The notes below the pieces were generated by a model. That model was given only the letters and a program-made list of their open reading frames with translations. It was not told the DNA's origin and made no database searches. This document shows, one piece after another, positions 1-64,000 of a stretch of DNA of 64,000 bases. A program made the position numbers and the translations under genes. Every line of letters starts with the position of its first letter. The first letter of the stretch is position 1. The DNA is from an uncultured Arcobacteraceae bacterium. Lineage in GTDB: Bacteria; Campylobacterota; Campylobacteria; Campylobacterales; Arcobacteraceae. The stretch lies in contig CAXHZO010000009.1 of NCBI GenBank assembly GCA_964022095.1, positions 1 through 64,000 on the forward strand, read 5' to 3'.

Positions 1-80
1 ATAAATGTGTATAATTTGGCGGATTATATCTAATTTTAGATAAATTTAAGCTTTAAACAAAAAAGGCAATGCCTCTTTTG

Positions 81-1433
81 TTAAATATCCTCTAGACTTT
101 TGTAACCTTCTAGGTACTTTGTGTCGTAGTTATTTGAGATGAAATCTTCATTTTCCATCATTTTTTGGTGGAATGGAATAGTTGTCTTAATACCTTCTAC
201 TTCAAACTCATTAAGAGCTCTTTTCATAATATTAATTGCTTTATTTCTATCTCTTCCCCAAACAATAAGTTTACCAATCATTGAATCATAGTATGGAGGA
301 ACATCATAACCTGCATAAACATGAGAATCAACTCTTACATTTCTTCCACCAGGAACAAACCATTGTTTAACTTTCCCTGGACAAGGTAAGAATGAGTTAG
401 GATCCTCAGCAGTAATTCTAACTTCTATTGCATGACCTCTGAATTTGATTTTTTCTTGAGTAGGTAATTCTTCACCTTGAGCAACTTTAATCATCCATTC
501 AATAATATCAAGACCAGAAACCATTTCAGAAACTGGATGCTCAACTTGAAGTCTAGTATTCATTTCCATGAAATATACATTTTGCTGATCATCTGCTAAG
601 AATTCAAAAGTACCAGCGCCTTCATAGCTTAGGTATTTAGTTGCTTTAACAGCAACATCATGTAAATGAGCTCTAGTTTCATCATTTAATAAAATTGCTG
701 GTGATTCTTCAATAACTTTTTGGTGTCTTCTTTGTAAAGAACAATCTCTCTCACCTATATGAATAGCATTACCATGTGAATCTCCAATTACTTGAACTTC
801 AATATGTCTAGGATTATTGATAAATCTTTCTAAGTACATTGTACCATCACCAAAAGCAGCTAAAGCTTCAGAAGATGCAGCAGTGAATAGTTGATCAAAC
901 TTATCTTCAGATTCAATAAGTCTCATACCTCTACCACCACCACCAGCAGATGCTTTAGCCATGATAGGATAACCTATTTCTTTTGCAACTTTTCTACCTT
1001 CTTCAACACTATGAACAGCTCCCTCAGAACCAGGAACAACAGGAACACCTGCTCTAATCATTTCATCTTTTGCTTTAGATTTATCAGACATTTTTTCCAT
1101 TACTTCAACAGAGGGTCCAATAAATTTAATATTATGTAATCTACAAATTTCAACAAAATCTTGATTTTCTGATAGGAAACCATAACCTGGGAAAATTGCA
1201 TCACAACCAGTCATTTCTGCAGCTGTAATAATTGCAGGAATATTTAAATATGAATCAGATGATTTAGCACCACCAATACATACTGCTTCATCTGCATGTT
1301 TTAAATAAGATGCATTTTTGTCACCAGCACTATAAATAGCAACTGATTTTTTCCCCATCTCTCTAATTGTTCTAATAGCTCTTTGAACAATTTCACCTCT
1401 ATTAGCTATTAAAATCTTTTTAATTTCTGCCAT
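81..1433 (-). CDS. accC: Acetyl-CoA carboxylase, biotin carboxylase subunit
   Basis: ILIANRGEI, PGYGFLSEN, GGGGRGM and EMNTRLQVEH motifs; adjacent to accB. Confidence 0.97.
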   Translation of the reverse strand: MAEIKKILIANRGEIVQRAIRTIREMGKKSVAIYSAGDKNASYLKHADEAVCIGGAKSSDSYLNIPAIITAAEMTGCDAIFPGYGFLSENQDFVEICRLHNIKFIGPSVEVMEKMSDKSKAKDEMIRAGVPVVPGSEGAVHSVEEGRKVAKEIGYPIMAKASAGGGGRGMRLIESEDKFDQLFTAASSEALAAFGDGTMYLERFINNPRHIEVQVIGDSHGNAIHIGERDCSLQRRHQKVIEESPAILLNDETRAHLHDVAVKATKYLSYEGAGTFEFLADDQQNVYFMEMNTRLQVEHPVSEMVSGLDIIEWMIKVAQGEELPTQEKIKFRGHAIEVRITAEDPNSFLPCPGKVKQWFVPGGRNVRVDSHVYAGYDVPPYYDSMIGKLIVWGRDRNKAINIMKRALNEFEVEGIKTTIPFHQKMMENEDFISNNYDTKYLEGYKSLEDI

Positions 1434-1442
1434 ATTTAACTC

Positions 1443-1901
1443 TTATAATTTTTCAACAGCGAAAATTGGCATATCATACTCAACTGGAGAACCATCTTCA
1501 ACTAAAATCTCAACAATTTTACAATCAAATTCAGCTTCAACTTCATTCATGATTTTCATAGCTTCTAAGATACATAAAGTTTGACCTTTTTTAACTGTAT
1601 CTCCTACTTTAACAAACGCAGGTGATTCTGGAGATGGAGAAGCATAATATGTTCCAACCATTGGAGAGTTAATAACATCACCACCTATAGCAGCAGGTGC
1701 ATCTGCTGAAACTGTTGCTGGTGCTACTGGAGCTTGAGCTGCTACTGGTGCTGATGATACTACTGGAGCAGATGATGATACAACTGTACCTTCAAAACCA
1801 CTTTGCATAGAGATTTCAAATTCACCGTCTTTTACTTTTAATTTATTTAGTTCACTTTTATCAAAAACTCTGATTAATTCTTTGATTTCTTTAAAGTTCA
1901 T
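1443..1901 (-). CDS. accB: Biotin carboxyl carrier protein
   Basis: EAMKIMNE biotinylation motif and Ala/Pro-rich linker; start moved to ATG 1901 ([10 protein letters not shown]). Confidence 0.96.
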
Positions 1902-2052
1902 ACTTAGCCTTTTACTAGTCAAATTTTTGAGATAATAGCACAATTTTAATTATAATTATATTTTAAAGAGTATAAATAAGTTTATTTTAAGATTTATACT
2001 TATATAAAATTTGCAAAAAAATAGCTATAATATGCAAAAAATAGGATTTTTA

Positions 2053-2502
2053 ATGCTAAATGACATTAATTTTATAAATATTGCAAAAGAGATAGCTACA
2101 GCTTCAAAATGTGTTTCAAAACAAGTTGGTGCAGTTATTGTAAAAGATGGAAGAATTTTATCAACTGGATATAACGGAACTCCCTCTGGATTTACAAACT
2201 GTAGTGACCACTGGAATGGCCAGTACACAAAAGATCATCATGACTGGTCAAAAACTTATGAAATTCACGCAGAAATGAATGCAATTATATGGGCAGCAAG
2301 AAAAGGTATAAGTATTGAAGATGGAACAATTTATGTAACACTAGAACCTTGCAGTGAGTGTTCAAAAAATCTAATTGCTTCAGGTATAAAAAGAATAGTA
2401 TATGAAAAAGCCTATGAACACACAAACTCACAAGTTGTATCAAAATTTATACAAGATAATGGCGTACAAATTGAACAGATAGTATATGAAGATAAATCAT
2501 AA
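2053..2502 (+). CDS. dCMP deaminase / ComEB-family zinc deaminase
   Basis: HAE and PCSEC zinc motifs, TGYNG; start at ATG 2053 after AGGA. Confidence 0.9.
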   Translation: MLNDINFINIAKEIATASKCVSKQVGAVIVKDGRILSTGYNGTPSGFTNCSDHWNGQYTKDHHDWSKTYEIHAEMNAIIWAARKGISIEDGTIYVTLEPCSECSKNLIASGIKRIVYEKAYEHTNSQVVSKFIQDNGVQIEQIVYEDKS

Positions 2503-3046
2503 TTTTTATAAAAAAGCACATGAAAAGCATCAAACGGATGCAAAAGCATTGCATTGGAGTTCTAAACAATCACAGGAAAAAAGATTTGAAGTTTTAATAT
2601 CTTTTATAAAAGGTGATTTAACAAACTCAAGTTTAGTTGATGCAGGATGTGGATATGGACATTTATTAGAGTATTTTCATAAAAATCATATTAATCCTGA
2701 TTCATACATAGGAATTGATTGCGAAGAGTTTATGATCAAAATAGCTAAAGAAAATCACCCAAAATTCCAATTTAAAACTATTGATATAATTGAGGAAGAT
2801 TTACCAAAAAAAGATTACTACTTTTGTAGTGGAGCTATGAATATACTTCCACAAAGGGAAGTGTTATTATTTATAGAAAAATGCTATAAAGCCTCAAATA
2901 AAGGCTTTGCATTTAATTTTATTACAAATAGTATTTTCGATGTATCAAAAGAAGACATAATAAACTTTTGCAAAAAGACATCTTCTAAAATAAGCATAAA
3001 AGAAAACTATATACAAAATGACTTCTCAATTTTCTTAGAAAAATAA
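2486..3046 (+). CDS. Class I SAM-dependent methyltransferase
   Basis: VDAGCGYG motif I; overlaps the end of the deaminase gene. Confidence 0.8.
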   Translation: MKINHNFYKKAHEKHQTDAKALHWSSKQSQEKRFEVLISFIKGDLTNSSLVDAGCGYGHLLEYFHKNHINPDSYIGIDCEEFMIKIAKENHPKFQFKTIDIIEEDLPKKDYYFCSGAMNILPQREVLLFIEKCYKASNKGFAFNFITNSIFDVSKEDIINFCKKTSSKISIKENYIQNDFSIFLEK

Positions 3047-3081
3047 AATATCATAAATATCTCATATATTAAATATAGAAT
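3045..3081 (+). promoter_or_regulatory. lutA promoter: tandem TCAT repeats with 11-nt period, 10 nt before a TAGAAT -10 box
   Basis: AAAATATCATA-N6-TCAT-N10-TAGAAT; the same layout occurs at 8704-8740. Confidence 0.6.
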
Positions 3082-3106
3082 TCTTATATTAATAAAAGGA
3101 GATTTT

Positions 3107-3856
3107 ATGAGAATAGGTCTATTTATTCCTTGTTTTATGAATGAACTTTACCCAGAAATTTGTAAAGCTACATATAAACTACTAAAAAATTTAAATCTTG
3201 AAATCGAATATCCATTAGAGCAAACTTGTTGTGGTCAACCTATGGCAAACTCTGGATGCTCAAAAGATATTGAAACACTTGCAAAAAATTTTGTAAAAAC
3301 ATTTAAAAAATATGATTATATAGTTGCCCCTAGTGGATCTTGTGTGTCAATGGTAAAAGAAAATTATGCACCATTTTTTGATAATGACAAAGATTATAAT
3401 CATGTTAAAGCTTCAGTATATGAAGTATGTGAATTTTTACATGATGTGATTGGAATCGATAATCTAAACTTCAATGTATCTTTTCCCCATAATGTTGGAT
3501 TACACAACTCATGTCATGGACATAGAGTTTTAAAACTTGCAACTGCTAGTGAACTAAATATTCCATATAATTCAAAACTAAAAAACTTATTAGATAAAGT
3601 AAATGATATAAATATAGTTGAATTAAAAAGAGAAGATGAATGTTGTGGATTTGGTGGAACTTTTAGTGTTGCAGAAGAAGCAATATCAGTTGCAATGGGA
3701 AAAGATAGAATCAAAGATCATTTAGATTCAAATGCCCAGATTATGACAGGGGCAGATATGTCATGTCTTATGCATATGGATGGAATTATAAATAGAAATA
3801 AAGAACCCATAAAAGTTATGCATATAGTAGAAATTCTTGCAGGAGTTAGACCATGA
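3107..3856 (+). CDS. lutA: L-lactate utilization protein A (CCG domains)
   Basis: QTCCGQP, SGSC and ECCGFGGTF motifs; first gene of a lutABC-type trio. Confidence 0.9.
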   Translation: MRIGLFIPCFMNELYPEICKATYKLLKNLNLEIEYPLEQTCCGQPMANSGCSKDIETLAKNFVKTFKKYDYIVAPSGSCVSMVKENYAPFFDNDKDYNHVKASVYEVCEFLHDVIGIDNLNFNVSFPHNVGLHNSCHGHRVLKLATASELNIPYNSKLKNLLDKVNDINIVELKREDECCGFGGTFSVAEEAISVAMGKDRIKDHLDSNAQIMTGADMSCLMHMDGIINRNKEPIKVMHIVEILAGVRP

Positions 3857-5232
3857 GTACAAATCACAACCACTCAAACAATGCAGAAGTTTTCGTAGCT
3901 AATGATGAAAGAATGCATTGGCATGACCAAGCTTTATGGTTTGTTAGAGAAAAAAGAGACAATGCTAGTAAATCTATTCCTGAATGGGAACAACTAAGAG
4001 AGTATGCAAGTAGAATAAAATCTCATACTATGGCAAACTTAGATAAGTATCTATTAGAGTTTGAACAAAATGCAACAGCAAAAGGTATAAAAGTACATTT
4101 TGCAGCAGATGCAGTTGAGCACAATGAAATAGTACATAGAATATTAAGTGAAAAGAGTGTTACAAAGATTGTTAAATCAAAATCTATGCTAACTGAAGAG
4201 TGTCATTTAAATCCTTATTTAGAAGATAGAGGAATTGAAGTAATTGATACAGATTTAGGAGAGAGAATTGTTCAATTAAGAAATGAACCGCCTTCTCACA
4301 TTGTACTTCCTGCAATTCACCTAAAAAAGTCTGATGTATCTGATACCTTTGTTGAGCACTTAGGGACTGAAAAAGGAAATGATGATCCAACATATCTAAC
4401 AAGAGCTGCAAGAGCTGCCTTAAGAGAAGATTTCTTAACAGCACAAGCTGGACTTACTGGTGTTAATTTTGCCATAGCAAACACAGGTGGCGTTGTAGTT
4501 TGTACAAATGAAGGAAATGCAGATATGGGAGCTAGTGTTCCTAAGCTTCACATTGCTTCAATGGGTATTGAAAAGGTTATTCCAAGACTTGAAGACTTAT
4601 CTGTATTTACAAGACTACTTGCAAGAAGTGCAACAGGTCAGCCTATAACTTCATATACGTCTCATTTTATGGGGCCAGTTGAAGATGGAGAAATGCATAT
4701 AATTATCGTTGATAATAAAAGAACACAATTTTTAAGCTCAAATGAGAACAAAAAAGCATTAAACTGTATTAGATGTGGTGCTTGTATGAATACTTGTCCA
4801 GTATACAGAAGAAGTGGTGGGCACTCTTATGAATACGTTATTCCTGGACCTATTGGTTCTATTTTAGGAGCGGCTAGACATCCAGAAAAACACAACTCTT
4901 TACCGTTTGCTTGTACTTTATGTGGGTCATGTACAAATGTATGTCCTGTAAAAATTGATTTAGATTCGCAACTATATTCACTAAGACAAGATTTAGGAAA
5001 TGCAAATTTAATAGATAGTAAAAAGAAAATGGCTATGAAAGTTACTTCTTGGCTTATGAGTAAACCAGCACTATTTGATTTTGCAGGGAAAATGGCAAGA
5101 AAAATTGTTCCTAAACTTCCTGATTCTATGGTTTATAGTAAATCAAATGTTTGGGGTAAACAAAGAGATATGCCAAAATTTGCCCAAAAAAGTTTCAAAG
5201 AAATGTATAAAGCAGGAGAATTAGATGACTAG
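3853..5232 (+). CDS. lutB: L-lactate utilization protein B (Fe-S)
   Basis: KSKSM, TDLGE, PSHIVLPAIH; ferredoxin motifs CIRCGACMNTCP and CTLCGSCTNVCP. Confidence 0.93.
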   Translation: MSTNHNHSNNAEVFVANDERMHWHDQALWFVREKRDNASKSIPEWEQLREYASRIKSHTMANLDKYLLEFEQNATAKGIKVHFAADAVEHNEIVHRILSEKSVTKIVKSKSMLTEECHLNPYLEDRGIEVIDTDLGERIVQLRNEPPSHIVLPAIHLKKSDVSDTFVEHLGTEKGNDDPTYLTRAARAALREDFLTAQAGLTGVNFAIANTGGVVVCTNEGNADMGASVPKLHIASMGIEKVIPRLEDLSVFTRLLARSATGQPITSYTSHFMGPVEDGEMHIIIVDNKRTQFLSSNENKKALNCIRCGACMNTCPVYRRSGGHSYEYVIPGPIGSILGAARHPEKHNSLPFACTLCGSCTNVCPVKIDLDSQLYSLRQDLGNANLIDSKKKMAMKVTSWLMSKPALFDFAGKMARKIVPKLPDSMVYSKSNVWGKQRDMPKFAQKSFKEMYKAGELDD

Positions 5233-5812
5233 TAAAGAAAAAATATTAAGCGCTATTAGAACTAATAATGTTGTTGTTGATACAAAACTACCAAACTATG
5301 AAAACTTTGGAATCACATTTGAAAATAAATTTGAAAAATTTTCTGAAATGCTACAAAGTGTTGGGGGAAAAGCCTTAGTGGTTGAAAAATCACAACTAGA
5401 TGAAACTATTAAAAATTTGTATCCAGATGAAAAACAAATTGCATCTAATGTTCAAGACTGTAGCTTAGGTAACTTTGACGCAAATGAACAAAATGACGCT
5501 CATAATTTAAAAGATATTGATTTAGCAATAGTAAAAGGTAATTTTGCAGTTGCTGAAAATGGCGCAATTTGGATGAAAAATGAAGATAACAGACACAGGT
5601 CTTTATACTTTATTGCTCAAAATATTGTCATAGTTATTGATGAATCAGAGATTATAAATAATATGCATGAAGCCTATGAAAAAATCAATTTTGATAATGT
5701 CGGTTATGGTGTATTTATTTCAGGGCCTTCAAAAACTGCTGATATTGAGCAATCACTTGTTATTGGAGCACATGGTCCAAAATCAGGATATGTTATTTTT
5801 ACAAAATCTTGA
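5225..5812 (+). CDS. lutC: L-lactate utilization protein C (LUD domain)
   Basis: ISGPSKTADIEQSLVIGAHGP signature. Confidence 0.9.
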   Translation: MTSKEKILSAIRTNNVVVDTKLPNYENFGITFENKFEKFSEMLQSVGGKALVVEKSQLDETIKNLYPDEKQIASNVQDCSLGNFDANEQNDAHNLKDIDLAIVKGNFAVAENGAIWMKNEDNRHRSLYFIAQNIVIVIDESEIINNMHEAYEKINFDNVGYGVFISGPSKTADIEQSLVIGAHGPKSGYVIFTKS

Positions 5813-5840
5813 TATAATATAGGCTAAATAAAGGTATCAT

Positions 5841-8039
5841 ATGAAGAAACTAATATTATTTAGCCTAATTTTTTTAAACTTTTTATTAGCTAATAACTCA
5901 AAAGATGTACTATTACTTCACTCATATCATAAGGGATATATTTGGAGTGACGATATATCAAAATCTATTGAAAAAACTTTCTCATCATATAAAAATATTG
6001 AATTAACTACTGTTTATATGGACACAAAAAGAGTTGCTGATCCAGTATATTTAGACAATCTTGCAAAGCTTTATAAAAGACAATTCGAAAGTAGAGATTT
6101 TGATTTAATTATTGTTAGTGACAATAATGCATTTGAATTTGCAATTAGATACCATGATTATTTATTTAAAGATTTACCTGTACTATTTTGTGGAATAAAC
6201 AATTTTGATAAAGCCTTGCTTGATGAGAATAATATGAAAAAATATTCAAGTGGTGTAGTTGAACAAGTAGATACAGAAAAAAACTTTGAGCTTATAAAAA
6301 AACTTCATCCAAATATCGAAAACTTAATCATAATAAATGATAAATCAAAAACAAGTTTAGCCTTAAAAAGAGATCTAAGACCTGTAATAAATAAGTATAA
6401 AAATGAGTTTAATATTGAATATATTGATAATATTAATATTGAAAAATTAAAGCAAAAAGTCTCTAATTTAAACCCTGAAAATACTGTAATTTTATATGGC
6501 TTACTTTTTAAAGACACTACTGGTAAGTATTTTACTTATAAACAAAGTTTCAAACAAATAAAGGAAGTTAGTCCCGTACCTATTTATGGACTTTGGGATT
6601 TTTATATCAACTATGGAATAGTTGGTGGTCTTTTAACTTCTGCAATTGCACAAGGGGAAGCTGTATCTAAAATGGCATTAGATATTTTATTAAAAAATAG
6701 AAAAATCACTGATATACCTATATTAGAAAAATCTCCAAATCTTTATATGTTTGATTATAATGAATTAAAAAGATTTGATATAGACCCAACAAGGTTTTTA
6801 AATGATTTAATCATTGTAAATGAACCAGCAAGTGTTTATAAAGAACACACAAAGTTTTTTATAATTGCAATTACTATTATTCTGATTTTAAGTGTGATTG
6901 TTCTTACATTAAGAGCAAATATTCAAAGAAGAGTAAAATTAGAAAGGGCCCTTTCTAATAGACTTGAATTTGATAAAGTTTTACTAGATACTATTCCAAA
7001 TCCTATTTATTACAAAAATACAGAAGGTAAATTTTTAGGTTGTAATATTGCTTTTGCAAATTTAGTAAGTTCTACAAGAGATCAAGTAATTGGACAGACA
7101 GCTTTTGATTTTTTTCCAGAAGAAGTTGCAAGTAAAAATACAAAAATAGATAAAGAGCTTCTAGAAACATTTAGTACAAGTACGTCCGAATTCACCTATT
7201 ATACTCCATCAAATGAAATGAAACATATAATTTTAAATAAAGCTGTTTATAAAAATATTGATAGCTCCATTGGGGGAATCGTTTGTATTATGGATGATAT
7301 AACAGAGCGTGTTCAACAAAAGCAGTTTTTAATCCAACAAAGTAAATTAGCAGAGATGGGAGATATGGTTGCTGCAATTGCTCACCAATGGAATGAACCA
7401 TTAGTTGAATTATCGGCACTTGTTCAAGATATTCAAACAAGTTATCTATTAAATGAATTAAGAGATATGGATGTAAAAGATTTCGTAAATGATTCAATGG
7501 TACAAATTAAATATATGTCAAAAACATTAAATGATTTTAGAAACTTCTTAAAACCATCAACTAAAAAGAATTTATTCTCAATTTCAAAAGCATTAAATGA
7601 GATAAATGAAATAATAGGAAAACAAGTATTTTACTGTAATATCAAAATGAGTTTTAATTATAAAAATTATAATGAAGAGTTACTTATTTATGGTTATGAA
7701 AATGAATTCAAGCAAGTTTTATTAAACTTAATTAATAATGCAAAAAATAAGATTGTAGATAAAAATCTTAATACAGATAATAAAGGAACAATAACTATTA
7801 ATATTGAAAGATGTATAAACTACAATACTATTGAAATTATTGATGATGCTGGAGCAATTGATGAAAACATCATTAATTCAATTTTTGAACCATACTTTAC
7901 AACAAAAGAAGATGGTACTGGTCTTGGTTTATATATGGCAAAAGTAATTATTGAAGATAAAATGAGAGGAACAATTAGTGCTAAAAATGATGGTGAAAAT
8001 GCTGTGTTTACAATAAAACTTCCTCATAAAAAGGTATAA
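5841..8039 (+). CDS. Sensor histidine kinase: periplasmic ABC-substrate-binding-like domain, TM, PAS, HisKA, HATPase
   Basis: Signal peptide; VLLLHSYH...W sensor start; TM at FFIIAITIILILSVIV; PAS; IAHQWNEPL H-box; GTGLGL G2 box. Confidence 0.88.
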   Translation: MKKLILFSLIFLNFLLANNSKDVLLLHSYHKGYIWSDDISKSIEKTFSSYKNIELTTVYMDTKRVADPVYLDNLAKLYKRQFESRDFDLIIVSDNNAFEFAIRYHDYLFKDLPVLFCGINNFDKALLDENNMKKYSSGVVEQVDTEKNFELIKKLHPNIENLIIINDKSKTSLALKRDLRPVINKYKNEFNIEYIDNINIEKLKQKVSNLNPENTVILYGLLFKDTTGKYFTYKQSFKQIKEVSPVPIYGLWDFYINYGIVGGLLTSAIAQGEAVSKMALDILLKNRKITDIPILEKSPNLYMFDYNELKRFDIDPTRFLNDLIIVNEPASVYKEHTKFFIIAITIILILSVIVLTLRANIQRRVKLERALSNRLEFDKVLLDTIPNPIYYKNTEGKFLGCNIAFANLVSSTRDQVIGQTAFDFFPEEVASKNTKIDKELLETFSTSTSEFTYYTPSNEMKHIILNKAVYKNIDSSIGGIVCIMDDITERVQQKQFLIQQSKLAEMGDMVAAIAHQWNEPLVELSALVQDIQTSYLLNELRDMDVKDFVNDSMVQIKYMSKTLNDFRNFLKPSTKKNLFSISKALNEINEIIGKQVFYCNIKMSFNYKNYNEELLIYGYENEFKQVLLNLINNAKNKIVDKNLNTDNKGTITINIERCINYNTIEIIDDAGAIDENIINSIFEPYFTTKEDGTGLGLYMAKVIIEDKMRGTISAKNDGENAVFTIKLPHKKV

Positions 8040-8040
8040 A

Positions 8041-8685
8041 ATGAAGATTTTACTTTTAGAAGATAATAAAAAATTAAATGAAACTATTACGAAAAGACTT
8101 AAACTAAAAGGTTACAATGTATTAGCTTTTATGGATGGAGCAGAAGCTCTTGAAGCAATTACAGAAGGGTTTTCTTGTTTTGTACTTGACATAAATGTCC
8201 CAAATGTTGATGGAATAAAAATATTAAAAAAGATTAGGGAACTTTATGAAGACTTACCTGTAATTATAATAAGTGCTTCTGTTGAGCTTGATGTAATTAA
8301 AGAATCTTACGACTTTGGTTGTAGTGATTATTTGAAAAAACCTTTTTTTATAGATGAATTAGAAATAAAAATCGAAAGGCTTTGTCAAATCCAAGATGAT
8401 AAAATACAATTCGATAAAGATTGTTATTTTGATTTTAAATCATCTTTATTAATTATCAATAAAGAAGAAAAGAGATTAACAAAAAAAGAGAAACTACTTA
8501 TAAACTTATTTTTAAGTAAGAAGAATCAAGTGATCTCATATGAAGCTATTGAAAACTATGTATGGGAAGGTAATTTTGCTTCATTAGAATCAATTAGAAG
8601 TTTAATTAGAAGAGTGAGAAAAATACTTGATAAGGAGTATATTCAAACTGTAGTTGATACAGGATATATTTTCAAAACTACATAA
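8041..8685 (+). CDS. OmpR/PhoB-family response regulator
   Basis: LLLEDN, LDINVP phospho-Asp, KKPF; winged helix ending IQTVVDTGY. Confidence 0.92.
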   Translation: MKILLLEDNKKLNETITKRLKLKGYNVLAFMDGAEALEAITEGFSCFVLDINVPNVDGIKILKKIRELYEDLPVIIISASVELDVIKESYDFGCSDYLKKPFFIDELEIKIERLCQIQDDKIQFDKDCYFDFKSSLLIINKEEKRLTKKEKLLINLFLSKKNQVISYEAIENYVWEGNFASLESIRSLIRRVRKILDKEYIQTVVDTGYIFKTT

Positions 8686-8703
8686 ATATAGCATCTTTAA
8701 AGA

Positions 8704-8740
8704 AAAATATCATATCTTTATCATTTCTACAAGTTAGAAT
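8704..8740 (+). promoter_or_regulatory. dctP promoter: tandem TATCAT repeats with 11-nt period, 10 nt before a TAGAAT -10 box
   Basis: AAAATATCATA-N6-TCAT-N10-TAGAAT, same spacing as the lutA upstream region. Confidence 0.6.
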
Positions 8741-8772
8741 TTAAATATAACAAATCAAAGGAGAGAACGATC

Positions 8773-9837
8773 ATGTTAAAAACAACATCAAAATTACTTG
8801 TTGGTGCAGCTTTAATTGCTGGATTAGCTACAACTGCATCTGCAGCTAAAACTTACAAATGGAAATTAGCAACAACTTGGGGACCTACATTAAGCCCATT
8901 TATTGATGCTCCAAAAAATATGGCTAAAATGGTTAAGGAAATGTCTGATGGTAGATTAGTAATCAGAGTTGATGCTTCAAATAAGCATAAATCTGCATTA
9001 GGTATCTTAGATATGGTTAAAGGTGGGCAATATGATATGGGTCACTCTGCATCGTATTACTGGAAAGGTAAAGATATCAATACTTTACCATTTACAACTA
9101 TGCCATTTGGTATGACAACTAATGAGCAATATGCATGGTTCTACTACGGTGGGGGATTAGAACTTATGCAAAAAGCATATAAAAAACATAAAGTTTTATC
9201 TTTCCCTGGTGGTAACACTGGTAACCAAATGGGTGGATGGTTCAGAAAAGAAATCAATTCATTAGAAGATTTAAAAGGTCTTAAAATGAGAATTCCAGGT
9301 TTTGCTGGTGAAGTAATGGCAAAATTAGGATTAACAGTTACAAATATCGCTTCTGGTGAATTATATACATCACTTGAAAGAGGTACTATTGACGCACTAG
9401 AGTGGGTTGGCCCTGGAATGGATATCAACATGGGATTCCATAAAATTGCACCTTACTACTACACAGGATGGCATGAACCAGCAACTGAATTACAATTCTT
9501 AGTTAATGAGAGAAAATTCAATAAATTACCAAAAGATTTACAACAAATCTTAATTACTGCTATGAGAGTAAGTGCTTATGATATGTATATTGAAAATTAT
9601 CACATGAGTGCTAATGCATGGTCTAAAATCGGTACAGAGTATCCAAATATTAAAATCAAAACTTTCCCTAAAGAAGTTATGGACGCTATGAAAAAAGCTA
9701 ATGATGAGCTATTAGTTGAAAAAGCTAAAGGTCAACCATTATTAAAAGAAGTTTTAGATTCTCAAAAAGCTTACCAAGAAAAAGCTAGAGAATGGACTAA
9801 AATGTCTGACTACTTATACTTAAAAGACAACTTATAA
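8773..9837 (+). CDS. dctP: TRAP transporter substrate-binding protein (TakP-like monocarboxylate/2-oxoacid subgroup)
   Basis: Signal peptide; HSASYYWKGK, GNTGNQMGGWF, KMRIPG and YYTGWHEP motifs. Confidence 0.9.
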   Translation: MLKTTSKLLVGAALIAGLATTASAAKTYKWKLATTWGPTLSPFIDAPKNMAKMVKEMSDGRLVIRVDASNKHKSALGILDMVKGGQYDMGHSASYYWKGKDINTLPFTTMPFGMTTNEQYAWFYYGGGLELMQKAYKKHKVLSFPGGNTGNQMGGWFRKEINSLEDLKGLKMRIPGFAGEVMAKLGLTVTNIASGELYTSLERGTIDALEWVGPGMDINMGFHKIAPYYYTGWHEPATELQFLVNERKFNKLPKDLQQILITAMRVSAYDMYIENYHMSANAWSKIGTEYPNIKIKTFPKEVMDAMKKANDELLVEKAKGQPLLKEVLDSQKAYQEKAREWTKMSDYLYLKDNL

Positions 9838-9951
9838 GAAGAATCTGTATATAATCCCCAACTGGGGATTATTACCCACACTCATGAGTTAGATAAATGT
9901 ATAAACTGTAATATATTTATTTAACTTATTAAAAATACCCAAAGGAATTTT

Positions 9952-10557
9952 ATGCTGTTAAAACTAGAAAAGTTTTTTAATAAATTTGCAGATGTAATTG
10001 GTATGATTACTGCTTTTGCAATGGTTCTAATGATTTTGAATGTATTTTATGATGTAATCATGAGATATTTTTTCAAATCAGGAAGTATTGCTATGCAAGA
10101 GATGGAATGGCACTTATTCTCTGTGATTATACTACTTGGTGTTGCTTACACACTAAAAGAAGATGGTCATGTAAGAGTTGATTTAATCTATGATAGATTA
10201 AGTGAAAAAAGAAAAGCTATGATTAATATGGTTGGTGTAGTTTTATTTATTTTACCAATAGCATTTTTAATAGGAATTAGTTCTATTAACAATGCACATG
10301 AAGCATTCTTATCTATGGAACAAAGTGGTGACCCAGGTGGATTACCATATAGATGGATTGTAAAATCATTAATTCCATTATCATTTTTACTTTTGATAAT
10401 TACTTCAATTGGATATTTTATTAGAAACCTAAATGTCTATAAAGGATTACATGGATCTAGTGATTATAATTTAAAAGGTGAAATTGAAGATTATAAAAAT
10501 GAATTAAAAGAACACAAACATCATGTTATAGATATTGATGAAAAAGGGGATAAATAA
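9952..10557 (+). CDS. dctQ: TRAP transporter small permease
   Basis: QEMEWHLF and GHVRVD motifs; four hydrophobic segments. Confidence 0.9.
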   Translation: MLLKLEKFFNKFADVIGMITAFAMVLMILNVFYDVIMRYFFKSGSIAMQEMEWHLFSVIILLGVAYTLKEDGHVRVDLIYDRLSEKRKAMINMVGVVLFILPIAFLIGISSINNAHEAFLSMEQSGDPGGLPYRWIVKSLIPLSFLLLIITSIGYFIRNLNVYKGLHGSSDYNLKGEIEDYKNELKEHKHHVIDIDEKGDK

Positions 10558-11930
10558 TGATTGGTATAGTTATGTTTTTTACAGCATTATTTATGCTGTT
10601 AATTGGATTCCCTGTTGCATTTACATTTGCAGCTGTGTCAGTTTTCTTTGGTATGATTGCAGGAATTGCAGAAGTTTTAAGTTACTCAGAAGAGGGTATG
10701 ACATTATTAAATATCCTTTCAGAAGGTATACATGAAGGTATTTTAATGTTCGATTATATGCCTTTTAGAATCTACTCAATTCAGCAAAACACTATTTTAA
10801 TGGCAATTCCAATGTTTATTTTTATGGGTATTGTTTTACAAAAAACAGGACTTGCTGAAAAACTATTAGAATCAATGGGATTCTTATTTGGAGAGATTAG
10901 AGGTGGAGTTGCTATTTCAACTGTATTAGTAGGAACTTTACTAGCAGCTTCTACAGGTGTTGTTGGAGCTTCTGTTGTTGCAATGGGTGTTATTTCACTT
11001 CCAGTTATGATGAAATATAAATATAACACGCCATTAGCATGTGGAACTATTTGTGCATCAGGAACACTTGGACAAATAATTCCTCCTTCAATTGTTTTAA
11101 TTATATTAGGAGATGTATTCCAAGTTCCAGTAGGTGATTTATTCGCAGCTGCTGTTTGGCCTGGACTTGCACTTGTTGCAGCATATATTATTTATATTTT
11201 AATTGTTTCATTTTTAAATAAAGATATGGCACCAGCAATTCCTGCTGATGAAGGTAGAGGAAATAAAAAACAGCAAGTTATAAAAGCATTAATTGATATT
11301 ATTCCTTCACTTACACTTATTGTTTTAGTTTTAGGTTCAATTTTTGCAGGTGTTGCAACACCAACTGAATCAGCTGCTGTTGGTTGTATTGGTGCAGTTT
11401 TATTAGCAGTTATGTACAGAACATTCACAATAGGGATGGTAAAAGATGCAGCTTTAGAATCTGTTAAAATTACTTCAATGGTATTTGGTATTTTAATTGG
11501 TGCTACAGCATTTTCTATGGTATTCTCATACACTGGTGGAGAAGAAATTGTTGAACACTTTATGTTAAATTTACCAGGTGATGAGAAATGGGGATTCATT
11601 ATATTTACAATGTTAGCAATTCTAGTTTTAGGATTCTTTATTGACTTTATTGAAATCTCATATATTATTGTTCCAATTTTAATTCCAGTATCACAAACAC
11701 TTGGAATTGACCCAGTTTGGTTTGCAATTTTAATTGCTTTAAACTTACAAACATCATTCTTAACACCACCATTTGGGTTTAGTTTGTTCTACTTAAAAGG
11801 ATGTGCACCTGCAGGGGTGAGAACAACTCAAATCTATAAAGGTGTTTTACCATTTATTGCTATACAAATAGTTGTATTAGCAATCGTAGCATTCTATCCA
11901 GAGATATTTGGAATGAGTATTACAGAATAA
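10557..11930 (+). CDS. dctM: TRAP transporter large permease
   Basis: GTLGQIIPPS, TPTES and FLTPPFG motifs. Confidence 0.93.
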   Translation: MIGIVMFFTALFMLLIGFPVAFTFAAVSVFFGMIAGIAEVLSYSEEGMTLLNILSEGIHEGILMFDYMPFRIYSIQQNTILMAIPMFIFMGIVLQKTGLAEKLLESMGFLFGEIRGGVAISTVLVGTLLAASTGVVGASVVAMGVISLPVMMKYKYNTPLACGTICASGTLGQIIPPSIVLIILGDVFQVPVGDLFAAAVWPGLALVAAYIIYILIVSFLNKDMAPAIPADEGRGNKKQQVIKALIDIIPSLTLIVLVLGSIFAGVATPTESAAVGCIGAVLLAVMYRTFTIGMVKDAALESVKITSMVFGILIGATAFSMVFSYTGGEEIVEHFMLNLPGDEKWGFIIFTMLAILVLGFFIDFIEISYIIVPILIPVSQTLGIDPVWFAILIALNLQTSFLTPPFGFSLFYLKGCAPAGVRTTQIYKGVLPFIAIQIVVLAIVAFYPEIFGMSITE

Positions 11931-12104
11931 CAAGAAGGCCCATTATGTCACCATATTTAAGATTAATATCAACTATAGTTTTAAAACAATGTGACATAAT
12001 GCATGCTTTTATAAATGATCCTCAACAAAGAATATACACAGTACCTCGCCTTGAATAACAAAATCCTATAACTTAATAAAAACAAAAAATTTTAGGAGAA
12101 CACA

Positions 12105-14948
12105 ATGTTAGAAGGAAAATACCAAGATTTTTATAATCAAATTATAAATAAGATTTCAAAAGAAAATATCTTTACGGATAAATTGCATACTTTAGCTTAT
12201 GGAACAGATGCTTCTTTTTATAGACTTATTCCAAAAATAGTTATAAAAACTGATAGGGCAAGTGAAGTTGAAGAGATTATTAAACTATCAAACCAGATGG
12301 ACTTAACAATTACATTTAGAGCTGCTGGAACTTCACTTTCTGGACAAGCTATTAGTGATAGTATTTTAATTATAACTTCAAGAAAATTTACTAATTTTAA
12401 AATTGCAGATGATAAAAGTACAATCTCACTAGAACCAGCTTTAACAGGACAACAAGTAAATAACTTATTAGCTCCTTATGGTAAAAAGATTGGTCCAGAT
12501 CCAGCTAGTATAAATGCAGCTATGATTGGTGGAATTGCAGCTAATAATGCATCAGGTATGTGTTGTGGTATTTCACAAAACTCATATAAAACACTTAAAT
12601 CTATGAAGCTAATCTTTGGAGATGGAACAAAGCTTGATACAGCTTGTAATGAAAGTAAAAAAGCTTTTAAACAATCTCATGGGGAATTCTTAACAGATTT
12701 AAAAAAGCTATCAGATGATACAAAATCAAATGAAGATTTAAGAGCAAAGATTGAAAGAAAATTTAAAATCAAAAATACATGTGGTTACTCACTAAATGCA
12801 CTAATTGATTTTGATGATGAGTTTGAGATTTTACAGCATTTAATTATTGGTAGTGAAGGAACACTAGCATTTATTGAAGAAATAACTTACTACACAGTTG
12901 AAGATTATAAAGATAAAGCAAGTGCACTGATTTATTTTAAAGATGTAAAAGAAGCATGTAGTGCTGTTACAAAATTAAAGCTTGCAAAAGATGCAAATAC
13001 TATAAATGTAGAAGCTGTTGAACTTATGGATAGAGCTGGACTTGCAAGTATTGAAAATGATGAAAGCATGCCTGAGTATATCAAAACTTTTGATGAAAAT
13101 GTAACTGCACTTTTAATTGAAACAAGAGCAATAAATGATAAAAATCTTGACACTCAAATTTCTCAAATAGAAGAATTACTTCAAGAGTTTAGTGTAGTAA
13201 GGGATATCTATTTTACAAAAGATGTTGAAGAGTACACACTTTATTGGAAAATTAGAAAAGGTCTTTTCCCAGCTGTAGGAGCAGTAAGAGAAACAGGAAC
13301 AACTGTTATTATCGAAGATGTTGCATATCCAATTGAATGTTTAGCTGAAGCTACACTAGAACTTCAAGATTTATTTAAAAAACATGGTTATACAGAAGCT
13401 TTAATCTTTGGTCATGCACTTGAAGGAAATTTTCACTTTGTATTTACTCAAGATTTTGCAATACAAGAAGAAGTTGATAGATATGATGCATTTATGAATG
13501 ATGTTGTAAATTCTGTTGCAGTTAAATACCAAGGAAGTTTAAAAGCAGAACATGGTACTGGTAGAAATATGGCAGCATTTATTGAAGTAGAGTGGGGAAA
13601 TGATGCATATCTTATGATGAAAAAAATCAAAGAATTATTTGATCCAAAATCACTATTAAATCCAGGTGTAATTATAAATGATGATGCACAAGCCCACCTA
13701 AAAAATCTAAAAGCAATGCCTGCAACTAATGAAATAGTTGATAAGTGTATTGAGTGCGGATTTTGTGAACCAACTTGTCCATCAAATGATTTAACACTAA
13801 CTCCAAGACAAAGAATTGTGCTTAATAGAGAGATTTCATATCAAGAAAGCATTGGTAACCATGAAGAAGCAAAAGAGTTAAAAGATTTATATCAATATGA
13901 TGGAATAGAAACTTGTGCAACATGTAGTTTATGTTCAAGTGCATGTCCAGTAAAAATTGATACAGGAAGTTTAACTAAGCACTTAAGAGCTGAGCAAATT
14001 AGCTCAAGTGGTAAAAGTATTGCTAATTTTGTAGCAAATAACTTTTCAACTACTTTAAAAGGTGTTAGATTTGGACTTCATAGTGCAAACTTTATTCACA
14101 AAGTGTTAGGTACTGCTAGCATGGAAAGTGTTTGTAATACATTTAGAGATTTAAGTAAAGGCAAAATTCCTAAGTGGTCAGCTACTATGCCAAAAGCTAC
14201 AAATATCAACTTAAATTTTGAACAAAAAGTAAGTGATAAAAAAGTAGTTTATTTCCCTTCATGTATTACTAGAAGCATGGGATTAGATGATTTATCAAAA
14301 GAAGAGAAACAACTATTTGATGTAACAGTTGAACTACTTCAAAAAGCAGGTTTCCAAATAGTATTTCCTCAAGATTTACCAAATCTATGTTGTGGTATGC
14401 CATTTAGTTCAAAAGGCTTTAATGATGCAGCAAATACAAAATCAGCACAACTTGAAGATGCACTATTAAATGCAAGTGAATTTGGTACGTATCCAATACT
14501 ATGTGATACAAGTCCATGTACTAAAAAGATGCTAGAGAGTTTTTCTCATAGTGATTTAGATATTTATGAACCAATAGAATTTGCACTAGAGTTTTTATCA
14601 AAAGATCTAGAGTTTACACCTATAAAAGAGCCTATTACTATTCATACTACTTGTAGTTCTAGAAAGATGGGATTAGAAACTAAATTTAAAAAATTAGCAC
14701 AACTTTGTTCAAATGAAGTAATCATTCCTGCTGATGTTCAGTGTTGTGGATTTGCTGGTGATAGAGGGTTTAATTTTCCAGAATTAAACAAATCAGCTCT
14801 TAGAAATCTAAACACTCAAATTAAAGGTGCTAAATATGCATTTAGTACATCAAAAACTTGTGAAATCGGTCTTTCTGATGAATCAGGATTAGATTATAAC
14901 TCTATTTTCTATCTTATTAATAAAGTAACAAAATCTAAAAATTTATAA
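12105..14948 (+). CDS. FAD- and Fe-S-containing (Dld-II type) D-lactate dehydrogenase
   Basis: FRAAGTSLSGQ, GPDPAS, IGSEGTLA, KAEHGTG; two CxxCxxCxxxCP motifs; C-terminal CCG domains. Confidence 0.88.
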   Translation: MLEGKYQDFYNQIINKISKENIFTDKLHTLAYGTDASFYRLIPKIVIKTDRASEVEEIIKLSNQMDLTITFRAAGTSLSGQAISDSILIITSRKFTNFKIADDKSTISLEPALTGQQVNNLLAPYGKKIGPDPASINAAMIGGIAANNASGMCCGISQNSYKTLKSMKLIFGDGTKLDTACNESKKAFKQSHGEFLTDLKKLSDDTKSNEDLRAKIERKFKIKNTCGYSLNALIDFDDEFEILQHLIIGSEGTLAFIEEITYYTVEDYKDKASALIYFKDVKEACSAVTKLKLAKDANTINVEAVELMDRAGLASIENDESMPEYIKTFDENVTALLIETRAINDKNLDTQISQIEELLQEFSVVRDIYFTKDVEEYTLYWKIRKGLFPAVGAVRETGTTVIIEDVAYPIECLAEATLELQDLFKKHGYTEALIFGHALEGNFHFVFTQDFAIQEEVDRYDAFMNDVVNSVAVKYQGSLKAEHGTGRNMAAFIEVEWGNDAYLMMKKIKELFDPKSLLNPGVIINDDAQAHLKNLKAMPATNEIVDKCIECGFCEPTCPSNDLTLTPRQRIVLNREISYQESIGNHEEAKELKDLYQYDGIETCATCSLCSSACPVKIDTGSLTKHLRAEQISSSGKSIANFVANNFSTTLKGVRFGLHSANFIHKVLGTASMESVCNTFRDLSKGKIPKWSATMPKATNINLNFEQKVSDKKVVYFPSCITRSMGLDDLSKEEKQLFDVTVELLQKAGFQIVFPQDLPNLCCGMPFSSKGFNDAANTKSAQLEDALLNASEFGTYPILCDTSPCTKKMLESFSHSDLDIYEPIEFALEFLSKDLEFTPIKEPITIHTTCSSRKMGLETKFKKLAQLCSNEVIIPADVQCCGFAGDRGFNFPELNKSALRNLNTQIKGAKYAFSTSKTCEIGLSDESGLDYNSIFYLINKVTKSKNL

Positions 14949-15021
14949 TCTTTTTTTTATCAAAACAGATATTTACCATTAATTTGGTAAAATATCTGCT
15001 TTAAGAGAAAAAGGAATTATA

Positions 15022-15846
15022 ATGAACAAGCTTTTTTTATCACTATTACTTAGTACGAGTCTATCTTTTGCTTCAATAATTAATGGTGTTGCAATTACTG
15101 TAAATGAAGACCCAATTACTTTATACGATATTGAAAAAACTGCAAAGCAAAATAATGTAGATAAAAATACAGCAGTTAGTGCATTAATAGATAAAATACT
15201 ATATGAACAATTAGTAAAAGAGCATAATATTACTGCTGATATTTTTGATGTAAATGAATATATCGAAAAACTAGCAGCGACTAATAATATGGATGTTTAT
15301 ACTTTTAAATCAGTTATTAAACAAAAATATCCAAATTATTCAGTTTTTGAAAATGAAGCAAAAAGTGCTGTAATTAGACAAAAACTAATTCAAAAAATCG
15401 TTAAAGGGCAATTAAGCATAGCTTCTGAAGATGATTTAAAACTTTATTACGAAAATAATAAAGATCAGTTTACAACAGCAAATAGTTTTGATATTGTTAG
15501 ATATGCATCTACAAATAAAGCCTCACTAATTAGTGCATTAAAAAATCCACTAGTAATTCCTACTGATGTACAAAGATCTCCAGGAACATTACAATCTAGT
15601 GAAATTCCTGCTCAATTACAATATCTTTTAACAGAGACAAAAGTAAATACTTTTACTCCTATTTTTACAGCAAATAGTCAATATACAGCTATCTTTGTTA
15701 CAAAAAAAAGTGGTCAAAGTGCTATTGCATTTGAAAATGTTAAAGGGAAAATCTTTAATGACTTAATGAAATTAAGAGAAAAAAAATACCTAAAAGAGTA
15801 TTTCGAAAAACAAAAACTTATAGCAGATATAAAAATAGTTAGATAA
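15022..15846 (+). CDS. SurA-like periplasmic chaperone / PPIase-family protein
   Basis: Signal peptide followed by GVAITVNEDPITLYDI (SurA N-terminal-like); upstream of gatB. Confidence 0.7.
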   Translation: MNKLFLSLLLSTSLSFASIINGVAITVNEDPITLYDIEKTAKQNNVDKNTAVSALIDKILYEQLVKEHNITADIFDVNEYIEKLAATNNMDVYTFKSVIKQKYPNYSVFENEAKSAVIRQKLIQKIVKGQLSIASEDDLKLYYENNKDQFTTANSFDIVRYASTNKASLISALKNPLVIPTDVQRSPGTLQSSEIPAQLQYLLTETKVNTFTPIFTANSQYTAIFVTKKSGQSAIAFENVKGKIFNDLMKLREKKYLKEYFEKQKLIADIKIVR

Positions 15847-15856
15847 AAGGAAATAA

Positions 15857-17290
15857 ATGTCAGATATGTTTGAAGTAATTATTGGATTAGAAGTTCACGT
15901 ACAATTAAACACAAATAGTAAGCTATTTTGTTCTTGTGCAACAAGTTTTGGAGAAGAGCCAAATACAAATACTTGTCCAACATGTTTAGGACTACCAGGT
16001 GCACTTCCTGTACTAAATAAAGAAGCAGTTCATAAATCAATTATGTTAGGTACTGCACTTAATTCACAAATTAATAAAAAATCTATATTTAACAGAAAAA
16101 ACTACTTCTATCCTGATTTACCTAATGGTTATCAAATTTCTCAATTTGAAGTTCCAGTTGTAGGACTTGGAGAATTAGTAATCGACTTTGAAGATGGAAC
16201 TAGTAAGACTATTGGAGTTACAAGAGCTCACTTAGAAAATGATGCAGGTAAAAATATCCATGCAGGTTCTGTTTCACATGTTGATTTAAATAGAGCTGGA
16301 ACGCCTTTACTTGAAATCGTATCTGAACCAGATATGAGAAACGCAACAGAGGCAATCTTATACCTTAAAAAGCTTCACTCTATTGTAAGATATCTTGGAA
16401 TTAGTGATGCTAATATGCAAGAAGGTTCATTTAGATGTGATGTAAATGTTTCTATTAGACCAAAAGGTGATGATAAACTTTACACAAGATGTGAAATCAA
16501 AAACATGAACTCTTTTAAATTTATTGAAAGAGCTATCAAATATGAAGTAAGTAGACATATTGAAGCTTGGGAAGATGGTATACATTCAACTGAGATTGTT
16601 CAAGAAACAAGACTATTTGATCCAGATTCTGGTGAAACTAGATCTATGAGAGGGAAAGAAGACGCAGCTGATTATAGATACTTCCCAGATCCTGACCTTT
16701 TACCTTTAGTAATCACTGATGAAATGATGGAAAAATATTCACAAATTCCAGAATTACCAGATGAGAAGAAACAAAGATTTGTAAAAGAGTTTGGATTAAA
16801 AGAGTATGATGCATCTGTAATTACAGCTTCACTAGAAACTGCGAACTTCTTTGATGAAATGATGAAAGAAGGAATTAGTGGTAAAAATGCTGCTACTTGG
16901 TTAACAGTAGAATTACCAGGAAGATTTGCAGAGGGTGTATCAATTGAAAACTCACCTGTAAATACTAAAACTTTAGCAACTGTTGTAAAAAGAATTGAAG
17001 ATGGAACAATTTCTGGAAAAGCAGCTAAAGAAGTACTTGATTACTTAATTGAAAATGATGAAGAAGTTGATAGTGTTATTGAAAAGCTTGGATTAAAGCA
17101 AGTAAGTGATGATGGTGCTATTTTAGATATCATTGATGGTATTCTTGCAGCTAATGAAGATAAAGTTGCTGAATATAAAGGCGGTAAAGAAAAACTATTT
17201 GGATTCTTTGTAGGTCAAACTATGAAAGCATCTAAAGGTAGTGCAAACCCAGCTAAAGTAAATGAGCTATTAAAAGAAAGACTTTCATAA
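15857..17290 (+). CDS. gatB: Asp/Glu-tRNA amidotransferase subunit B
   Basis: [41 protein letters not shown]. Confidence 0.98.
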
Positions 17291-18186
17291 TGAATAAAAA
17301 CACAATCGCAGTTATTGGAGCAGGTAAATGGGGTCAAGCACTTCACTTTGCTCTTAATCAAAAACAAAAATGTCTAATCACTTCAAGAACAAAAAGAGAT
17401 ATAGAGAATTTTGTTGATTTAGAAACTGCAATGGATTGTGAGTATTTAGTAATTGCTATTCCAGCACAAGAAATTAGAGCTTGGTTAAACAAAAATTTCA
17501 AGTTTAAAGGTCAAAAAGTACTTGTTGCTTCAAAAGGAATTGAAGCAAGTACTGGTGAGTTTTTAAATGAAATTTATGCTGATTTTGTACCTGAAAAAAA
17601 CATAGGATTTATTTCAGGACCTTCTTTTGCAGCTGAAGTTATTCAAGGTTTACCTTGTGCCTTAGTGATTAATTCTCAATCAAAAAAAATATATAAGCAA
17701 TTTAGTCCATTTTTCCCTGATTTTATAAAAACTTACTATAGTTCTGATGTTATTGGAGCTGAAGTTGCAGGAGCATATAAAAATGTTTTAGCAATAGCAA
17801 GTGGAATTTGTGAAGGATTAAACCTAGGTAAAAATGCACAAGCTTCATTAATATCAAGGGGCTTAGTAGAAATGCAAAGATTTGGTAAGTTCTTTGGAGC
17901 TAAAAAATCATCATTTATAGGTCTTAGTGGTGCGGGAGATTTATTTTTAACTGCTAATTCAACTATGAGTAGAAATTTTAGAGTTGGACTAGGACTTGCA
18001 CAAAATAAAAGCTTAGAAACTATATTAGAAGAACTAGGGGAAGTAGCAGAAGGTGTTAAAACTGCAATTGCTATAAAATCTTTATCTGAAGAACACTCAA
18101 TTTATACACCAATTGCAAATGAAGTTTATGAAGTATTAAACGGAAAAACAACTCAAGAGAGTTTAAAAGATTTATTAAAAGACTAA
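17290..18186 (+). CDS. gpsA: NAD(P)H-dependent glycerol-3-phosphate dehydrogenase
   Basis: GAGKWG, SGPSFA, KNVLAIA, GAGDLFLT, SRN. Confidence 0.95.
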   Translation: MNKNTIAVIGAGKWGQALHFALNQKQKCLITSRTKRDIENFVDLETAMDCEYLVIAIPAQEIRAWLNKNFKFKGQKVLVASKGIEASTGEFLNEIYADFVPEKNIGFISGPSFAAEVIQGLPCALVINSQSKKIYKQFSPFFPDFIKTYYSSDVIGAEVAGAYKNVLAIASGICEGLNLGKNAQASLISRGLVEMQRFGKFFGAKKSSFIGLSGAGDLFLTANSTMSRNFRVGLGLAQNKSLETILEELGEVAEGVKTAIAIKSLSEEHSIYTPIANEVYEVLNGKTTQESLKDLLKD

Positions 18187-18218
18187 TAAAAATCTAAAAA
18201 CTAAGCTAAAATAGTTTT

Positions 18219-18914
18219 ATGAAAACAATACCTTTAATCAACTTACTATATTGTCTTATTCCTTTAGCTATTGTTTGGTTTTATTATAAGAAATGGACCA
18301 ATAACTCAACAGAAATTATCTATGCTACAATTAGAATGGTATTACAACTACTAATCATTGGCTACTTGCTTATTTACATATTTGAACAGAGAAATTCAAT
18401 AGTAGAATCATTTATATTACTATTTATGATATGTATTTCAACACTAATTACAATCAGAAATGTAAAAGATAAAAGTTTCAATACCTATCTAATTATTTTT
18501 AGTTCAATTCTTCTATCAGGTCTATTTCACCTTATATTAGCAATTATATTTGTATTAGAAATCGAATTATTTTACAAACCACAGTATGTAATACCAATTG
18601 CAGGTATGATATTTGCAAACTGCATGAATGTGTTATCAATAGGTATAGAAAGATTTGAAAAAGAGCTATCTAGAAATGAAAGTTTTGAAGAAGCAAGAAG
18701 TATTGCATTTAAAGCAGCATTAATACCCCAAATAAACTCTTTTTTAGCTGTAGGACTTGTATCTTTACCTGGAATGATGACAGGACAAATACTATCTGGT
18801 GTTGATCCATTAATAGCAGTTAGATACCAAATAATGATCATGGCGATTATACTTTCAACAGCAGGGATTACAAATATATTGTACTTCACATTAAAGAAGA
18901 AATTTAGCTTCTAA
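18219..18914 (+). CDS. UPF0014 (YbbM/FetB-like) ABC permease
   Basis: GLVSLPGMMTGQILSG...AVRYQI signature. Confidence 0.85.
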   Translation: MKTIPLINLLYCLIPLAIVWFYYKKWTNNSTEIIYATIRMVLQLLIIGYLLIYIFEQRNSIVESFILLFMICISTLITIRNVKDKSFNTYLIIFSSILLSGLFHLILAIIFVLEIELFYKPQYVIPIAGMIFANCMNVLSIGIERFEKELSRNESFEEARSIAFKAALIPQINSFLAVGLVSLPGMMTGQILSGVDPLIAVRYQIMIMAIILSTAGITNILYFTLKKKFSF

Positions 18915-18967
18915 TTGAGTTTTTCACAGATTTTAGATAAAGTAAGCAAAAAACCTAAAGGATTATA

Positions 18968-19954
18968 ATGAAAGCATTTCTTGTAGAAAAAAAAGATGAT
19001 GAATTTATCTCAGATGTAAAAGAAGTTATTACACCTAAATGTGAAAATGAAAATGAGATAGTAATAAAAGTAAGTTATTCATCACTTAACTATAAAGATG
19101 CTCTAAGTTCAATAGGTAATCCAGGTGTTACAAAAAAATTTCCTCATATTACAGGAATTGATGTTGCAGGAACAGTTTCTGAATCAACATCAAATATATT
19201 TAAAGTAGGTGAAAGAGTACTAGTTACAGGTTATGACCTAGGAATGAACTGTGATGGTGGCCATGCACAATATGTTAAAGTACCTGCTTCTTGGGTAGCA
19301 AGAATACCTGATGCAATAAGTGAAAAAGATATTATGACATTAGGAACTGCAGGATTGACTGCTGCGTTAAGTGTTAATGAACTAAGAGAAAATGGCATTA
19401 AATCAGAAACAGGAGAAATTCTTGTTACTGGAGCAACTGGGGGAGTTGGTTCTATTGCAGTATCAATCTTAAGAAAAATGGGATACACAGTTACAGCAAT
19501 AACTGGGAAAAAAGAGAGAATAGATTTTTTAAAAAGAATTGGTGCAAATGAAGTAATTCATAGAGATGAATTTGATATAGAAACAAATAGACCATTAATG
19601 AGCGAAAAATATGCAGGTGTAATTGATACAGTTGGTGGCTCTATATTAGCAACAGCGCTTAAACAAGTAAAATATGATGGTGTAGTTACATGTTGTGGTT
19701 TAACATCATCTCATGAGCTTAATACAAATGTATTCCCTTTTATTTTAAGAGGTATAAGATTAATTGGTATTGATTCTGTTGAATGCAAGTTAGAAAAAAA
19801 ACAAGCTGCTTGGGAAAAGTTAGCTAGTAAGTGGAGAATTGACAGTTTAAGTAACATAACAACAGAAATCACACTAGATGAAATAAAAGCTACTTATGAA
19901 AAAATACTTTCTGGAAAAATTGTAGGAAGATATGTAGTTAAAATAGATGAATAA
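18968..19954 (+). CDS. YhdH/AcuI-family zinc-independent oxidoreductase (acryloyl-CoA reductase-like)
   Basis: YSSLNYKD, GTAGLTA, VTGATGGVG, PFILRG...GIDSV. Confidence 0.88.
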   Translation: MKAFLVEKKDDEFISDVKEVITPKCENENEIVIKVSYSSLNYKDALSSIGNPGVTKKFPHITGIDVAGTVSESTSNIFKVGERVLVTGYDLGMNCDGGHAQYVKVPASWVARIPDAISEKDIMTLGTAGLTAALSVNELRENGIKSETGEILVTGATGGVGSIAVSILRKMGYTVTAITGKKERIDFLKRIGANEVIHRDEFDIETNRPLMSEKYAGVIDTVGGSILATALKQVKYDGVVTCCGLTSSHELNTNVFPFILRGIRLIGIDSVECKLEKKQAAWEKLASKWRIDSLSNITTEITLDEIKATYEKILSGKIVGRYVVKIDE

Positions 19955-19969
19955 CTAAGTTATACTTAG

Positions 19970-20452
19970 TTATCCAACGTTTACTTCGCCAGTTTCAACT
20001 TTTTGGCTATATATAGTCTCTTTACCAGTTTTTAGAATTTTAGCTTGCTCTACCCATTGATTGTTTTTAGCACAACCTGGTTCTAATAAGAATGATTCAA
20101 TCCAATCACAATTTTTACTTGACCAGCTAGCAATTTGATCAAAATGATATATACCAAGTGTGTTTAAATCTGTTTCTATTTTAGCAGTTACACCTTTGAT
20201 TTTTTTCAAATTATCTTTACCTGAAGTTTTAGGCGAACTTGTAACTAATGGCTTATTATCTAAGTTAGAATTCTTTTTAAAGATAGGATTAACACCTGAT
20301 TTAGATTTTCTATCATTTAAATCTTTTATCTTTTTATCATTTTTAGTAGTTATTTGTTTCAAAGAACCTTTACCTAAAAAGTATCCTAAAGCACCTCCAA
20401 TAGCAAATGCTATTAAAAGATTTATAACTATTAATGAAGCAATCTCTAACAT
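19970..20452 (-). CDS. Membrane-anchored protein with C-terminal COG3743-like (helix-hairpin-helix) domain
   Basis: N-terminal TM; DNLKKIKGV...LNTLGIYHFDQIASW...WVEQA. Confidence 0.65.
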   Translation of the reverse strand: MLEIASLIVINLLIAFAIGGALGYFLGKGSLKQITTKNDKKIKDLNDRKSKSGVNPIFKKNSNLDNKPLVTSSPKTSGKDNLKKIKGVTAKIETDLNTLGIYHFDQIASWSSKNCDWIESFLLEPGCAKNNQWVEQAKILKTGKETIYSQKVETGEVNVG

Positions 20453-21511
20453 TTATTCTCCTAAAACTTTTATTTCAACTCTTCTATTTATTTCAGATAA
20501 ACCATCTTTATCATCTTCAGCTATAGGAAAATCTTCACCATAACCAATAGCTTTAAGTCTTGATTTATCAATACCTAAATCTACTAATGCATTCATAACA
20601 CTATTTGCTCTATCTTGTGAGATTCTTTTATTTAAAGAAGCTGCACCTCTTGAATCAGTATGTCCACCAATCTCAATATTTAAGCTCTCATTACTTTTTA
20701 AAATTTCAGCAACTTGTTTTACAGATGAAAATGAATCATTTGTAATTTTAGTACTTCTTCTTTCAAAAGTAATTTTATTTTCTTCTAATACTTTGTTAAT
20801 ACTAGACTGAACTTCTTGTGTTTTTTCAGTATTAACTTTTTTAGCAATTTTAACAATATCTTCATTTTTTGCTAGATCTTTTATATTATTAATCTTTTTA
20901 TCTTTAATAGTATCTATAATCTCTTCAGTTTTTGATTTATTGTTAAGTGTTAAACTTGAAAGATCAATATCTAAACCAACTCTATTTACAATTGATTTTA
21001 ATAGTTCACTATAACTTGGATCTTTTAATTCACCAGTTAATGTAACTTCATCACCGTTAATAGCTAATTTTGAACCATCTGATAAAAAATCTTTAAATGG
21101 AGTAACTAGTTCAGAAATTTTTTGTAAAAGTTCATTATCTAAAGTTATTGCAGGATTGTATTTATAACTACCTTCTCTGTTAATATTTAAAAGATTTTCT
21201 ACTTCGGCTGCCTGAGCTTCGTCTTTTAAAATACCATTCATAGATACATTTCCATTGTCTTTTACTAACTCTAAATTCATTGGATTAGTATTTTGTTCTA
21301 CAACAGGTTCTTCTTCACCTAAAGTACTAGAAACTTTTTGTTTAATATCATTAAATTTATTCATAATTGAATCAACAAATTCATTTTTTTGTGGTTCAAC
21401 AACATCATTAGAGTTTGAATTACTTAAAATAGTTTTATACTCAAAACTAGTTATAGTATACACTATTAGTGCAACTAATAACAAAAGTAAAATGATTACT
21501 TTTTTTCCCAT
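20453..21511 (-). CDS. OmpA-C (peptidoglycan-binding) protein with N-terminal anchor and BON-like middle
   Basis: IEIGGHTDSRG, ISQDRA, GYGE and NRRVEI motifs. Confidence 0.85.
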   Translation of the reverse strand: MGKKVIILLLLLVALIVYTITSFEYKTILSNSNSNDVVEPQKNEFVDSIMNKFNDIKQKVSSTLGEEEPVVEQNTNPMNLELVKDNGNVSMNGILKDEAQAAEVENLLNINREGSYKYNPAITLDNELLQKISELVTPFKDFLSDGSKLAINGDEVTLTGELKDPSYSELLKSIVNRVGLDIDLSSLTLNNKSKTEEIIDTIKDKKINNIKDLAKNEDIVKIAKKVNTEKTQEVQSSINKVLEENKITFERRSTKITNDSFSSVKQVAEILKSNESLNIEIGGHTDSRGAASLNKRISQDRANSVMNALVDLGIDKSRLKAIGYGEDFPIAEDDKDGLSEINRRVEIKVLGE

Positions 21512-21653
21512 TTAAATTTCCTTATTGAAATATATAATTTTTGTGATTATATCTAAAATATACAAATTTTCAATTAATTTTACAATATTTATTAGTAAAA
21601 GATGAATATCTTTTCATAAAATAACTATTCAAAATAGGATGATTCATAAATAA

Positions 21654-21667
21654 TTGATTAGTATCAA
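21654..21667. promoter_or_regulatory. Crp/Fnr-family (FNR/Nss-type) binding site upstream of hcp
   Basis: Perfect TTGAT-TAGT-ATCAA palindrome, with TATAAT downstream. Confidence 0.8.
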
Positions 21668-21724
21668 TGCTTTTAAGAACTCATAAAAATATAATTCCAA
21701 TAAAAAACAAAAAAGGAATTTTTT

Positions 21725-23050
21725 ATGAGTATGTTTTGTTATCAATGTGAGATGAGTCAAAATGGTGGTTGTGGTAGTACTGGTGCAGTAGTTGGAACGT
21801 GTGGAAAAGATGAGAACCTAGCAAGACTACAAGATATAATGATATTTGGATTAAAAGGTCTTAGTGCATATAGAGAGCATTTAAATACTTTTAAGCCAGA
21901 ACTTACAAAAGAAGTTGATGATGTTATGTCTGAGACATTGTACTTCACTCTTACAAATGTAAATTTTAATTTTCAAGATCATATTAATCAACTTATGAAA
22001 GTAGGAAATGCAGGTGTAAAAGTTATGAGTTATTTAGGTGAAGCGCATATGAATAAATTTGGTATTCCAACTCCAGTTAAAGTTACTCAAAACAAAGTTG
22101 AGGGAAAAGCTATTTTAGTTTCTGGACATGACTTAGAGTTCTTTGAGAAACTTCTTATTGCAACACAAGATAAAGGTATCAATATCTATACTCACTCAGA
22201 AATGCTTCCAGCTCATGGGTATCCTGAATTAAGAAAATTCAAGCATTTAAAAGGAAATGTAGGAAAAGCATGGTTTGACCAAGCAAAACTTATGGAAAAA
22301 TTTCCTGGAACTTTTGTGGTAAACACTAACTGTATCGTTCCTCCAAAAAAGAATTGTGATTATATTGATAGAGTATTTACTCACAAAATCGTAGGAATAG
22401 AAGGTTCCACGCCAATTATTGACTATAATTTTGATGAATTAATTGAAAAAACACTATCTTGCCCAGATGCAAATGGAGTTGATTTAAATGAAGATAAATT
22501 CTTAACAACAGGACATAACTACAAAACTGTTTTAACACTAGCCCCATAAATATTAAAGGCATTAGAAGAAGGAAAAATCAAACAATTCTTTGTAGTAGCA
22601 GGTTGTGATGCACCTGGTCGTGGTGGAGAATACTATAGAGAATTAACACAAAATCTTCCAAAAGATACAGTAATCTTAACTTCATCTTGTGGTAAATTTA
22701 GATTCAATGATATTGATTTTGGTGAAATAGAAGGAACAGGTATTCCTAGATACCTAGACTTAGGACAATGTAATGACTCTTATGGAGCAGTTGAAATTGC
22801 AAAAGCCTTAAGTGATGCACTTGATACTCCAATAAATGACTTACCAGTATCAATTATATTATCATGGATGGAACAAAAAGCAGTAATTATTTTATTAGCT
22901 CTATTCTCACTTGGAGTTCAAAATATTTATTTAGGACCTAAACCTCCACAATTTGTTAACGAAGATATATTTAATTTCTTGGCTGAAAACTTTAACTTAA
23001 CACTTACAAGTGATGCAAAAACAGATTTAGAAAAACTATTAATCGCATAA
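21725..23050 (+). pseudogene. hcp: Hybrid cluster protein (hydroxylamine reductase), interrupted by a single in-frame TAA at 22547-22549
   Basis: MFCYQCE, SGHDL, HSEMLPAHGYP; after the stop the same frame continues ILKALEEGKIKQFFVVAGCD...SCGK...GQCND...SWMEQKA to 23050. Confidence 0.9.
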
Positions 23051-23077
23051 AAAATAGGAAGTTTAACTTCCTATTTT
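23051..23077. terminator. Bidirectional intrinsic terminator between hcp and the convergent ORF
   Basis: AAAATAGGAAG-TTTAA-CTTCCTATTTT. Confidence 0.75.
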
Positions 23078-23322
23078 AATACTTCTATCCAAAAAAATTT
23101 ATTCATATTTGGTTTTAAAACTGTTTTCCAACCAAAAGAAGTAGAATGTAAATATAAAACACCTCCTATATATTTAAAAGATACCTCTTTTTGACTCTCT
23201 TCTCCAAAAACCATAGAGAATACAGCATAGATATATTCTCCATCTTTTTCTAAAGAGTACTTGAAGTTATCAAAATCACTTAATTCTTTATCTAAAAACT
23301 CTTTTATTTCTTTCATAAACAC
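23071..23322 (-). CDS. Hypothetical protein (83 aa)
   Basis: Fills the gap between convergent and divergent genes; plausible composition; no recognised motif. Confidence 0.6.
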   Translation of the reverse strand: MFMKEIKEFLDKELSDFDNFKYSLEKDGEYIYAVFSMVFGEESQKEVSFKYIGGVLYLHSTSFGWKTVLKPNMNKFFWIEVLK

Positions 23323-23405
23323 CTTTCGATAATTTTTCTTATTTTAAATTTATTATCCTTTTCAATTGCTTTTTTTTGTGATAGAATTTAACAAAAGGAG
23401 TAACT

Positions 23406-23894
23406 ATGAAAACGATTATTACTATATTTATGTTTTTAAGTACTGTTTTTGCTTCAGAGTTACCTGAAGAATTCGATAGAGAACTTTATAATGCAGGGGA
23501 AAAAGTTTTCGACAACAAATGTATGCAATGCCATGAAAAATCCATGGATATACAACTTCTTATGAGAAACTTCCTTGAAGAGGATAATAAACTACTAAAT
23601 TTAAAAGCTCCAACAGGAAATGAGATATCATTTAGACTAAAACAACAAATTGGAAGTCGTGATGACATAGAGTTTCACTTAATCCAAACAAATGATTTTT
23701 TAGTTGATTATCTATTTAACCCAGACAAAGCTAAAACAATATGCCTAGAAGGAGTTATTAGACACTTTGATACTATGCCTAGCCAAAAAGGGAAAGTCAC
23801 AGAAGAAGAAATAGAACAAGTAAATCACTTCTTGTATTTTTTAGAGGGATTTAATGGCGTAAATAAATACTATCACGATGAAACAAAGTTTTAA
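23406..23894 (+). CDS. Periplasmic monoheme c-type cytochrome
   Basis: Signal peptide, CMQCH heme motif, distal MP; AAGGAG RBS. Confidence 0.85.
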   Translation: MKTIITIFMFLSTVFASELPEEFDRELYNAGEKVFDNKCMQCHEKSMDIQLLMRNFLEEDNKLLNLKAPTGNEISFRLKQQIGSRDDIEFHLIQTNDFLVDYLFNPDKAKTICLEGVIRHFDTMPSQKGKVTEEEIEQVNHFLYFLEGFNGVNKYYHDETKF

Positions 23895-23907
23895 AAGGAT
23901 TTTATAA

Positions 23908-24633
23908 ATGAAAAAAACAATATTATCGATTTTAGCAATAGCTACTTTAGGATTTGCAAATAATGTTACATATAAAATAGATGGAAAAGAGTACGAAGGC
24001 TATTTTAAATCTCCAGCAAAAGATGCACCACTTGTTTATATGGTACATGATTGGGATGGAATAACTGATTATGAAAAGAAAAGAACACAAATGCTAAATG
24101 ACTTAGGTTATGCAGTATTTGCAGTGGATTTATATGGAAAAGGAATAAGACCAACAGCAGTTGCTGATAAAAAAGCTTTAACTAAATCTCTTTATTCAAA
24201 TAGAGATGAAATGAGAAAAAGATTAAATGCAGGTTTAGAAGAAGCTAAGAAATTAGGAGCAAATACTTCAAATGCATTAGGTATTGGTTACTGTTTTGGT
24301 GGTAGTTCTATTTTAGAGTTTGCTAGAAGTGGGGCTGATTTAAAAGCATTTATTCCATTTCATGGAAACTTACTAACTCCTAATGGACAAGATTATAAAA
24401 ATACAAAAGGTAAAGTTGTAGTGTTCCATGGAACTGCTGATAAAGTTGTACCATTTAATGAGTTTGCATCACTTGCAGTTGAACTAGAAAATACTGGTTT
24501 AGAGCATGAAATGATTACTTATAGTGGTGCACAACATGCATTTACAGTAATTGGTGGTGGAAAATATAATGAAACTGCTGATAAAAAATCTTGGCAAAGA
24601 TTTACTGAGGTTTTAGAAGAGACTTTAAAATAA
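23908..24633 (+). CDS. Exported dienelactone hydrolase family protein
   Basis: Signal peptide; HDWDG, GYCFGG nucleophile elbow, HGTAD, HAFT. Confidence 0.88.
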   Translation: MKKTILSILAIATLGFANNVTYKIDGKEYEGYFKSPAKDAPLVYMVHDWDGITDYEKKRTQMLNDLGYAVFAVDLYGKGIRPTAVADKKALTKSLYSNRDEMRKRLNAGLEEAKKLGANTSNALGIGYCFGGSSILEFARSGADLKAFIPFHGNLLTPNGQDYKNTKGKVVVFHGTADKVVPFNEFASLAVELENTGLEHEMITYSGAQHAFTVIGGGKYNETADKKSWQRFTEVLEETLK

Positions 24634-24656
24634 AAGTGAGTTAATACTCACTTTTA
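24631..24656. terminator. Bidirectional intrinsic terminator
   Basis: TAAAAGTGAG-TTAATA-CTCACTTTTA between convergent genes. Confidence 0.75.
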
Positions 24657-25868
24657 CTACTTTTGAGGAATAGGGTAGTGTTCAATTACGAAATCAATAT
24701 CCTTATCACCTCTACCACTTAGGTTTACAAGTATAGTTTCATTTGGTTTTTCTTTTGCTAATTTCATAGCATATGCAACACCATGAGCTGACTCAAGTGC
24801 TGGAATAATACCTTCTAATTGAGATAACTTATAAAATGCATCAACAGCTTCAATATCATTTACAAGACCTATTTTTGTTCTTCCAACAGAGTGTAAATAA
24901 GCATGTTCTGGCCCAACAGATGGATAATCAATCCCACTTCCAATACTATATACAGGTGCAGGTTCACCTTTTTCATCTTTTAACATGATAGAGTTAAATC
25001 CATGCATAACACCCTCTTCACCATAAGAAATAGAAGCAGAGTGTTCACCAAGCTTTTCACCACGACCAAGTGGTTCAACACCATATAAATTTACATCATC
25101 ATCAATAAATCCTGCAAAAATACCCATAGCATTACTTCCACCACCTACACAAGCAGCTACATTTTGAGGAAGCTTTCCTGTCATCTCTAAGAACTGCTCT
25201 CTTGCTTCTATTCCCATAATTGATTGAAAATCTCTTACCATTTTAGGAAATGGATGAGGACCTACAACAGAACCAATACAATAAATAGTATTTATAGGAT
25301 CTTTTAAGTAACTTTCAAAGGCGCTATCAACAGCTTCTTTTAATGTTTTTAATCCATGAGTAGCTGGAATTACTGTAGCACCTAGTATTTTCATTCTAAC
25401 AACATTTGGATGCTCTTTTGCAATATCAACTTCACCCATGTGAATTTCACACTCTAAACCAAAATAAGCAGCTGCAGTTGCAAGTGCAACACCATGTTGA
25501 CCTGCACCTGTTTCTGCAATTAGTTTTTTCTTTCCTAAATGTTTAGCTAATAAGGCTTCTGCCATACAGTGATTTAATTTATGAGCACCAGTATGATTTA
25601 AATCTTCTCTTTTTAAATAAATCTCAGCCCCTACATGATTACTAAGATTTTTACAATAGTAAACTGGTGTTGGTCTACCTTGATAGTGTTTTCTGATTTT
25701 GTTTAATTCGTGTAAAAACTCATGTGAGTTTGATAGTTTTTTATATGCTTCGTTTATCTCTTCAAAAGGTTTTTCAAGTTGTGGTGGTATAAATGAACCT
25801 CCAAACTTTCCAAAATAACCTTTCTCATCAGGCATTGATTCTAAATAAGGTTTTTTATTTACTTCCAT
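24657..25868 (-). CDS. trpB: Tryptophan synthase beta chain (stand-alone)
   Basis: [35 protein letters not shown]; start moved to ATG 25868. Confidence 0.95.
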
Positions 25869-25920
25869 ACTACTAATCCTTGTCAAAATAATATAGTATA
25901 GATTATATCTATAAAAAAGT

Positions 25921-26394
25921 TTATTTTATATCAATAACATCTCTTTTTACTTTAATAAATGAAGTAGTATAATAAATCTCTCTAAGAAATAGTAAAAGTG
26001 AAGTAACCAAACAAACCATTGATAATATAAATAATACTGAAATTACTAAATGTGCATCAAAATCCAGTAAAGCACTAGCAAAAATACTTAAAATCACCAT
26101 TGCAATCATAAATCCAGTTGCTGTACAAAAGAATATTGCTCTGTTTGTATTTTGCATACGCATCACTAAAAACCTTCTTCTTTTTAGTATCGCATCAGTT
26201 GGTTTATATGACTCCAATTTACTCTCTTGAGATGTAATATAATTATCTATTCTCTCAAGCTTATCTATAATCCTTGATAATCTTCCTGTAAAGACATTTA
26301 AAAGCCCTGCAACACCTGCTATTAAAAATACTGGTGCTACTGATACTTGAATAAGAGATGTTATACTAGAGATAGTATTTGTATCTGTTATCAT
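25921..26394 (-). CDS. DUF2721-like membrane protein
   Basis: [11 protein letters not shown]...RLSRIID pattern; three hydrophobic segments. Confidence 0.75.
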
Positions 26395-26516
26395 TTTTTG
26401 TCTATTGTTTTTTGAGTGTTTTGTTGCTCAACTGCAGCATCATATTTATCAAATAGAAGTGAAAACATATATCCCATTGATACTACTATTAAACCTATTA
26501 TTAAAATGTTTCTCAT
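26391..26516 (-). CDS. Small 41-aa protein with hydrophobic N-terminus (not in the ORF track)
   Basis: [51 protein letters not shown] overlaps the ATG of the DUF2721 gene (ATGA). Confidence 0.7.
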   Translation of the reverse strand: MRNILIIGLIVVSMGYMFSLLFDKYDAAVEQQNTQKTIDKK

Positions 26517-26556
26517 GTTTTTCCTATATTTTTTTAATTAATGAAAATTATATCAA

Positions 26557-26697
26557 AAAGAGTTTATATAATTGTTATTTTCTGATAGTTCAAGGCTAGA
26601 GTGGAAATTTTTGTAGGAGCTTACTGCTAGTAAGTGAGTATGAAAATTTCTGCGATAACGCAGAAATTTCAAAAAAGAACGGTTATAGAAACTTTTT
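26557..26697 (+). repeat. Nested palindromic element (about 140 nt) with imperfect 29-nt terminal inverted repeats
   Basis: Arms 26557-26585/26669-26697, 26601-26615/26639-26653 and 26619-26625/26629-26635. Confidence 0.6.
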
Positions 26698-27728
26698 TAG
26701 AAGTCGTCGAAGTCGATACTACCTTTTGAATAGTTAACAACATTACCTTCAAAGAAATTCGTTCTTTGATCATTAAATGATGCATATCCATCAACCCATG
26801 GAATAGGGTGTTTTACACCATACTCTGGTTTATATCCTACTGCATCAAGTCTTTTATCTGCTAGGTATTCGATGTATTGTCTAATAATTCCATCTGTGAA
26901 ACCTAAGATTTGACCTTGAGTGATATATGCTCCCCATGAAGCTTCTAAGTCAACTGCTTTTCTAAACATTCCTCTTACAGTCTCTTCTAATTCTGGAGTG
27001 AATAAATCTGGTCTTTCTTTTCTAGTAGAGTTAATCATGTTTTGGAATAATAGTAAGTGAGTAACTTCATCTCTTTGAATGAATCTAATCATTTGAGATG
27101 AACCTAACATTTTTCCTGATTTTCCAAGTGCATACATGGCTGCAAATCCAGCATAGAAGTATAAACCTTCTAAGATTTGGTTAGCAAACATTGCTAATAA
27201 GATTTTAGTATCAGAAATCTCACCATCATCATCACCAGTTAAGTTCTTGTAAGTATCAGCGATGTAAGTATTTTTTTCTCTTAATTTAGCATCTGTTTTC
27301 CACATATCATAGATTCCATCAGTATTATCAGAGATTGATTCTACCATTACAGCATATGATTTTGAGTGGTTAGCTTCTTCATAAGATTGTCTTGATAAAC
27401 AGGCATTAATCTCAGGTGCTGTGATGTATGGATTTATATTGTCCATTAAGTTATTTGTCTGTAATGAATCCATAAAAATAAGTTGAGAAAGTACTAAGTC
27501 ATACATTCTTTTTTCTGCTGGAGATAAGTATTTGTACTCTTTTGCATCAGCAGTCATTTGTACTTCTTTAGGGAACCATGTATTTGCTTCCATTTGGTCC
27601 CATAGTCTTAATGCCCATTCATACTTCATTTTAGTGAAGTTAATCATACCATCACTGTTTCCACCAAAAATTCTTCTGTCATTTAATGACTCTTTTGAAT
27701 CTGGGTTATATATAAGCTTTCTATCCAT
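26697..27728 (-). CDS. nrdB: Class I ribonucleotide reductase beta subunit
   Basis: [22 protein letters not shown] diiron ligands; TNFFE. Confidence 0.96.
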
Positions 27729-27805
27729 TTTAGGAATCCTCTAAGTTTTTATCTAATTTTATAAAATATTTTACTTTTTTTGTATAAAAAAAGTGTTAGG
27801 TTATC

Positions 27806-30190
27806 TTACTGACAACCACTACACTCCATACTTCTATCTTCAACATCGTTGCTTGCTTCAGGAGATTGACTTCTTAGGTAGTAAGTAGATTTTAAACCTA
27901 ACTTCCATGCTAATGTATAAATCTCATGTAGGTATTTACCACTTGCTTTATCTAAACTCATAAAGATATTTGTAGATTGACCTTGGTCTATCCATTTTTG
28001 TCTAACTGCTGCTGCTTTGATAACTTGTAATTGATCAATTTCAAATGCAGGAGTATAGTAAGACCATGTTTCTGGGCTTAGTTTTGGAACAACTACAGGA
28101 ATAAGTCCTGATAAGTTTTCTTCGAACCATTTTCTTTTATATACAGGCTCAATAGCTTGAGTAGTACCAACTAAAATAGAAATTGATGAAGTAGGAGCAA
28201 CAGCCATTAGGTAACCATTTCTCATACCATTTTGTTTAACTTGTTCTCTTAGTGCATCCCAGTCATATCCAGTATCAAATAAGTCTTTATCTACAAGTGC
28301 ATTTACAGCTTGTGGTGCATGGTCATGAGGCATAATTCCTTGTGACCATTTTGAACCTTCAAATGTAGGATAAATTCCTTTTTCTACTGCAAGTTCTGAT
28401 GATGATTTAATTGCATTATATGAAACTGCTTCCATCACTGAATCAATTTTCTTGAAGTGTTCAGTTGATCCCCATGAAAGTTTATAAGATGCTAACATCT
28501 CAGCTTCACCCATAACACCAAGACCAATAGATCTTGATTTTAAGTTTGTAGCTTTTACTTTTCTAAGTGGGTAGAAGTTAAGATCAATAACATTATCTAG
28601 CATTCTAATAGCTGTTGGTGTAACTCTTTCAATATCTTGTATTGTATGAATTCTTGAAAGGTTAATTGATGCTAAGTTACAAACTGCTGTATCTCCATCA
28701 ATTTTTTGTTTTTCTACAATAAATACTTTTTTTCCACCAATAGAATCAAGTGCAGTTACTTTATTTGCTTTTTTCTCAATCCCACCATCAACTAAGATAA
28801 TATCTTGTTCTTCGTGAGTTGTAATAGAACCATCTTCAAACTCTAATTTGATTAAGTAGTGGTTTGGATTTGTATTTTGGAAAATCTCTGTACATAAGTT
28901 TGAACTTCTAATATGTCCTACATGTGAGTTTGGATTTGCTCTGTTTGCATTATCTTTGAAACATAAGAAAGGACTTCCTGATTCAAAATATGATGTTAAG
29001 ATTTTTTTCCATAAATCTTTTGCTTTGATTCTATCTTTTGTTACATCTGGGTCATGCTCATACTCTTCATATCTAGCTCTAAATGCATCACCATGTAGTT
29101 CTGATAAATCTTTTACTTCAGCAGGATCAAATAGTGTCCAAACACCATCTTCTAGAACTCTTTCCATAAATAAATCAGTAATCCAAAGTGCAGGGAATAA
29201 ATCGTGTGCTCTTCTTCGCTCTTCACCAGAGTTTTTCTTTAAATCAATAAAGTCATTGATATCCATGTGCCATGGCTCTAAATAAACTGCGATTGCACCT
29301 TTTCTTGTACCTAATTGATCAACTGCAATTGCAACATCATTTGCGATTTTAAGAAACGGTACTGTACCACCAGCTGCACTTTTATGGCCATCAATAGATC
29401 CACCCATAGCTCTAACTTGGTTCCAATCCCAACCAATACCACCACCATACTTAGATAGTAATGACATTTCGTGATAAGTATCGAAAATACCTTCAATATT
29501 ATCAGGAGTTGAACCAATATAACAAGATGATAATTGGTGTCTATTTGTTCTTGCATTTGATAGTGTTGGAGTTGCAAGCATAACTTCAAATTTAGAAACT
29601 ACATCATAGAACTCTTTTGCTCTTTGTTGTTTATTATCTTCATTTTGAGCTAAGAACATTGCAATAGCCATGAACATTTGTTGTGGTAACTCTATTGGGT
29701 TACCTTCACTATTTTTGATTAAATATCTATCATATAAAGTTTTAATCCCTAAGTAGTTAAAAAGATAATCTCTGCTTGGATCAATATAATCATTTAAATC
29801 ATCTAAATCAAACCCTTCACCAAGAGCAGGAAGTAATCTTCCAGCTTCTTTTCCGTATCTTAGATAATCTCTTAAATGGCAATATGGCTCACCTTTTATA
29901 CCATGAGTAGCTTTCCCTACTTTGTGATATAAATCATAAACAAATAGTCTTGCTGCAACAAAAGTCCAGTTTGGAACATCGATATCAATTTTTTCAACTG
30001 CAGTTTTTATTAATGCATCTTGAATATCTGAAGAGCTCATCCCATCAATGAATTTAATTTGAGCATCAAGCTCTAATTCACTTTGAGAGACCCCCTCTAA
30101 ATCAGCAGTAGATGCTACTGTCATTTTTTGAATTTTTGTGATATCTAAAAGTTCTTTTCGACCATTTCTTTTTTGAATCATAATTGCCAT
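27806..30190 (-). CDS. nrdA: Class I ribonucleotide reductase alpha subunit with N-terminal ATP cone
   Basis: IQKRNG, QLSSC, SNLCTE, VCNL, APTSS, KSTYYLR, C-terminal CSGC. Confidence 0.97.
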   Translation of the reverse strand: MAIMIQKRNGRKELLDITKIQKMTVASTADLEGVSQSELELDAQIKFIDGMSSSDIQDALIKTAVEKIDIDVPNWTFVAARLFVYDLYHKVGKATHGIKGEPYCHLRDYLRYGKEAGRLLPALGEGFDLDDLNDYIDPSRDYLFNYLGIKTLYDRYLIKNSEGNPIELPQQMFMAIAMFLAQNEDNKQQRAKEFYDVVSKFEVMLATPTLSNARTNRHQLSSCYIGSTPDNIEGIFDTYHEMSLLSKYGGGIGWDWNQVRAMGGSIDGHKSAAGGTVPFLKIANDVAIAVDQLGTRKGAIAVYLEPWHMDINDFIDLKKNSGEERRRAHDLFPALWITDLFMERVLEDGVWTLFDPAEVKDLSELHGDAFRARYEEYEHDPDVTKDRIKAKDLWKKILTSYFESGSPFLCFKDNANRANPNSHVGHIRSSNLCTEIFQNTNPNHYLIKLEFEDGSITTHEEQDIILVDGGIEKKANKVTALDSIGGKKVFIVEKQKIDGDTAVCNLASINLSRIHTIQDIERVTPTAIRMLDNVIDLNFYPLRKVKATNLKSRSIGLGVMGEAEMLASYKLSWGSTEHFKKIDSVMEAVSYNAIKSSSELAVEKGIYPTFEGSKWSQGIMPHDHAPQAVNALVDKDLFDTGYDWDALREQVKQNGMRNGYLMAVAPTSSISILVGTTQAIEPVYKRKWFEENLSGLIPVVVPKLSPETWSYYTPAFEIDQLQVIKAAAVRQKWIDQGQSTNIFMSLDKASGKYLHEIYTLAWKLGLKSTYYLRSQSPEASNDVEDRSMECSGCQ

Positions 30191-30237
30191 TTTATTGCCT
30201 TATATTTGTTAATATTTTTAAAATCTAATTATTTTAA

Positions 30238-31569
30238 CTATTTGTTAAAAACTCTATTGAAGATTGCATCAACATTTTTAGTGTAATAATCAAAGTTAAA
30301 ACACTCTCTGATTTGATCTTCACTTAATTTTGCTCTTAAATCTTCATCTGCTAATAGATGTCCTAAATATAAAGACTCTCCATTTTCATTTGTAGTTGGT
30401 TTTCCTTGTTGGATTTCTTCCCAAACTTTCATAGCATTTCTTTGAACGATTTTATATGCATCTTCTCTTGAAACACCAGCTTTTGGAAGTTCTAGTAGTA
30501 CTCTTTGAGAGAATACTAAACCACCAGTTTGGTTAAGGTTTTTCATCATGTTTTCTGGCATAACTGTTAAGTTTGCGATTACATTGTTCATTCTATGTAA
30601 CATAAAGTCAGTTGTGATAAATGCATCTGGTAACCAAAATCTCTCAGTTGAAGAATGAGAAATATCTCTTTCGTGCCATAATGCAATATTTTCCATTGCA
30701 GGAGTTGCATATGCTCTGATCATTCTTGCAAGTCCTGTGATATTTTCTGTTAAGATTGGGTTTCTTTTATGAGGCATTGCTGAAGATCCTTTTTGACCTT
30801 TTGCAAAAAACTCTTCTGCTTCATAAACTTCTGTTCTTTGTAAGTGTCTTACTTGAACAGCGAATTTTTCAATTGAAGATGCCATACTTGCTAATGCAGT
30901 TGCAAGTCTTGCATATCTATCTCTATGAACTACTTGGTTTGAACAAGGTTCTGGTTTAAGTCCAAGTTCTGCCATTGCTAATTCTTCAAGTTCTAATGGT
31001 GCGTGAGCAAAATTACCCATAGCTCCAGAGATTTGACCAACAGCGATAACATCCATTGTTTGCTCTAAGTTTAATAAATGTCTAGCCATTTCATCATACC
31101 AAACTGCTAAAGTTAAACCAAAAGTAATAGGCTCCCCATGAATACCATGTGATCTTCCTACCATTAGAGTTAGTTTATGTTCCTCAGCTCTTTTTTTGAT
31201 AGACTCCATTAGCATTTTTACATCTTCAATTACGATTTCTAAAGAGTCTCTCATTTGTAGTGCAACACCAGTATCAACAGCATCTGATGAAGTCATTCCA
31301 TAGTGGAACCATCTTGATTCTTCCCCTAATGACTCTGAAACACTTGTATTAAATGCGATTAAGTCATGTTTTGTAACAGCTTCGATTTCTTCGATTCTTT
31401 CAACAGAGAAAGTCGCATTTTTTACAATCTTTTCACAATCATCATCAGGAATTAATCCTAATTTATTCCATGCTTTTACAGCTGCTTTTTCTACTTCAAG
31501 CCATGCTGCATATCTTGCATGTTGTGTCCAATGTTTTGTCATCTCAGGTCTTGCATATCTTTCAACCAT
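30238..31569 (-). CDS. purB: Adenylosuccinate lyase
   Basis: GSSAMPHKRNP, GRSHGIH, WHERD. Confidence 0.97.
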   Translation of the reverse strand: MVERYARPEMTKHWTQHARYAAWLEVEKAAVKAWNKLGLIPDDDCEKIVKNATFSVERIEEIEAVTKHDLIAFNTSVSESLGEESRWFHYGMTSSDAVDTGVALQMRDSLEIVIEDVKMLMESIKKRAEEHKLTLMVGRSHGIHGEPITFGLTLAVWYDEMARHLLNLEQTMDVIAVGQISGAMGNFAHAPLELEELAMAELGLKPEPCSNQVVHRDRYARLATALASMASSIEKFAVQVRHLQRTEVYEAEEFFAKGQKGSSAMPHKRNPILTENITGLARMIRAYATPAMENIALWHERDISHSSTERFWLPDAFITTDFMLHRMNNVIANLTVMPENMMKNLNQTGGLVFSQRVLLELPKAGVSREDAYKIVQRNAMKVWEEIQQGKPTTNENGESLYLGHLLADEDLRAKLSEDQIRECFNFDYYTKNVDAIFNRVFNK

Positions 31570-31708
31570 TCTTCTAGTCCCTTGTTTTCGTTTTTATCTA
31601 TAATTTTTCATTTTTTAAGTATGATATAGTATCTAAACAAGATAAAAATCTAGATAAAAATAATACTATTTTTTAAACGATTTTTTGAAAAAAACTCAGG
31701 ATACCAAT

Positions 31709-32611
31709 TTGCCGTTCGTTCTAAAGAAATTTAAAGTAATAAAAAATAAAACAATACAGATAAGTCTACTCCAAGATTTAGACCTTGACCGCCGTCAATC
31801 CAGTCGTTTACTTAGTCGTGGAAGAATTTTCAGAAGCGATAATAGTGCTTATAAAATATCAGATATTATTAAAGAAGATTATATTTATATTGCCATATTT
31901 GAAGGGCATACTAGAGGTTTAAAACCACTATTTACAACACCTAATTTTGCTATATTTGACAAGCCTTCAAATTTAGTAATTCATCCAAACTCAAAAAAGA
32001 CAAAATATTCACTTTTAGATGAGATAAGATACCACTTTGGAGATAAGGCAAATCAAGCACATAGAATTGATGCTGAAACTTCAGGACTAGTATTAATAGG
32101 AAGAAATGAGAAAGTTACAAACTCACTTGCTACAATGTTTGAAGAAAAAGAGTACAAAAAATCTTATCTTGCAATAGTAAGAGGAGAAATAACACAAGAT
32201 ATAACAATTGATAAGAACTTAAAAAAAGAGGGGAAATCAATTGGAGTTAAGATGGCTACATGTGAAAAAGAAGAGGGAAAAAGTTCGATTACAATTATAA
32301 AACCTCTTAAATATAACCATATAAATAACTTAACTTTAGTAGAAGCTATTCCAATTACAGGAAGACAACATCAAATTAGAATTCATCTTCACTCAATTGG
32401 ACATACAATATTTGGAGATCCAATTTATGGAGTAAGTGAAGATATAGCACAAAGTTATCTAAACAAAGATTTAAGTGATGAAAATAGATTTGAAGCTAGC
32501 GGATCTTATAGATTATGGCTTCAAGCAAACTATTTAGAGTTTACATATAAAGGTGTGATTTATAAGATATTTTCAAAAAACAAAGATATATTAGCTCAAT
32601 TTGAATCTTGA
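31709..32611 (+). CDS. RluA-family pseudouridine synthase
   Basis: HRIDAETSG, TGRQHQIRIH, GDPIYG; probable TTG start at 31709 after AGGA. Confidence 0.9.
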   Translation: MPFVLKKFKVIKNKTIQISLLQDLDLDRRQSSRLLSRGRIFRSDNSAYKISDIIKEDYIYIAIFEGHTRGLKPLFTTPNFAIFDKPSNLVIHPNSKKTKYSLLDEIRYHFGDKANQAHRIDAETSGLVLIGRNEKVTNSLATMFEEKEYKKSYLAIVRGEITQDITIDKNLKKEGKSIGVKMATCEKEEGKSSITIIKPLKYNHINNLTLVEAIPITGRQHQIRIHLHSIGHTIFGDPIYGVSEDIAQSYLNKDLSDENRFEASGSYRLWLQANYLEFTYKGVIYKIFSKNKDILAQFES

Positions 32612-34252
32612 TAAATCTTTGCCTTTTGTATCTATAATATGTACCGCACAAGCTAAACAAGGGTCAAAAGAGTGAATAACTTTTAAAACCTCAAGTGGCT
32701 TTGATAAATCTTCAATTTTTAGACCTATTAAAGCTTCTTCATATGCACCTCTTATTCCATCATAGTTTTTAGGAGTTGCGTTCCATGTTGTTGGGGCTAT
32801 TACTTGATAGTTTTTTACTTTTGAGTCTTTTATATTAACACTATGCAGTAAAACACCCCTTGGAACTTCTAAAAAACAACTATCATTTACATCTTTTTTT
32901 AAAGACTCAAACTTATAGCTATTAAAAGTTTGTGTGTCATCATATTTTATATTTTGAATTAAATTTGACATTAGTTTAAAGATATATTCACAAATATATT
33001 GGCTTTCAATTGCCCTTGCTATATTTCTTCCAATAGTACAATTCAAATCTTCTAGTTTTAAATCAACGCTTTGTAAAAACTCATCTACAAAACTATTTAT
33101 TGCTGTATCATTATTCTTATAACTAATAAGAATCCTTGCTATTGGACCTGTTTCCATAGTCATATTTTCATATCTAGGTGCTTTTATCCAAGAGTATTTA
33201 TCATTTTCCTTACTTGTCTTTAGGGTTCCATCATCATTTAAATCTGTATAAAATGGCTCTTGAGGATTTTCATCATCATACCAAGCTCTTTGGACTAACT
33301 CTGTGATTTTGGAACTGTCAAACTCTTTTATCACATCTAAATTATCATCAAAAACTACACCACTTGAAAATAGTTTTTTTTCACTAGATATTTCATATCC
33401 ACCAACACACAAATAGTTTCCTAAAGTTTTTCCAACTTTTTCTTTTATCTCATCTTTATAGGCTATTGTTAAAAGCTTCATATCAGGGATATAAGCTCTA
33501 TTTATAAACTCACTTGCTTCTTTTATAACAAATAAAAAATCATTTAATCTTTGTGGATTTATCATATCAGCAACACTTGTAACTCCACCAACAACTATTG
33601 ATTGAGGGTGGGGCGTTTTTCCACCAAAAATAGCTATAGCTTTTGATATTTTTGTTTGAAAAGTTAATGCTTCAAAATAATGAGATAGTAAAATCAAGTT
33701 TTCTTCACTACTTAGCTTATAATCACTATGACCAAAATAGTTACTATTAAAAGGTCCTAATTTTCCTGCATCAATAAAGTTTTTTAACTTTTGTAAAATA
33801 GTTTCATAGTGGGAGTGCGAATTTCTAAAAGGATGAGAACTATACTTATGTGCTTCTTTTGAAGTTTGTTTTACATCAGCTTCTAAAGCTTTAGTAACAT
33901 CTATAAAATCAAGTAAATGCAACTGATAAAAGTGTACAACATGGTCTTGAATAAACAAAGCCATACTCATCAAGTCTCTAATTATTTGGGCATTTTTAGG
34001 AACTTTAATATCATAGGCATTTTCAACTGCACTTACACTTGCTCTAAAATGTGAATTTGTACAAACACCACAAATACGACCAGCAATTAGTCCAATATCC
34101 CTTGGATCTCTATCTTGTAAGATGATTTCAAGTCCACGAAACAACTGCCCACTAGCATATGCTTCTTTAACAATGTTTTGTTCATCTACTTCAACTTCAA
34201 CTCTTAAATGACCTTCAATTCTTGTAATTGGATCAATAACTAGCTTTTTCAT
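32591..34252 (-). CDS. [NiFe]-hydrogenase large subunit (group 1-like)
   Basis: IDPITRIEGH, L1 RICGVC, L2 FDPCLACAVH followed by a 15-aa cleavable tail; YSWIKAPRY, EVPRG. Confidence 0.93.
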   Translation of the reverse strand: MKKLVIDPITRIEGHLRVEVEVDEQNIVKEAYASGQLFRGLEIILQDRDPRDIGLIAGRICGVCTNSHFRASVSAVENAYDIKVPKNAQIIRDLMSMALFIQDHVVHFYQLHLLDFIDVTKALEADVKQTSKEAHKYSSHPFRNSHSHYETILQKLKNFIDAGKLGPFNSNYFGHSDYKLSSEENLILLSHYFEALTFQTKISKAIAIFGGKTPHPQSIVVGGVTSVADMINPQRLNDFLFVIKEASEFINRAYIPDMKLLTIAYKDEIKEKVGKTLGNYLCVGGYEISSEKKLFSSGVVFDDNLDVIKEFDSSKITELVQRAWYDDENPQEPFYTDLNDDGTLKTSKENDKYSWIKAPRYENMTMETGPIARILISYKNNDTAINSFVDEFLQSVDLKLEDLNCTIGRNIARAIESQYICEYIFKLMSNLIQNIKYDDTQTFNSYKFESLKKDVNDSCFLEVPRGVLLHSVNIKDSKVKNYQVIAPTTWNATPKNYDGIRGAYEEALIGLKIEDLSKPLEVLKVIHSFDPCLACAVHIIDTKGKDLSRFKLS

Positions 34253-34256
34253 TTTA

Positions 34257-36680
34257 TTAATCCTCATCTTCTTTTATATAAACTCTTTCGTTTGCAAACT
34301 TATCTATAAAGTTCATCTCTGTACAAGCCATACATCCATGACCAGCTTGAACTGGCCAAGAAGTGCCTTCATTAAATTTTGCTAAAGGACAGTTTACATT
34401 TGCATAAGGACCTTTACATCCCATTTGAAATAAACACCATCCATTCTTAGCTCCTTCATCTCCCCATTGCTCTACAAACTCTCCAAGTTCATAATGTCCA
34501 CGTCTCTCACAATTATCATGAACTCTTTGAGAATACGCCCATAATGGACGATTTTGTTTATCAAGTGCTGGTAATTCTTCAAACATCATATAAGATAGTA
34601 GTGTTCCAACTATATTTATAGGATTAGTGGGACATCCTGGAAGATTAATAATATCATCTCTATTAAGTGCTTGAGAAACTCCAACTGCACCTGTTGGATT
34701 TGGCTTAGCAGCAACCACTCCACCATCATAAGCGCAACTTCCAACTGCTAAAACTAGTGCTGCATCTTTAGCACAGTTTTGTAAAAGTTCAAGTCCAGTT
34801 TGACCTTTTGGGCCTATTCTTAAAAACTTGCCATCAAGTCCAAGGGGAATTGCTCCTTCTACTATTAAAATATATTCACCTTTTGAATTTTCTATAATAT
34901 CTTCTAAAATTGATTCACTAAAATCTCCACTAGAACTCATAAGTAATTCATGATAATCAAGTGAAATATAATCAAATATTAAATCTTCAATTGCTGGATT
35001 TGCTGATTTGATAAAGGCTTCACTATTTCCACTACAATCTGCAAGCTCTAACCATATAATAGGAATTTTATTTAAGTTTTTCACCCCATCTTCTACTACA
35101 CTTTCAAAAGAGGGATGAAGTTTCATACTAGCAGTTACCATAGAAATCCAACTATTTACCTCATCTTTTGCAAGATCTATCATTTTTAAAGCTGCTTCTA
35201 GGTTATTCTCATCAAGTTTATTTTTTGGATGTAGTCTTTTGAACTTCTCTACTCTTTTTTTAGCTTGATCTAACTCTTTTTCTCTTTGTATATCTTCAGG
35301 TGTCTTTCTTTTGATTGTAGGACAAGTTAAACTTTGAGAAGATTCAATAAGCTTTACAACATCATTTTTACATCTACCACAAACGCGTCCTGCTTGAGAA
35401 TACTCTTTTAAAGAAGAAAAAGAATCAATACCACACCTTGCAACTAAATCCTCTAAATCTTTTTCATAAGTATGTTCACAAGCACAAATAAGTCTACCTC
35501 TTTGACCTAATTGTCTATTTTCATATAGATAATTTACATCTATATTTTCACCTTTTTTTATAAGCTCTTCTATATACCCTGTATCAATATTTGAGTTAAC
35601 TCCTAAAAATTTAACTAACTTGTCATCTTTTATAAAATATTCATCAACTCTATTATTAGAAGGTGATTCAATTAAAAGTTTTTCAAACTCTTTTGTAAAA
35701 CTTGGGGAAGATATTTCAACTAATTCAAAACCTTTTGATTTGAGCATATCTACTGTTACTTCAAGTTCATAAGGGACATCATCTTCATTTAGTATATGTG
35801 ATATTGCAATATTAGCTTGATTTGTACACTCTTTTACATGACCTGCTGTGAAATTGTATTTTTCAACTTGTGCACACTCTCCAATAGCATATATATCACT
35901 CTCATTAGTTTGCATATACTCATTTACTAAAATTCCTCTATCTATATTTACAAACTCTTTAAAAGCTTTAGCATTTGGTTTTATACCTATACCAAATATC
36001 ACAAAAGGATTTCGAATTGTTAGTTTCTTTGTTTTTAAAACTTTTATCTCGCTATCTTCAATAAGTGAGTTTTTTACATCTATTTCATCATTATATGAGA
36101 TAGTTAAATTTTTATTCTCTTTTAAAATATTTTCAATAATCTTTACAGAGTTTGAAGATAAGTATTTACTATATAAATAATTACTTCTAATAAGTAGTGT
36201 AATACTTTGTTTTAAAGCTAAAGTATTTAAGGTCTCTAATAACTCTAGTGATATTGGACCACTTCCTACTATTACTATATTATTTGTGTTGTAGTATTTC
36301 TTTATCTTTTCACAATCATCAATACTTCTAAACACTGCACTATTTTTAATATTAGAATCAAGTAAAGTTATTGGTGTAGAGCCAGTTGCTATTACTAACT
36401 TATCATAACTATATACTTCATTATTAGATGTAATAGTTTTATTTTGTTTATCAATTGATTTTATATTTTGATTTAATTTTAGTTGAACTTTATTGTTAAG
36501 TTCTAATTGTATTGAATCTGTATTATCATTTCCATCTATTAAATTACATAAATAGACTCTATCATAAGGAGCTTTTTTTTCATTACTTAGCATAACTATA
36601 TTACAAGAACTATCTCTTGATAAAATAGTATTTGCAAAGTAAGTAGCGGCTATTCCACCACCTATTATTACTATATTCAT
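34257..36680 (-). CDS. Fusion: NirB-like FAD/NAD(P)H oxidoreductase + BFD-like [2Fe-2S] + [NiFe]-hydrogenase small subunit
   Basis: GGGIAA, PYDR, ATGS, IYAIGECA; CAC...CGRC; then WLELADCSGNSE, GSCA, PGCP, HDNCERR, WCLFQMGCKGP, GHGCMAC; no twin-arginine signal. Confidence 0.9.
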   Translation of the reverse strand: MNIVIIGGGIAATYFANTILSRDSSCNIVMLSNEKKAPYDRVYLCNLIDGNDNTDSIQLELNNKVQLKLNQNIKSIDKQNKTITSNNEVYSYDKLVIATGSTPITLLDSNIKNSAVFRSIDDCEKIKKYYNTNNIVIVGSGPISLELLETLNTLALKQSITLLIRSNYLYSKYLSSNSVKIIENILKENKNLTISYNDEIDVKNSLIEDSEIKVLKTKKLTIRNPFVIFGIGIKPNAKAFKEFVNIDRGILVNEYMQTNESDIYAIGECAQVEKYNFTAGHVKECTNQANIAISHILNEDDVPYELEVTVDMLKSKGFELVEISSPSFTKEFEKLLIESPSNNRVDEYFIKDDKLVKFLGVNSNIDTGYIEELIKKGENIDVNYLYENRQLGQRGRLICACEHTYEKDLEDLVARCGIDSFSSLKEYSQAGRVCGRCKNDVVKLIESSQSLTCPTIKRKTPEDIQREKELDQAKKRVEKFKRLHPKNKLDENNLEAALKMIDLAKDEVNSWISMVTASMKLHPSFESVVEDGVKNLNKIPIIWLELADCSGNSEAFIKSANPAIEDLIFDYISLDYHELLMSSSGDFSESILEDIIENSKGEYILIVEGAIPLGLDGKFLRIGPKGQTGLELLQNCAKDAALVLAVGSCAYDGGVVAAKPNPTGAVGVSQALNRDDIINLPGCPTNPINIVGTLLSYMMFEELPALDKQNRPLWAYSQRVHDNCERRGHYELGEFVEQWGDEGAKNGWCLFQMGCKGPYANVNCPLAKFNEGTSWPVQAGHGCMACTEMNFIDKFANERVYIKEDED

Positions 36681-36756
36681 CTTATCTCTTTTTAACTCTT
36701 AAACCTTATGATTATTATATTACATTCAGGTCTAATATGCAAGATGGTATTATTTA

Positions 36757-37938
36757 TTATAGGCTTTTATCTGTTTGAAATCTTTTACCAAAAAGTAATA
36801 ATACAATACCACCTAAAACAATAAATGCAGTTAAATATAATGCATAGTCATAGTTTCCAAATCTATCAATTAAATATACACTATAAAGAGGAGCTATCAC
36901 TTGACCAATTCCATATGAAGTTGTAAGTGCACCCATTAGTACTACTGGATTATGTTTTGCAAGCTGACCTCCAAGGTTCATAAATAAAGCAACTAATCCA
37001 ACAAATGTTCCTCCATAAAAAATCCCACTTAAAAAGTTTAGATACAAATTATTTGAAAACGTTGGAATCAAAATACCTATTGTTTGTAAAAAAAGTGCAA
37101 TGATGATTATGTTTACACTTCCATACCTATGTGCTAACCTCATCCATATAATACAAGAAGGAATTCCAGCAAGTCCAACTAATGTCCATGTTAAGTTACC
37201 ATATCCTTCAAGTCCTGGTAGATTATTAATAATATCAGGTAAAAATGTAGCTTGAACAACAAAGCCTACACCTTCTGCAAAATAAGCCATAATTAAAATT
37301 ATTACAAAAGGTGTGAAAATCTTAGCATCAATTTTATGTTGAGTTACATTTTGATTTACTTTTTTGTCAAAAGATAAAATATACATTGAATAAAAAGATA
37401 ATACTATTGCAAAAATAGATAAAACTAACCATGAGTTTTCCCAAGTTCCACCATTACTTAATATATATCTACTTATTAAATCTGTTGTTAAAATAGAAAA
37501 ACCAATACCACTAAAGTGTATACCCATAGCTTTTGTTTTACTCTCTAATTTTAACTTCATCATTACAATAGCAGATCCAACTACAAAAGCCATTGCTCCA
37601 GCAAAACCTGCGATTATTCTTGCTATTACCCATACAGTATCATTTGTAGAGATACTTAAAACAACTGTTGAAATTATGGCTAAAAAAATACCAACTCTAA
37701 AAAGTATTACTTTTTGATTTATATCTTTTATAAAAATTGAAAGAATAGAACCACTTAAATAACCTGCAAAATTAAGTGAAGCCAAAATTCCTGCAAATGT
37801 AATAGTAAGATAGTCCTCAAGCATTGCAGGAAGAAGTGAAGTAAAAGCAAACCTTGAAACACCAAGTCCTATAATTACTGCAAAAATTCCTGCAATTATA
37901 ATTGCTAGGTTATCATCTTTGTTTAATAATCTATTCAT
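36757..37938 (-). CDS. YbfB/YjiJ-family MFS transporter
   Basis: GVSRFAFTSLLPAM, NFAGYL, YGIGQ; about 12 hydrophobic segments. Confidence 0.85.
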   Translation of the reverse strand: MNRLLNKDDNLAIIIAGIFAVIIGLGVSRFAFTSLLPAMLEDYLTITFAGILASLNFAGYLSGSILSIFIKDINQKVILFRVGIFLAIISTVVLSISTNDTVWVIARIIAGFAGAMAFVVGSAIVMMKLKLESKTKAMGIHFSGIGFSILTTDLISRYILSNGGTWENSWLVLSIFAIVLSFYSMYILSFDKKVNQNVTQHKIDAKIFTPFVIILIMAYFAEGVGFVVQATFLPDIINNLPGLEGYGNLTWTLVGLAGIPSCIIWMRLAHRYGSVNIIIIALFLQTIGILIPTFSNNLYLNFLSGIFYGGTFVGLVALFMNLGGQLAKHNPVVLMGALTTSYGIGQVIAPLYSVYLIDRFGNYDYALYLTAFIVLGGIVLLLFGKRFQTDKSL

Positions 37939-38038
37939 GTTTTCTACCTTGAATAATCTATAATTTATGTTATCATATCACTAAAAGTTATTGAGTGTCA
38001 AATAATCAATAATGATATGTGATATAAGGATTAATGAT

Positions 38039-38869
38039 ATGGATTTAAATCTTCTAAAAGTTTTTATAACTGTAGCTAATAAAAACAGTATTTCTCTAGC
38101 AGCAAATGAATTAAAGTGTGCACAATCAAATGTAACTTCTAGAATAAAACAACTCGAAAAGACAATAGATCAGACTCTTTTTCATAGAGTTCCAAAGGGA
38201 GTTATCCTTACAAGTAGTGGAGAAAGACTCTATCCTAAAGCAATAGAAATAGTAAAAAAAATGGAAGATGCAATAAGTTCAATTTCTAATGACGATGAGG
38301 TAAAACATCTAAAAGTAGGTTCAACTGAGTGTAATGCGAATGTTAGGATTTCTCCTTTTTTGATAAAATTACATGAAGATTTCCCTAGCATGCAATTAGA
38401 GCTATTTACAGGAACTACTAAAAGTATTACAGAGTTAATTTTAGATTATCAAGTTGATATTGCATTTATTAGTGGGGAGCCAAAAAGTGATAAACTGATG
38501 GTTCTTAAAAAAATAGAAGAAGAAATAGCAATTTTAGAGCCAAAATGTGAAAATGTCCCAAATGTGACTTTGACTTTTAAAGAAGGCTGCGTTTATGATG
38601 AATTTTTAAAAGATTACTATAAACAAAAAAATATTTATATTGAAAAAGCATTATCTTTTGGTAGTTTAGAAACAATTCTTTCGTGTGTAAAAGTAGGGAT
38701 GGGGAAAACTTTACTTCCAACAAGTATTGTAAAATCAATTGGCTATGAAAAAGATATAAAGATTACTGTGTTACCAAAAGATGAAGCTAATATTCCGACT
38801 TGCTTAGTTTGTAGAAAAGATTCTATTCCAAGAATCTCACAATATTTAACTGATATGAAATTAAGTTAG
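38039..38869 (+). CDS. LysR-family regulator, divergent from the MFS gene
   Basis: SISLAANELKCAQSNVTSRIKQLE HTH; start moved to ATG 38039. Confidence 0.93.
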   Translation: MDLNLLKVFITVANKNSISLAANELKCAQSNVTSRIKQLEKTIDQTLFHRVPKGVILTSSGERLYPKAIEIVKKMEDAISSISNDDEVKHLKVGSTECNANVRISPFLIKLHEDFPSMQLELFTGTTKSITELILDYQVDIAFISGEPKSDKLMVLKKIEEEIAILEPKCENVPNVTLTFKEGCVYDEFLKDYYKQKNIYIEKALSFGSLETILSCVKVGMGKTLLPTSIVKSIGYEKDIKITVLPKDEANIPTCLVCRKDSIPRISQYLTDMKLS

Positions 38870-38874
38870 GAAAC

Positions 38875-38940
38875 AATAGGTGATGAGTATAAAGTGTTTT
38901 AGTTAAACTGTTACTGTAATGATTATACTCATCACTTATT
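38875..38940. repeat. 18-bp inverted repeat with 30-nt spacer
   Basis: AATAGGTGATGAGTATAA (38875-38892) and TTATACTCATCACTTATT (38923-38940); one G-T pair. Confidence 0.6.
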
Positions 38941-39004
38941 AATTCATATCAATTTAATCATTTTAACATTTATTTTCTAAAGGCCTCATATAAAATAGTA
39001 AATA

Positions 39005-40078
39005 CTACTTGCAAGGTGTAACATTAGTAACTTTTACTACATAATCTTCTGCTTTACAGCCAAGTTTTGGTGAAACTTGTTTTGTATCACCAAAACAACC
39101 ACCTGCATTACTAACCATAGTCTCCATTACACCCTTAGCTCTTTGAGTATAATCATTTTTACATGTAGCCATAAATGAAACATCAATACAAGAAACGGGC
39201 CTTGGTGAATATTTAGGAATTATCCCTCCAACATGATGCTCACCATAACAATTTTTTGCGGCTAATTTGATTGTATTTTTTAACTTTGTCAAATATTGCT
39301 GTTTTTCTCTTTCTTTTCTTCGTTTCTCTTCTTTTCTTTTTAGCTCTTTTTCTTTTTTTAATCTTTCTCTTTGAAGTTTCTTTTTCTTAATTTCTTCTTC
39401 TCTTTTTTTTAGTTTTAATTCTTTTTGCTTTTTGCTTTGCTCTTCAATCTTTTGCTTTTCTAATTCTCTTTTCTTTTGTTCATATTTTTTATTATAGTCA
39501 TTTTGAGAATAAGTATTTTGTGATTTATAACTACTAGAATTAGAGTAGTTCTTTTTATTAGCACTATTAATTAAAGCATTTAATTGAGCTTGTGATTTTT
39601 GATTTATTTGTTGCTGTTTTTTTATACTATTATTCATAGAAGTCATTAATAACTTGTAGTTTAGCTGATCTTGTTTTTGCTTAGCAATTCTTCTTTTTTT
39701 TGCTTCTTGTTCTCTTCTTACTTTCTCTCTTTGTTTTCTTTTATATTTTCTTTCATCATTTTTTATTTCATTTTTTATTTTAGAGACTTTATTATTATCA
39801 AAATTCATAGAATAAGCATTATCTAAAATTTTATATGCACTTGTAAAGTAGTAATTATAAGACTTACTTTTGGCATCTTTTATTAATTTATCAAACTTTA
39901 TTTTTTGTTTATTATGATTTTCGGCACTTTGCATACTGTCCATAAAATCATCACTTTGCATTTTTTGATTCTCTTTAATTTTAACACTTTTTGATTCTCC
40001 AAAAATATCATCAAATTCATTTGAAAATAAAAAACTAAATGAAAATACACAAAGAATTACAAATTTTTTAATAAACAT
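39005..40078 (-). CDS. Exported protein: long K/E/Q coiled coil plus C-terminal six-Cys domain
   Basis: Signal peptide; charged coiled coil; six Cys in the last ~85 aa. Confidence 0.7.
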   Translation of the reverse strand: MFIKKFVILCVFSFSFLFSNEFDDIFGESKSVKIKENQKMQSDDFMDSMQSAENHNKQKIKFDKLIKDAKSKSYNYYFTSAYKILDNAYSMNFDNNKVSKIKNEIKNDERKYKRKQREKVRREQEAKKRRIAKQKQDQLNYKLLMTSMNNSIKKQQQINQKSQAQLNALINSANKKNYSNSSSYKSQNTYSQNDYNKKYEQKKRELEKQKIEEQSKKQKELKLKKREEEIKKKKLQRERLKKEKELKRKEEKRRKEREKQQYLTKLKNTIKLAAKNCYGEHHVGGIIPKYSPRPVSCIDVSFMATCKNDYTQRAKGVMETMVSNAGGCFGDTKQVSPKLGCKAEDYVVKVTNVTPCK

Positions 40079-40087
40079 AATTAACCT

Positions 40088-40597
40088 TTAATATAATACT
40101 TTTTCCTCTCCTCTAACACAAATTATTCTACTTAATTTAGACTTCTTAGTATTATAAGAGCTTATCGATCCGTATCTATATGATAAACCTAAATATTGAC
40201 CTTTTGAATTTAATGTTGAAGACATAAAATTATCACTTTTCCCTGGCAATATTTGAAGACCTTTAAATTCATTTTTTATCATAGTTCTATAACTATTTTT
40301 ATATCCTCTCAACCAACTATTTTTTTTACTATAATCTATTAGTGTTACTAACTCTTTTATACTTGGTATTCGCCAATCATCATATCCTGCTAAAACTAAA
40401 TCATTACAAAAAGGCTTACTTCCATTATAAGTACCTGAGTACCATGGTGGCCTTTTATCATCTCTCCACATTAGACCTGTATGTTTATCAAGAAAAACTT
40501 GCTTAGGGTTTTTTGAAGCTATATATAAACTTGGAGCTGAACTTCCACAACCTACAAAAAAAACAATTGTTGCTAATAATAAAATATAAACTCTCAT
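40088..40597 (-). CDS. DUF1566 (Lcl C-terminal-like) lipoprotein
   Basis: Lipobox FVGC; DKHTGLMW, C...LAGYDDWRIPSIKEL, ICVR. Confidence 0.8.
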   Translation of the reverse strand: MRVYILLLATIVFFVGCGSSAPSLYIASKNPKQVFLDKHTGLMWRDDKRPPWYSGTYNGSKPFCNDLVLAGYDDWRIPSIKELVTLIDYSKKNSWLRGYKNSYRTMIKNEFKGLQILPGKSDNFMSSTLNSKGQYLGLSYRYGSISSYNTKKSKLSRIICVRGEEKVLY

Positions 40598-40606
40598 TTT
40601 AAACCT

Positions 40607-41332
40607 TTATTTAAATTTTCTTACACATCTAACATATGCTTTAGTTGATATTGAGGTACTAACTATATGGCCAGAAGAGTTTGAAAAGTAGTATTTATAT
40701 TTAGAATTACCATCTTTAATAAACTGATAATTATATTTATAAAGTACATTCTTAAACTCTTTTTTAATAGCAGGTGTTTGTGAAAAGTCCATAATAGTCA
40801 TAACTTGATTTGCTGTTGGAAGTGTCCAATCACTATAAGCATTTAAATTTAACTTTTTACAATAATTAGCAGCGCCATAAGCAGTTGTTCTAAAAGATAC
40901 AACATCATAATCATCTTGCCACATTAAGCCTGTTGCTTTATCTTTTACAACTCTATTTTTAGACTCTTCTTTTTTTGCTTCTATTCTCTTCGCTTTTTTA
41001 TATTTTGGTTCAACCTCTAGATATAATTTTAATGCTTCTTGATAAAATCTTCCAGAATTACCTGCAACATCAATATAATACTCTAATGAATTAAATGATT
41101 TTATGTAATCTTTTGTCTTATAATAAGCCTTACCTTCCCAAAAAACTAATGATATAGGAATATTATTATCTATTTTTTTCCACTCATTTATAGATGAAAT
41201 TATTTGTGCATAGTTACCTTTTTTTTGTTGTTCAACTAACTTTATCTTTAAAATATCAATCTTTGCTTGATTTGACAATGCAAATAAACTACTTCCCATA
41301 AATAGGAAAATAATAAAAAATAATTTATTCAT
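40607..41332 (-). CDS. Exported TPR-like + DUF1566 protein
   Basis: Signal peptide; helical TPR-like N-terminal half; DKATGLMWQ, YC...YSDWTLPT, VRCVR. Confidence 0.8.
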   Translation of the reverse strand: MNKLFFIIFLFMGSSLFALSNQAKIDILKIKLVEQQKKGNYAQIISSINEWKKIDNNIPISLVFWEGKAYYKTKDYIKSFNSLEYYIDVAGNSGRFYQEALKLYLEVEPKYKKAKRIEAKKEESKNRVVKDKATGLMWQDDYDVVSFRTTAYGAANYCKKLNLNAYSDWTLPTANQVMTIMDFSQTPAIKKEFKNVLYKYNYQFIKDGNSKYKYYFSNSSGHIVSTSISTKAYVRCVRKFK

Positions 41333-41571
41333 AAGTACTCCTTATTTGTTTAATTATATAAAATTAATTTTAATAGAGATTAAAATTATGTATCTTTTTT
41401 ATTGTTTTTTTTAAAAAATTTTATATTAAATACAAATTAATTTCATGAATAAACAAATTTTAAGATATAATTTAAAAAAAATAGTGCTATAATAATTTTT
41501 ACTATTGTTAATTTATAGATATTTTACACATAAAATAATTATTAGTTACTTTATATACTTAGGAGTTTTAT

Positions 41572-43023
41572 ATGTTTAACTTTGGAAAAACACAAGAAGA
41601 GGAAGGAAGACTAATTGCAATGGATGAAAACTTTGCGATTATTTCATTTAAGCCAGATGGTACAATAATTCATGCAAATGAGAATTTTTTAAATGCTTTA
41701 GGATACTCACTAAACGAAGTAGCTGGAAAGCATCATAGAATATTTTGTGATAAAACATATGCTGATTCCCAAGAGTATATAAATTTTTGGAAAGACTTAG
41801 CAGATGGAAAAGCTCAAATAGATGAATTTGAAAGATTTACAAAAGATGGAACTTCTGTTTGGATTCAAGCTTCATACACTACAGTAAAAGATAAAAGTGG
41901 AAAGGTAACTAGAGTTATTAAATTCGCTCAAGATATTACAAGTGCTAAAAAAGTTACAAACTCTGTAAGCAAAGCTATTGATTTAGCAAAAACAGGAGTT
42001 TTTAATCAACAAATAACTGAAACAACTGACAATGATGGAATTGAAGAGCTTAAAAATGGTGTTAATGAGCTATTTAAAATTGTATCTTCAAAAGTTGATG
42101 GGGACTTAAATAAAATTTCAACTGCATTAAACTCTTTTCAAAAGTTAAATTTTACACATAGAATTTCTGGAGACTTAGGTGAAGTATCTGTAGGATTAAA
42201 TAACTTAGCAGACATTATCAACCAAATGTTAGTTGAAAACAAAGAAAATGGTTTAACATTAGATGAAAGCTCAAATGTATTACTTTCAAATGTTGATAAA
42301 CTAAACACTAGTTCAAATGAAGCTGCTTCATCACTAGAAGAGACAGCTGCTGCACTAGAAGAAATAACATCAAACATTAGAAACAATACTGAAAATATAC
42401 ATAAAATGGCTTCATATTCTAGTAATGTTACTAAATCAGCTAATGAAGGTGAAAACCTTGCGAATCAAACAACAGTTGCTATGGATGAGATAAATACACA
42501 AGTTAACTCTATAAATGAAGCAATTAGTGTAATTGATCAAATTGCATTCCAAACAAATATATTATCACTAAATGCAGCAGTTGAAGCTGCAACTGCTGGT
42601 GAAGCTGGAAAAGGGTTTGCTGTAGTTGCTCAAGAGGTTAGAAATTTAGCTGCTCGTTCAGCTGAAGCTGCTAGTGAGATTAAAACTATTGTTGAAAATG
42701 CTACAACAAAAGCTAATCAAGGTAAAACTATATCTAATAATATGATTGAAGGTTACAAACATCTAAATCAAAATATTACAAATACAATAGATCTTATCCA
42801 AGATATTGAAATGTCAAGTAAAGAACAACTAAGTGGAATTGAGCAAATAAATGATGCCATTACAAACTTAGATAGACAAACTCAACAAAATGCAATGATT
42901 GCTTCTGAAACACATGATATAGCTGCATTAACTGATGAAATAGCTAAACTTGTTGTTTCAAATGCAAACTCAAAAGAGTTTATTGGCAAAGAAAATGTTA
43001 AAGCTAAACAAACAAATAAATAA
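41572..43023 (+). CDS. Soluble PAS-domain methyl-accepting chemotaxis protein
   Basis: PAS (ANENFL...GKHH...WIQASY); [30 protein letters not shown]; no TM segment. Confidence 0.93.
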
Positions 43024-43030
43024 AAGATAG

Positions 43031-43780
43031 TTAGTTTAGTAGTAACTTTATTGATATTGCAAAACAAACTATAACAACAACTGGACGAATTAACTTTTGT
43101 CCTTTTGATATTACTAGTTTAGCCCCAACAACTGCTCCTAATACTTGACCAATTCCCATTAGTAAACCAACAATAATTACAACTTCTCCGTAAAATAAAA
43201 AAAACAATAATGCTGCAAAATTTGTAATAAAATTTAATACTTTTGTTTCAATTGTTGCTTTTGAAATGTTATATCCTAAAAAATAGATAAAACAAATAGT
43301 AAAAAATGAACCCGTACCAGGTCCAAAAAAACCATCATAAAATCCAATTGCAAGAACAAAAGTAAAAGCATATAAACTACTAGACATGAGTTTATGCTTT
43401 TCGACTTCACCTACATTTTTAGTTACTAAAAAATAAATACCAATAAATATTAATAATATAGGTATTGTTTTTTCTAGTATTGATGGGTCAATTTGTAAAA
43501 GGGCAACTCCACCTAAGATAGAACCTACAAATGCCATAAGTATCATTAATTTCATTTGTTTTATATCTACAAGTTTTTTTCTAATAAAATAAATTGATGC
43601 AGTGAATGTTCCAAAAACAGATTGAAGTTTATTTGTGCTTAGTGCTTGAATTGGACTCATGCCAACTGATAATAATGCTGGTAAAGTAAGTAATCCACCA
43701 CCACCTGCAATAGTATCTATAAGTCCTGCAAAAAATGCAGCTAAAAATAGTATTGAAACTATTTCAATAGTTAATTCCAT
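43031..43780 (-). CDS. TSUP (TauE/SafE, YfcA-like) transporter
   Basis: AGLIDTIAGGGGL, TNK, GFYDGFFGPGTG. Confidence 0.88.
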   Translation of the reverse strand: MELTIEIVSILFLAAFFAGLIDTIAGGGGLLTLPALLSVGMSPIQALSTNKLQSVFGTFTASIYFIRKKLVDIKQMKLMILMAFVGSILGGVALLQIDPSILEKTIPILLIFIGIYFLVTKNVGEVEKHKLMSSSLYAFTFVLAIGFYDGFFGPGTGSFFTICFIYFLGYNISKATIETKVLNFITNFAALLFFLFYGEVVIIVGLLMGIGQVLGAVVGAKLVISKGQKLIRPVVVIVCFAISIKLLLN

Positions 43781-43825
43781 AATAATAATCCAATTTTAAA
43801 TTAGGCAATAGTATTACATTAATTA

Positions 43826-45142
43826 TTATAAAATAGAGTTTATAGGCTCCAAGGGAATAGAAATTTTGAAAACTGCTCCTTTATGACTCTGGTTTTCATA
43901 CTCATAGTTTTCATTTCTAGCTTGTATTCTTCCGCACATACTATCTTCAATGATTTTTTTACTCATATATAAACCTATTCCTGTGCCCTTATCATCATCT
44001 TTTGTTGTAAAGTAGCTATCAAAGATTTTTGTTTTTATATTTTCAGGAATCCCACCTGCATTATCTTTTATTTCTAAATATAAGTACTTTTCATCTTTAT
44101 ATGTCTTTATAAAAATCAATTTTTTTGGTTTATCTAAGCTTTTTAATTCATCATAGGCATTTTTTAAAATATTGATTATTACTTGTAGTAATTCATTTTC
44201 ATATCCATATAAATCAATCTCTTTTATATCTTTTATTAGTTGAATATTACTATTTATTAATTGTGCATTTATAAGTTTGAATACTTTTTCTAAAGAGTTA
44301 CTTATTTTAAAATAGTTTATAACCTTACTTGGTTTAAAAAAGTTTCTAAAATCATCTATTGTGTGAGCCAAGTTTTCAACTGAATAATCAATAACCTCAA
44401 TTGATTCATCAACTTTTTCATCAAAGTCACCATATTGTCTATTTAGTTTTAATAAAGCATTTGAAGCTCTAATTGTAGAGAGAGGCTGCTTCCACTGATG
44501 AGCTATATTTGCAATCATTTCGCCCATAATTGCCATCTTTGATTGCTGTACTAATAGGTTTTCTTGTTTTCTAATTTGTGTTAGGTCTAAAGCTGTTGAA
44601 ATAAAAACTTTTTTACCATCAACAACTCCATATGGACTTATATAAATATACCAAGTTAATACTCTTTTATCTTTAGTATTAATTTTAAACTCACCTAATC
44701 CCACTTTTTTATTTATGTTTTGATGTGATTTAAAAAGCTTTATAGTATCTTGAGCTTTATCTCCAAAAACTCTATATGACCATTTTTCTAAAGTAGATAC
44801 TTCTTCATACTTGTATCCAGTTAACTTAAACCAAACATTATTTATTTTTAAAGGAATACCATCTTCGTTATATATTACTATTGGAACTCCAACATTGTTA
44901 AATACATTTTCAAGACTTTGTCTTAAGTTTTCTTCTTCTTTAAAATATTTATTAAAAAGAAAATATATTAATATTGCTGTTACAAGTATGAAGAAAATTC
45001 CTTTTAAACTCTGCATTAAAGCTAGTGCTTCACTATCTTTTACAAATTCATGTAAAATACTATCTGAAAAAAGTATCCATAATATACTAAAGAATATATA
45101 AAAAAATGATACTTTTATTGCGGGGGATGTTGATTTGAACAT
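43826..45142 (-). CDS. Orphan PAS sensor histidine kinase (two TM segments)
   Basis: IAHQWKQPL, DNAGGI, GTGIGL. Confidence 0.88.
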   Translation of the reverse strand: MFKSTSPAIKVSFFYIFFSILWILFSDSILHEFVKDSEALALMQSLKGIFFILVTAILIYFLFNKYFKEEENLRQSLENVFNNVGVPIVIYNEDGIPLKINNVWFKLTGYKYEEVSTLEKWSYRVFGDKAQDTIKLFKSHQNINKKVGLGEFKINTKDKRVLTWYIYISPYGVVDGKKVFISTALDLTQIRKQENLLVQQSKMAIMGEMIANIAHQWKQPLSTIRASNALLKLNRQYGDFDEKVDESIEVIDYSVENLAHTIDDFRNFFKPSKVINYFKISNSLEKVFKLINAQLINSNIQLIKDIKEIDLYGYENELLQVIINILKNAYDELKSLDKPKKLIFIKTYKDEKYLYLEIKDNAGGIPENIKTKIFDSYFTTKDDDKGTGIGLYMSKKIIEDSMCGRIQARNENYEYENQSHKGAVFKISIPLEPINSIL

Positions 45143-45330
45143 ATACTTAAAACCTATTTTATTCTTTACATAATTTAATTATTAATTATAACAGAACAAG
45201 ATGAAATGAATATAATATTTTTTTAAAAAGATATATTTTTAATACTTATACTTCTTAAGCCTTATGTATTATATTTAATGATATAGTTTATTTATAAATA
45301 ATTAAACAAAATTCTCTATAGAAAAAACGT

Positions 45331-46077
45331 ATGATAAAAACAATATTAATTTTAACTCTTTTTTGTATTTCTTTATTTGCTCAAAAAATTAACATTGCAG
45401 TTGCAGCTAATGTTAGCTATGCAATCAATGATTTAATAAAACAGTTCAATAAATCAAATCCTAATACAAAAGTAATAGTAACACTAGGAAGTAGTGGAAA
45501 ACTAACAGCACAGATTAAAAATGGTGCACCATATGATATATTTATGTCTGCAAATATGAAATATCCAAACTCTTTATTTGAAGATAAAATTGCTATTACC
45601 AAACCTATAGTTTATGCCCATGGAAGTTTAGCCCTTCTCACTGGAAAAAATCTTGATCTTTCAAAAGAACTAGAACTTTTAAAAGATAAAAAAATCAAGA
45701 AAATAGCCATTGCAAATCCTAAAACTGCACCTTATGGAAAAGCAACAGTACAAGCACTAAAAAATGCAAATATATATGATTTGATATATAAAAAATTTGT
45801 GTATGGAGAATCAATTTCTCAAACTGTAACCTATGCCACAAGAGCTACAGATATAGGATTTATTGCAAAATCTTCACTATATAGTTCAAAAATGAAAGCC
45901 TACAAAAAAAATATCCATTGGATTGATATTGATTCATCTTTATATACTCCAATAAATCAAGGAATTGTAATACTAAAAAAAGCTTCAAAGATTCAAGAAG
46001 CAAAAGATTTTTATGAATTTATATTAAGCCAAAAAGCAAAAAATATATTTAAAGAATATGGATATTTAATTCCATGA
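45331..46077 (+). CDS. modA: Molybdate ABC transporter substrate-binding protein
   Basis: AVAAN, GSSGKL, DIFMSAN, NPKTAPYG. Confidence 0.93.
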   Translation: MIKTILILTLFCISLFAQKINIAVAANVSYAINDLIKQFNKSNPNTKVIVTLGSSGKLTAQIKNGAPYDIFMSANMKYPNSLFEDKIAITKPIVYAHGSLALLTGKNLDLSKELELLKDKKIKKIAIANPKTAPYGKATVQALKNANIYDLIYKKFVYGESISQTVTYATRATDIGFIAKSSLYSSKMKAYKKNIHWIDIDSSLYTPINQGIVILKKASKIQEAKDFYEFILSQKAKNIFKEYGYLIP

Positions 46078-46475
46078 ATAGATTAAAAGCCCTTGTAACA
46101 AATATTGATAGATTAGACAGTTTAAATATTGTTAGTTTTGATTTTAGTGGAATAACTCTAAAAATGATGAGCTTAGAACTCAATGAAAAAATCAATATTG
46201 GAACAACTGTTATTCTTGCAGTGAAACCAACCCATGTAACTTTTGCTAAAAACTTTCAAGGTTATATTAGTGTAACAAATCAATTTAGAGCAAGAATAAA
46301 AGGGATAAATAACGGCAAACTACTAAGTAGTGCTATTTTTGAGACAAAAGGAACTTTAATAGAAAGTGTTTTTACAACTACTAGTTTAAGACAAATGAAC
46401 CTACAACTTCATGATGAGTTTACAATCATGGTAAAAGCTAGTGATATCTCTATAAAGGAGATTTGTGATGATTGA
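46074..46475 (+). CDS. Tandem TOBE/Mop molybdate-binding domain protein
   Basis: N.LKA...VKPTHV and SVTNQF...VKASDI repeats; lies between modA and modB. Confidence 0.8.
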   Translation: MNRLKALVTNIDRLDSLNIVSFDFSGITLKMMSLELNEKINIGTTVILAVKPTHVTFAKNFQGYISVTNQFRARIKGINNGKLLSSAIFETKGTLIESVFTTTSLRQMNLQLHDEFTIMVKASDISIKEICDD

Positions 46476-47160
46476 TACTTTTACAAACATTGATTTTCAA
46501 CCGTTTTATATCTCTTTTAAATTAGCATTTGTCACAACTTTGATTTTGTTTATTATATCTTTACCACTATCTTGGTACTTATCTCAAACCAAGTCAAAAG
46601 CAAAACCATTTTTAGAAGCTATTACTGCACTTCCTTTAGTACTTCCTCCTTCTGTAATTGGATTTTATATTTTATGGGCATTGTCTTATAATTCACCTAT
46701 TGGAGCTTTTTTTGAAGAGACTTTTGGAGTAAGTTTAGTATTTAATTTTACGGGACTTGTCATAGCAAGTTGTTTTTATAGCTTGCCTTTTATGGTACAA
46801 CCACTTCAAAATGGATTTGAAAGCTTAGATAAAAATATGCTAGAAGCAAGTTTTATTGCAGGTAAAGGGAAAATAAAGACTATATTTAAAATAGCCCTTC
46901 CAAATATCAAACCAGCTTTATTAACTGCACTAATAGTGACTTTTGCCCATACAGTTGGTGAGTTTGGAGTGGTTTTAATGGTGGGTGGAAGTATCCCAGG
47001 TGATACAAAAGTAGCCTCTGTTGCAATATATGAATTTGTAGAAATAATGGATTATAGCTCTGCTCATGTGTATAGTATTATTATGATAATAATCAGTTTT
47101 TTAGTGCTACTTAGTGTTTATATTTTTAATCAAAAGAATAATAAAAAATTTGGGGTATAA
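46468..47160 (+). CDS. modB: Molybdate ABC permease
   Basis: LPLVLPPSVIGF, FAHTVGEFG. Confidence 0.94.
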   Translation: MIDTFTNIDFQPFYISFKLAFVTTLILFIISLPLSWYLSQTKSKAKPFLEAITALPLVLPPSVIGFYILWALSYNSPIGAFFEETFGVSLVFNFTGLVIASCFYSLPFMVQPLQNGFESLDKNMLEASFIAGKGKIKTIFKIALPNIKPALLTALIVTFAHTVGEFGVVLMVGGSIPGDTKVASVAIYEFVEIMDYSSAHVYSIIMIIISFLVLLSVYIFNQKNNKKFGV

Positions 47161-47237
47161 AAATAACAAAATGAAATACTTTTTAATAAAATAATTTATT
47201 TTTGCTAGTATTAAAGTAAATAAGAGAGGTAAAATAA

Positions 47238-48140
47238 ATGAACAATTCAAATATTGAAAACCAAATTATTACAATAGATAATATCAAAACAAAAATATAC
47301 ACCATTAGAGATCTTCAAGTTATGCTTGATAGTGATTTAGCTTTAATTTACGGTGTAACAACAAAAAGACTAAATGAACAAGTAAAAAGAAATATCGAAA
47401 GATTCCCTGAAAGTTTTAGATTTCAACTAAATAAATTGGAAAAAAATGAGCTGGTCGCAAAATGCGACCACCTTGAAAATCTAAAATTCTCAACTTCATT
47501 ACCCTACGTTTTCACAGAACAAGGTGTATCTATGCTAAGTGCTGTACTTAAAAGTGAAACTGCTATAAAAACAAGTATAAAAATCATAGAATCATTTGTA
47601 AATATGCGAAAATTCTTATCTTCAAACAATGAACTCTTTCAAAAAATAGAAACTTTAGAGAAAAGACAAATATCTTATGAAATAAAAAGTGATGAAAAAT
47701 TTGAAGAAATATTTAAAGCAATAGAAGAAAAATCTATCAAACCAAAACAAGGAATATTTTTTGAGGGTCAAGTTTATGATGCCTATATATTTATTTCTGA
47801 TTTAATCAAAAATGCTAAAAAAAGTATAATCTTGATGGATAATTATATAGATGATTCAGTTTTAACTCTTCTTTCAAAAAGAGATTCAAAAATAACTGCT
47901 ATAATCTATACTAATAATATAAATAAACAACTCCAATTAGATATCAAAAAATATAATCTACAATACCAAAAAATAGAGATAAAAAAATTTACTCTAAGTC
48001 ACGATAGATTTTTAATAATAGATGAAAATGAGATTTATCATATAGGAGCTAGTTTAAAAGACTTAGGCAAAAAATGGTTTGCCTTTTCAAAACTAGATAT
48101 CAATAGTTTTGAACTATTATCAAAGATAAAGGAAGTATAA
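47238..48140 (+). CDS. ORF6N DNA-binding domain plus C-terminal PLD-like (HxR variant) domain
   Basis: QVMLDSDLALIYGV, VKRNIERFP, FTEQGVSMLS; C-terminal DNYID and SHDRFLIID...HIGASLKD. Confidence 0.8.
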   Translation: MNNSNIENQIITIDNIKTKIYTIRDLQVMLDSDLALIYGVTTKRLNEQVKRNIERFPESFRFQLNKLEKNELVAKCDHLENLKFSTSLPYVFTEQGVSMLSAVLKSETAIKTSIKIIESFVNMRKFLSSNNELFQKIETLEKRQISYEIKSDEKFEEIFKAIEEKSIKPKQGIFFEGQVYDAYIFISDLIKNAKKSIILMDNYIDDSVLTLLSKRDSKITAIIYTNNINKQLQLDIKKYNLQYQKIEIKKFTLSHDRFLIIDENEIYHIGASLKDLGKKWFAFSKLDINSFELLSKIKEV

Positions 48141-48141
48141 A

Positions 48142-50244
48142 TTGGAATTAGTTTATTTATGGGTTGAAAAGTATAAAAATATAGAAAATCAAGGCTTTAA
48201 TTTCTCTCCTAGATTTGATTGTAATTTTGATAAAAGAACTAATGAAAATGAAAAACTTGATTTAAAAAATAGTATTTTATCAATAAAAGAAAAAAATGAT
48301 TCAATAAATTTATATCCTAATAATATTAATGTAACAGCTATTGTTGGAGAAAATGGTAGTGCAAAAAGTACATTAGTTGAATTAATCACTTTCTTTAGAA
48401 TTGAGAAAATAGGTAATATATTAGAAAATAAAATCTTAATTTTAGTATTTGAAGAAAATGATACACTATATATTCCTGATATGAATTTTATAGATTTGTC
48501 TCACTCCTTTGAAAAAATCAATATACAAATTATTAATAAAACTAAATTTAATATTCAAGAAGGGTATACCCATGCAAGTGAACTTTTTGATATCAGTATA
48601 TTTTTAAATGATTTAAGTAATTTTACAGACCAATCTAAAATACATGAATCTTTAAAAATTGATAAATATGAAAGTTTATATAATGGCTATCATATCTTGT
48701 ATGAAAATGATACAAAAGACTATTCTTTAATCCAAAAAGAGTTTGATGCAAAATATGCGTTTATAAATTCTAAAGATGATAAATTTTTTCACTTTCTAAA
48801 CGAAAAATTCTTGTTTAGTAAAATGAGTATAAATATTGATGTTGAAAGTTTAGTCAATTTTAATTTTTTAAATGAAGAAGACAAAGATATTTTCAAAGAA
48901 ATAAAAAAATATTTTTATGATTTTTCAGGTTATACTCTGTCTGAAGAAGCTTTAATTTATAAAAAAGATTATGAAAATAGATATACATCAGAATATTCAA
49001 AAATACAAAAAGAATATCTAATTTATAAAATGACATCTTTTTTACAAATAAAAAACTATTATCGTCTTATAAACAATTTTTCTAGAGATTTTAAAGAAGG
49101 AATTCTAAAAGAAAAATATCTAAAAAATGTATTTAAAGAAATTGAAATTCAAATTACTCCTTTTTCTCCTTCACAAAATATAAAAAGTTCATATAATATA
49201 TTAGAAAAAAAAAGATTAAGCATATCGTATTTCAATAACTTAATAATTAATTTAAATAAAGCTTTTAATTACATTGATAAATCATTTATTGATTTATTTA
49301 AAGATAAAAAGGGCTTATTAAAAGACTACAAAAGCTTTAGAAAGGAATTAATAAAATTCAATCACTATAAAACTTTTATAAAAATAGTTAGTAAAAACTT
49401 TAAGCTTGTTCAAGACCGACCAAAAGATATTTTATCAATTAAATTTGATAAAATTTCATCCTCAATTATAAACAATTTTAATAAGAAATTAAATAAAAAT
49501 ATAAATTTTGCAACTTTATATAATTCTGGTCAACTCTATATGAATTTTCTACATGAAACTAATGATAACTACACATATCAGAATTTAAGCACTGGAGAAA
49601 AATCATTATTAAAATTCTTAGTAAACTTTGTCTTCACTATAAATAATTTAGATTATTCAAAAAGATCAGTAATTTTCTTTGATGAAATTGAATGTAGTCT
49701 TCATCCAATTTGGCAAAAAAAGATATTTAATATTATTTTGAAACTAATATCAAAAAAGATGTTTATAGAAAATAAAACTAAATGGCACTTTATATTTTTA
49801 ACTCATTCCCCTTTTATATTATCAGATATACCTAAAGAGAATGTAGTTTTTCTTAAAAATGGTAAACAAGAATATCCATTTAAAGAAAATGAACAAACTT
49901 TTGGAGCAAATATTCATACTCTTTTATCTCATGGTTTCTTTATGGAAGATGGTCTTATGGGAGAGTTTGCAAAAAGCAAAATTGAAGCTATAAAAAACTT
50001 TTATGACGATGTTAAAAAATCTGAAAATCCAAAAGATGAATTTTTAGAAAAATATATAAGCAATATTGAAGAATTTAAAAATATTCAAAAAATTATTGGT
50101 GAACCATTTTTGAAAACAATTATAGGTAATTATCTTGAAGAATTAGAGTTGATTCTTTCTGATGAAGATTTAATCAATAAAGAACTAAAAGAACTAAAAT
50201 CTAGAATAACACATTTAAAGAAGTTACGAAATGACAAAAATTAA
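48142..50244 (+). CDS. ABC/AAA_15-21-type ATPase (PtuA-like)
   Basis: Walker A GENGSAKST, signature LSTGE, Walker B/D-loop FFDEIECSLHP, H-loop THSPF; TTG start. Confidence 0.85.
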   Translation: MELVYLWVEKYKNIENQGFNFSPRFDCNFDKRTNENEKLDLKNSILSIKEKNDSINLYPNNINVTAIVGENGSAKSTLVELITFFRIEKIGNILENKILILVFEENDTLYIPDMNFIDLSHSFEKINIQIINKTKFNIQEGYTHASELFDISIFLNDLSNFTDQSKIHESLKIDKYESLYNGYHILYENDTKDYSLIQKEFDAKYAFINSKDDKFFHFLNEKFLFSKMSINIDVESLVNFNFLNEEDKDIFKEIKKYFYDFSGYTLSEEALIYKKDYENRYTSEYSKIQKEYLIYKMTSFLQIKNYYRLINNFSRDFKEGILKEKYLKNVFKEIEIQITPFSPSQNIKSSYNILEKKRLSISYFNNLIINLNKAFNYIDKSFIDLFKDKKGLLKDYKSFRKELIKFNHYKTFIKIVSKNFKLVQDRPKDILSIKFDKISSSIINNFNKKLNKNINFATLYNSGQLYMNFLHETNDNYTYQNLSTGEKSLLKFLVNFVFTINNLDYSKRSVIFFDEIECSLHPIWQKKIFNIILKLISKKMFIENKTKWHFIFLTHSPFILSDIPKENVVFLKNGKQEYPFKENEQTFGANIHTLLSHGFFMEDGLMGEFAKSKIEAIKNFYDDVKKSENPKDEFLEKYISNIEEFKNIQKIIGEPFLKTIIGNYLEELELILSDEDLINKELKELKSRITHLKKLRNDKN

Positions 50245-51178
50245 CTATCCAAAAGATTTTGATAGAAATAAATATTATGAGAAGATATCAAAAAAATATT
50301 TCTATATTAGTAAAAATGAATATTTAAAATTTAAAATTAAATCTCATTCAACTGATAAAATTACACTTGAAGAGATTTTCAATTATTTTAAAACAAATAA
50401 AATAGAAAATTTTCACACTATTTTCAAAGATATCAGTTTTAAATATTTGCTGATTGGAAACTTTCTTATATTAAAAAAAATAAAAAAATATCTTAAATCA
50501 ATAAAAGGAAATAAAGGCATTGATTTCCTGTTTAATTATACTTCTTTACAAAGTAAAAAAATCAAACCTTTTTTTGAAGATAATCTCTTAATTTCAACTT
50601 GTTATTACTGTAATATTGACTTTATAAATGTTTACTCTAAGAAAAAAAGAAAAAAAAATAAATTTACACTAGACCATTATTTTGATAAATTTACTTACTC
50701 TTATTTAGCGTTATCTCTTTATAATTTTGTTCCTAGTTGTTATACATGTAATAGTAAACTAAAAGGTACTATTGAGTTTAATAATTTATCTCCAACTTCT
50801 AAAAAATACAACTTCAATGAAAAAGTAAGATTCAAAATAAAGTTATCGAGTAATTGTAAACATTTAGATATTAAAGATAAAACAGATATTGATTTAGAAT
50901 TAAAAGAAAGCTATTCAAAAGACTATAAAGACTTTATTGAAAAAATGTTTTTAAATGAAAGGTATGAAGTTCATAAAGACTTAGTCTTTGATATGATTAA
51001 AAAAGCAGAACTATATCCAGAAAGCAGATTAAAAGAGTTACAAAACCTAACTGGAATGCCATTTCAACAAATAAAAAAAGATATTTTTAATTTAATTGAC
51101 GAAAATGAAGATTTATCAAAAAAACCTTTTAGTAAACTAATCAAAGATATTAGTGAAGAATTAGGATTAATAAAATGA
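50231..51178 (+). CDS. HNH-type endonuclease (PtuB-like)
   Basis: CYYCN...LDH...NFVPSCYTCN zinc/HNH pattern; overlaps the ATPase stop and the modC start. Confidence 0.82.
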   Translation: MTKINYPKDFDRNKYYEKISKKYFYISKNEYLKFKIKSHSTDKITLEEIFNYFKTNKIENFHTIFKDISFKYLLIGNFLILKKIKKYLKSIKGNKGIDFLFNYTSLQSKKIKPFFEDNLLISTCYYCNIDFINVYSKKKRKKNKFTLDHYFDKFTYSYLALSLYNFVPSCYTCNSKLKGTIEFNNLSPTSKKYNFNEKVRFKIKLSSNCKHLDIKDKTDIDLELKESYSKDYKDFIEKMFLNERYEVHKDLVFDMIKKAELYPESRLKELQNLTGMPFQQIKKDIFNLIDENEDLSKKPFSKLIKDISEELGLIK

Positions 51179-52023
51179 TTGAAATAAACATAGAAAAACA
51201 ATTGCATGGTTCACAAGGACAAATGAACTTAGATATAGATTTACAAATACAAAATGGTGATTTTATAGCTCTAAGTGGTCTTAGTGGTAGTGGTAAAACT
51301 ACACTTTTAAGAATCATTGCAGGTCTAGAAGAAGCAAGTGGAACTATAAAAATAGATGATGAAATTTGGCTAGATGAAAGACACAATCTTGCAGTTCAAA
51401 AAAGAAAAATCGGTTTTGTATTTCAAGATTATGCACTATTTACTAATATGTCAGTAATGCAAAATCTTCTTTATGTTTCAAATGATAAAAAATTAGCAAG
51501 TGACTTACTAGAAATCACAGAACTAAGTGAACTAAAAAATAGAATGCCAAATACTTTAAGTGGTGGACAAAAACAGCGAGTTAGTTTATGTAGAGCCATG
51601 ATGAATAAACCAAAACTACTACTTATGGATGAACCCCTTTCAGCACTTGATCCAGCTATGAGAACAAAACTACAAAGTGAAATTTTGCAACTTCACAAAG
51701 AGTTTAATACAACTACAATAATGGTAAGCCACGATCCAAGTGAGATTTATAGACTTAGCAATAGAGTTATAGTTTTACAACAAGGTAAAATCATAGATGA
51801 TGGAGATGCTAGAAAAGTACTACTTAAAACAAATGGTAGTGCAAAATTCTCTTTTGAAGGAGAATTACTAGAAATCATAAAAGTTGATGTAATCTCAATT
51901 GCTATTGTATCAATAGGTCAACAAATAGTTGAAATTGTAATTAGTCACGAAGAAGCTTCAAATCTAAGTTTAGGACAAAAAGTAAATGTAAGCACAAAAG
52001 CATTTGCACCACTAATTGATTAA
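51175..52023 (+). CDS. modC: Molybdate ABC ATP-binding protein
   Basis: GLSGSGKT, VFQDYALF, LSGGQ, MDEP; C-terminal TOBE. Confidence 0.93.
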   Translation: MIEINIEKQLHGSQGQMNLDIDLQIQNGDFIALSGLSGSGKTTLLRIIAGLEEASGTIKIDDEIWLDERHNLAVQKRKIGFVFQDYALFTNMSVMQNLLYVSNDKKLASDLLEITELSELKNRMPNTLSGGQKQRVSLCRAMMNKPKLLLMDEPLSALDPAMRTKLQSEILQLHKEFNTTTIMVSHDPSEIYRLSNRVIVLQQGKIIDDGDARKVLLKTNGSAKFSFEGELLEIIKVDVISIAIVSIGQQIVEIVISHEEASNLSLGQKVNVSTKAFAPLID

Positions 52024-52037
52024 AAAAGTCTTTATAT

Positions 52038-52454
52038 CTATATCACCAAATAAGCTAAAAAAAGATATCTTAAAAATTTGGCAATTACTACAAGTACAAT
52101 AAATTTTTTAATATCATATTTTAAAACTCCAGCAATAAATGTAATAGGATCTCCAATTATTGGAAGCCATGAAAACAAAAGTGTAAAAGCTCCATATTTA
52201 TCGAAAAACTTTTTAGAGACTTTTATATATTTCTCTTTAATATAGTTTTTTTGCACTAAGTACTCTTCACCTTTTAATCCTATAAAGTAATTTACAAGTG
52301 AACCCAAGCTATTTCCAAGTGTTGCAAAAAATAAAAGTAAATAAATATTATAGCCTTGAGTAATATCATAAATAAGTAAAGCTTCACTTCCAAGTGGAAA
52401 TAAAGTAGCTGAAATAAAGGCTGTAAAAAAGAGTGTTATATATATCATTAACAT
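52038..52454 (-). CDS. YqaA/DedA (VTT) family membrane protein
   Basis: FISATLFPLGSE, GNSLG, WLPIIGD. Confidence 0.85.
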   Translation of the reverse strand: MLMIYITLFFTAFISATLFPLGSEALLIYDITQGYNIYLLLFFATLGNSLGSLVNYFIGLKGEEYLVQKNYIKEKYIKVSKKFFDKYGAFTLLFSWLPIIGDPITFIAGVLKYDIKKFIVLVVIAKFLRYLFLAYLVI

Positions 52455-52546
52455 AAATTATAACTGTTTTATGCTAAATTAAAGTTTGTTTAAATATAAT
52501 AGCGAACTCAAAAGAGGAACACTGAGAATATATTGGTATTTTCAAT

Positions 52547-52650
52547 GCTCTTCTTTAGCCCCTTACAAGCATTACTAGAGACAACGCCCCAGGATGGGAA
52601 CATAGCAAGGCACCTCTTTTATTGTTGTGTTTGGGTACCTGGAGAAGAGT
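52547..52650 (+). ncRNA. ffs: Signal recognition particle RNA (4.5S)
   Basis: Helix-8 motif CAGG-ATG-GGAA-CAT-AGCA at 52590-52607; 5' GCTCTTCTTTAG pairs with 3' CTGGAGAAGAGT; TATAAT at 52495-52500. Confidence 0.9.
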
Positions 52651-52671
52651 GCTATCAAAAAGCACTTTTTT
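52648..52671 (+). terminator. Intrinsic terminator of ffs
   Basis: AGTGCT-ATCAAAA-AGCACT followed by a T run. Confidence 0.65.
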
Positions 52672-52771
52672 CAAACTACTTAAATTTAATCAATCAATAA
52701 CAAAATTTCAAAATAAAAACTTCATAAACCACATAAAAATTAGTATAATTAATTCAAAAAAGGAAACTTTT

Positions 52772-53656
52772 ATGAAAGTAGGATTTATTGGATTAGGAAT
52801 CATGGGTAAACCTATGGCTAAAAACCTAATAAAAGCAGGATATGAACTAATCGTTACAAATAGAAGTAAAGCCTCTGTAAAAGAATTAGAAGCTTCTGGT
52901 GCCATTGCCGTTAGCTTGCCAAAAGAAGTTGCTCAACAATGTGATGTGATTATTACTATGCTTCCAAATTCACCACAAGTAAAAGAGGTGATTTTAGGGA
53001 ATAATGGAGTTATTGAAGGAGCTAAGGAAGGTACAACAATTATTGATATGAGTTCAATTGCTCCATTAGCTTCTCAGGAAATTTCAAAAGAACTAGCTAA
53101 AAAAGGTATTGAGTTATTAGATTCTCCTGTAAGTGGTGGTGAACCAAAAGCAATTGAGGGGACACTATCAGTTATGGTTGGTGGGAAAAAAGAAGTATTT
53201 GATAAATACTATGATTTAATGATGGCAATGGCTGGATCTGTAGTTTATACAGGAAAAGTTGGTGCAGGTAATACTACAAAATTAGCAAATCAAATAATTG
53301 TAGCACTAAATATCGCCGCTATGTGTGAAGCTTTAGTATTAGCTACAAAAGCAGGAGTTGAACCTGAACTTGTATATCAAGCAATAAAAGGTGGATTAGC
53401 TGGAAGTACTGTTTTAGATGCAAAAGCTCCATTAGCCATGGATAGAAAATTTGATCCTGGATTTAAAATTAATTTACATATAAAAGACTTGCAAAATGCA
53501 CTAGATACTGCACATGAAATAGGTGCTCCTGTTCAAATGACAGCTGCTGTTATGGAAATCATGCAAGCGATGAAAGCCCAAGGTGAAGATCATTTAGACC
53601 ATGGTGCAATAATAAAATACTATGAGAGATTAGCAAAAGTCGAAGTTAAAAGATAA
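52772..53656 (+). CDS. garR: 2-hydroxy-3-oxopropionate (tartronate semialdehyde) reductase
   Basis: MKVGFIGLGIMGKPM, DMSSIAPLAS, PVSGGEPKA, TKLANQ; true start at 52772 after AAGGA (the longer ORF start overlaps ffs). Confidence 0.88.
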   Translation: MKVGFIGLGIMGKPMAKNLIKAGYELIVTNRSKASVKELEASGAIAVSLPKEVAQQCDVIITMLPNSPQVKEVILGNNGVIEGAKEGTTIIDMSSIAPLASQEISKELAKKGIELLDSPVSGGEPKAIEGTLSVMVGGKKEVFDKYYDLMMAMAGSVVYTGKVGAGNTTKLANQIIVALNIAAMCEALVLATKAGVEPELVYQAIKGGLAGSTVLDAKAPLAMDRKFDPGFKINLHIKDLQNALDTAHEIGAPVQMTAAVMEIMQAMKAQGEDHLDHGAIIKYYERLAKVEVKR

Positions 53657-53683
53657 ATATACCTTTTTAGGTATATTTTAAAA

Positions 53684-54313
53684 CTATACTAAATCCGCAA
53701 AATCCGCATTTAAAATCAGTAATTTCTTTTCACTTTTATTATAAATAAATCTATAATCACTATTTTTGATAGCTCTAAATATAATATATTTTATCTCTTG
53801 TTCACTTTTATTGTTTCTTTTCATAAATGCAAAAAACTCTTTTAGTGTGATAAATGTTGTTTTCTCTTTGTTTTGTTCTTTATTTATTGGTTGCTGCTGT
53901 ATTTGAGGTTTATATATAGCTCTCATTTCATTAAAAGCACTTTGTAAAAGTTTTATTTCTGAATCAAATACTTCGATTATTTTATTTTGATTCTTCTCTA
54001 ATCTATTAATCTCAGATGTATACTGTTTTTTCATCCATTTTATAGATTTTTTTAATAAAACTATTTGTTCATTTTTTACTTCAATGATTGATTCTATTTC
54101 TTTATATTTCACGTCATTTGTATTGTTTACAACAGTTTGTGTAGCATGAGTTTGTGGAGGTACTTTTGAGTGAATTTGTTCATCTATATAAACGTATGTT
54201 TTACCAGATTGTTTTATAGATTTTAATTGATTTTTTTTAATTCTATAGTGAATACCTTGTAAAGATAAGCCCAGTATTTCTGCAGCTTGAGAAGTAGTAA
54301 CTAATCTTTCCAA
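53684..54313 (-). CDS. N-terminal HTH DNA-binding protein with coiled coil
   Basis: TTSQAAEILGLSLQGIHYRIKK excisionase/MerR-like HTH; downstream of queF. Confidence 0.7.
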   Translation of the reverse strand: MERLVTTSQAAEILGLSLQGIHYRIKKNQLKSIKQSGKTYVYIDEQIHSKVPPQTHATQTVVNNTNDVKYKEIESIIEVKNEQIVLLKKSIKWMKKQYTSEINRLEKNQNKIIEVFDSEIKLLQSAFNEMRAIYKPQIQQQPINKEQNKEKTTFITLKEFFAFMKRNNKSEQEIKYIIFRAIKNSDYRFIYNKSEKKLLILNADFADLV

Positions 54314-54323
54314 GGTTTATTCC

Positions 54324-54707
54324 TTACATTTTTGCACTATCTATTTCAATAACAGTATGTACATTTCCTCTTGGTTTAAAGTCAGCAATAACTTTCATCC
54401 ATTTTGGTTGAAGTTTATTATATAAAGTATCAAAAATTTCATTAGCTGAGTTTTCATGAGAAACTTCTCTAAACATAAACGTATTAATATAGATTTTTAA
54501 TGCTTTTAACTCAATTACTAATTTATTAGGAGTATACTCTAAATAAATCGTTGCAAAGTCTGGATAACCACTTCTTGGACATTTTGCCATGAATTCTGGT
54601 AATTCAATTTTTATTACATAATTTTTTTCATTTTGATTTGGCCAAAAATTCTCGTCACTATTGATATCAAAGTCTCGAATCTCTTTTTCACCATATTTAA
54701 TTTCCAT
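54324..54707 (-). CDS. queF: 7-cyano-7-deazaguanine (preQ0) reductase, type I
   Basis: EFMAKCPRSGYPDF, ELKALK, HE, PRG. Confidence 0.93.
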   Translation of the reverse strand: MEIKYGEKEIRDFDINSDENFWPNQNEKNYVIKIELPEFMAKCPRSGYPDFATIYLEYTPNKLVIELKALKIYINTFMFREVSHENSANEIFDTLYNKLQPKWMKVIADFKPRGNVHTVIEIDSAKM

Positions 54708-54813
54708 ATTTTTTATAACCTTTTATATCTTTAATTTTAGGCCATTTTATCTAAAAATCCCTTACAAATATAGCACAAATAAAAAATGAAGTATTTATAC
54801 ATTAAAATTAAAT

Positions 54814-55668
54814 ATGAAAGAATTACTAGAAGTTGAATTTTTAGATAGTTTAAAAGATTATGGCTTTGAGATTGCAAGCTTTAATGAGTTGTTTAAAAAT
54901 ATAGATTTAAATACTCATTTTATGACAAAACCTCATAGAATAAAATTTTATCATATCTTGTACTTTACAAAATCAAATGACTATCACTATATTGATTTTA
55001 AAAACTATAAAATAGAAGATAATACCTTACTTTTTTTATCAAAAGATCAAGTTCATAGTTTTAGTAAAACAGCAAATTATGAAGGTTTTGTAATACTTCT
55101 TACTGATGAATTTTTAAAAAGAAACCTGTTAAACTTAGAAAAATCAATGTTTAATATTCTCCTTAAACCTTCAATTATAGAAGATGCCTCTTCAATATAT
55201 AAATTTTTATTTGAACAACTATATAATGATTATAAAAACAACTCTTCATATAAAGAGAAATTAAATGGTACCTTATTTAACTATATAATTTTAAAAGCTC
55301 AAGAAGATATCTCAAAACAAAACCTATCAAATATAAATGAAAAATATACACTAATATATAATAAATTCAAAAACCTTCTTTATAGTAATTACTATAAAAA
55401 CAGAAGTGTGAACTTTTATAGTGATTTACTAAAAATCACACCAAAACACCTAAATGTAATATGTAAAGAGCATTCAAAACTAAATACAAAACAGATAATT
55501 GACAACTACATAATCTTAGAATCAAAAAGAAGACTTATAAGTACAAACAAAGCTATAAAAGAGATTTCATATGAATTAGGTTTTATAGAAACTACAAATT
55601 TTATAAAATATTTTAAAAAACACACTAATATATCGCCTAGTTCTTTTAGGCAAAGTCATAGTATCTAG
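54814..55668 (+). CDS. AraC-family regulator
   Basis: PHR...FY cupin N-terminus; IKEISYELGF...FKKHTNISP HTH. Confidence 0.9.
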   Translation: MKELLEVEFLDSLKDYGFEIASFNELFKNIDLNTHFMTKPHRIKFYHILYFTKSNDYHYIDFKNYKIEDNTLLFLSKDQVHSFSKTANYEGFVILLTDEFLKRNLLNLEKSMFNILLKPSIIEDASSIYKFLFEQLYNDYKNNSSYKEKLNGTLFNYIILKAQEDISKQNLSNINEKYTLIYNKFKNLLYSNYYKNRSVNFYSDLLKITPKHLNVICKEHSKLNTKQIIDNYIILESKRRLISTNKAIKEISYELGFIETTNFIKYFKKHTNISPSSFRQSHSI

Positions 55669-55758
55669 TTCGATTTTTACCATTTTTAAATCATTTTTAA
55701 CCTTTATTATCAATTCTAATGGGTATATAATTACTTAAAATTACCATAGGAGTAGAAA

Positions 55759-56442
55759 ATGAAATTAAAAAATTTATTAACAGTTTTCCTTTTAATTATA
55801 GGAATAAACACTTTAGCAAGTGAATTATCAAACAAAGAAAAAACAGTTTTAGTTTTGGAAAAAGCTTTCAATAAAAATCAAGATAGAAGTGTATTAAAAT
55901 ATGTGAGTGATAAAAAGTATATTCAACATAATTTACAAGCAGCAAATGGGAAAAATGGATTAGTAGGATATTTAGATTACCTAAAAGGTAAAGATATCGA
56001 AACTAAAGTTATAAGAGCATTTGAGGACAATAATTATGTAGTAGCTCAAACTTTATCAAAATATGAAAATAGTTATTCTCACATAATCGATATTTTTAGA
56101 TTTGAAAATGGCTTAATGGTAGAACACTGGGATAATATTGAGACTATAAAAAACAAAGATTTAGTAAATAATTTTCCTACAAGTATAAAAGATATTGAAA
56201 AAACAAAATCAAATAAAGATATTGTAAAAAAACATATCAATAACAAAGAGTATGGGAAAAATCATCTATTATTAGGTAAAGGTGAGTTTGTTTTAGCAGT
56301 AAATAAAACAAAATCAAACGCTAAAGAGATTGCACTTTATGAACTATTTTTTGTAGAAAATAGTAAAATAAAGAAAAGTTGGAAAATCCAAGAAGAGATT
56401 TTACCAAAAGATAAATGGCAAAATAATAATGGTAAATTTTAA
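55759..56442 (+). CDS. Exported SnoaL/NTF2-like protein
   Basis: Signal peptide; YIQHN, DIFRFENGLMVEHWD, C-terminal NNNGKF. Confidence 0.78.
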   Translation: MKLKNLLTVFLLIIGINTLASELSNKEKTVLVLEKAFNKNQDRSVLKYVSDKKYIQHNLQAANGKNGLVGYLDYLKGKDIETKVIRAFEDNNYVVAQTLSKYENSYSHIIDIFRFENGLMVEHWDNIETIKNKDLVNNFPTSIKDIEKTKSNKDIVKKHINNKEYGKNHLLLGKGEFVLAVNKTKSNAKEIALYELFFVENSKIKKSWKIQEEILPKDKWQNNNGKF

Positions 56443-56557
56443 ATAATAATTTTCTTATAGTTAATATATTAAGTTATTTATTGAATAATAATTGGTATTT
56501 AAGTATAATCGCTATACTTATGCTATAAAACTAATATAAAAACTATAAGAAGGTAAC

Positions 56558-57553
56558 ATGGAACAAAAAATATATGATATTGTAATTATTGGTGGAGGGC
56601 CTGGAGGAATTGGTTCTGCTATTGAAGCATCAGCTCATAACATCGGTAAAATACTATTAATAGAAAAAACTGACAATCACTCAAATACTATTAGAAAATT
56701 TTATAAAGATAGTAAAAGAGTTGATAAAGACTATAAAGGTCAAGTTACAACACTTCAAGGTAATGTTGAGTTCTTTGACGGAACAAAAGAGACAACATTA
56801 GACTACTTTAATGACCTATTAGATAATGAAAAAATCGATGCAATGTTTAATACTGAAGTTGAAAAAATTGAAAAAAATGGCGATATGCTTGAAATTCATA
56901 CTTCAAGAGGTATTATTCATACAGAAAATGCAGTAGTTGCCATTGGTAAAATGGGAAAACCAAATAAACCATCATATAAAATTCCTCCATCAATTAGACC
57001 TCAAGTAAATTTTAACCTTGATAAATGCGGAACAAATGAAAAGATATTAGTTGTAGGTGGTGGGAATAGTGCAGCAGAGTATGCATATGAACTAGCAGAC
57101 CAAGGTAATACTATAACTTTAGTATATAGAAAACCTGAATTTTCAAGACTTAATGAAACAAATGAATCAATTTTAAAAAAATGTGATGGTGAAGAGAAAT
57201 TAAGACTTAGAATGAATACAGATATAGAAGCTTTAGAAAATGATGAAGGAAAAGTAAAAGTTAGTTTTAATGATGGTTTTGATGTTCTATACGACAGAGT
57301 AATCTATGCTATTGGAGGAACAACTCCTGTTGATTTCTTAAAATCATGTGGAATAACAGTTGATAAGAACAAAAAACCAATATTTGATGAACATCAAGAA
57401 ACAACAACACCAAACGTTTATGTAGCTGGAGATATTGCATTTGCAAGTGGTGGAAGTATTGCTATTGCTTTAAATCACGGATATCATATTGTAAATAATA
57501 TTCAAAGAAAAAGAGGAAGAATTTTTGCTCATACTGAGAAGTTCGAGCATTAA
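56558..57553 (+). CDS. fqrB: TrxB-like FAD/NADPH oxidoreductase without CxxC (FqrB-type flavodoxin:quinone reductase)
   Basis: GGGPGG, FYKDSKRVDKDYKG, DGTKE, GGGNSA, AGDI. Confidence 0.75.
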   Translation: MEQKIYDIVIIGGGPGGIGSAIEASAHNIGKILLIEKTDNHSNTIRKFYKDSKRVDKDYKGQVTTLQGNVEFFDGTKETTLDYFNDLLDNEKIDAMFNTEVEKIEKNGDMLEIHTSRGIIHTENAVVAIGKMGKPNKPSYKIPPSIRPQVNFNLDKCGTNEKILVVGGGNSAAEYAYELADQGNTITLVYRKPEFSRLNETNESILKKCDGEEKLRLRMNTDIEALENDEGKVKVSFNDGFDVLYDRVIYAIGGTTPVDFLKSCGITVDKNKKPIFDEHQETTTPNVYVAGDIAFASGGSIAIALNHGYHIVNNIQRKRGRIFAHTEKFEH

Positions 57554-57591
57554 TAAAACTAAAAAGATTACAACTAAAAATTGTAATCTTC

Positions 57592-59037
57592 TTACTTCTC
57601 ATTAAAGATTTTTTCTATATTTATAATAAACTTCACACCATTTTTTGTATTTTGAGGTGTAATTTTACCATTTAATGAATTTTTTACAATATCATAAGTT
57701 AAATATAATCCCATACCTGTTCCTGTAGAATTATGGTTAGTTGTGAAGTATGGTTCAAATATTTTATCAATAATATTATCATCAATTCCACCTGCATTAT
57801 CTTCAAAAACAATTTCTATATTTTCTTGTTTTTCTTCAAAATAAATTTTTATAAATCTATCTTTTATTTCATTTTTCTCAAATGCTTCACAAGAATTAAG
57901 TATTAAGTTCATAAAGGTATAAGATAATAGTGAAGGAAAAGAAAGTATATTTATCTTTGTTTTTGTAAATTTTATTTCAATTTTTACAAAGTTCTTATTT
58001 AATAAATCATTATTTAATTTTTTAATATCTTTAAAAAATTCATTCATTTCAATATCTTCTTTTAAAACATCAGTTTGAAAATATTTGCTAAAAGTATTAA
58101 TTGTTTCACTAAGATAATTAGTATTATTCATTATTGCTTCATATGATTTATTAAAAATTTCATCAGTCAATAAACCTAAATCTCTGTTAATTTTTATACC
58201 ACTTAATCCTACTGTTATTACAGATAATGGTTGTCTCCATTGATGCGAAATATTATTTAAAAGCTCACCTAATTGAGCCATTTTTGATTGTTGAAATAAA
58301 AATTCTTCTTGTTTTTTACTATGAATTAAATAGTCTATCATAATATTAAAGTCGTTTTTTAATTGATCTATTTCATCATTGATTTGATTAACTTCGATCT
58401 TCTTTTTCTCACCCTTAATTACGCTATTTACACTATTTTTTAATTCAACAATTGGAATTGTTATCCATCTTACAAATATAAATACAATTAAAGTTGCCAA
58501 TAAAATTGATAATATCATAACAATCAAAAAGTTTCTAAAAAGTTTCTCATATTGTTTATTATACACATCTACTGAAATACCTATAAAAAAATTACCCCAA
58601 TGATGATTTGATAATTTTATTTTTTCAGAATAATGAAATAATTCTTTAGGATATACTTCAAATTTTTTAATAAAATATTTTTTTTCACTATTGATTAAAT
58701 CTATATGATTTTTATCTAAAGTATCATTAACAATAAATTTTTCTTTTTTTACTGTGATTTTGTAATCATCTTTTTTATCATAAATTACATACTTAATAAG
58801 TGAATTATCTTTTAACATAGCCAAAGTGTCAGATATTAATTGAGCTTTATCATTTGATAGCATATATTCAGTGTTACGTTTTAAATTTGATTTTACTATA
58901 GATTGTAATTGGACTTTCATAATTTCAAGATATGATTGTTTTTGTTGTACTAAATTTGTATAACCAAAAAATAAAAGTATAAATACAATTAAAATCAATA
59001 CTGGAATATATATTTTAAAAAATAGATTAAATTTCAT
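57592..59037 (-). CDS. HAMP sensor histidine kinase
   Basis: Two TM segments, HAMP, ISHQWRQPL, DNAGGI, GTGMGL. Confidence 0.88.
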   Translation of the reverse strand: MKFNLFFKIYIPVLILIVFILLFFGYTNLVQQKQSYLEIMKVQLQSIVKSNLKRNTEYMLSNDKAQLISDTLAMLKDNSLIKYVIYDKKDDYKITVKKEKFIVNDTLDKNHIDLINSEKKYFIKKFEVYPKELFHYSEKIKLSNHHWGNFFIGISVDVYNKQYEKLFRNFLIVMILSILLATLIVFIFVRWITIPIVELKNSVNSVIKGEKKKIEVNQINDEIDQLKNDFNIMIDYLIHSKKQEEFLFQQSKMAQLGELLNNISHQWRQPLSVITVGLSGIKINRDLGLLTDEIFNKSYEAIMNNTNYLSETINTFSKYFQTDVLKEDIEMNEFFKDIKKLNNDLLNKNFVKIEIKFTKTKINILSFPSLLSYTFMNLILNSCEAFEKNEIKDRFIKIYFEEKQENIEIVFEDNAGGIDDNIIDKIFEPYFTTNHNSTGTGMGLYLTYDIVKNSLNGKITPQNTKNGVKFIINIEKIFNEK

Positions 59038-59043
59038 AAATAT

Positions 59044-59874
59044 TTACTTTAGACTCTTTAAATAAAATTGTTTGATTTTTTCAACTTCATAATCTTCTAA
59101 TATAAAAATATCTGTAATACTCAATAGTGAAAATAACTCTTCTTTTTTTTCATTATTTTTAATTTTTTGAACCATATTTATAGTATTGTTTTTCTCTTTT
59201 TCATTAGAAAGCATAATATTTGGAATATATATATTTTCTGTTTTATCTAATATTATAAGTTTTGTTTTAATTGTTGGACTTAATTCTTTTATAGTTTCAT
59301 AAATACCCGAAGGTACTATACAAGCATCAAAATTGTTAAAAAATGTTTTTAAAACTATTGTATTATAGTTATCAAAATACTTAACATTTTTATATTTTAA
59401 TTTATTGTCTTTCTTTATAATATTCATATATGCTTGAGATAATATTTCACCATTTCTTAAAGCAAGACTTTTATTTTTTAAATCTTTTAATGAATTGATA
59501 TTACTATCTTTATTTACAAGTAAATAAAGTTTATCTAATCTTCTATTCTCCATATCAGGAAGTGTTACATAAATAGAAGTATTATCATCAACTTTTTTAA
59601 AACCTTTTAAATACTCTCTTAAATCTAAAGTAATTACATCTATTTCACCATTATTATAGACTTTTGATATAGAATCAAAATCACTATAATCTTTGATATT
59701 AAAGTCCACTCCAATTTCATTTAAAATATCATTAGCAACTATATTTAAAGCTTTTAAAGAATTGTCATATTTAGTAACTGTAGATAATCTTTCTAAATAT
59801 CCTAAAGTAGGCTTTTCATTAGCAGATGTATATGAAAATAATATTGTTAAAATGATAAATAATTTTTTTAACAT
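59044..59874 (-). CDS. PhnD/SsuA-like periplasmic binding protein
   Basis: Signal peptide; LLVNKDSNINSLKDLKNK and FFNNFDACIV patterns; upstream of the kinase. Confidence 0.65.
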   Translation of the reverse strand: MLKKLFIILTILFSYTSANEKPTLGYLERLSTVTKYDNSLKALNIVANDILNEIGVDFNIKDYSDFDSISKVYNNGEIDVITLDLREYLKGFKKVDDNTSIYVTLPDMENRRLDKLYLLVNKDSNINSLKDLKNKSLALRNGEILSQAYMNIIKKDNKLKYKNVKYFDNYNTIVLKTFFNNFDACIVPSGIYETIKELSPTIKTKLIILDKTENIYIPNIMLSNEKEKNNTINMVQKIKNNEKKEELFSLLSITDIFILEDYEVEKIKQFYLKSLK

Positions 59875-59998
59875 CTCTTTAGACTCCCAAAATAGACTTT
59901 ATTAATATATAAAACTTATTATATAATAAAAAAGTATAAATGCCTAATATCTGAAAATGTGAGAATGAAAAAGTGTGTATAAAAGAGAATTAACTCTT

Positions 59999-62347
<2,349 letters not shown>

Positions 62348-63418
62348 CTATTTTTCTAAAACAATTGGCATAACGATTGTTCTAAATTTTTCATCTTGTA
62401 AGTAGAATGGTAAATTTGATTCATTAAATCCTACTGCAATTTTTTCATTGTCAGTCATACTTAAAAAGTCTAATAAATATTTTGCATTTACTGCTAAGAA
62501 AAACTCTTCTTGGATATTTAAATCTATGTCTACTTGTGTTTTTGATTCTGTATCTTCATCTAAAGATTCAAACATAATACTATTAGGAGAGAATGTAATT
62601 TTAATGTTTGAAAATAAAGAAGTTACTAATTTAATTGATTCAACTAAAATATTTTTTGGTAATTCAAAATTATGTTTTAAAGTATTTGGAATAATTCTTT
62701 CATAATCAGGGAACTTACCATTAATTAGTTTTGTAAAGAATTTTGTATTATCATTTGAAATTACTAAATTAGTATCATCATATGAAATTTTAGCATCATC
62801 TAAAAACAGTTTTTGAATTTCAATAATTGCTTTTTTAGGAATAATAAATTGTGTTTCTTCATTAGATATATTTTGTAATTGAGATACTGCTAATCTTCTA
62901 GTATCAGTTGCAACAAAATTTATTTTAGAAGTTTTAATATCTAATAATGCACCATTTAATTCAAATTTAGGATTATTGTTATCAATAGCTGGTGTTATTC
63001 TTCTAATAGAAGTAATAAAATTTAAAGTAGAAATTGATAAATCTTTTAAATCAGTAGTTTTACTAATATTTGGATATTCATTAGCATCATACATTGGTAA
63101 TTTAAAAGTAGATTTTTTCTGTTTAATGATTAAATTACTACCAGAAGTTTCTATTAGTATTTCTTCATTTTTTAATCTTTTAATAATACCTAGTAAGTTA
63201 GAACCATTTACTGTTGCTTTTCCATCTGCACAATCTGTTATGCTATCTATTTTAGATTCTAAACCAATTTCATAGTCTGTTGCTTTTAAGTTAAGACTAT
63301 CATTAGTTGTTTCTAAATAGATATGTGATGTAATTGAACTTGCATCTTTTTTTTCTAAAAAAGGTTGCATATGCGCTACTACATTTTCAAAAACATTTTT
63401 TGTAATTACGAACCTCAT
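62348..63418 (-). CDS. dnaN: DNA polymerase III beta clamp
   Basis: ATDYE, VATDTRRL, GKFPDY, IVMPI; between dnaA and gyrB. Confidence 0.97.
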   Translation of the reverse strand: MRFVITKNVFENVVAHMQPFLEKKDASSITSHIYLETTNDSLNLKATDYEIGLESKIDSITDCADGKATVNGSNLLGIIKRLKNEEILIETSGSNLIIKQKKSTFKLPMYDANEYPNISKTTDLKDLSISTLNFITSIRRITPAIDNNNPKFELNGALLDIKTSKINFVATDTRRLAVSQLQNISNEETQFIIPKKAIIEIQKLFLDDAKISYDDTNLVISNDNTKFFTKLINGKFPDYERIIPNTLKHNFELPKNILVESIKLVTSLFSNIKITFSPNSIMFESLDEDTESKTQVDIDLNIQEEFFLAVNAKYLLDFLSMTDNEKIAVGFNESNLPFYLQDEKFRTIVMPIVLEK

Positions 63419-63587
63419 TTTATCTCCTAATATATTTTATTAATCTAGTAGAAATAGTAGACCATGTGAAAAGATGAAAACACATCTTAAACTACTTGGT
63501 AGTAGTACTTTGTCATAGTGAATAGAATTGACTTTATATTCACACCTTTTCACATTTACTTTTAAAACTTTTTTTTAAAAGCTTTTT
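63419..63587. other. oriC: oriC2 subregion of the bipartite replication origin
   Basis: DnaA-box-like 9-mers with TTCAC core at 63465-63473, 63517-63525, 63536-63544 and 63546-63554; TAG-TAG-AAA-TAG-TAG trios at 63446-63460 beside an AT-rich stretch. Confidence 0.8.
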
Positions 63588-64000
63588 CTACCACTCCTTA
63601 TTTATGATTTTATTCTTTAAATTTTCAATGATTAATTTAAAGTTTTCATCTTTTTCAATTAGTTCATTTGCTTTTTTAATATTATGCGAAATTGAACTGT
63701 GATCTTTCATTCCTAAGAATTTTGCAATATCTGGCATTGAGTTATGTGTTAACTCACGAGCTAGATAGATAACAACTCTTCTAGCATTAGCTACAGTTGC
63801 TGTTCTTTTCTTAGATTTGATATCACTTGGCTTGATATTTAATTCATTTGCGACAATATTAATTACATCTGGTAATTTAATATTCTCTTTGTTCTCTTTT
63901 ATTTGCTCTTTTAATAAGCCATGTACCATTTCTATGGTAATTTCTTGGTTTAAAAGAGAAGCACTTGCATTAATTCTAATTAATACACCTTCAATTTCTC
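63588..64000 (-). CDS. dnaA: Chromosomal replication initiator, C-terminal part (runs off the window)
   Basis: Domain IV: IKSKKRTATVANARR...SMPDIAKFLGMKDHSSI. Confidence 0.95.
   Translation of the reverse strand, partial: EIEGVLIRINASASLLNQEITIEMVHGLLKEQIKENKENIKLPDVINIVANELNIKPSDIKSKKRTATVANARRVVIYLARELTHNSMPDIAKFLGMKDHSSISHNIKKANELIEKDENFKLIIENLKNKIINKEW

What the first reader, a model, noticed from the sequence alone, without database searches (positions are those of the whole stretch)
32591..36680. Tat-less group 1-type [NiFe]-hydrogenase whose small subunit is fused to an NAD(P)H flavoprotein and a BFD [2Fe-2S] domain
Seen: the 807-aa ORF is one open frame. It contains a NirB/rubredoxin-reductase-like FAD module (GGGIAA, PYDR, ATGS, second Rossmann GSGPIS, IYAIGECA), a BFD-like CAC...CGRC cluster, a charged linker and a complete hydrogenase small subunit. 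The large subunit follows 4 nt later with intact L1/L2 nickel motifs. There is no RRxFxK signal, no membrane anchor, and no cytochrome b or protease gene in the two-gene unit. Established: group 1 hydrogenases are normally exported and quinone-linked, while NAD(P)-linked hydrogenases (groups 3b/3d) use separate, unrelated diaphorase subunits. Inference: this is a two-polypeptide cytoplasmic H2:NAD(P)+ oxidoreductase with an internal wire Ni-Fe > FeS chain > [2Fe-2S] > FAD, an independent route to pyridine-nucleotide coupling. I recall similar fusions being noted in other Campylobacterota genomes but know of no biochemical characterisation.
Basis: partly seen in the sequence, partly recalled or inferred. 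Interest (0 to 1): 0.85.

Follow-up and report, generated by a model that had tools for sequence, protein, structure and literature searches.

The report
Flavoprotein-fused cytoplasmic nickel-iron hydrogenase
This Arcobacter-like marine bacterium carries a two-gene nickel-iron hydrogenase whose small subunit is fused to an NAD(P)H-type flavoprotein, a design that genome papers have described since 2006 but that nobody has yet tested at the bench.

Summary
On the minus strand, an 807-aa gene (34257-36680) fuses four parts: a ferredoxin-reductase/NirB-like FAD-NAD(P)H module, a BFD [2Fe-2S] domain, a linker and a group-1-type hydrogenase small subunit. The large subunit follows 4 nt later.

The fusion is not an assembly artefact. 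All 120 best database hits share the architecture, as do 57 loci from named Arcobacter, Sulfurimonas, Sulfurovum and Sulfuricurvum genomes.

It is not new. Scott et al. 2006 described the same two-domain, Tat-less small subunit in Thiomicrospira crunogena XCL-2 and drew the same H2:NAD(H) inference. Hansen & Perner 2016 reported it in Sulfurimonas autotrophica, Sulfuricurvum, Sulfurovum and Arcobacter nitrofigilis, and classed the large subunit as group 1b. I found no biochemical characterisation. This scan noted the same type three times before, on other genomes.

Details added here:
- The linker is the relic of the Tat signal peptide.
- 10 of 11 Fe-S ligands are invariant, but the second proximal Cys is an invariant Asn.
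- An invariant Arg replaces the NADH-type acidic residue, which suggests NADP(H).
- There is a family-specific invariant Cys45.
- A sister genome has the gene split by IS elements.

Most likely function: a cytoplasmic, reversible H2:NAD(P)+ oxidoreductase (confidence 0.55, inferred).

The parts
34257..36680 (-). Gene for the 807-aa fused small subunit (stop codon included)
   Evidence: ORF and translation. Four Pfam domains. The same architecture occurs in all 120 best hits and in 57 loci.
35496..36680 (-). Residues 1-395: FAD/NAD(P)H flavoprotein of the ferredoxin-reductase / NirB N-terminal type. FAD Rossmann GGGIAA 7-12, second Rossmann GSGPIS 139-144, IYAIGECA 263-270.
   Evidence: Pfam Pyr_redox_2 1-276 and NirB TIGR02374 3-447. 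The AF2 model has pLDDT mostly 74-97 over 1-470. Foldseek best matches are putidaredoxin reductase, BphA4 and TodA, with target TM 0.79-0.84 over about 405-411 columns.
36546..36548 (-). Codon of Cys45 (PYDRVYLC), invariant in the fused family and specific to it
   Evidence: Invariant in 51 of 51 sequences and 40 of 40. In 15 NirB-family relatives the aligned residue is S (10), A (2), T (2) or I (1). It aligns with the Ser of PdR 'PPLSK', 3 residues after the catalytic Cys of CoA-disulfide reductase 3cgb.
36186..36188 (-). Codon of Arg165, at the end of strand beta-2 of the NAD(P) Rossmann fold (TLLIRSN)
   Evidence: Invariant. In the PdR alignment the NADH-type Asp (TLLD) lies opposite Ile164, and Arg165 follows. 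NirB-family relatives have H or E here. The NADP(H) preference is an inference.
35343..35492 (-). Residues 397-446: BFD-like [2Fe-2S] domain with C399, C401, C434, C437
   Evidence: Pfam Fer2_BFD. All four Cys are invariant in 51 of 51 sequences.
35061..35300 (-). Residues 461-540: linker, the relic of the N-terminal pre-sequence and Tat signal of a Campylobacterota-type small subunit. The own enzyme reads 'IDRRGFIKW'; here it reads 'AKDEVNSW'.
   Evidence: BLASTP of the whole protein: 468-793 matches residues 4-326 of the genome's own group-1 small subunit at 48% identity, colinear. The linker alone matches the first 74 residues at E 2e-6. TIGR00391 matches from model position 2. N509, W511, S513, M514, T516, M519, L521 and P523 are invariant.
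34260..35060 (-). Residues 541-807: hydrogenase small-subunit core. Proximal cluster C549, N552 (in place of Cys), C649, C683. Distal cluster H721, C724, C749, C755. Medial cluster C764, C783, C786 (WPV, 3Fe type). No C-terminal membrane anchor.
   Evidence: Pfam. Ligands are invariant in 51 of 51 sequences. The two PDB alignments printed (variants of one protein, the uptake-hydrogenase small subunit HoxK) read C-T-G-C where this protein reads C-S-G-N.
35025..35027 (-). Codon of Asn552, replacing the second Cys ligand of the proximal cluster
   Evidence: D-C-S-G-N-S-E is invariant.
32591..34252 (-). Large-subunit gene read from the second ATG (553 aa; the ORF from the first ATG at 34267 gives 558 aa), stop codon included
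   Evidence: PF00374 at E 5e-190. The best solved relatives are periplasmic [NiFe] hydrogenases (1h2a_L at 443 bits, 4u9h_L at 433 bits), well ahead of Huc (164 bits) and 5aa5 (124 bits). RIEGH is fully invariant. The Ni-ligand Cys and the His of both motifs are invariant. Each of the two motifs has one position conserved in at least 90% but not all of 42 fused-type large subunits.
32594..32638 (-). 15-residue C-terminal extension after His543 (IIDTKGKDLSRFKLS), the piece normally removed by a maturation endopeptidase
   Evidence: The site 'VHIIDT' is identical to that of one of the genome's cytochrome-b-linked large subunits. Only two HycI-type proteases exist in the genome, both on contig C7.
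34261..34265 (-). GAGGA Shine-Dalgarno-like sequence 8 nt before the large-subunit ATG at 34252, lying inside the end of the small-subunit gene
   Evidence: Sequence read directly.

Best explanation
This is a cytoplasmic, two-polypeptide [NiFe]-hydrogenase of group-1b ancestry.

Proposed origin: a ferredoxin-reductase/NirB-type FAD module with its own BFD [2Fe-2S] domain was fused in front of the unprocessed small-subunit precursor. That destroyed the Tat signal, which survives as a conserved linker. The C-terminal membrane anchor and the cytochrome b partner were lost.

Proposed mechanism (inferred, not shown):
1. H2 is split at the Ni-Fe site of the large subunit.
2. Electrons pass through the proximal cluster (3 Cys plus Asn), the medial [3Fe-4S]-type cluster and the His-ligated distal cluster.
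3. They reach the tethered [2Fe-2S] domain, then FAD.
4. FAD passes a hydride to NAD(P)+, probably NADP+.

The reaction should be reversible. At high H2 it would supply NAD(P)H without reverse electron flow. At low H2 and high NAD(P)H it could vent reductant as H2.

In this genome the pair is an orphan operon. It must borrow the Hyp machinery and one of the two endopeptidases of the membrane-bound hydrogenases on another contig.
For: Shown by sequence:
- One frame holds all four domains.
- The fusion is universal in the family: all 120 best hits, 57 loci, and a single cluster at 50% identity.
- The large subunit lies directly behind the small subunit in 49 of 57 loci.
- Conservation is strong: 210 of 807 columns are invariant in 51 sequences, including 10 of 11 Fe-S ligands and the four BFD Cys. 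The four Ni-ligand Cys are invariant in 42 fused-type large subunits.
- The Tat motif is replaced and the anchor is absent.
- The N-terminal module folds like NADH:[2Fe-2S]-ferredoxin reductases. Its nearest sequence family is the NirB N-terminal module, which feeds electrons from NAD(P)H through FAD and a BFD cluster.
- The module has no acidic residue at the end of beta-2 and has an invariant Arg165.

From papers:
- The same reading was given for XCL-2.
- The orthologous large-subunit gene of strain SP-41 is transcribed most strongly when H2 is the only electron donor.

Established knowledge: E0' of H+/H2 (-414 mV) lies below that of NAD(P)+/NAD(P)H (-320 mV), so the reaction is feasible at high H2.
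Against: - No activity has been shown anywhere. XCL-2 has only this hydrogenase. It consumed no H2 under any tested condition, and neither its soluble nor its membrane fraction had uptake activity. SP-41 also had no soluble activity.
- The proximal cluster lacks one Cys. In Huc, three-Cys clusters are [3Fe-4S] and sit about 250 mV higher in potential. Together with a 3Fe-type medial cluster, that would make reduction of NAD(P)+ harder.
- The gene is dispensable in at least one close relative, where it is split by IS elements.
- Five of 57 loci have the fused gene without a large subunit behind it.
- This genome and a family relative lack the ATP-citrate-lyase marker. The role 'reductant for reverse-TCA CO2 fixation' therefore cannot be general.
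- The invariant Cys45 and Cys285 have no role in this model.
Confidence: 0.55

Rival explanations
1. The chemistry is the same but the physiological direction is reversed. The enzyme would be a reductant valve that oxidises excess NAD(P)H and evolves H2 when electron acceptors are scarce.
For: Scott et al. 2006 proposed this as an alternative for XCL-2. XCL-2 never consumed H2. Carriers such as this genome lack the ATP-citrate-lyase marker and may be heterotrophs with surplus reductant. At environmental H2 levels the H+/H2 couple is less negative than NAD(P)H (established thermodynamics).
Against: In SP-41 the orthologue is induced when H2 is the sole donor. Group-1b-type enzymes with a 3Fe medial cluster, and here possibly a 3Fe proximal cluster, are usually biased toward H2 oxidation (inference). 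In 13 of 57 loci the pair sits in front of a group-4 hydrogenase cluster, which is itself a candidate H2 producer.
Confidence: 0.2
2. The flavoprotein module does not serve NAD(P) turnover as the main output. It might pass H2 electrons to another acceptor at the flavin, such as O2, peroxide, a quinone, or a thiol, persulfide or polysulfide compound through the invariant Cys45. Or it might use NAD(P)H only to keep the hydrogenase reductively activated.
For: Cys45 and Cys285 are invariant and absent from NirB-family relatives. Cys45 lies one helical turn after the position of the catalytic Cys of CoA-disulfide reductase. CoA-disulfide reductase and NADH oxidase models score nearly as well as ferredoxin reductases. 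Persulfide reductases also appear among the fold matches. The hosts are sulfur-cycling bacteria.
Against: Cys45 is not at the catalytic position itself. The second Rossmann fold and its Arg165 are conserved, which points to a real pyridine-nucleotide site. The best fold matches are ferredoxin reductases, and the tethered [2Fe-2S] domain completes that pairing.
Confidence: 0.12
3. It is a decaying or inactive remnant of a periplasmic hydrogenase that lost its Tat signal, anchor, cytochrome b and proper Fe-S binding.
For: Hansen & Perner 2016 raised this for XCL-2 and stated that the subgroup-specific Fe-S motifs are not conserved. No activity was found in XCL-2. The gene is IS-disrupted in the sister genome G156. 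One family genome (G183) has an in-frame stop, and two more (G182, G156) are broken into pieces.
Against: Only one of 11 cluster ligands differs, and that Asn is itself invariant. 210 of 807 columns are invariant across several families of bacteria. Intact full-length copies occur in 18 of 184 family genomes and in 26 of 401 sampled class genomes, 18 of 34 in one family. The orthologue in SP-41 is transcribed and regulated.
Confidence: 0.05

Closest known systems
XCL-2-type hydrogenase of Hydrogenovibrio (Thiomicrospira) crunogenus (Tcr2037/2038). It is called 'hydrogenase gene cluster I' by Gonnella et al. 2019, and its hynL is called 'cluster II' by Hansen & Perner 2016.
   Same: A small subunit of about 810 aa combines a pyridine-nucleotide-disulfide-oxidoreductase domain (FAD and NAD(P)H sites) with a small-subunit domain. 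There is no Tat motif and no cytochrome b. The large subunit has 1b-type L1/L2 motifs and a non-canonical L3. The 2016 paper names S. autotrophica and Arcobacter nitrofigilis as carriers. The S. autotrophica protein is hit P0069 here: 807 aa, 63% identical, same domains.
   Different: In XCL-2 the two genes sit inside an uninterrupted hyp/maturation operon. Here they are an orphan pair between an MFS transporter gene and rluA. I could not fetch the XCL-2 sequence itself, so identity to it was not measured.
Group 1b periplasmic, cytochrome-b-linked uptake [NiFe]-hydrogenases (Wolinella HydABC type, Desulfovibrio vulgaris/gigas enzymes), including the two such enzymes in this genome
   Same: The large subunit is most similar to these among solved structures and is 44% identical to the genome's own two. 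The small-subunit core is 48% identical and colinear. The medial and distal cluster ligands are the same. The C-terminal extension for endopeptidase cleavage is present.
   Different: There is no twin-arginine motif, no C-terminal anchor and no cytochrome b gene. The proximal cluster reads C-x-G-N instead of C-x-G-C. A 460-residue flavoprotein plus [2Fe-2S] module sits in front.
NAD(P)-linked soluble [NiFe]-hydrogenases, groups 3d (Cupriavidus necator HoxFUYH) and 3b (Pyrococcus sulfhydrogenase)
   Same: The proposed overall reaction (H2 + NAD(P)+) and the cytoplasmic location are the same (inference).
   Different: Those enzymes use separate diaphorase or FeS-flavoprotein subunits (Scott et al. 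as read). That these subunits are NuoF/NuoE-like is established knowledge. The large subunit here is not of group 3: the sulfhydrogenase models score 70-111 bits, against 450-490 bits for group-1 models.
N-terminal module of assimilatory nitrite reductase NirB, and putidaredoxin reductase with putidaredoxin
   Same: The path NAD(P)H to FAD to [2Fe-2S] is the same, and the fold is the same. The domain order Pyr_redox then BFD matches NirB.
   Different: Identity to any stand-alone or NirB protein is only 24-35%. Every closer relative is a hydrogenase fusion or a fragment of one. Cys45, Cys285 and the Arg165 signature are family-specific.

Membership tests
Flavoprotein-fused 'XCL-2-type' hydrogenase (Scott 2006; Hansen & Perner 2016) | Small subunit of about 800 aa that joins a pyridine-nucleotide-disulfide-oxidoreductase domain to a hydrogenase small-subunit domain | tested here: met
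   Pfam and NCBIfam. The protein is 63% identical to the S. autotrophica protein (P0069) that the 2016 paper lists as a carrier.
Flavoprotein-fused 'XCL-2-type' hydrogenase (Scott 2006; Hansen & Perner 2016) | No twin-arginine leader and no cytochrome b gene with the structural genes | tested here: met
Flavoprotein-fused 'XCL-2-type' hydrogenase (Scott 2006; Hansen & Perner 2016) | Direct sequence identity to Tcr2037/Tcr2038 | not tested
Group 1 (subgroup 1b) [NiFe]-hydrogenase in the Greening/HydDB scheme | Large-subunit L1 (xxRICGVCTxxH) and L2 (DPCxACxVH) motifs and closest similarity to 1b prototypes | tested here: met
   Motifs. The best solved relatives are periplasmic [NiFe] hydrogenases. 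The published 1b assignment covers orthologues. HydDB itself and a tree with reference subgroups were not run.
Group 1 (subgroup 1b) [NiFe]-hydrogenase in the Greening/HydDB scheme | Tat-exported small subunit, periplasmic orientation, membrane or cytochrome partner | tested here: not met
   RRGFIKW is replaced by KDEVNSW. There is no anchor and no cytochrome b.
Group 1 (subgroup 1b) [NiFe]-hydrogenase in the Greening/HydDB scheme | Canonical ligands of the proximal (4 Cys), medial (3 Cys) and distal (His + 3 Cys) clusters | tested here: not met
   10 of 11 ligands are present. The second proximal Cys is an invariant Asn552.
NAD(P)-reducing soluble hydrogenases (groups 3b/3d) | Group-3 large subunit plus separate diaphorase subunits of the HoxF/HoxU or sulfhydrogenase beta/gamma type | tested here: not met
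   Group-3 models score far below group-1 models. No such genes adjoin the pair. The whole genome was not searched for HoxFU.
Ferredoxin-NAD(P)+ reductase / NirB N-terminal flavoprotein module | Two Rossmann folds (FAD, NAD(P)H), a GD-type motif, a ferredoxin-reductase fold and a four-Cys BFD [2Fe-2S] domain | tested here: met
Ferredoxin-NAD(P)+ reductase / NirB N-terminal flavoprotein module | Bound FAD and NAD(P)H oxidoreductase activity | not testable with these tools
   This needs purified protein.

The most novel reading that the evidence does not exclude
The enzyme may be more than a simple H2:NAD(P)+ oxidoreductase. Two features are invariant across the family. One is the flavin-side Cys45, with Cys285. 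The other is a proximal cluster reduced to three Cys plus Asn, possibly a high-potential [3Fe-4S] as in Huc. Together they could mark a group-1-derived cytoplasmic hydrogenase that delivers H2 electrons to a thiol, persulfide or polysulfide substrate, or to O2, at the flavin. NAD(P)H would then serve only as a secondary or activating partner. That would be a 'sulfhydrogenase' invented independently in sulfur-cycling Campylobacterota and Hydrogenovibrio.
Probability: 0.08. Interest if true: 0.8.

Novelty: new member of a known kind. Interest (0 to 1): 0.4.

Why it matters
If the proposed activity were shown, this would be the smallest known pyridine-nucleotide-linked [NiFe]-hydrogenase, with two polypeptides. 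It would also be the only one built from a group-1 enzyme. It would show how a periplasmic respiratory enzyme was turned into a cytoplasmic reductant generator by one gene fusion.

A likely NADP(H) preference would interest people who use H2-driven cofactor recycling.

Ecologically, the type is common in one sampled family of vent and sediment Campylobacterota (18 of 34 genomes). In the Sulfurimonas comparisons whose passages I read, hydrogenases are tabulated only by group and the fusion is not mentioned. Budgets of H2-driven respiration may therefore be overstated where this gene is counted that way.

For this window itself the finding is an ordinary further member of a type that is already in print and still untested.

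Tried and rejected
- Docking of the N-terminal module (residues 1-460) against the small-subunit core (536-807) with complex prediction gave no verdict: scores 0.14 and 0.01 against a mark of 0.32. It is not used as evidence either way.
- The whole-protein AF2 model is confident only for residues 1-470. The small-subunit half is mostly below pLDDT 50. No cluster-to-FAD geometry could be read, and the tools give no coordinates.
- Search for RNA data: no RNA holder was listed among 23 runs.
- The large-subunit tree finished only as a quick tree within the time limit. Its root is set by a very long group-2-like branch. The apparent nesting of the three cytochrome-b-linked large subunits inside the fused-type set (support 86) is therefore not trusted. 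I use only the 100% support for that three-member clade and the pairwise identities.
- I could not obtain the XCL-2 protein or any Gammaproteobacterial fused member. Searches returned only Campylobacterota-type fused proteins, and the one Gammaproteobacterial locus (L063) holds a normal small subunit.
- HydDB is not available here.
- The first ATP-citrate-lyase search had no positive control. It was repeated with three carriers from other families as positive controls.
- I considered and dropped flavin-based electron bifurcation. The module has a single Fe-S exit and a putidaredoxin-reductase fold.
- I considered an assembly artefact or chimeric ORF. It is rejected.

Full report
**What is there**

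Two adjacent genes lie on the minus strand.

The first (34257-36680) encodes 807 residues in one frame. Pfam finds four domains:
- Pyr_redox_2 at 1-276
- Fer2_BFD at 397-446
- Oxidored_q6 at 549-696
- NiFe_hyd_SSU_C at 716-796

NCBIfam finds the hydrogenase small-subunit model over 490-796, above its cut-off. It finds the NirB model over 3-447, covering only that model's N-terminal 467 of 794 positions and scoring below its cut-off.

The second gene (PF00374, E 5e-190) carries RIEGH, RICGVCTNSH and DPCLACAVH, then a 15-residue C-terminal extension. Its likely start is the second ATG at 34252. That ATG lies 4 nt after the small-subunit stop, has a GAGGA 8 nt upstream, and is where most homologues begin to align.

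The neighbours are an MFS transporter gene upstream and a convergent rluA-type gene, then purB and nrdAB. No cytochrome b, endopeptidase or hyp gene adjoins the pair. The rest of the window is housekeeping and ends at gyrB-dnaN-dnaA.

**The fusion is real and conserved**

- All 120 best hits of 726 in the 5.8-billion-protein collection are 801-819 aa long and 63-77% identical. All have the same four Pfam domains. Several are named, including Sulfurimonas autotrophica, S. gotlandica, S. lithotrophica, S. aquatica and 'Ca. S. marisnigri'.
- At 50% clustering the family collapses to one full-length representative plus fragments.
- A scan of one genome per species returned 57 loci with the fused gene (54-77% identity). 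The closest are Arcobacter sp. s6 and an Aliarcobacter MAG at 77%, with the same flanking genes as the window.
- The large subunit follows directly in 49 of 57 loci. In 3 loci the contig ends inside the small-subunit gene. In 5 loci (L025, L028, L031, L034, L054) other genes follow. Two loci (L042, L059) have interrupted frames, which I did not pursue.
- Among 184 genomes of the window's family, 18 have an uninterrupted full-length copy and 6 more have a partial or broken one.
- In an even sample of 401 genomes of the class, 27 carry it, one of them cut by a contig end. The counts by family are 18 of 34 in one family, 5 of 20 in another, 1 of 4 in a third, 2 of 23 plus the window's genome in its own family, and 0 of 118 and 0 of 158 in the two largest families.

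**It is already in print**

- Scott et al. 2006 (PMC1635747, passages read) describe the Thiomicrospira crunogena XCL-2 small subunit as having two domains. One is a small-subunit domain. [quoted passage not shown] They state that it lacks the twin-arginine leader. [quoted passage not shown]
- Hansen & Perner 2016 (PMC4744846, passages and all of section 13 read) give its length as 813 aa and place the large subunit in group 1b. [quoted passage not shown] - Gonnella et al. 2019 (PMC6501319, passages) find the same cluster in strain SP-41. They show by qRT-PCR that it is most expressed with H2 as sole donor. They note that no soluble activity was detected.

The link to the present protein is direct: the S. 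autotrophica protein is hit P0069 (807 aa, 63% identical, same domains).

Sulfurimonas reviews count hydrogenases by group and, in the passages I saw, do not mention the fusion (PMC4584964, PMC7952632).

Five literature searches found no biochemical characterisation. The library lacks most subscription journals, and Hansen & Perner 2015 (ISME J) was not read.

Three earlier notes of this scan describe the same type in other genomes. Two cite the 2006 paper. One said no paper describes it, which my reading contradicts.

A naming trap: the 2016 paper calls this hynL 'cluster II', while the 2019 paper calls the operon 'cluster I'.

1. Origin of the linker.
   - Residues 468-793 align colinearly with residues 4-326 of the genome's own cytochrome-b-linked small subunit at 48% identity.
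   - The alignment runs through that protein's pre-sequence, where 'IDRRGFIKW' faces 'AKDEVNSW'.
   - The linker alone (461-540) matches the first 74 residues at E 2e-6. Several of its positions are invariant in the family.
   - The fusion therefore captured a whole precursor. The Tat signal decayed into a conserved linker, and the last 59 residues (the anchor) were lost.
2. Fe-S ligands.
[quoted passage not shown] In fact 10 of 11 canonical ligands are invariant in 51 full-length sequences.
   - The one exception, the second proximal Cys, is an invariant Asn within D-C-S-G-N-S-E.
   - The two solved small-subunit alignments printed, which are variants of one protein (HoxK), read C-T-G-C.
   - For Huc, three-ligand clusters were assigned as [3Fe-4S], about 250 mV more positive (PMC10017518, passages). 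Whether that holds here is open.
3. Nucleotide site.
   - There is no acidic residue at the end of beta-2 of the second Rossmann fold, and Arg165 is invariant.
   - In the alignment with putidaredoxin reductase, its Asp faces Ile164.
   - This suggests NADP(H). It is an inference.
4. Family-specific cysteines.
   - Cys45 and Cys285 are invariant. The aligned position of Cys45 is S, A, T or I in 15 NirB-family relatives.
   - Cys45 lies three residues after the catalytic Cys position of CoA-disulfide reductase.
5. Relatives of the flavoprotein module.
   - It has no close free-standing relative. Every hit above 44% identity is a fused protein or a fragment of one.
   - The next hits are at 24-35% identity, 131 bits or less.
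6. Fold.
   - The AF2 model is confident for residues 1-470.
   - It matches putidaredoxin reductase, BphA4 and TodA at target TM 0.79-0.84.
7. Maturation.
   - The large subunit keeps a cleavable extension, and 'VHIIDT' is identical to one of the genome's group-1 large subunits.
   - The genome has only two HycI-type proteases, both beside the two cytochrome-b-linked hydrogenases on contig C7, together with HypF.
   - In 9 related loci a protease gene follows the large subunit.
8. Genomic context elsewhere.
   - In 13 of 57 loci a six-gene group-4 (Ech/Hyc-like) hydrogenase cluster follows on the same strand.
9. Host metabolism.
   - Three carriers from other families have the ATP-citrate-lyase marker.
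   - This genome (99.99% complete) and a family relative do not.
10. Loss in a close relative.
    - In the same-genus genome G156 the gene is split by about 2.9 kb of IS elements, while the large subunit is still intact.

**Relation to other hydrogenases**

- The large subunit scores best against periplasmic [NiFe] hydrogenases (443 and 433 bits). I recall these as the D. vulgaris Miyazaki enzyme, a 1b prototype. One search's text names 4U9H as that enzyme.
- It scores far better against those than against Huc (164 bits) or the 5aa5 enzyme (124 bits).
- It is 44% identical to the genome's two cytochrome-b-linked large subunits and 25% identical to its third, group-2-like one.
- The first His of the L3 motif is an invariant Gln. 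The window's copy also has Gln at the fourth His, where more than 90% of the family keep His.

**How it most likely works**

Shown: the parts list, their conservation, and the loss of export and anchoring signals.

Inferred: a cytoplasmic heterodimer in which electrons from H2 travel through the three clusters to the tethered [2Fe-2S] domain, then to FAD, then to NAD(P)+. The reaction would be reversible, with direction set by H2 pressure and the NAD(P)H ratio.

I put 0.55 on this. The main rivals are the same enzyme acting as an H2-evolving valve (0.2), a different acceptor at the flavin or a merely activating role for NAD(P)H (0.12), and an inactive relic (0.05).

The strongest evidence against any activity claim is the published failure to detect H2 uptake in XCL-2.

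**Verdict**

This is a further member, in an Arcobacter-like genome, of a described and still uncharacterised hydrogenase type.

Noticed in passing
L068 (G156:C1:26500-38500), insert at about L068:3020-5990: In the same-genus genome the fused small-subunit gene (94% identical over residues 261-807) is interrupted after about residue 221. The interrupting 2.9 kb carries a DDE transposase and an IS3-type orfA/orfB pair. The large-subunit ORF behind it is intact.
   Followed up: yes
L067:8033-10273 (G000 contig C15): This is a third, group-2-like hydrogenase of the genome: a small subunit of 294 aa without a Tat region and a large subunit of 450 aa that ends at the L2 His with no extension. It lies next to acnB/fumC and a dCache sensor protein. 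Its proximal motif is also C-N-G-N.
   Followed up: partly
L014, L017, L023, L024, L026, L027, L029, L032, L033, L036, L052, L055, L062 (downstream of the large subunit): A six-gene group-4 membrane hydrogenase cluster (NuoL-, NuoH-, NuoB-, NuoC- and NuoD-like genes plus a 2x[4Fe-4S] protein) follows the fused hydrogenase on the same strand in 13 of 57 loci. Possible functional coupling was not tested.
   Followed up: partly
L025, L028, L031, L034, L054: The fused small-subunit gene has no large-subunit gene behind it. Unrelated genes follow, for example an NB-ARC/TPR protein in L054 and an AAA-ATPase/PD-(D/E)XK protein in L034.
   Followed up: partly
window 21725-23405 (+): A 274-aa ORF matches only positions 123-358 of the 522-position hybrid-cluster protein (hydroxylamine reductase) model. 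About 850 nt with only one short ORF (60 aa) and none longer on either strand follow it. It looks like a truncated hcp gene.
   Followed up: partly
window 60002-63929 (-): gyrB, dnaN and the 3' end of dnaA lie here, so the hydrogenase pair sits about 27 kb from dnaA. In several relatives with complete contigs the fused gene is also at 30-55 kb.
   Followed up: no
proteins P0147, P0137, P0130, P0150, P0164, P0260: These are other unusually long hydrogenase small subunits (594-808 aa). They have the two small-subunit Pfam domains plus long stretches that match no Pfam family. They are different, undescribed extensions.
   Followed up: partly
window 39005-41332 (-): Two adjacent genes with Lcl C-terminal domains (169 and 241 aa) lie next to a 357-aa ORF that matches no Pfam or NCBIfam family.
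   Followed up: no
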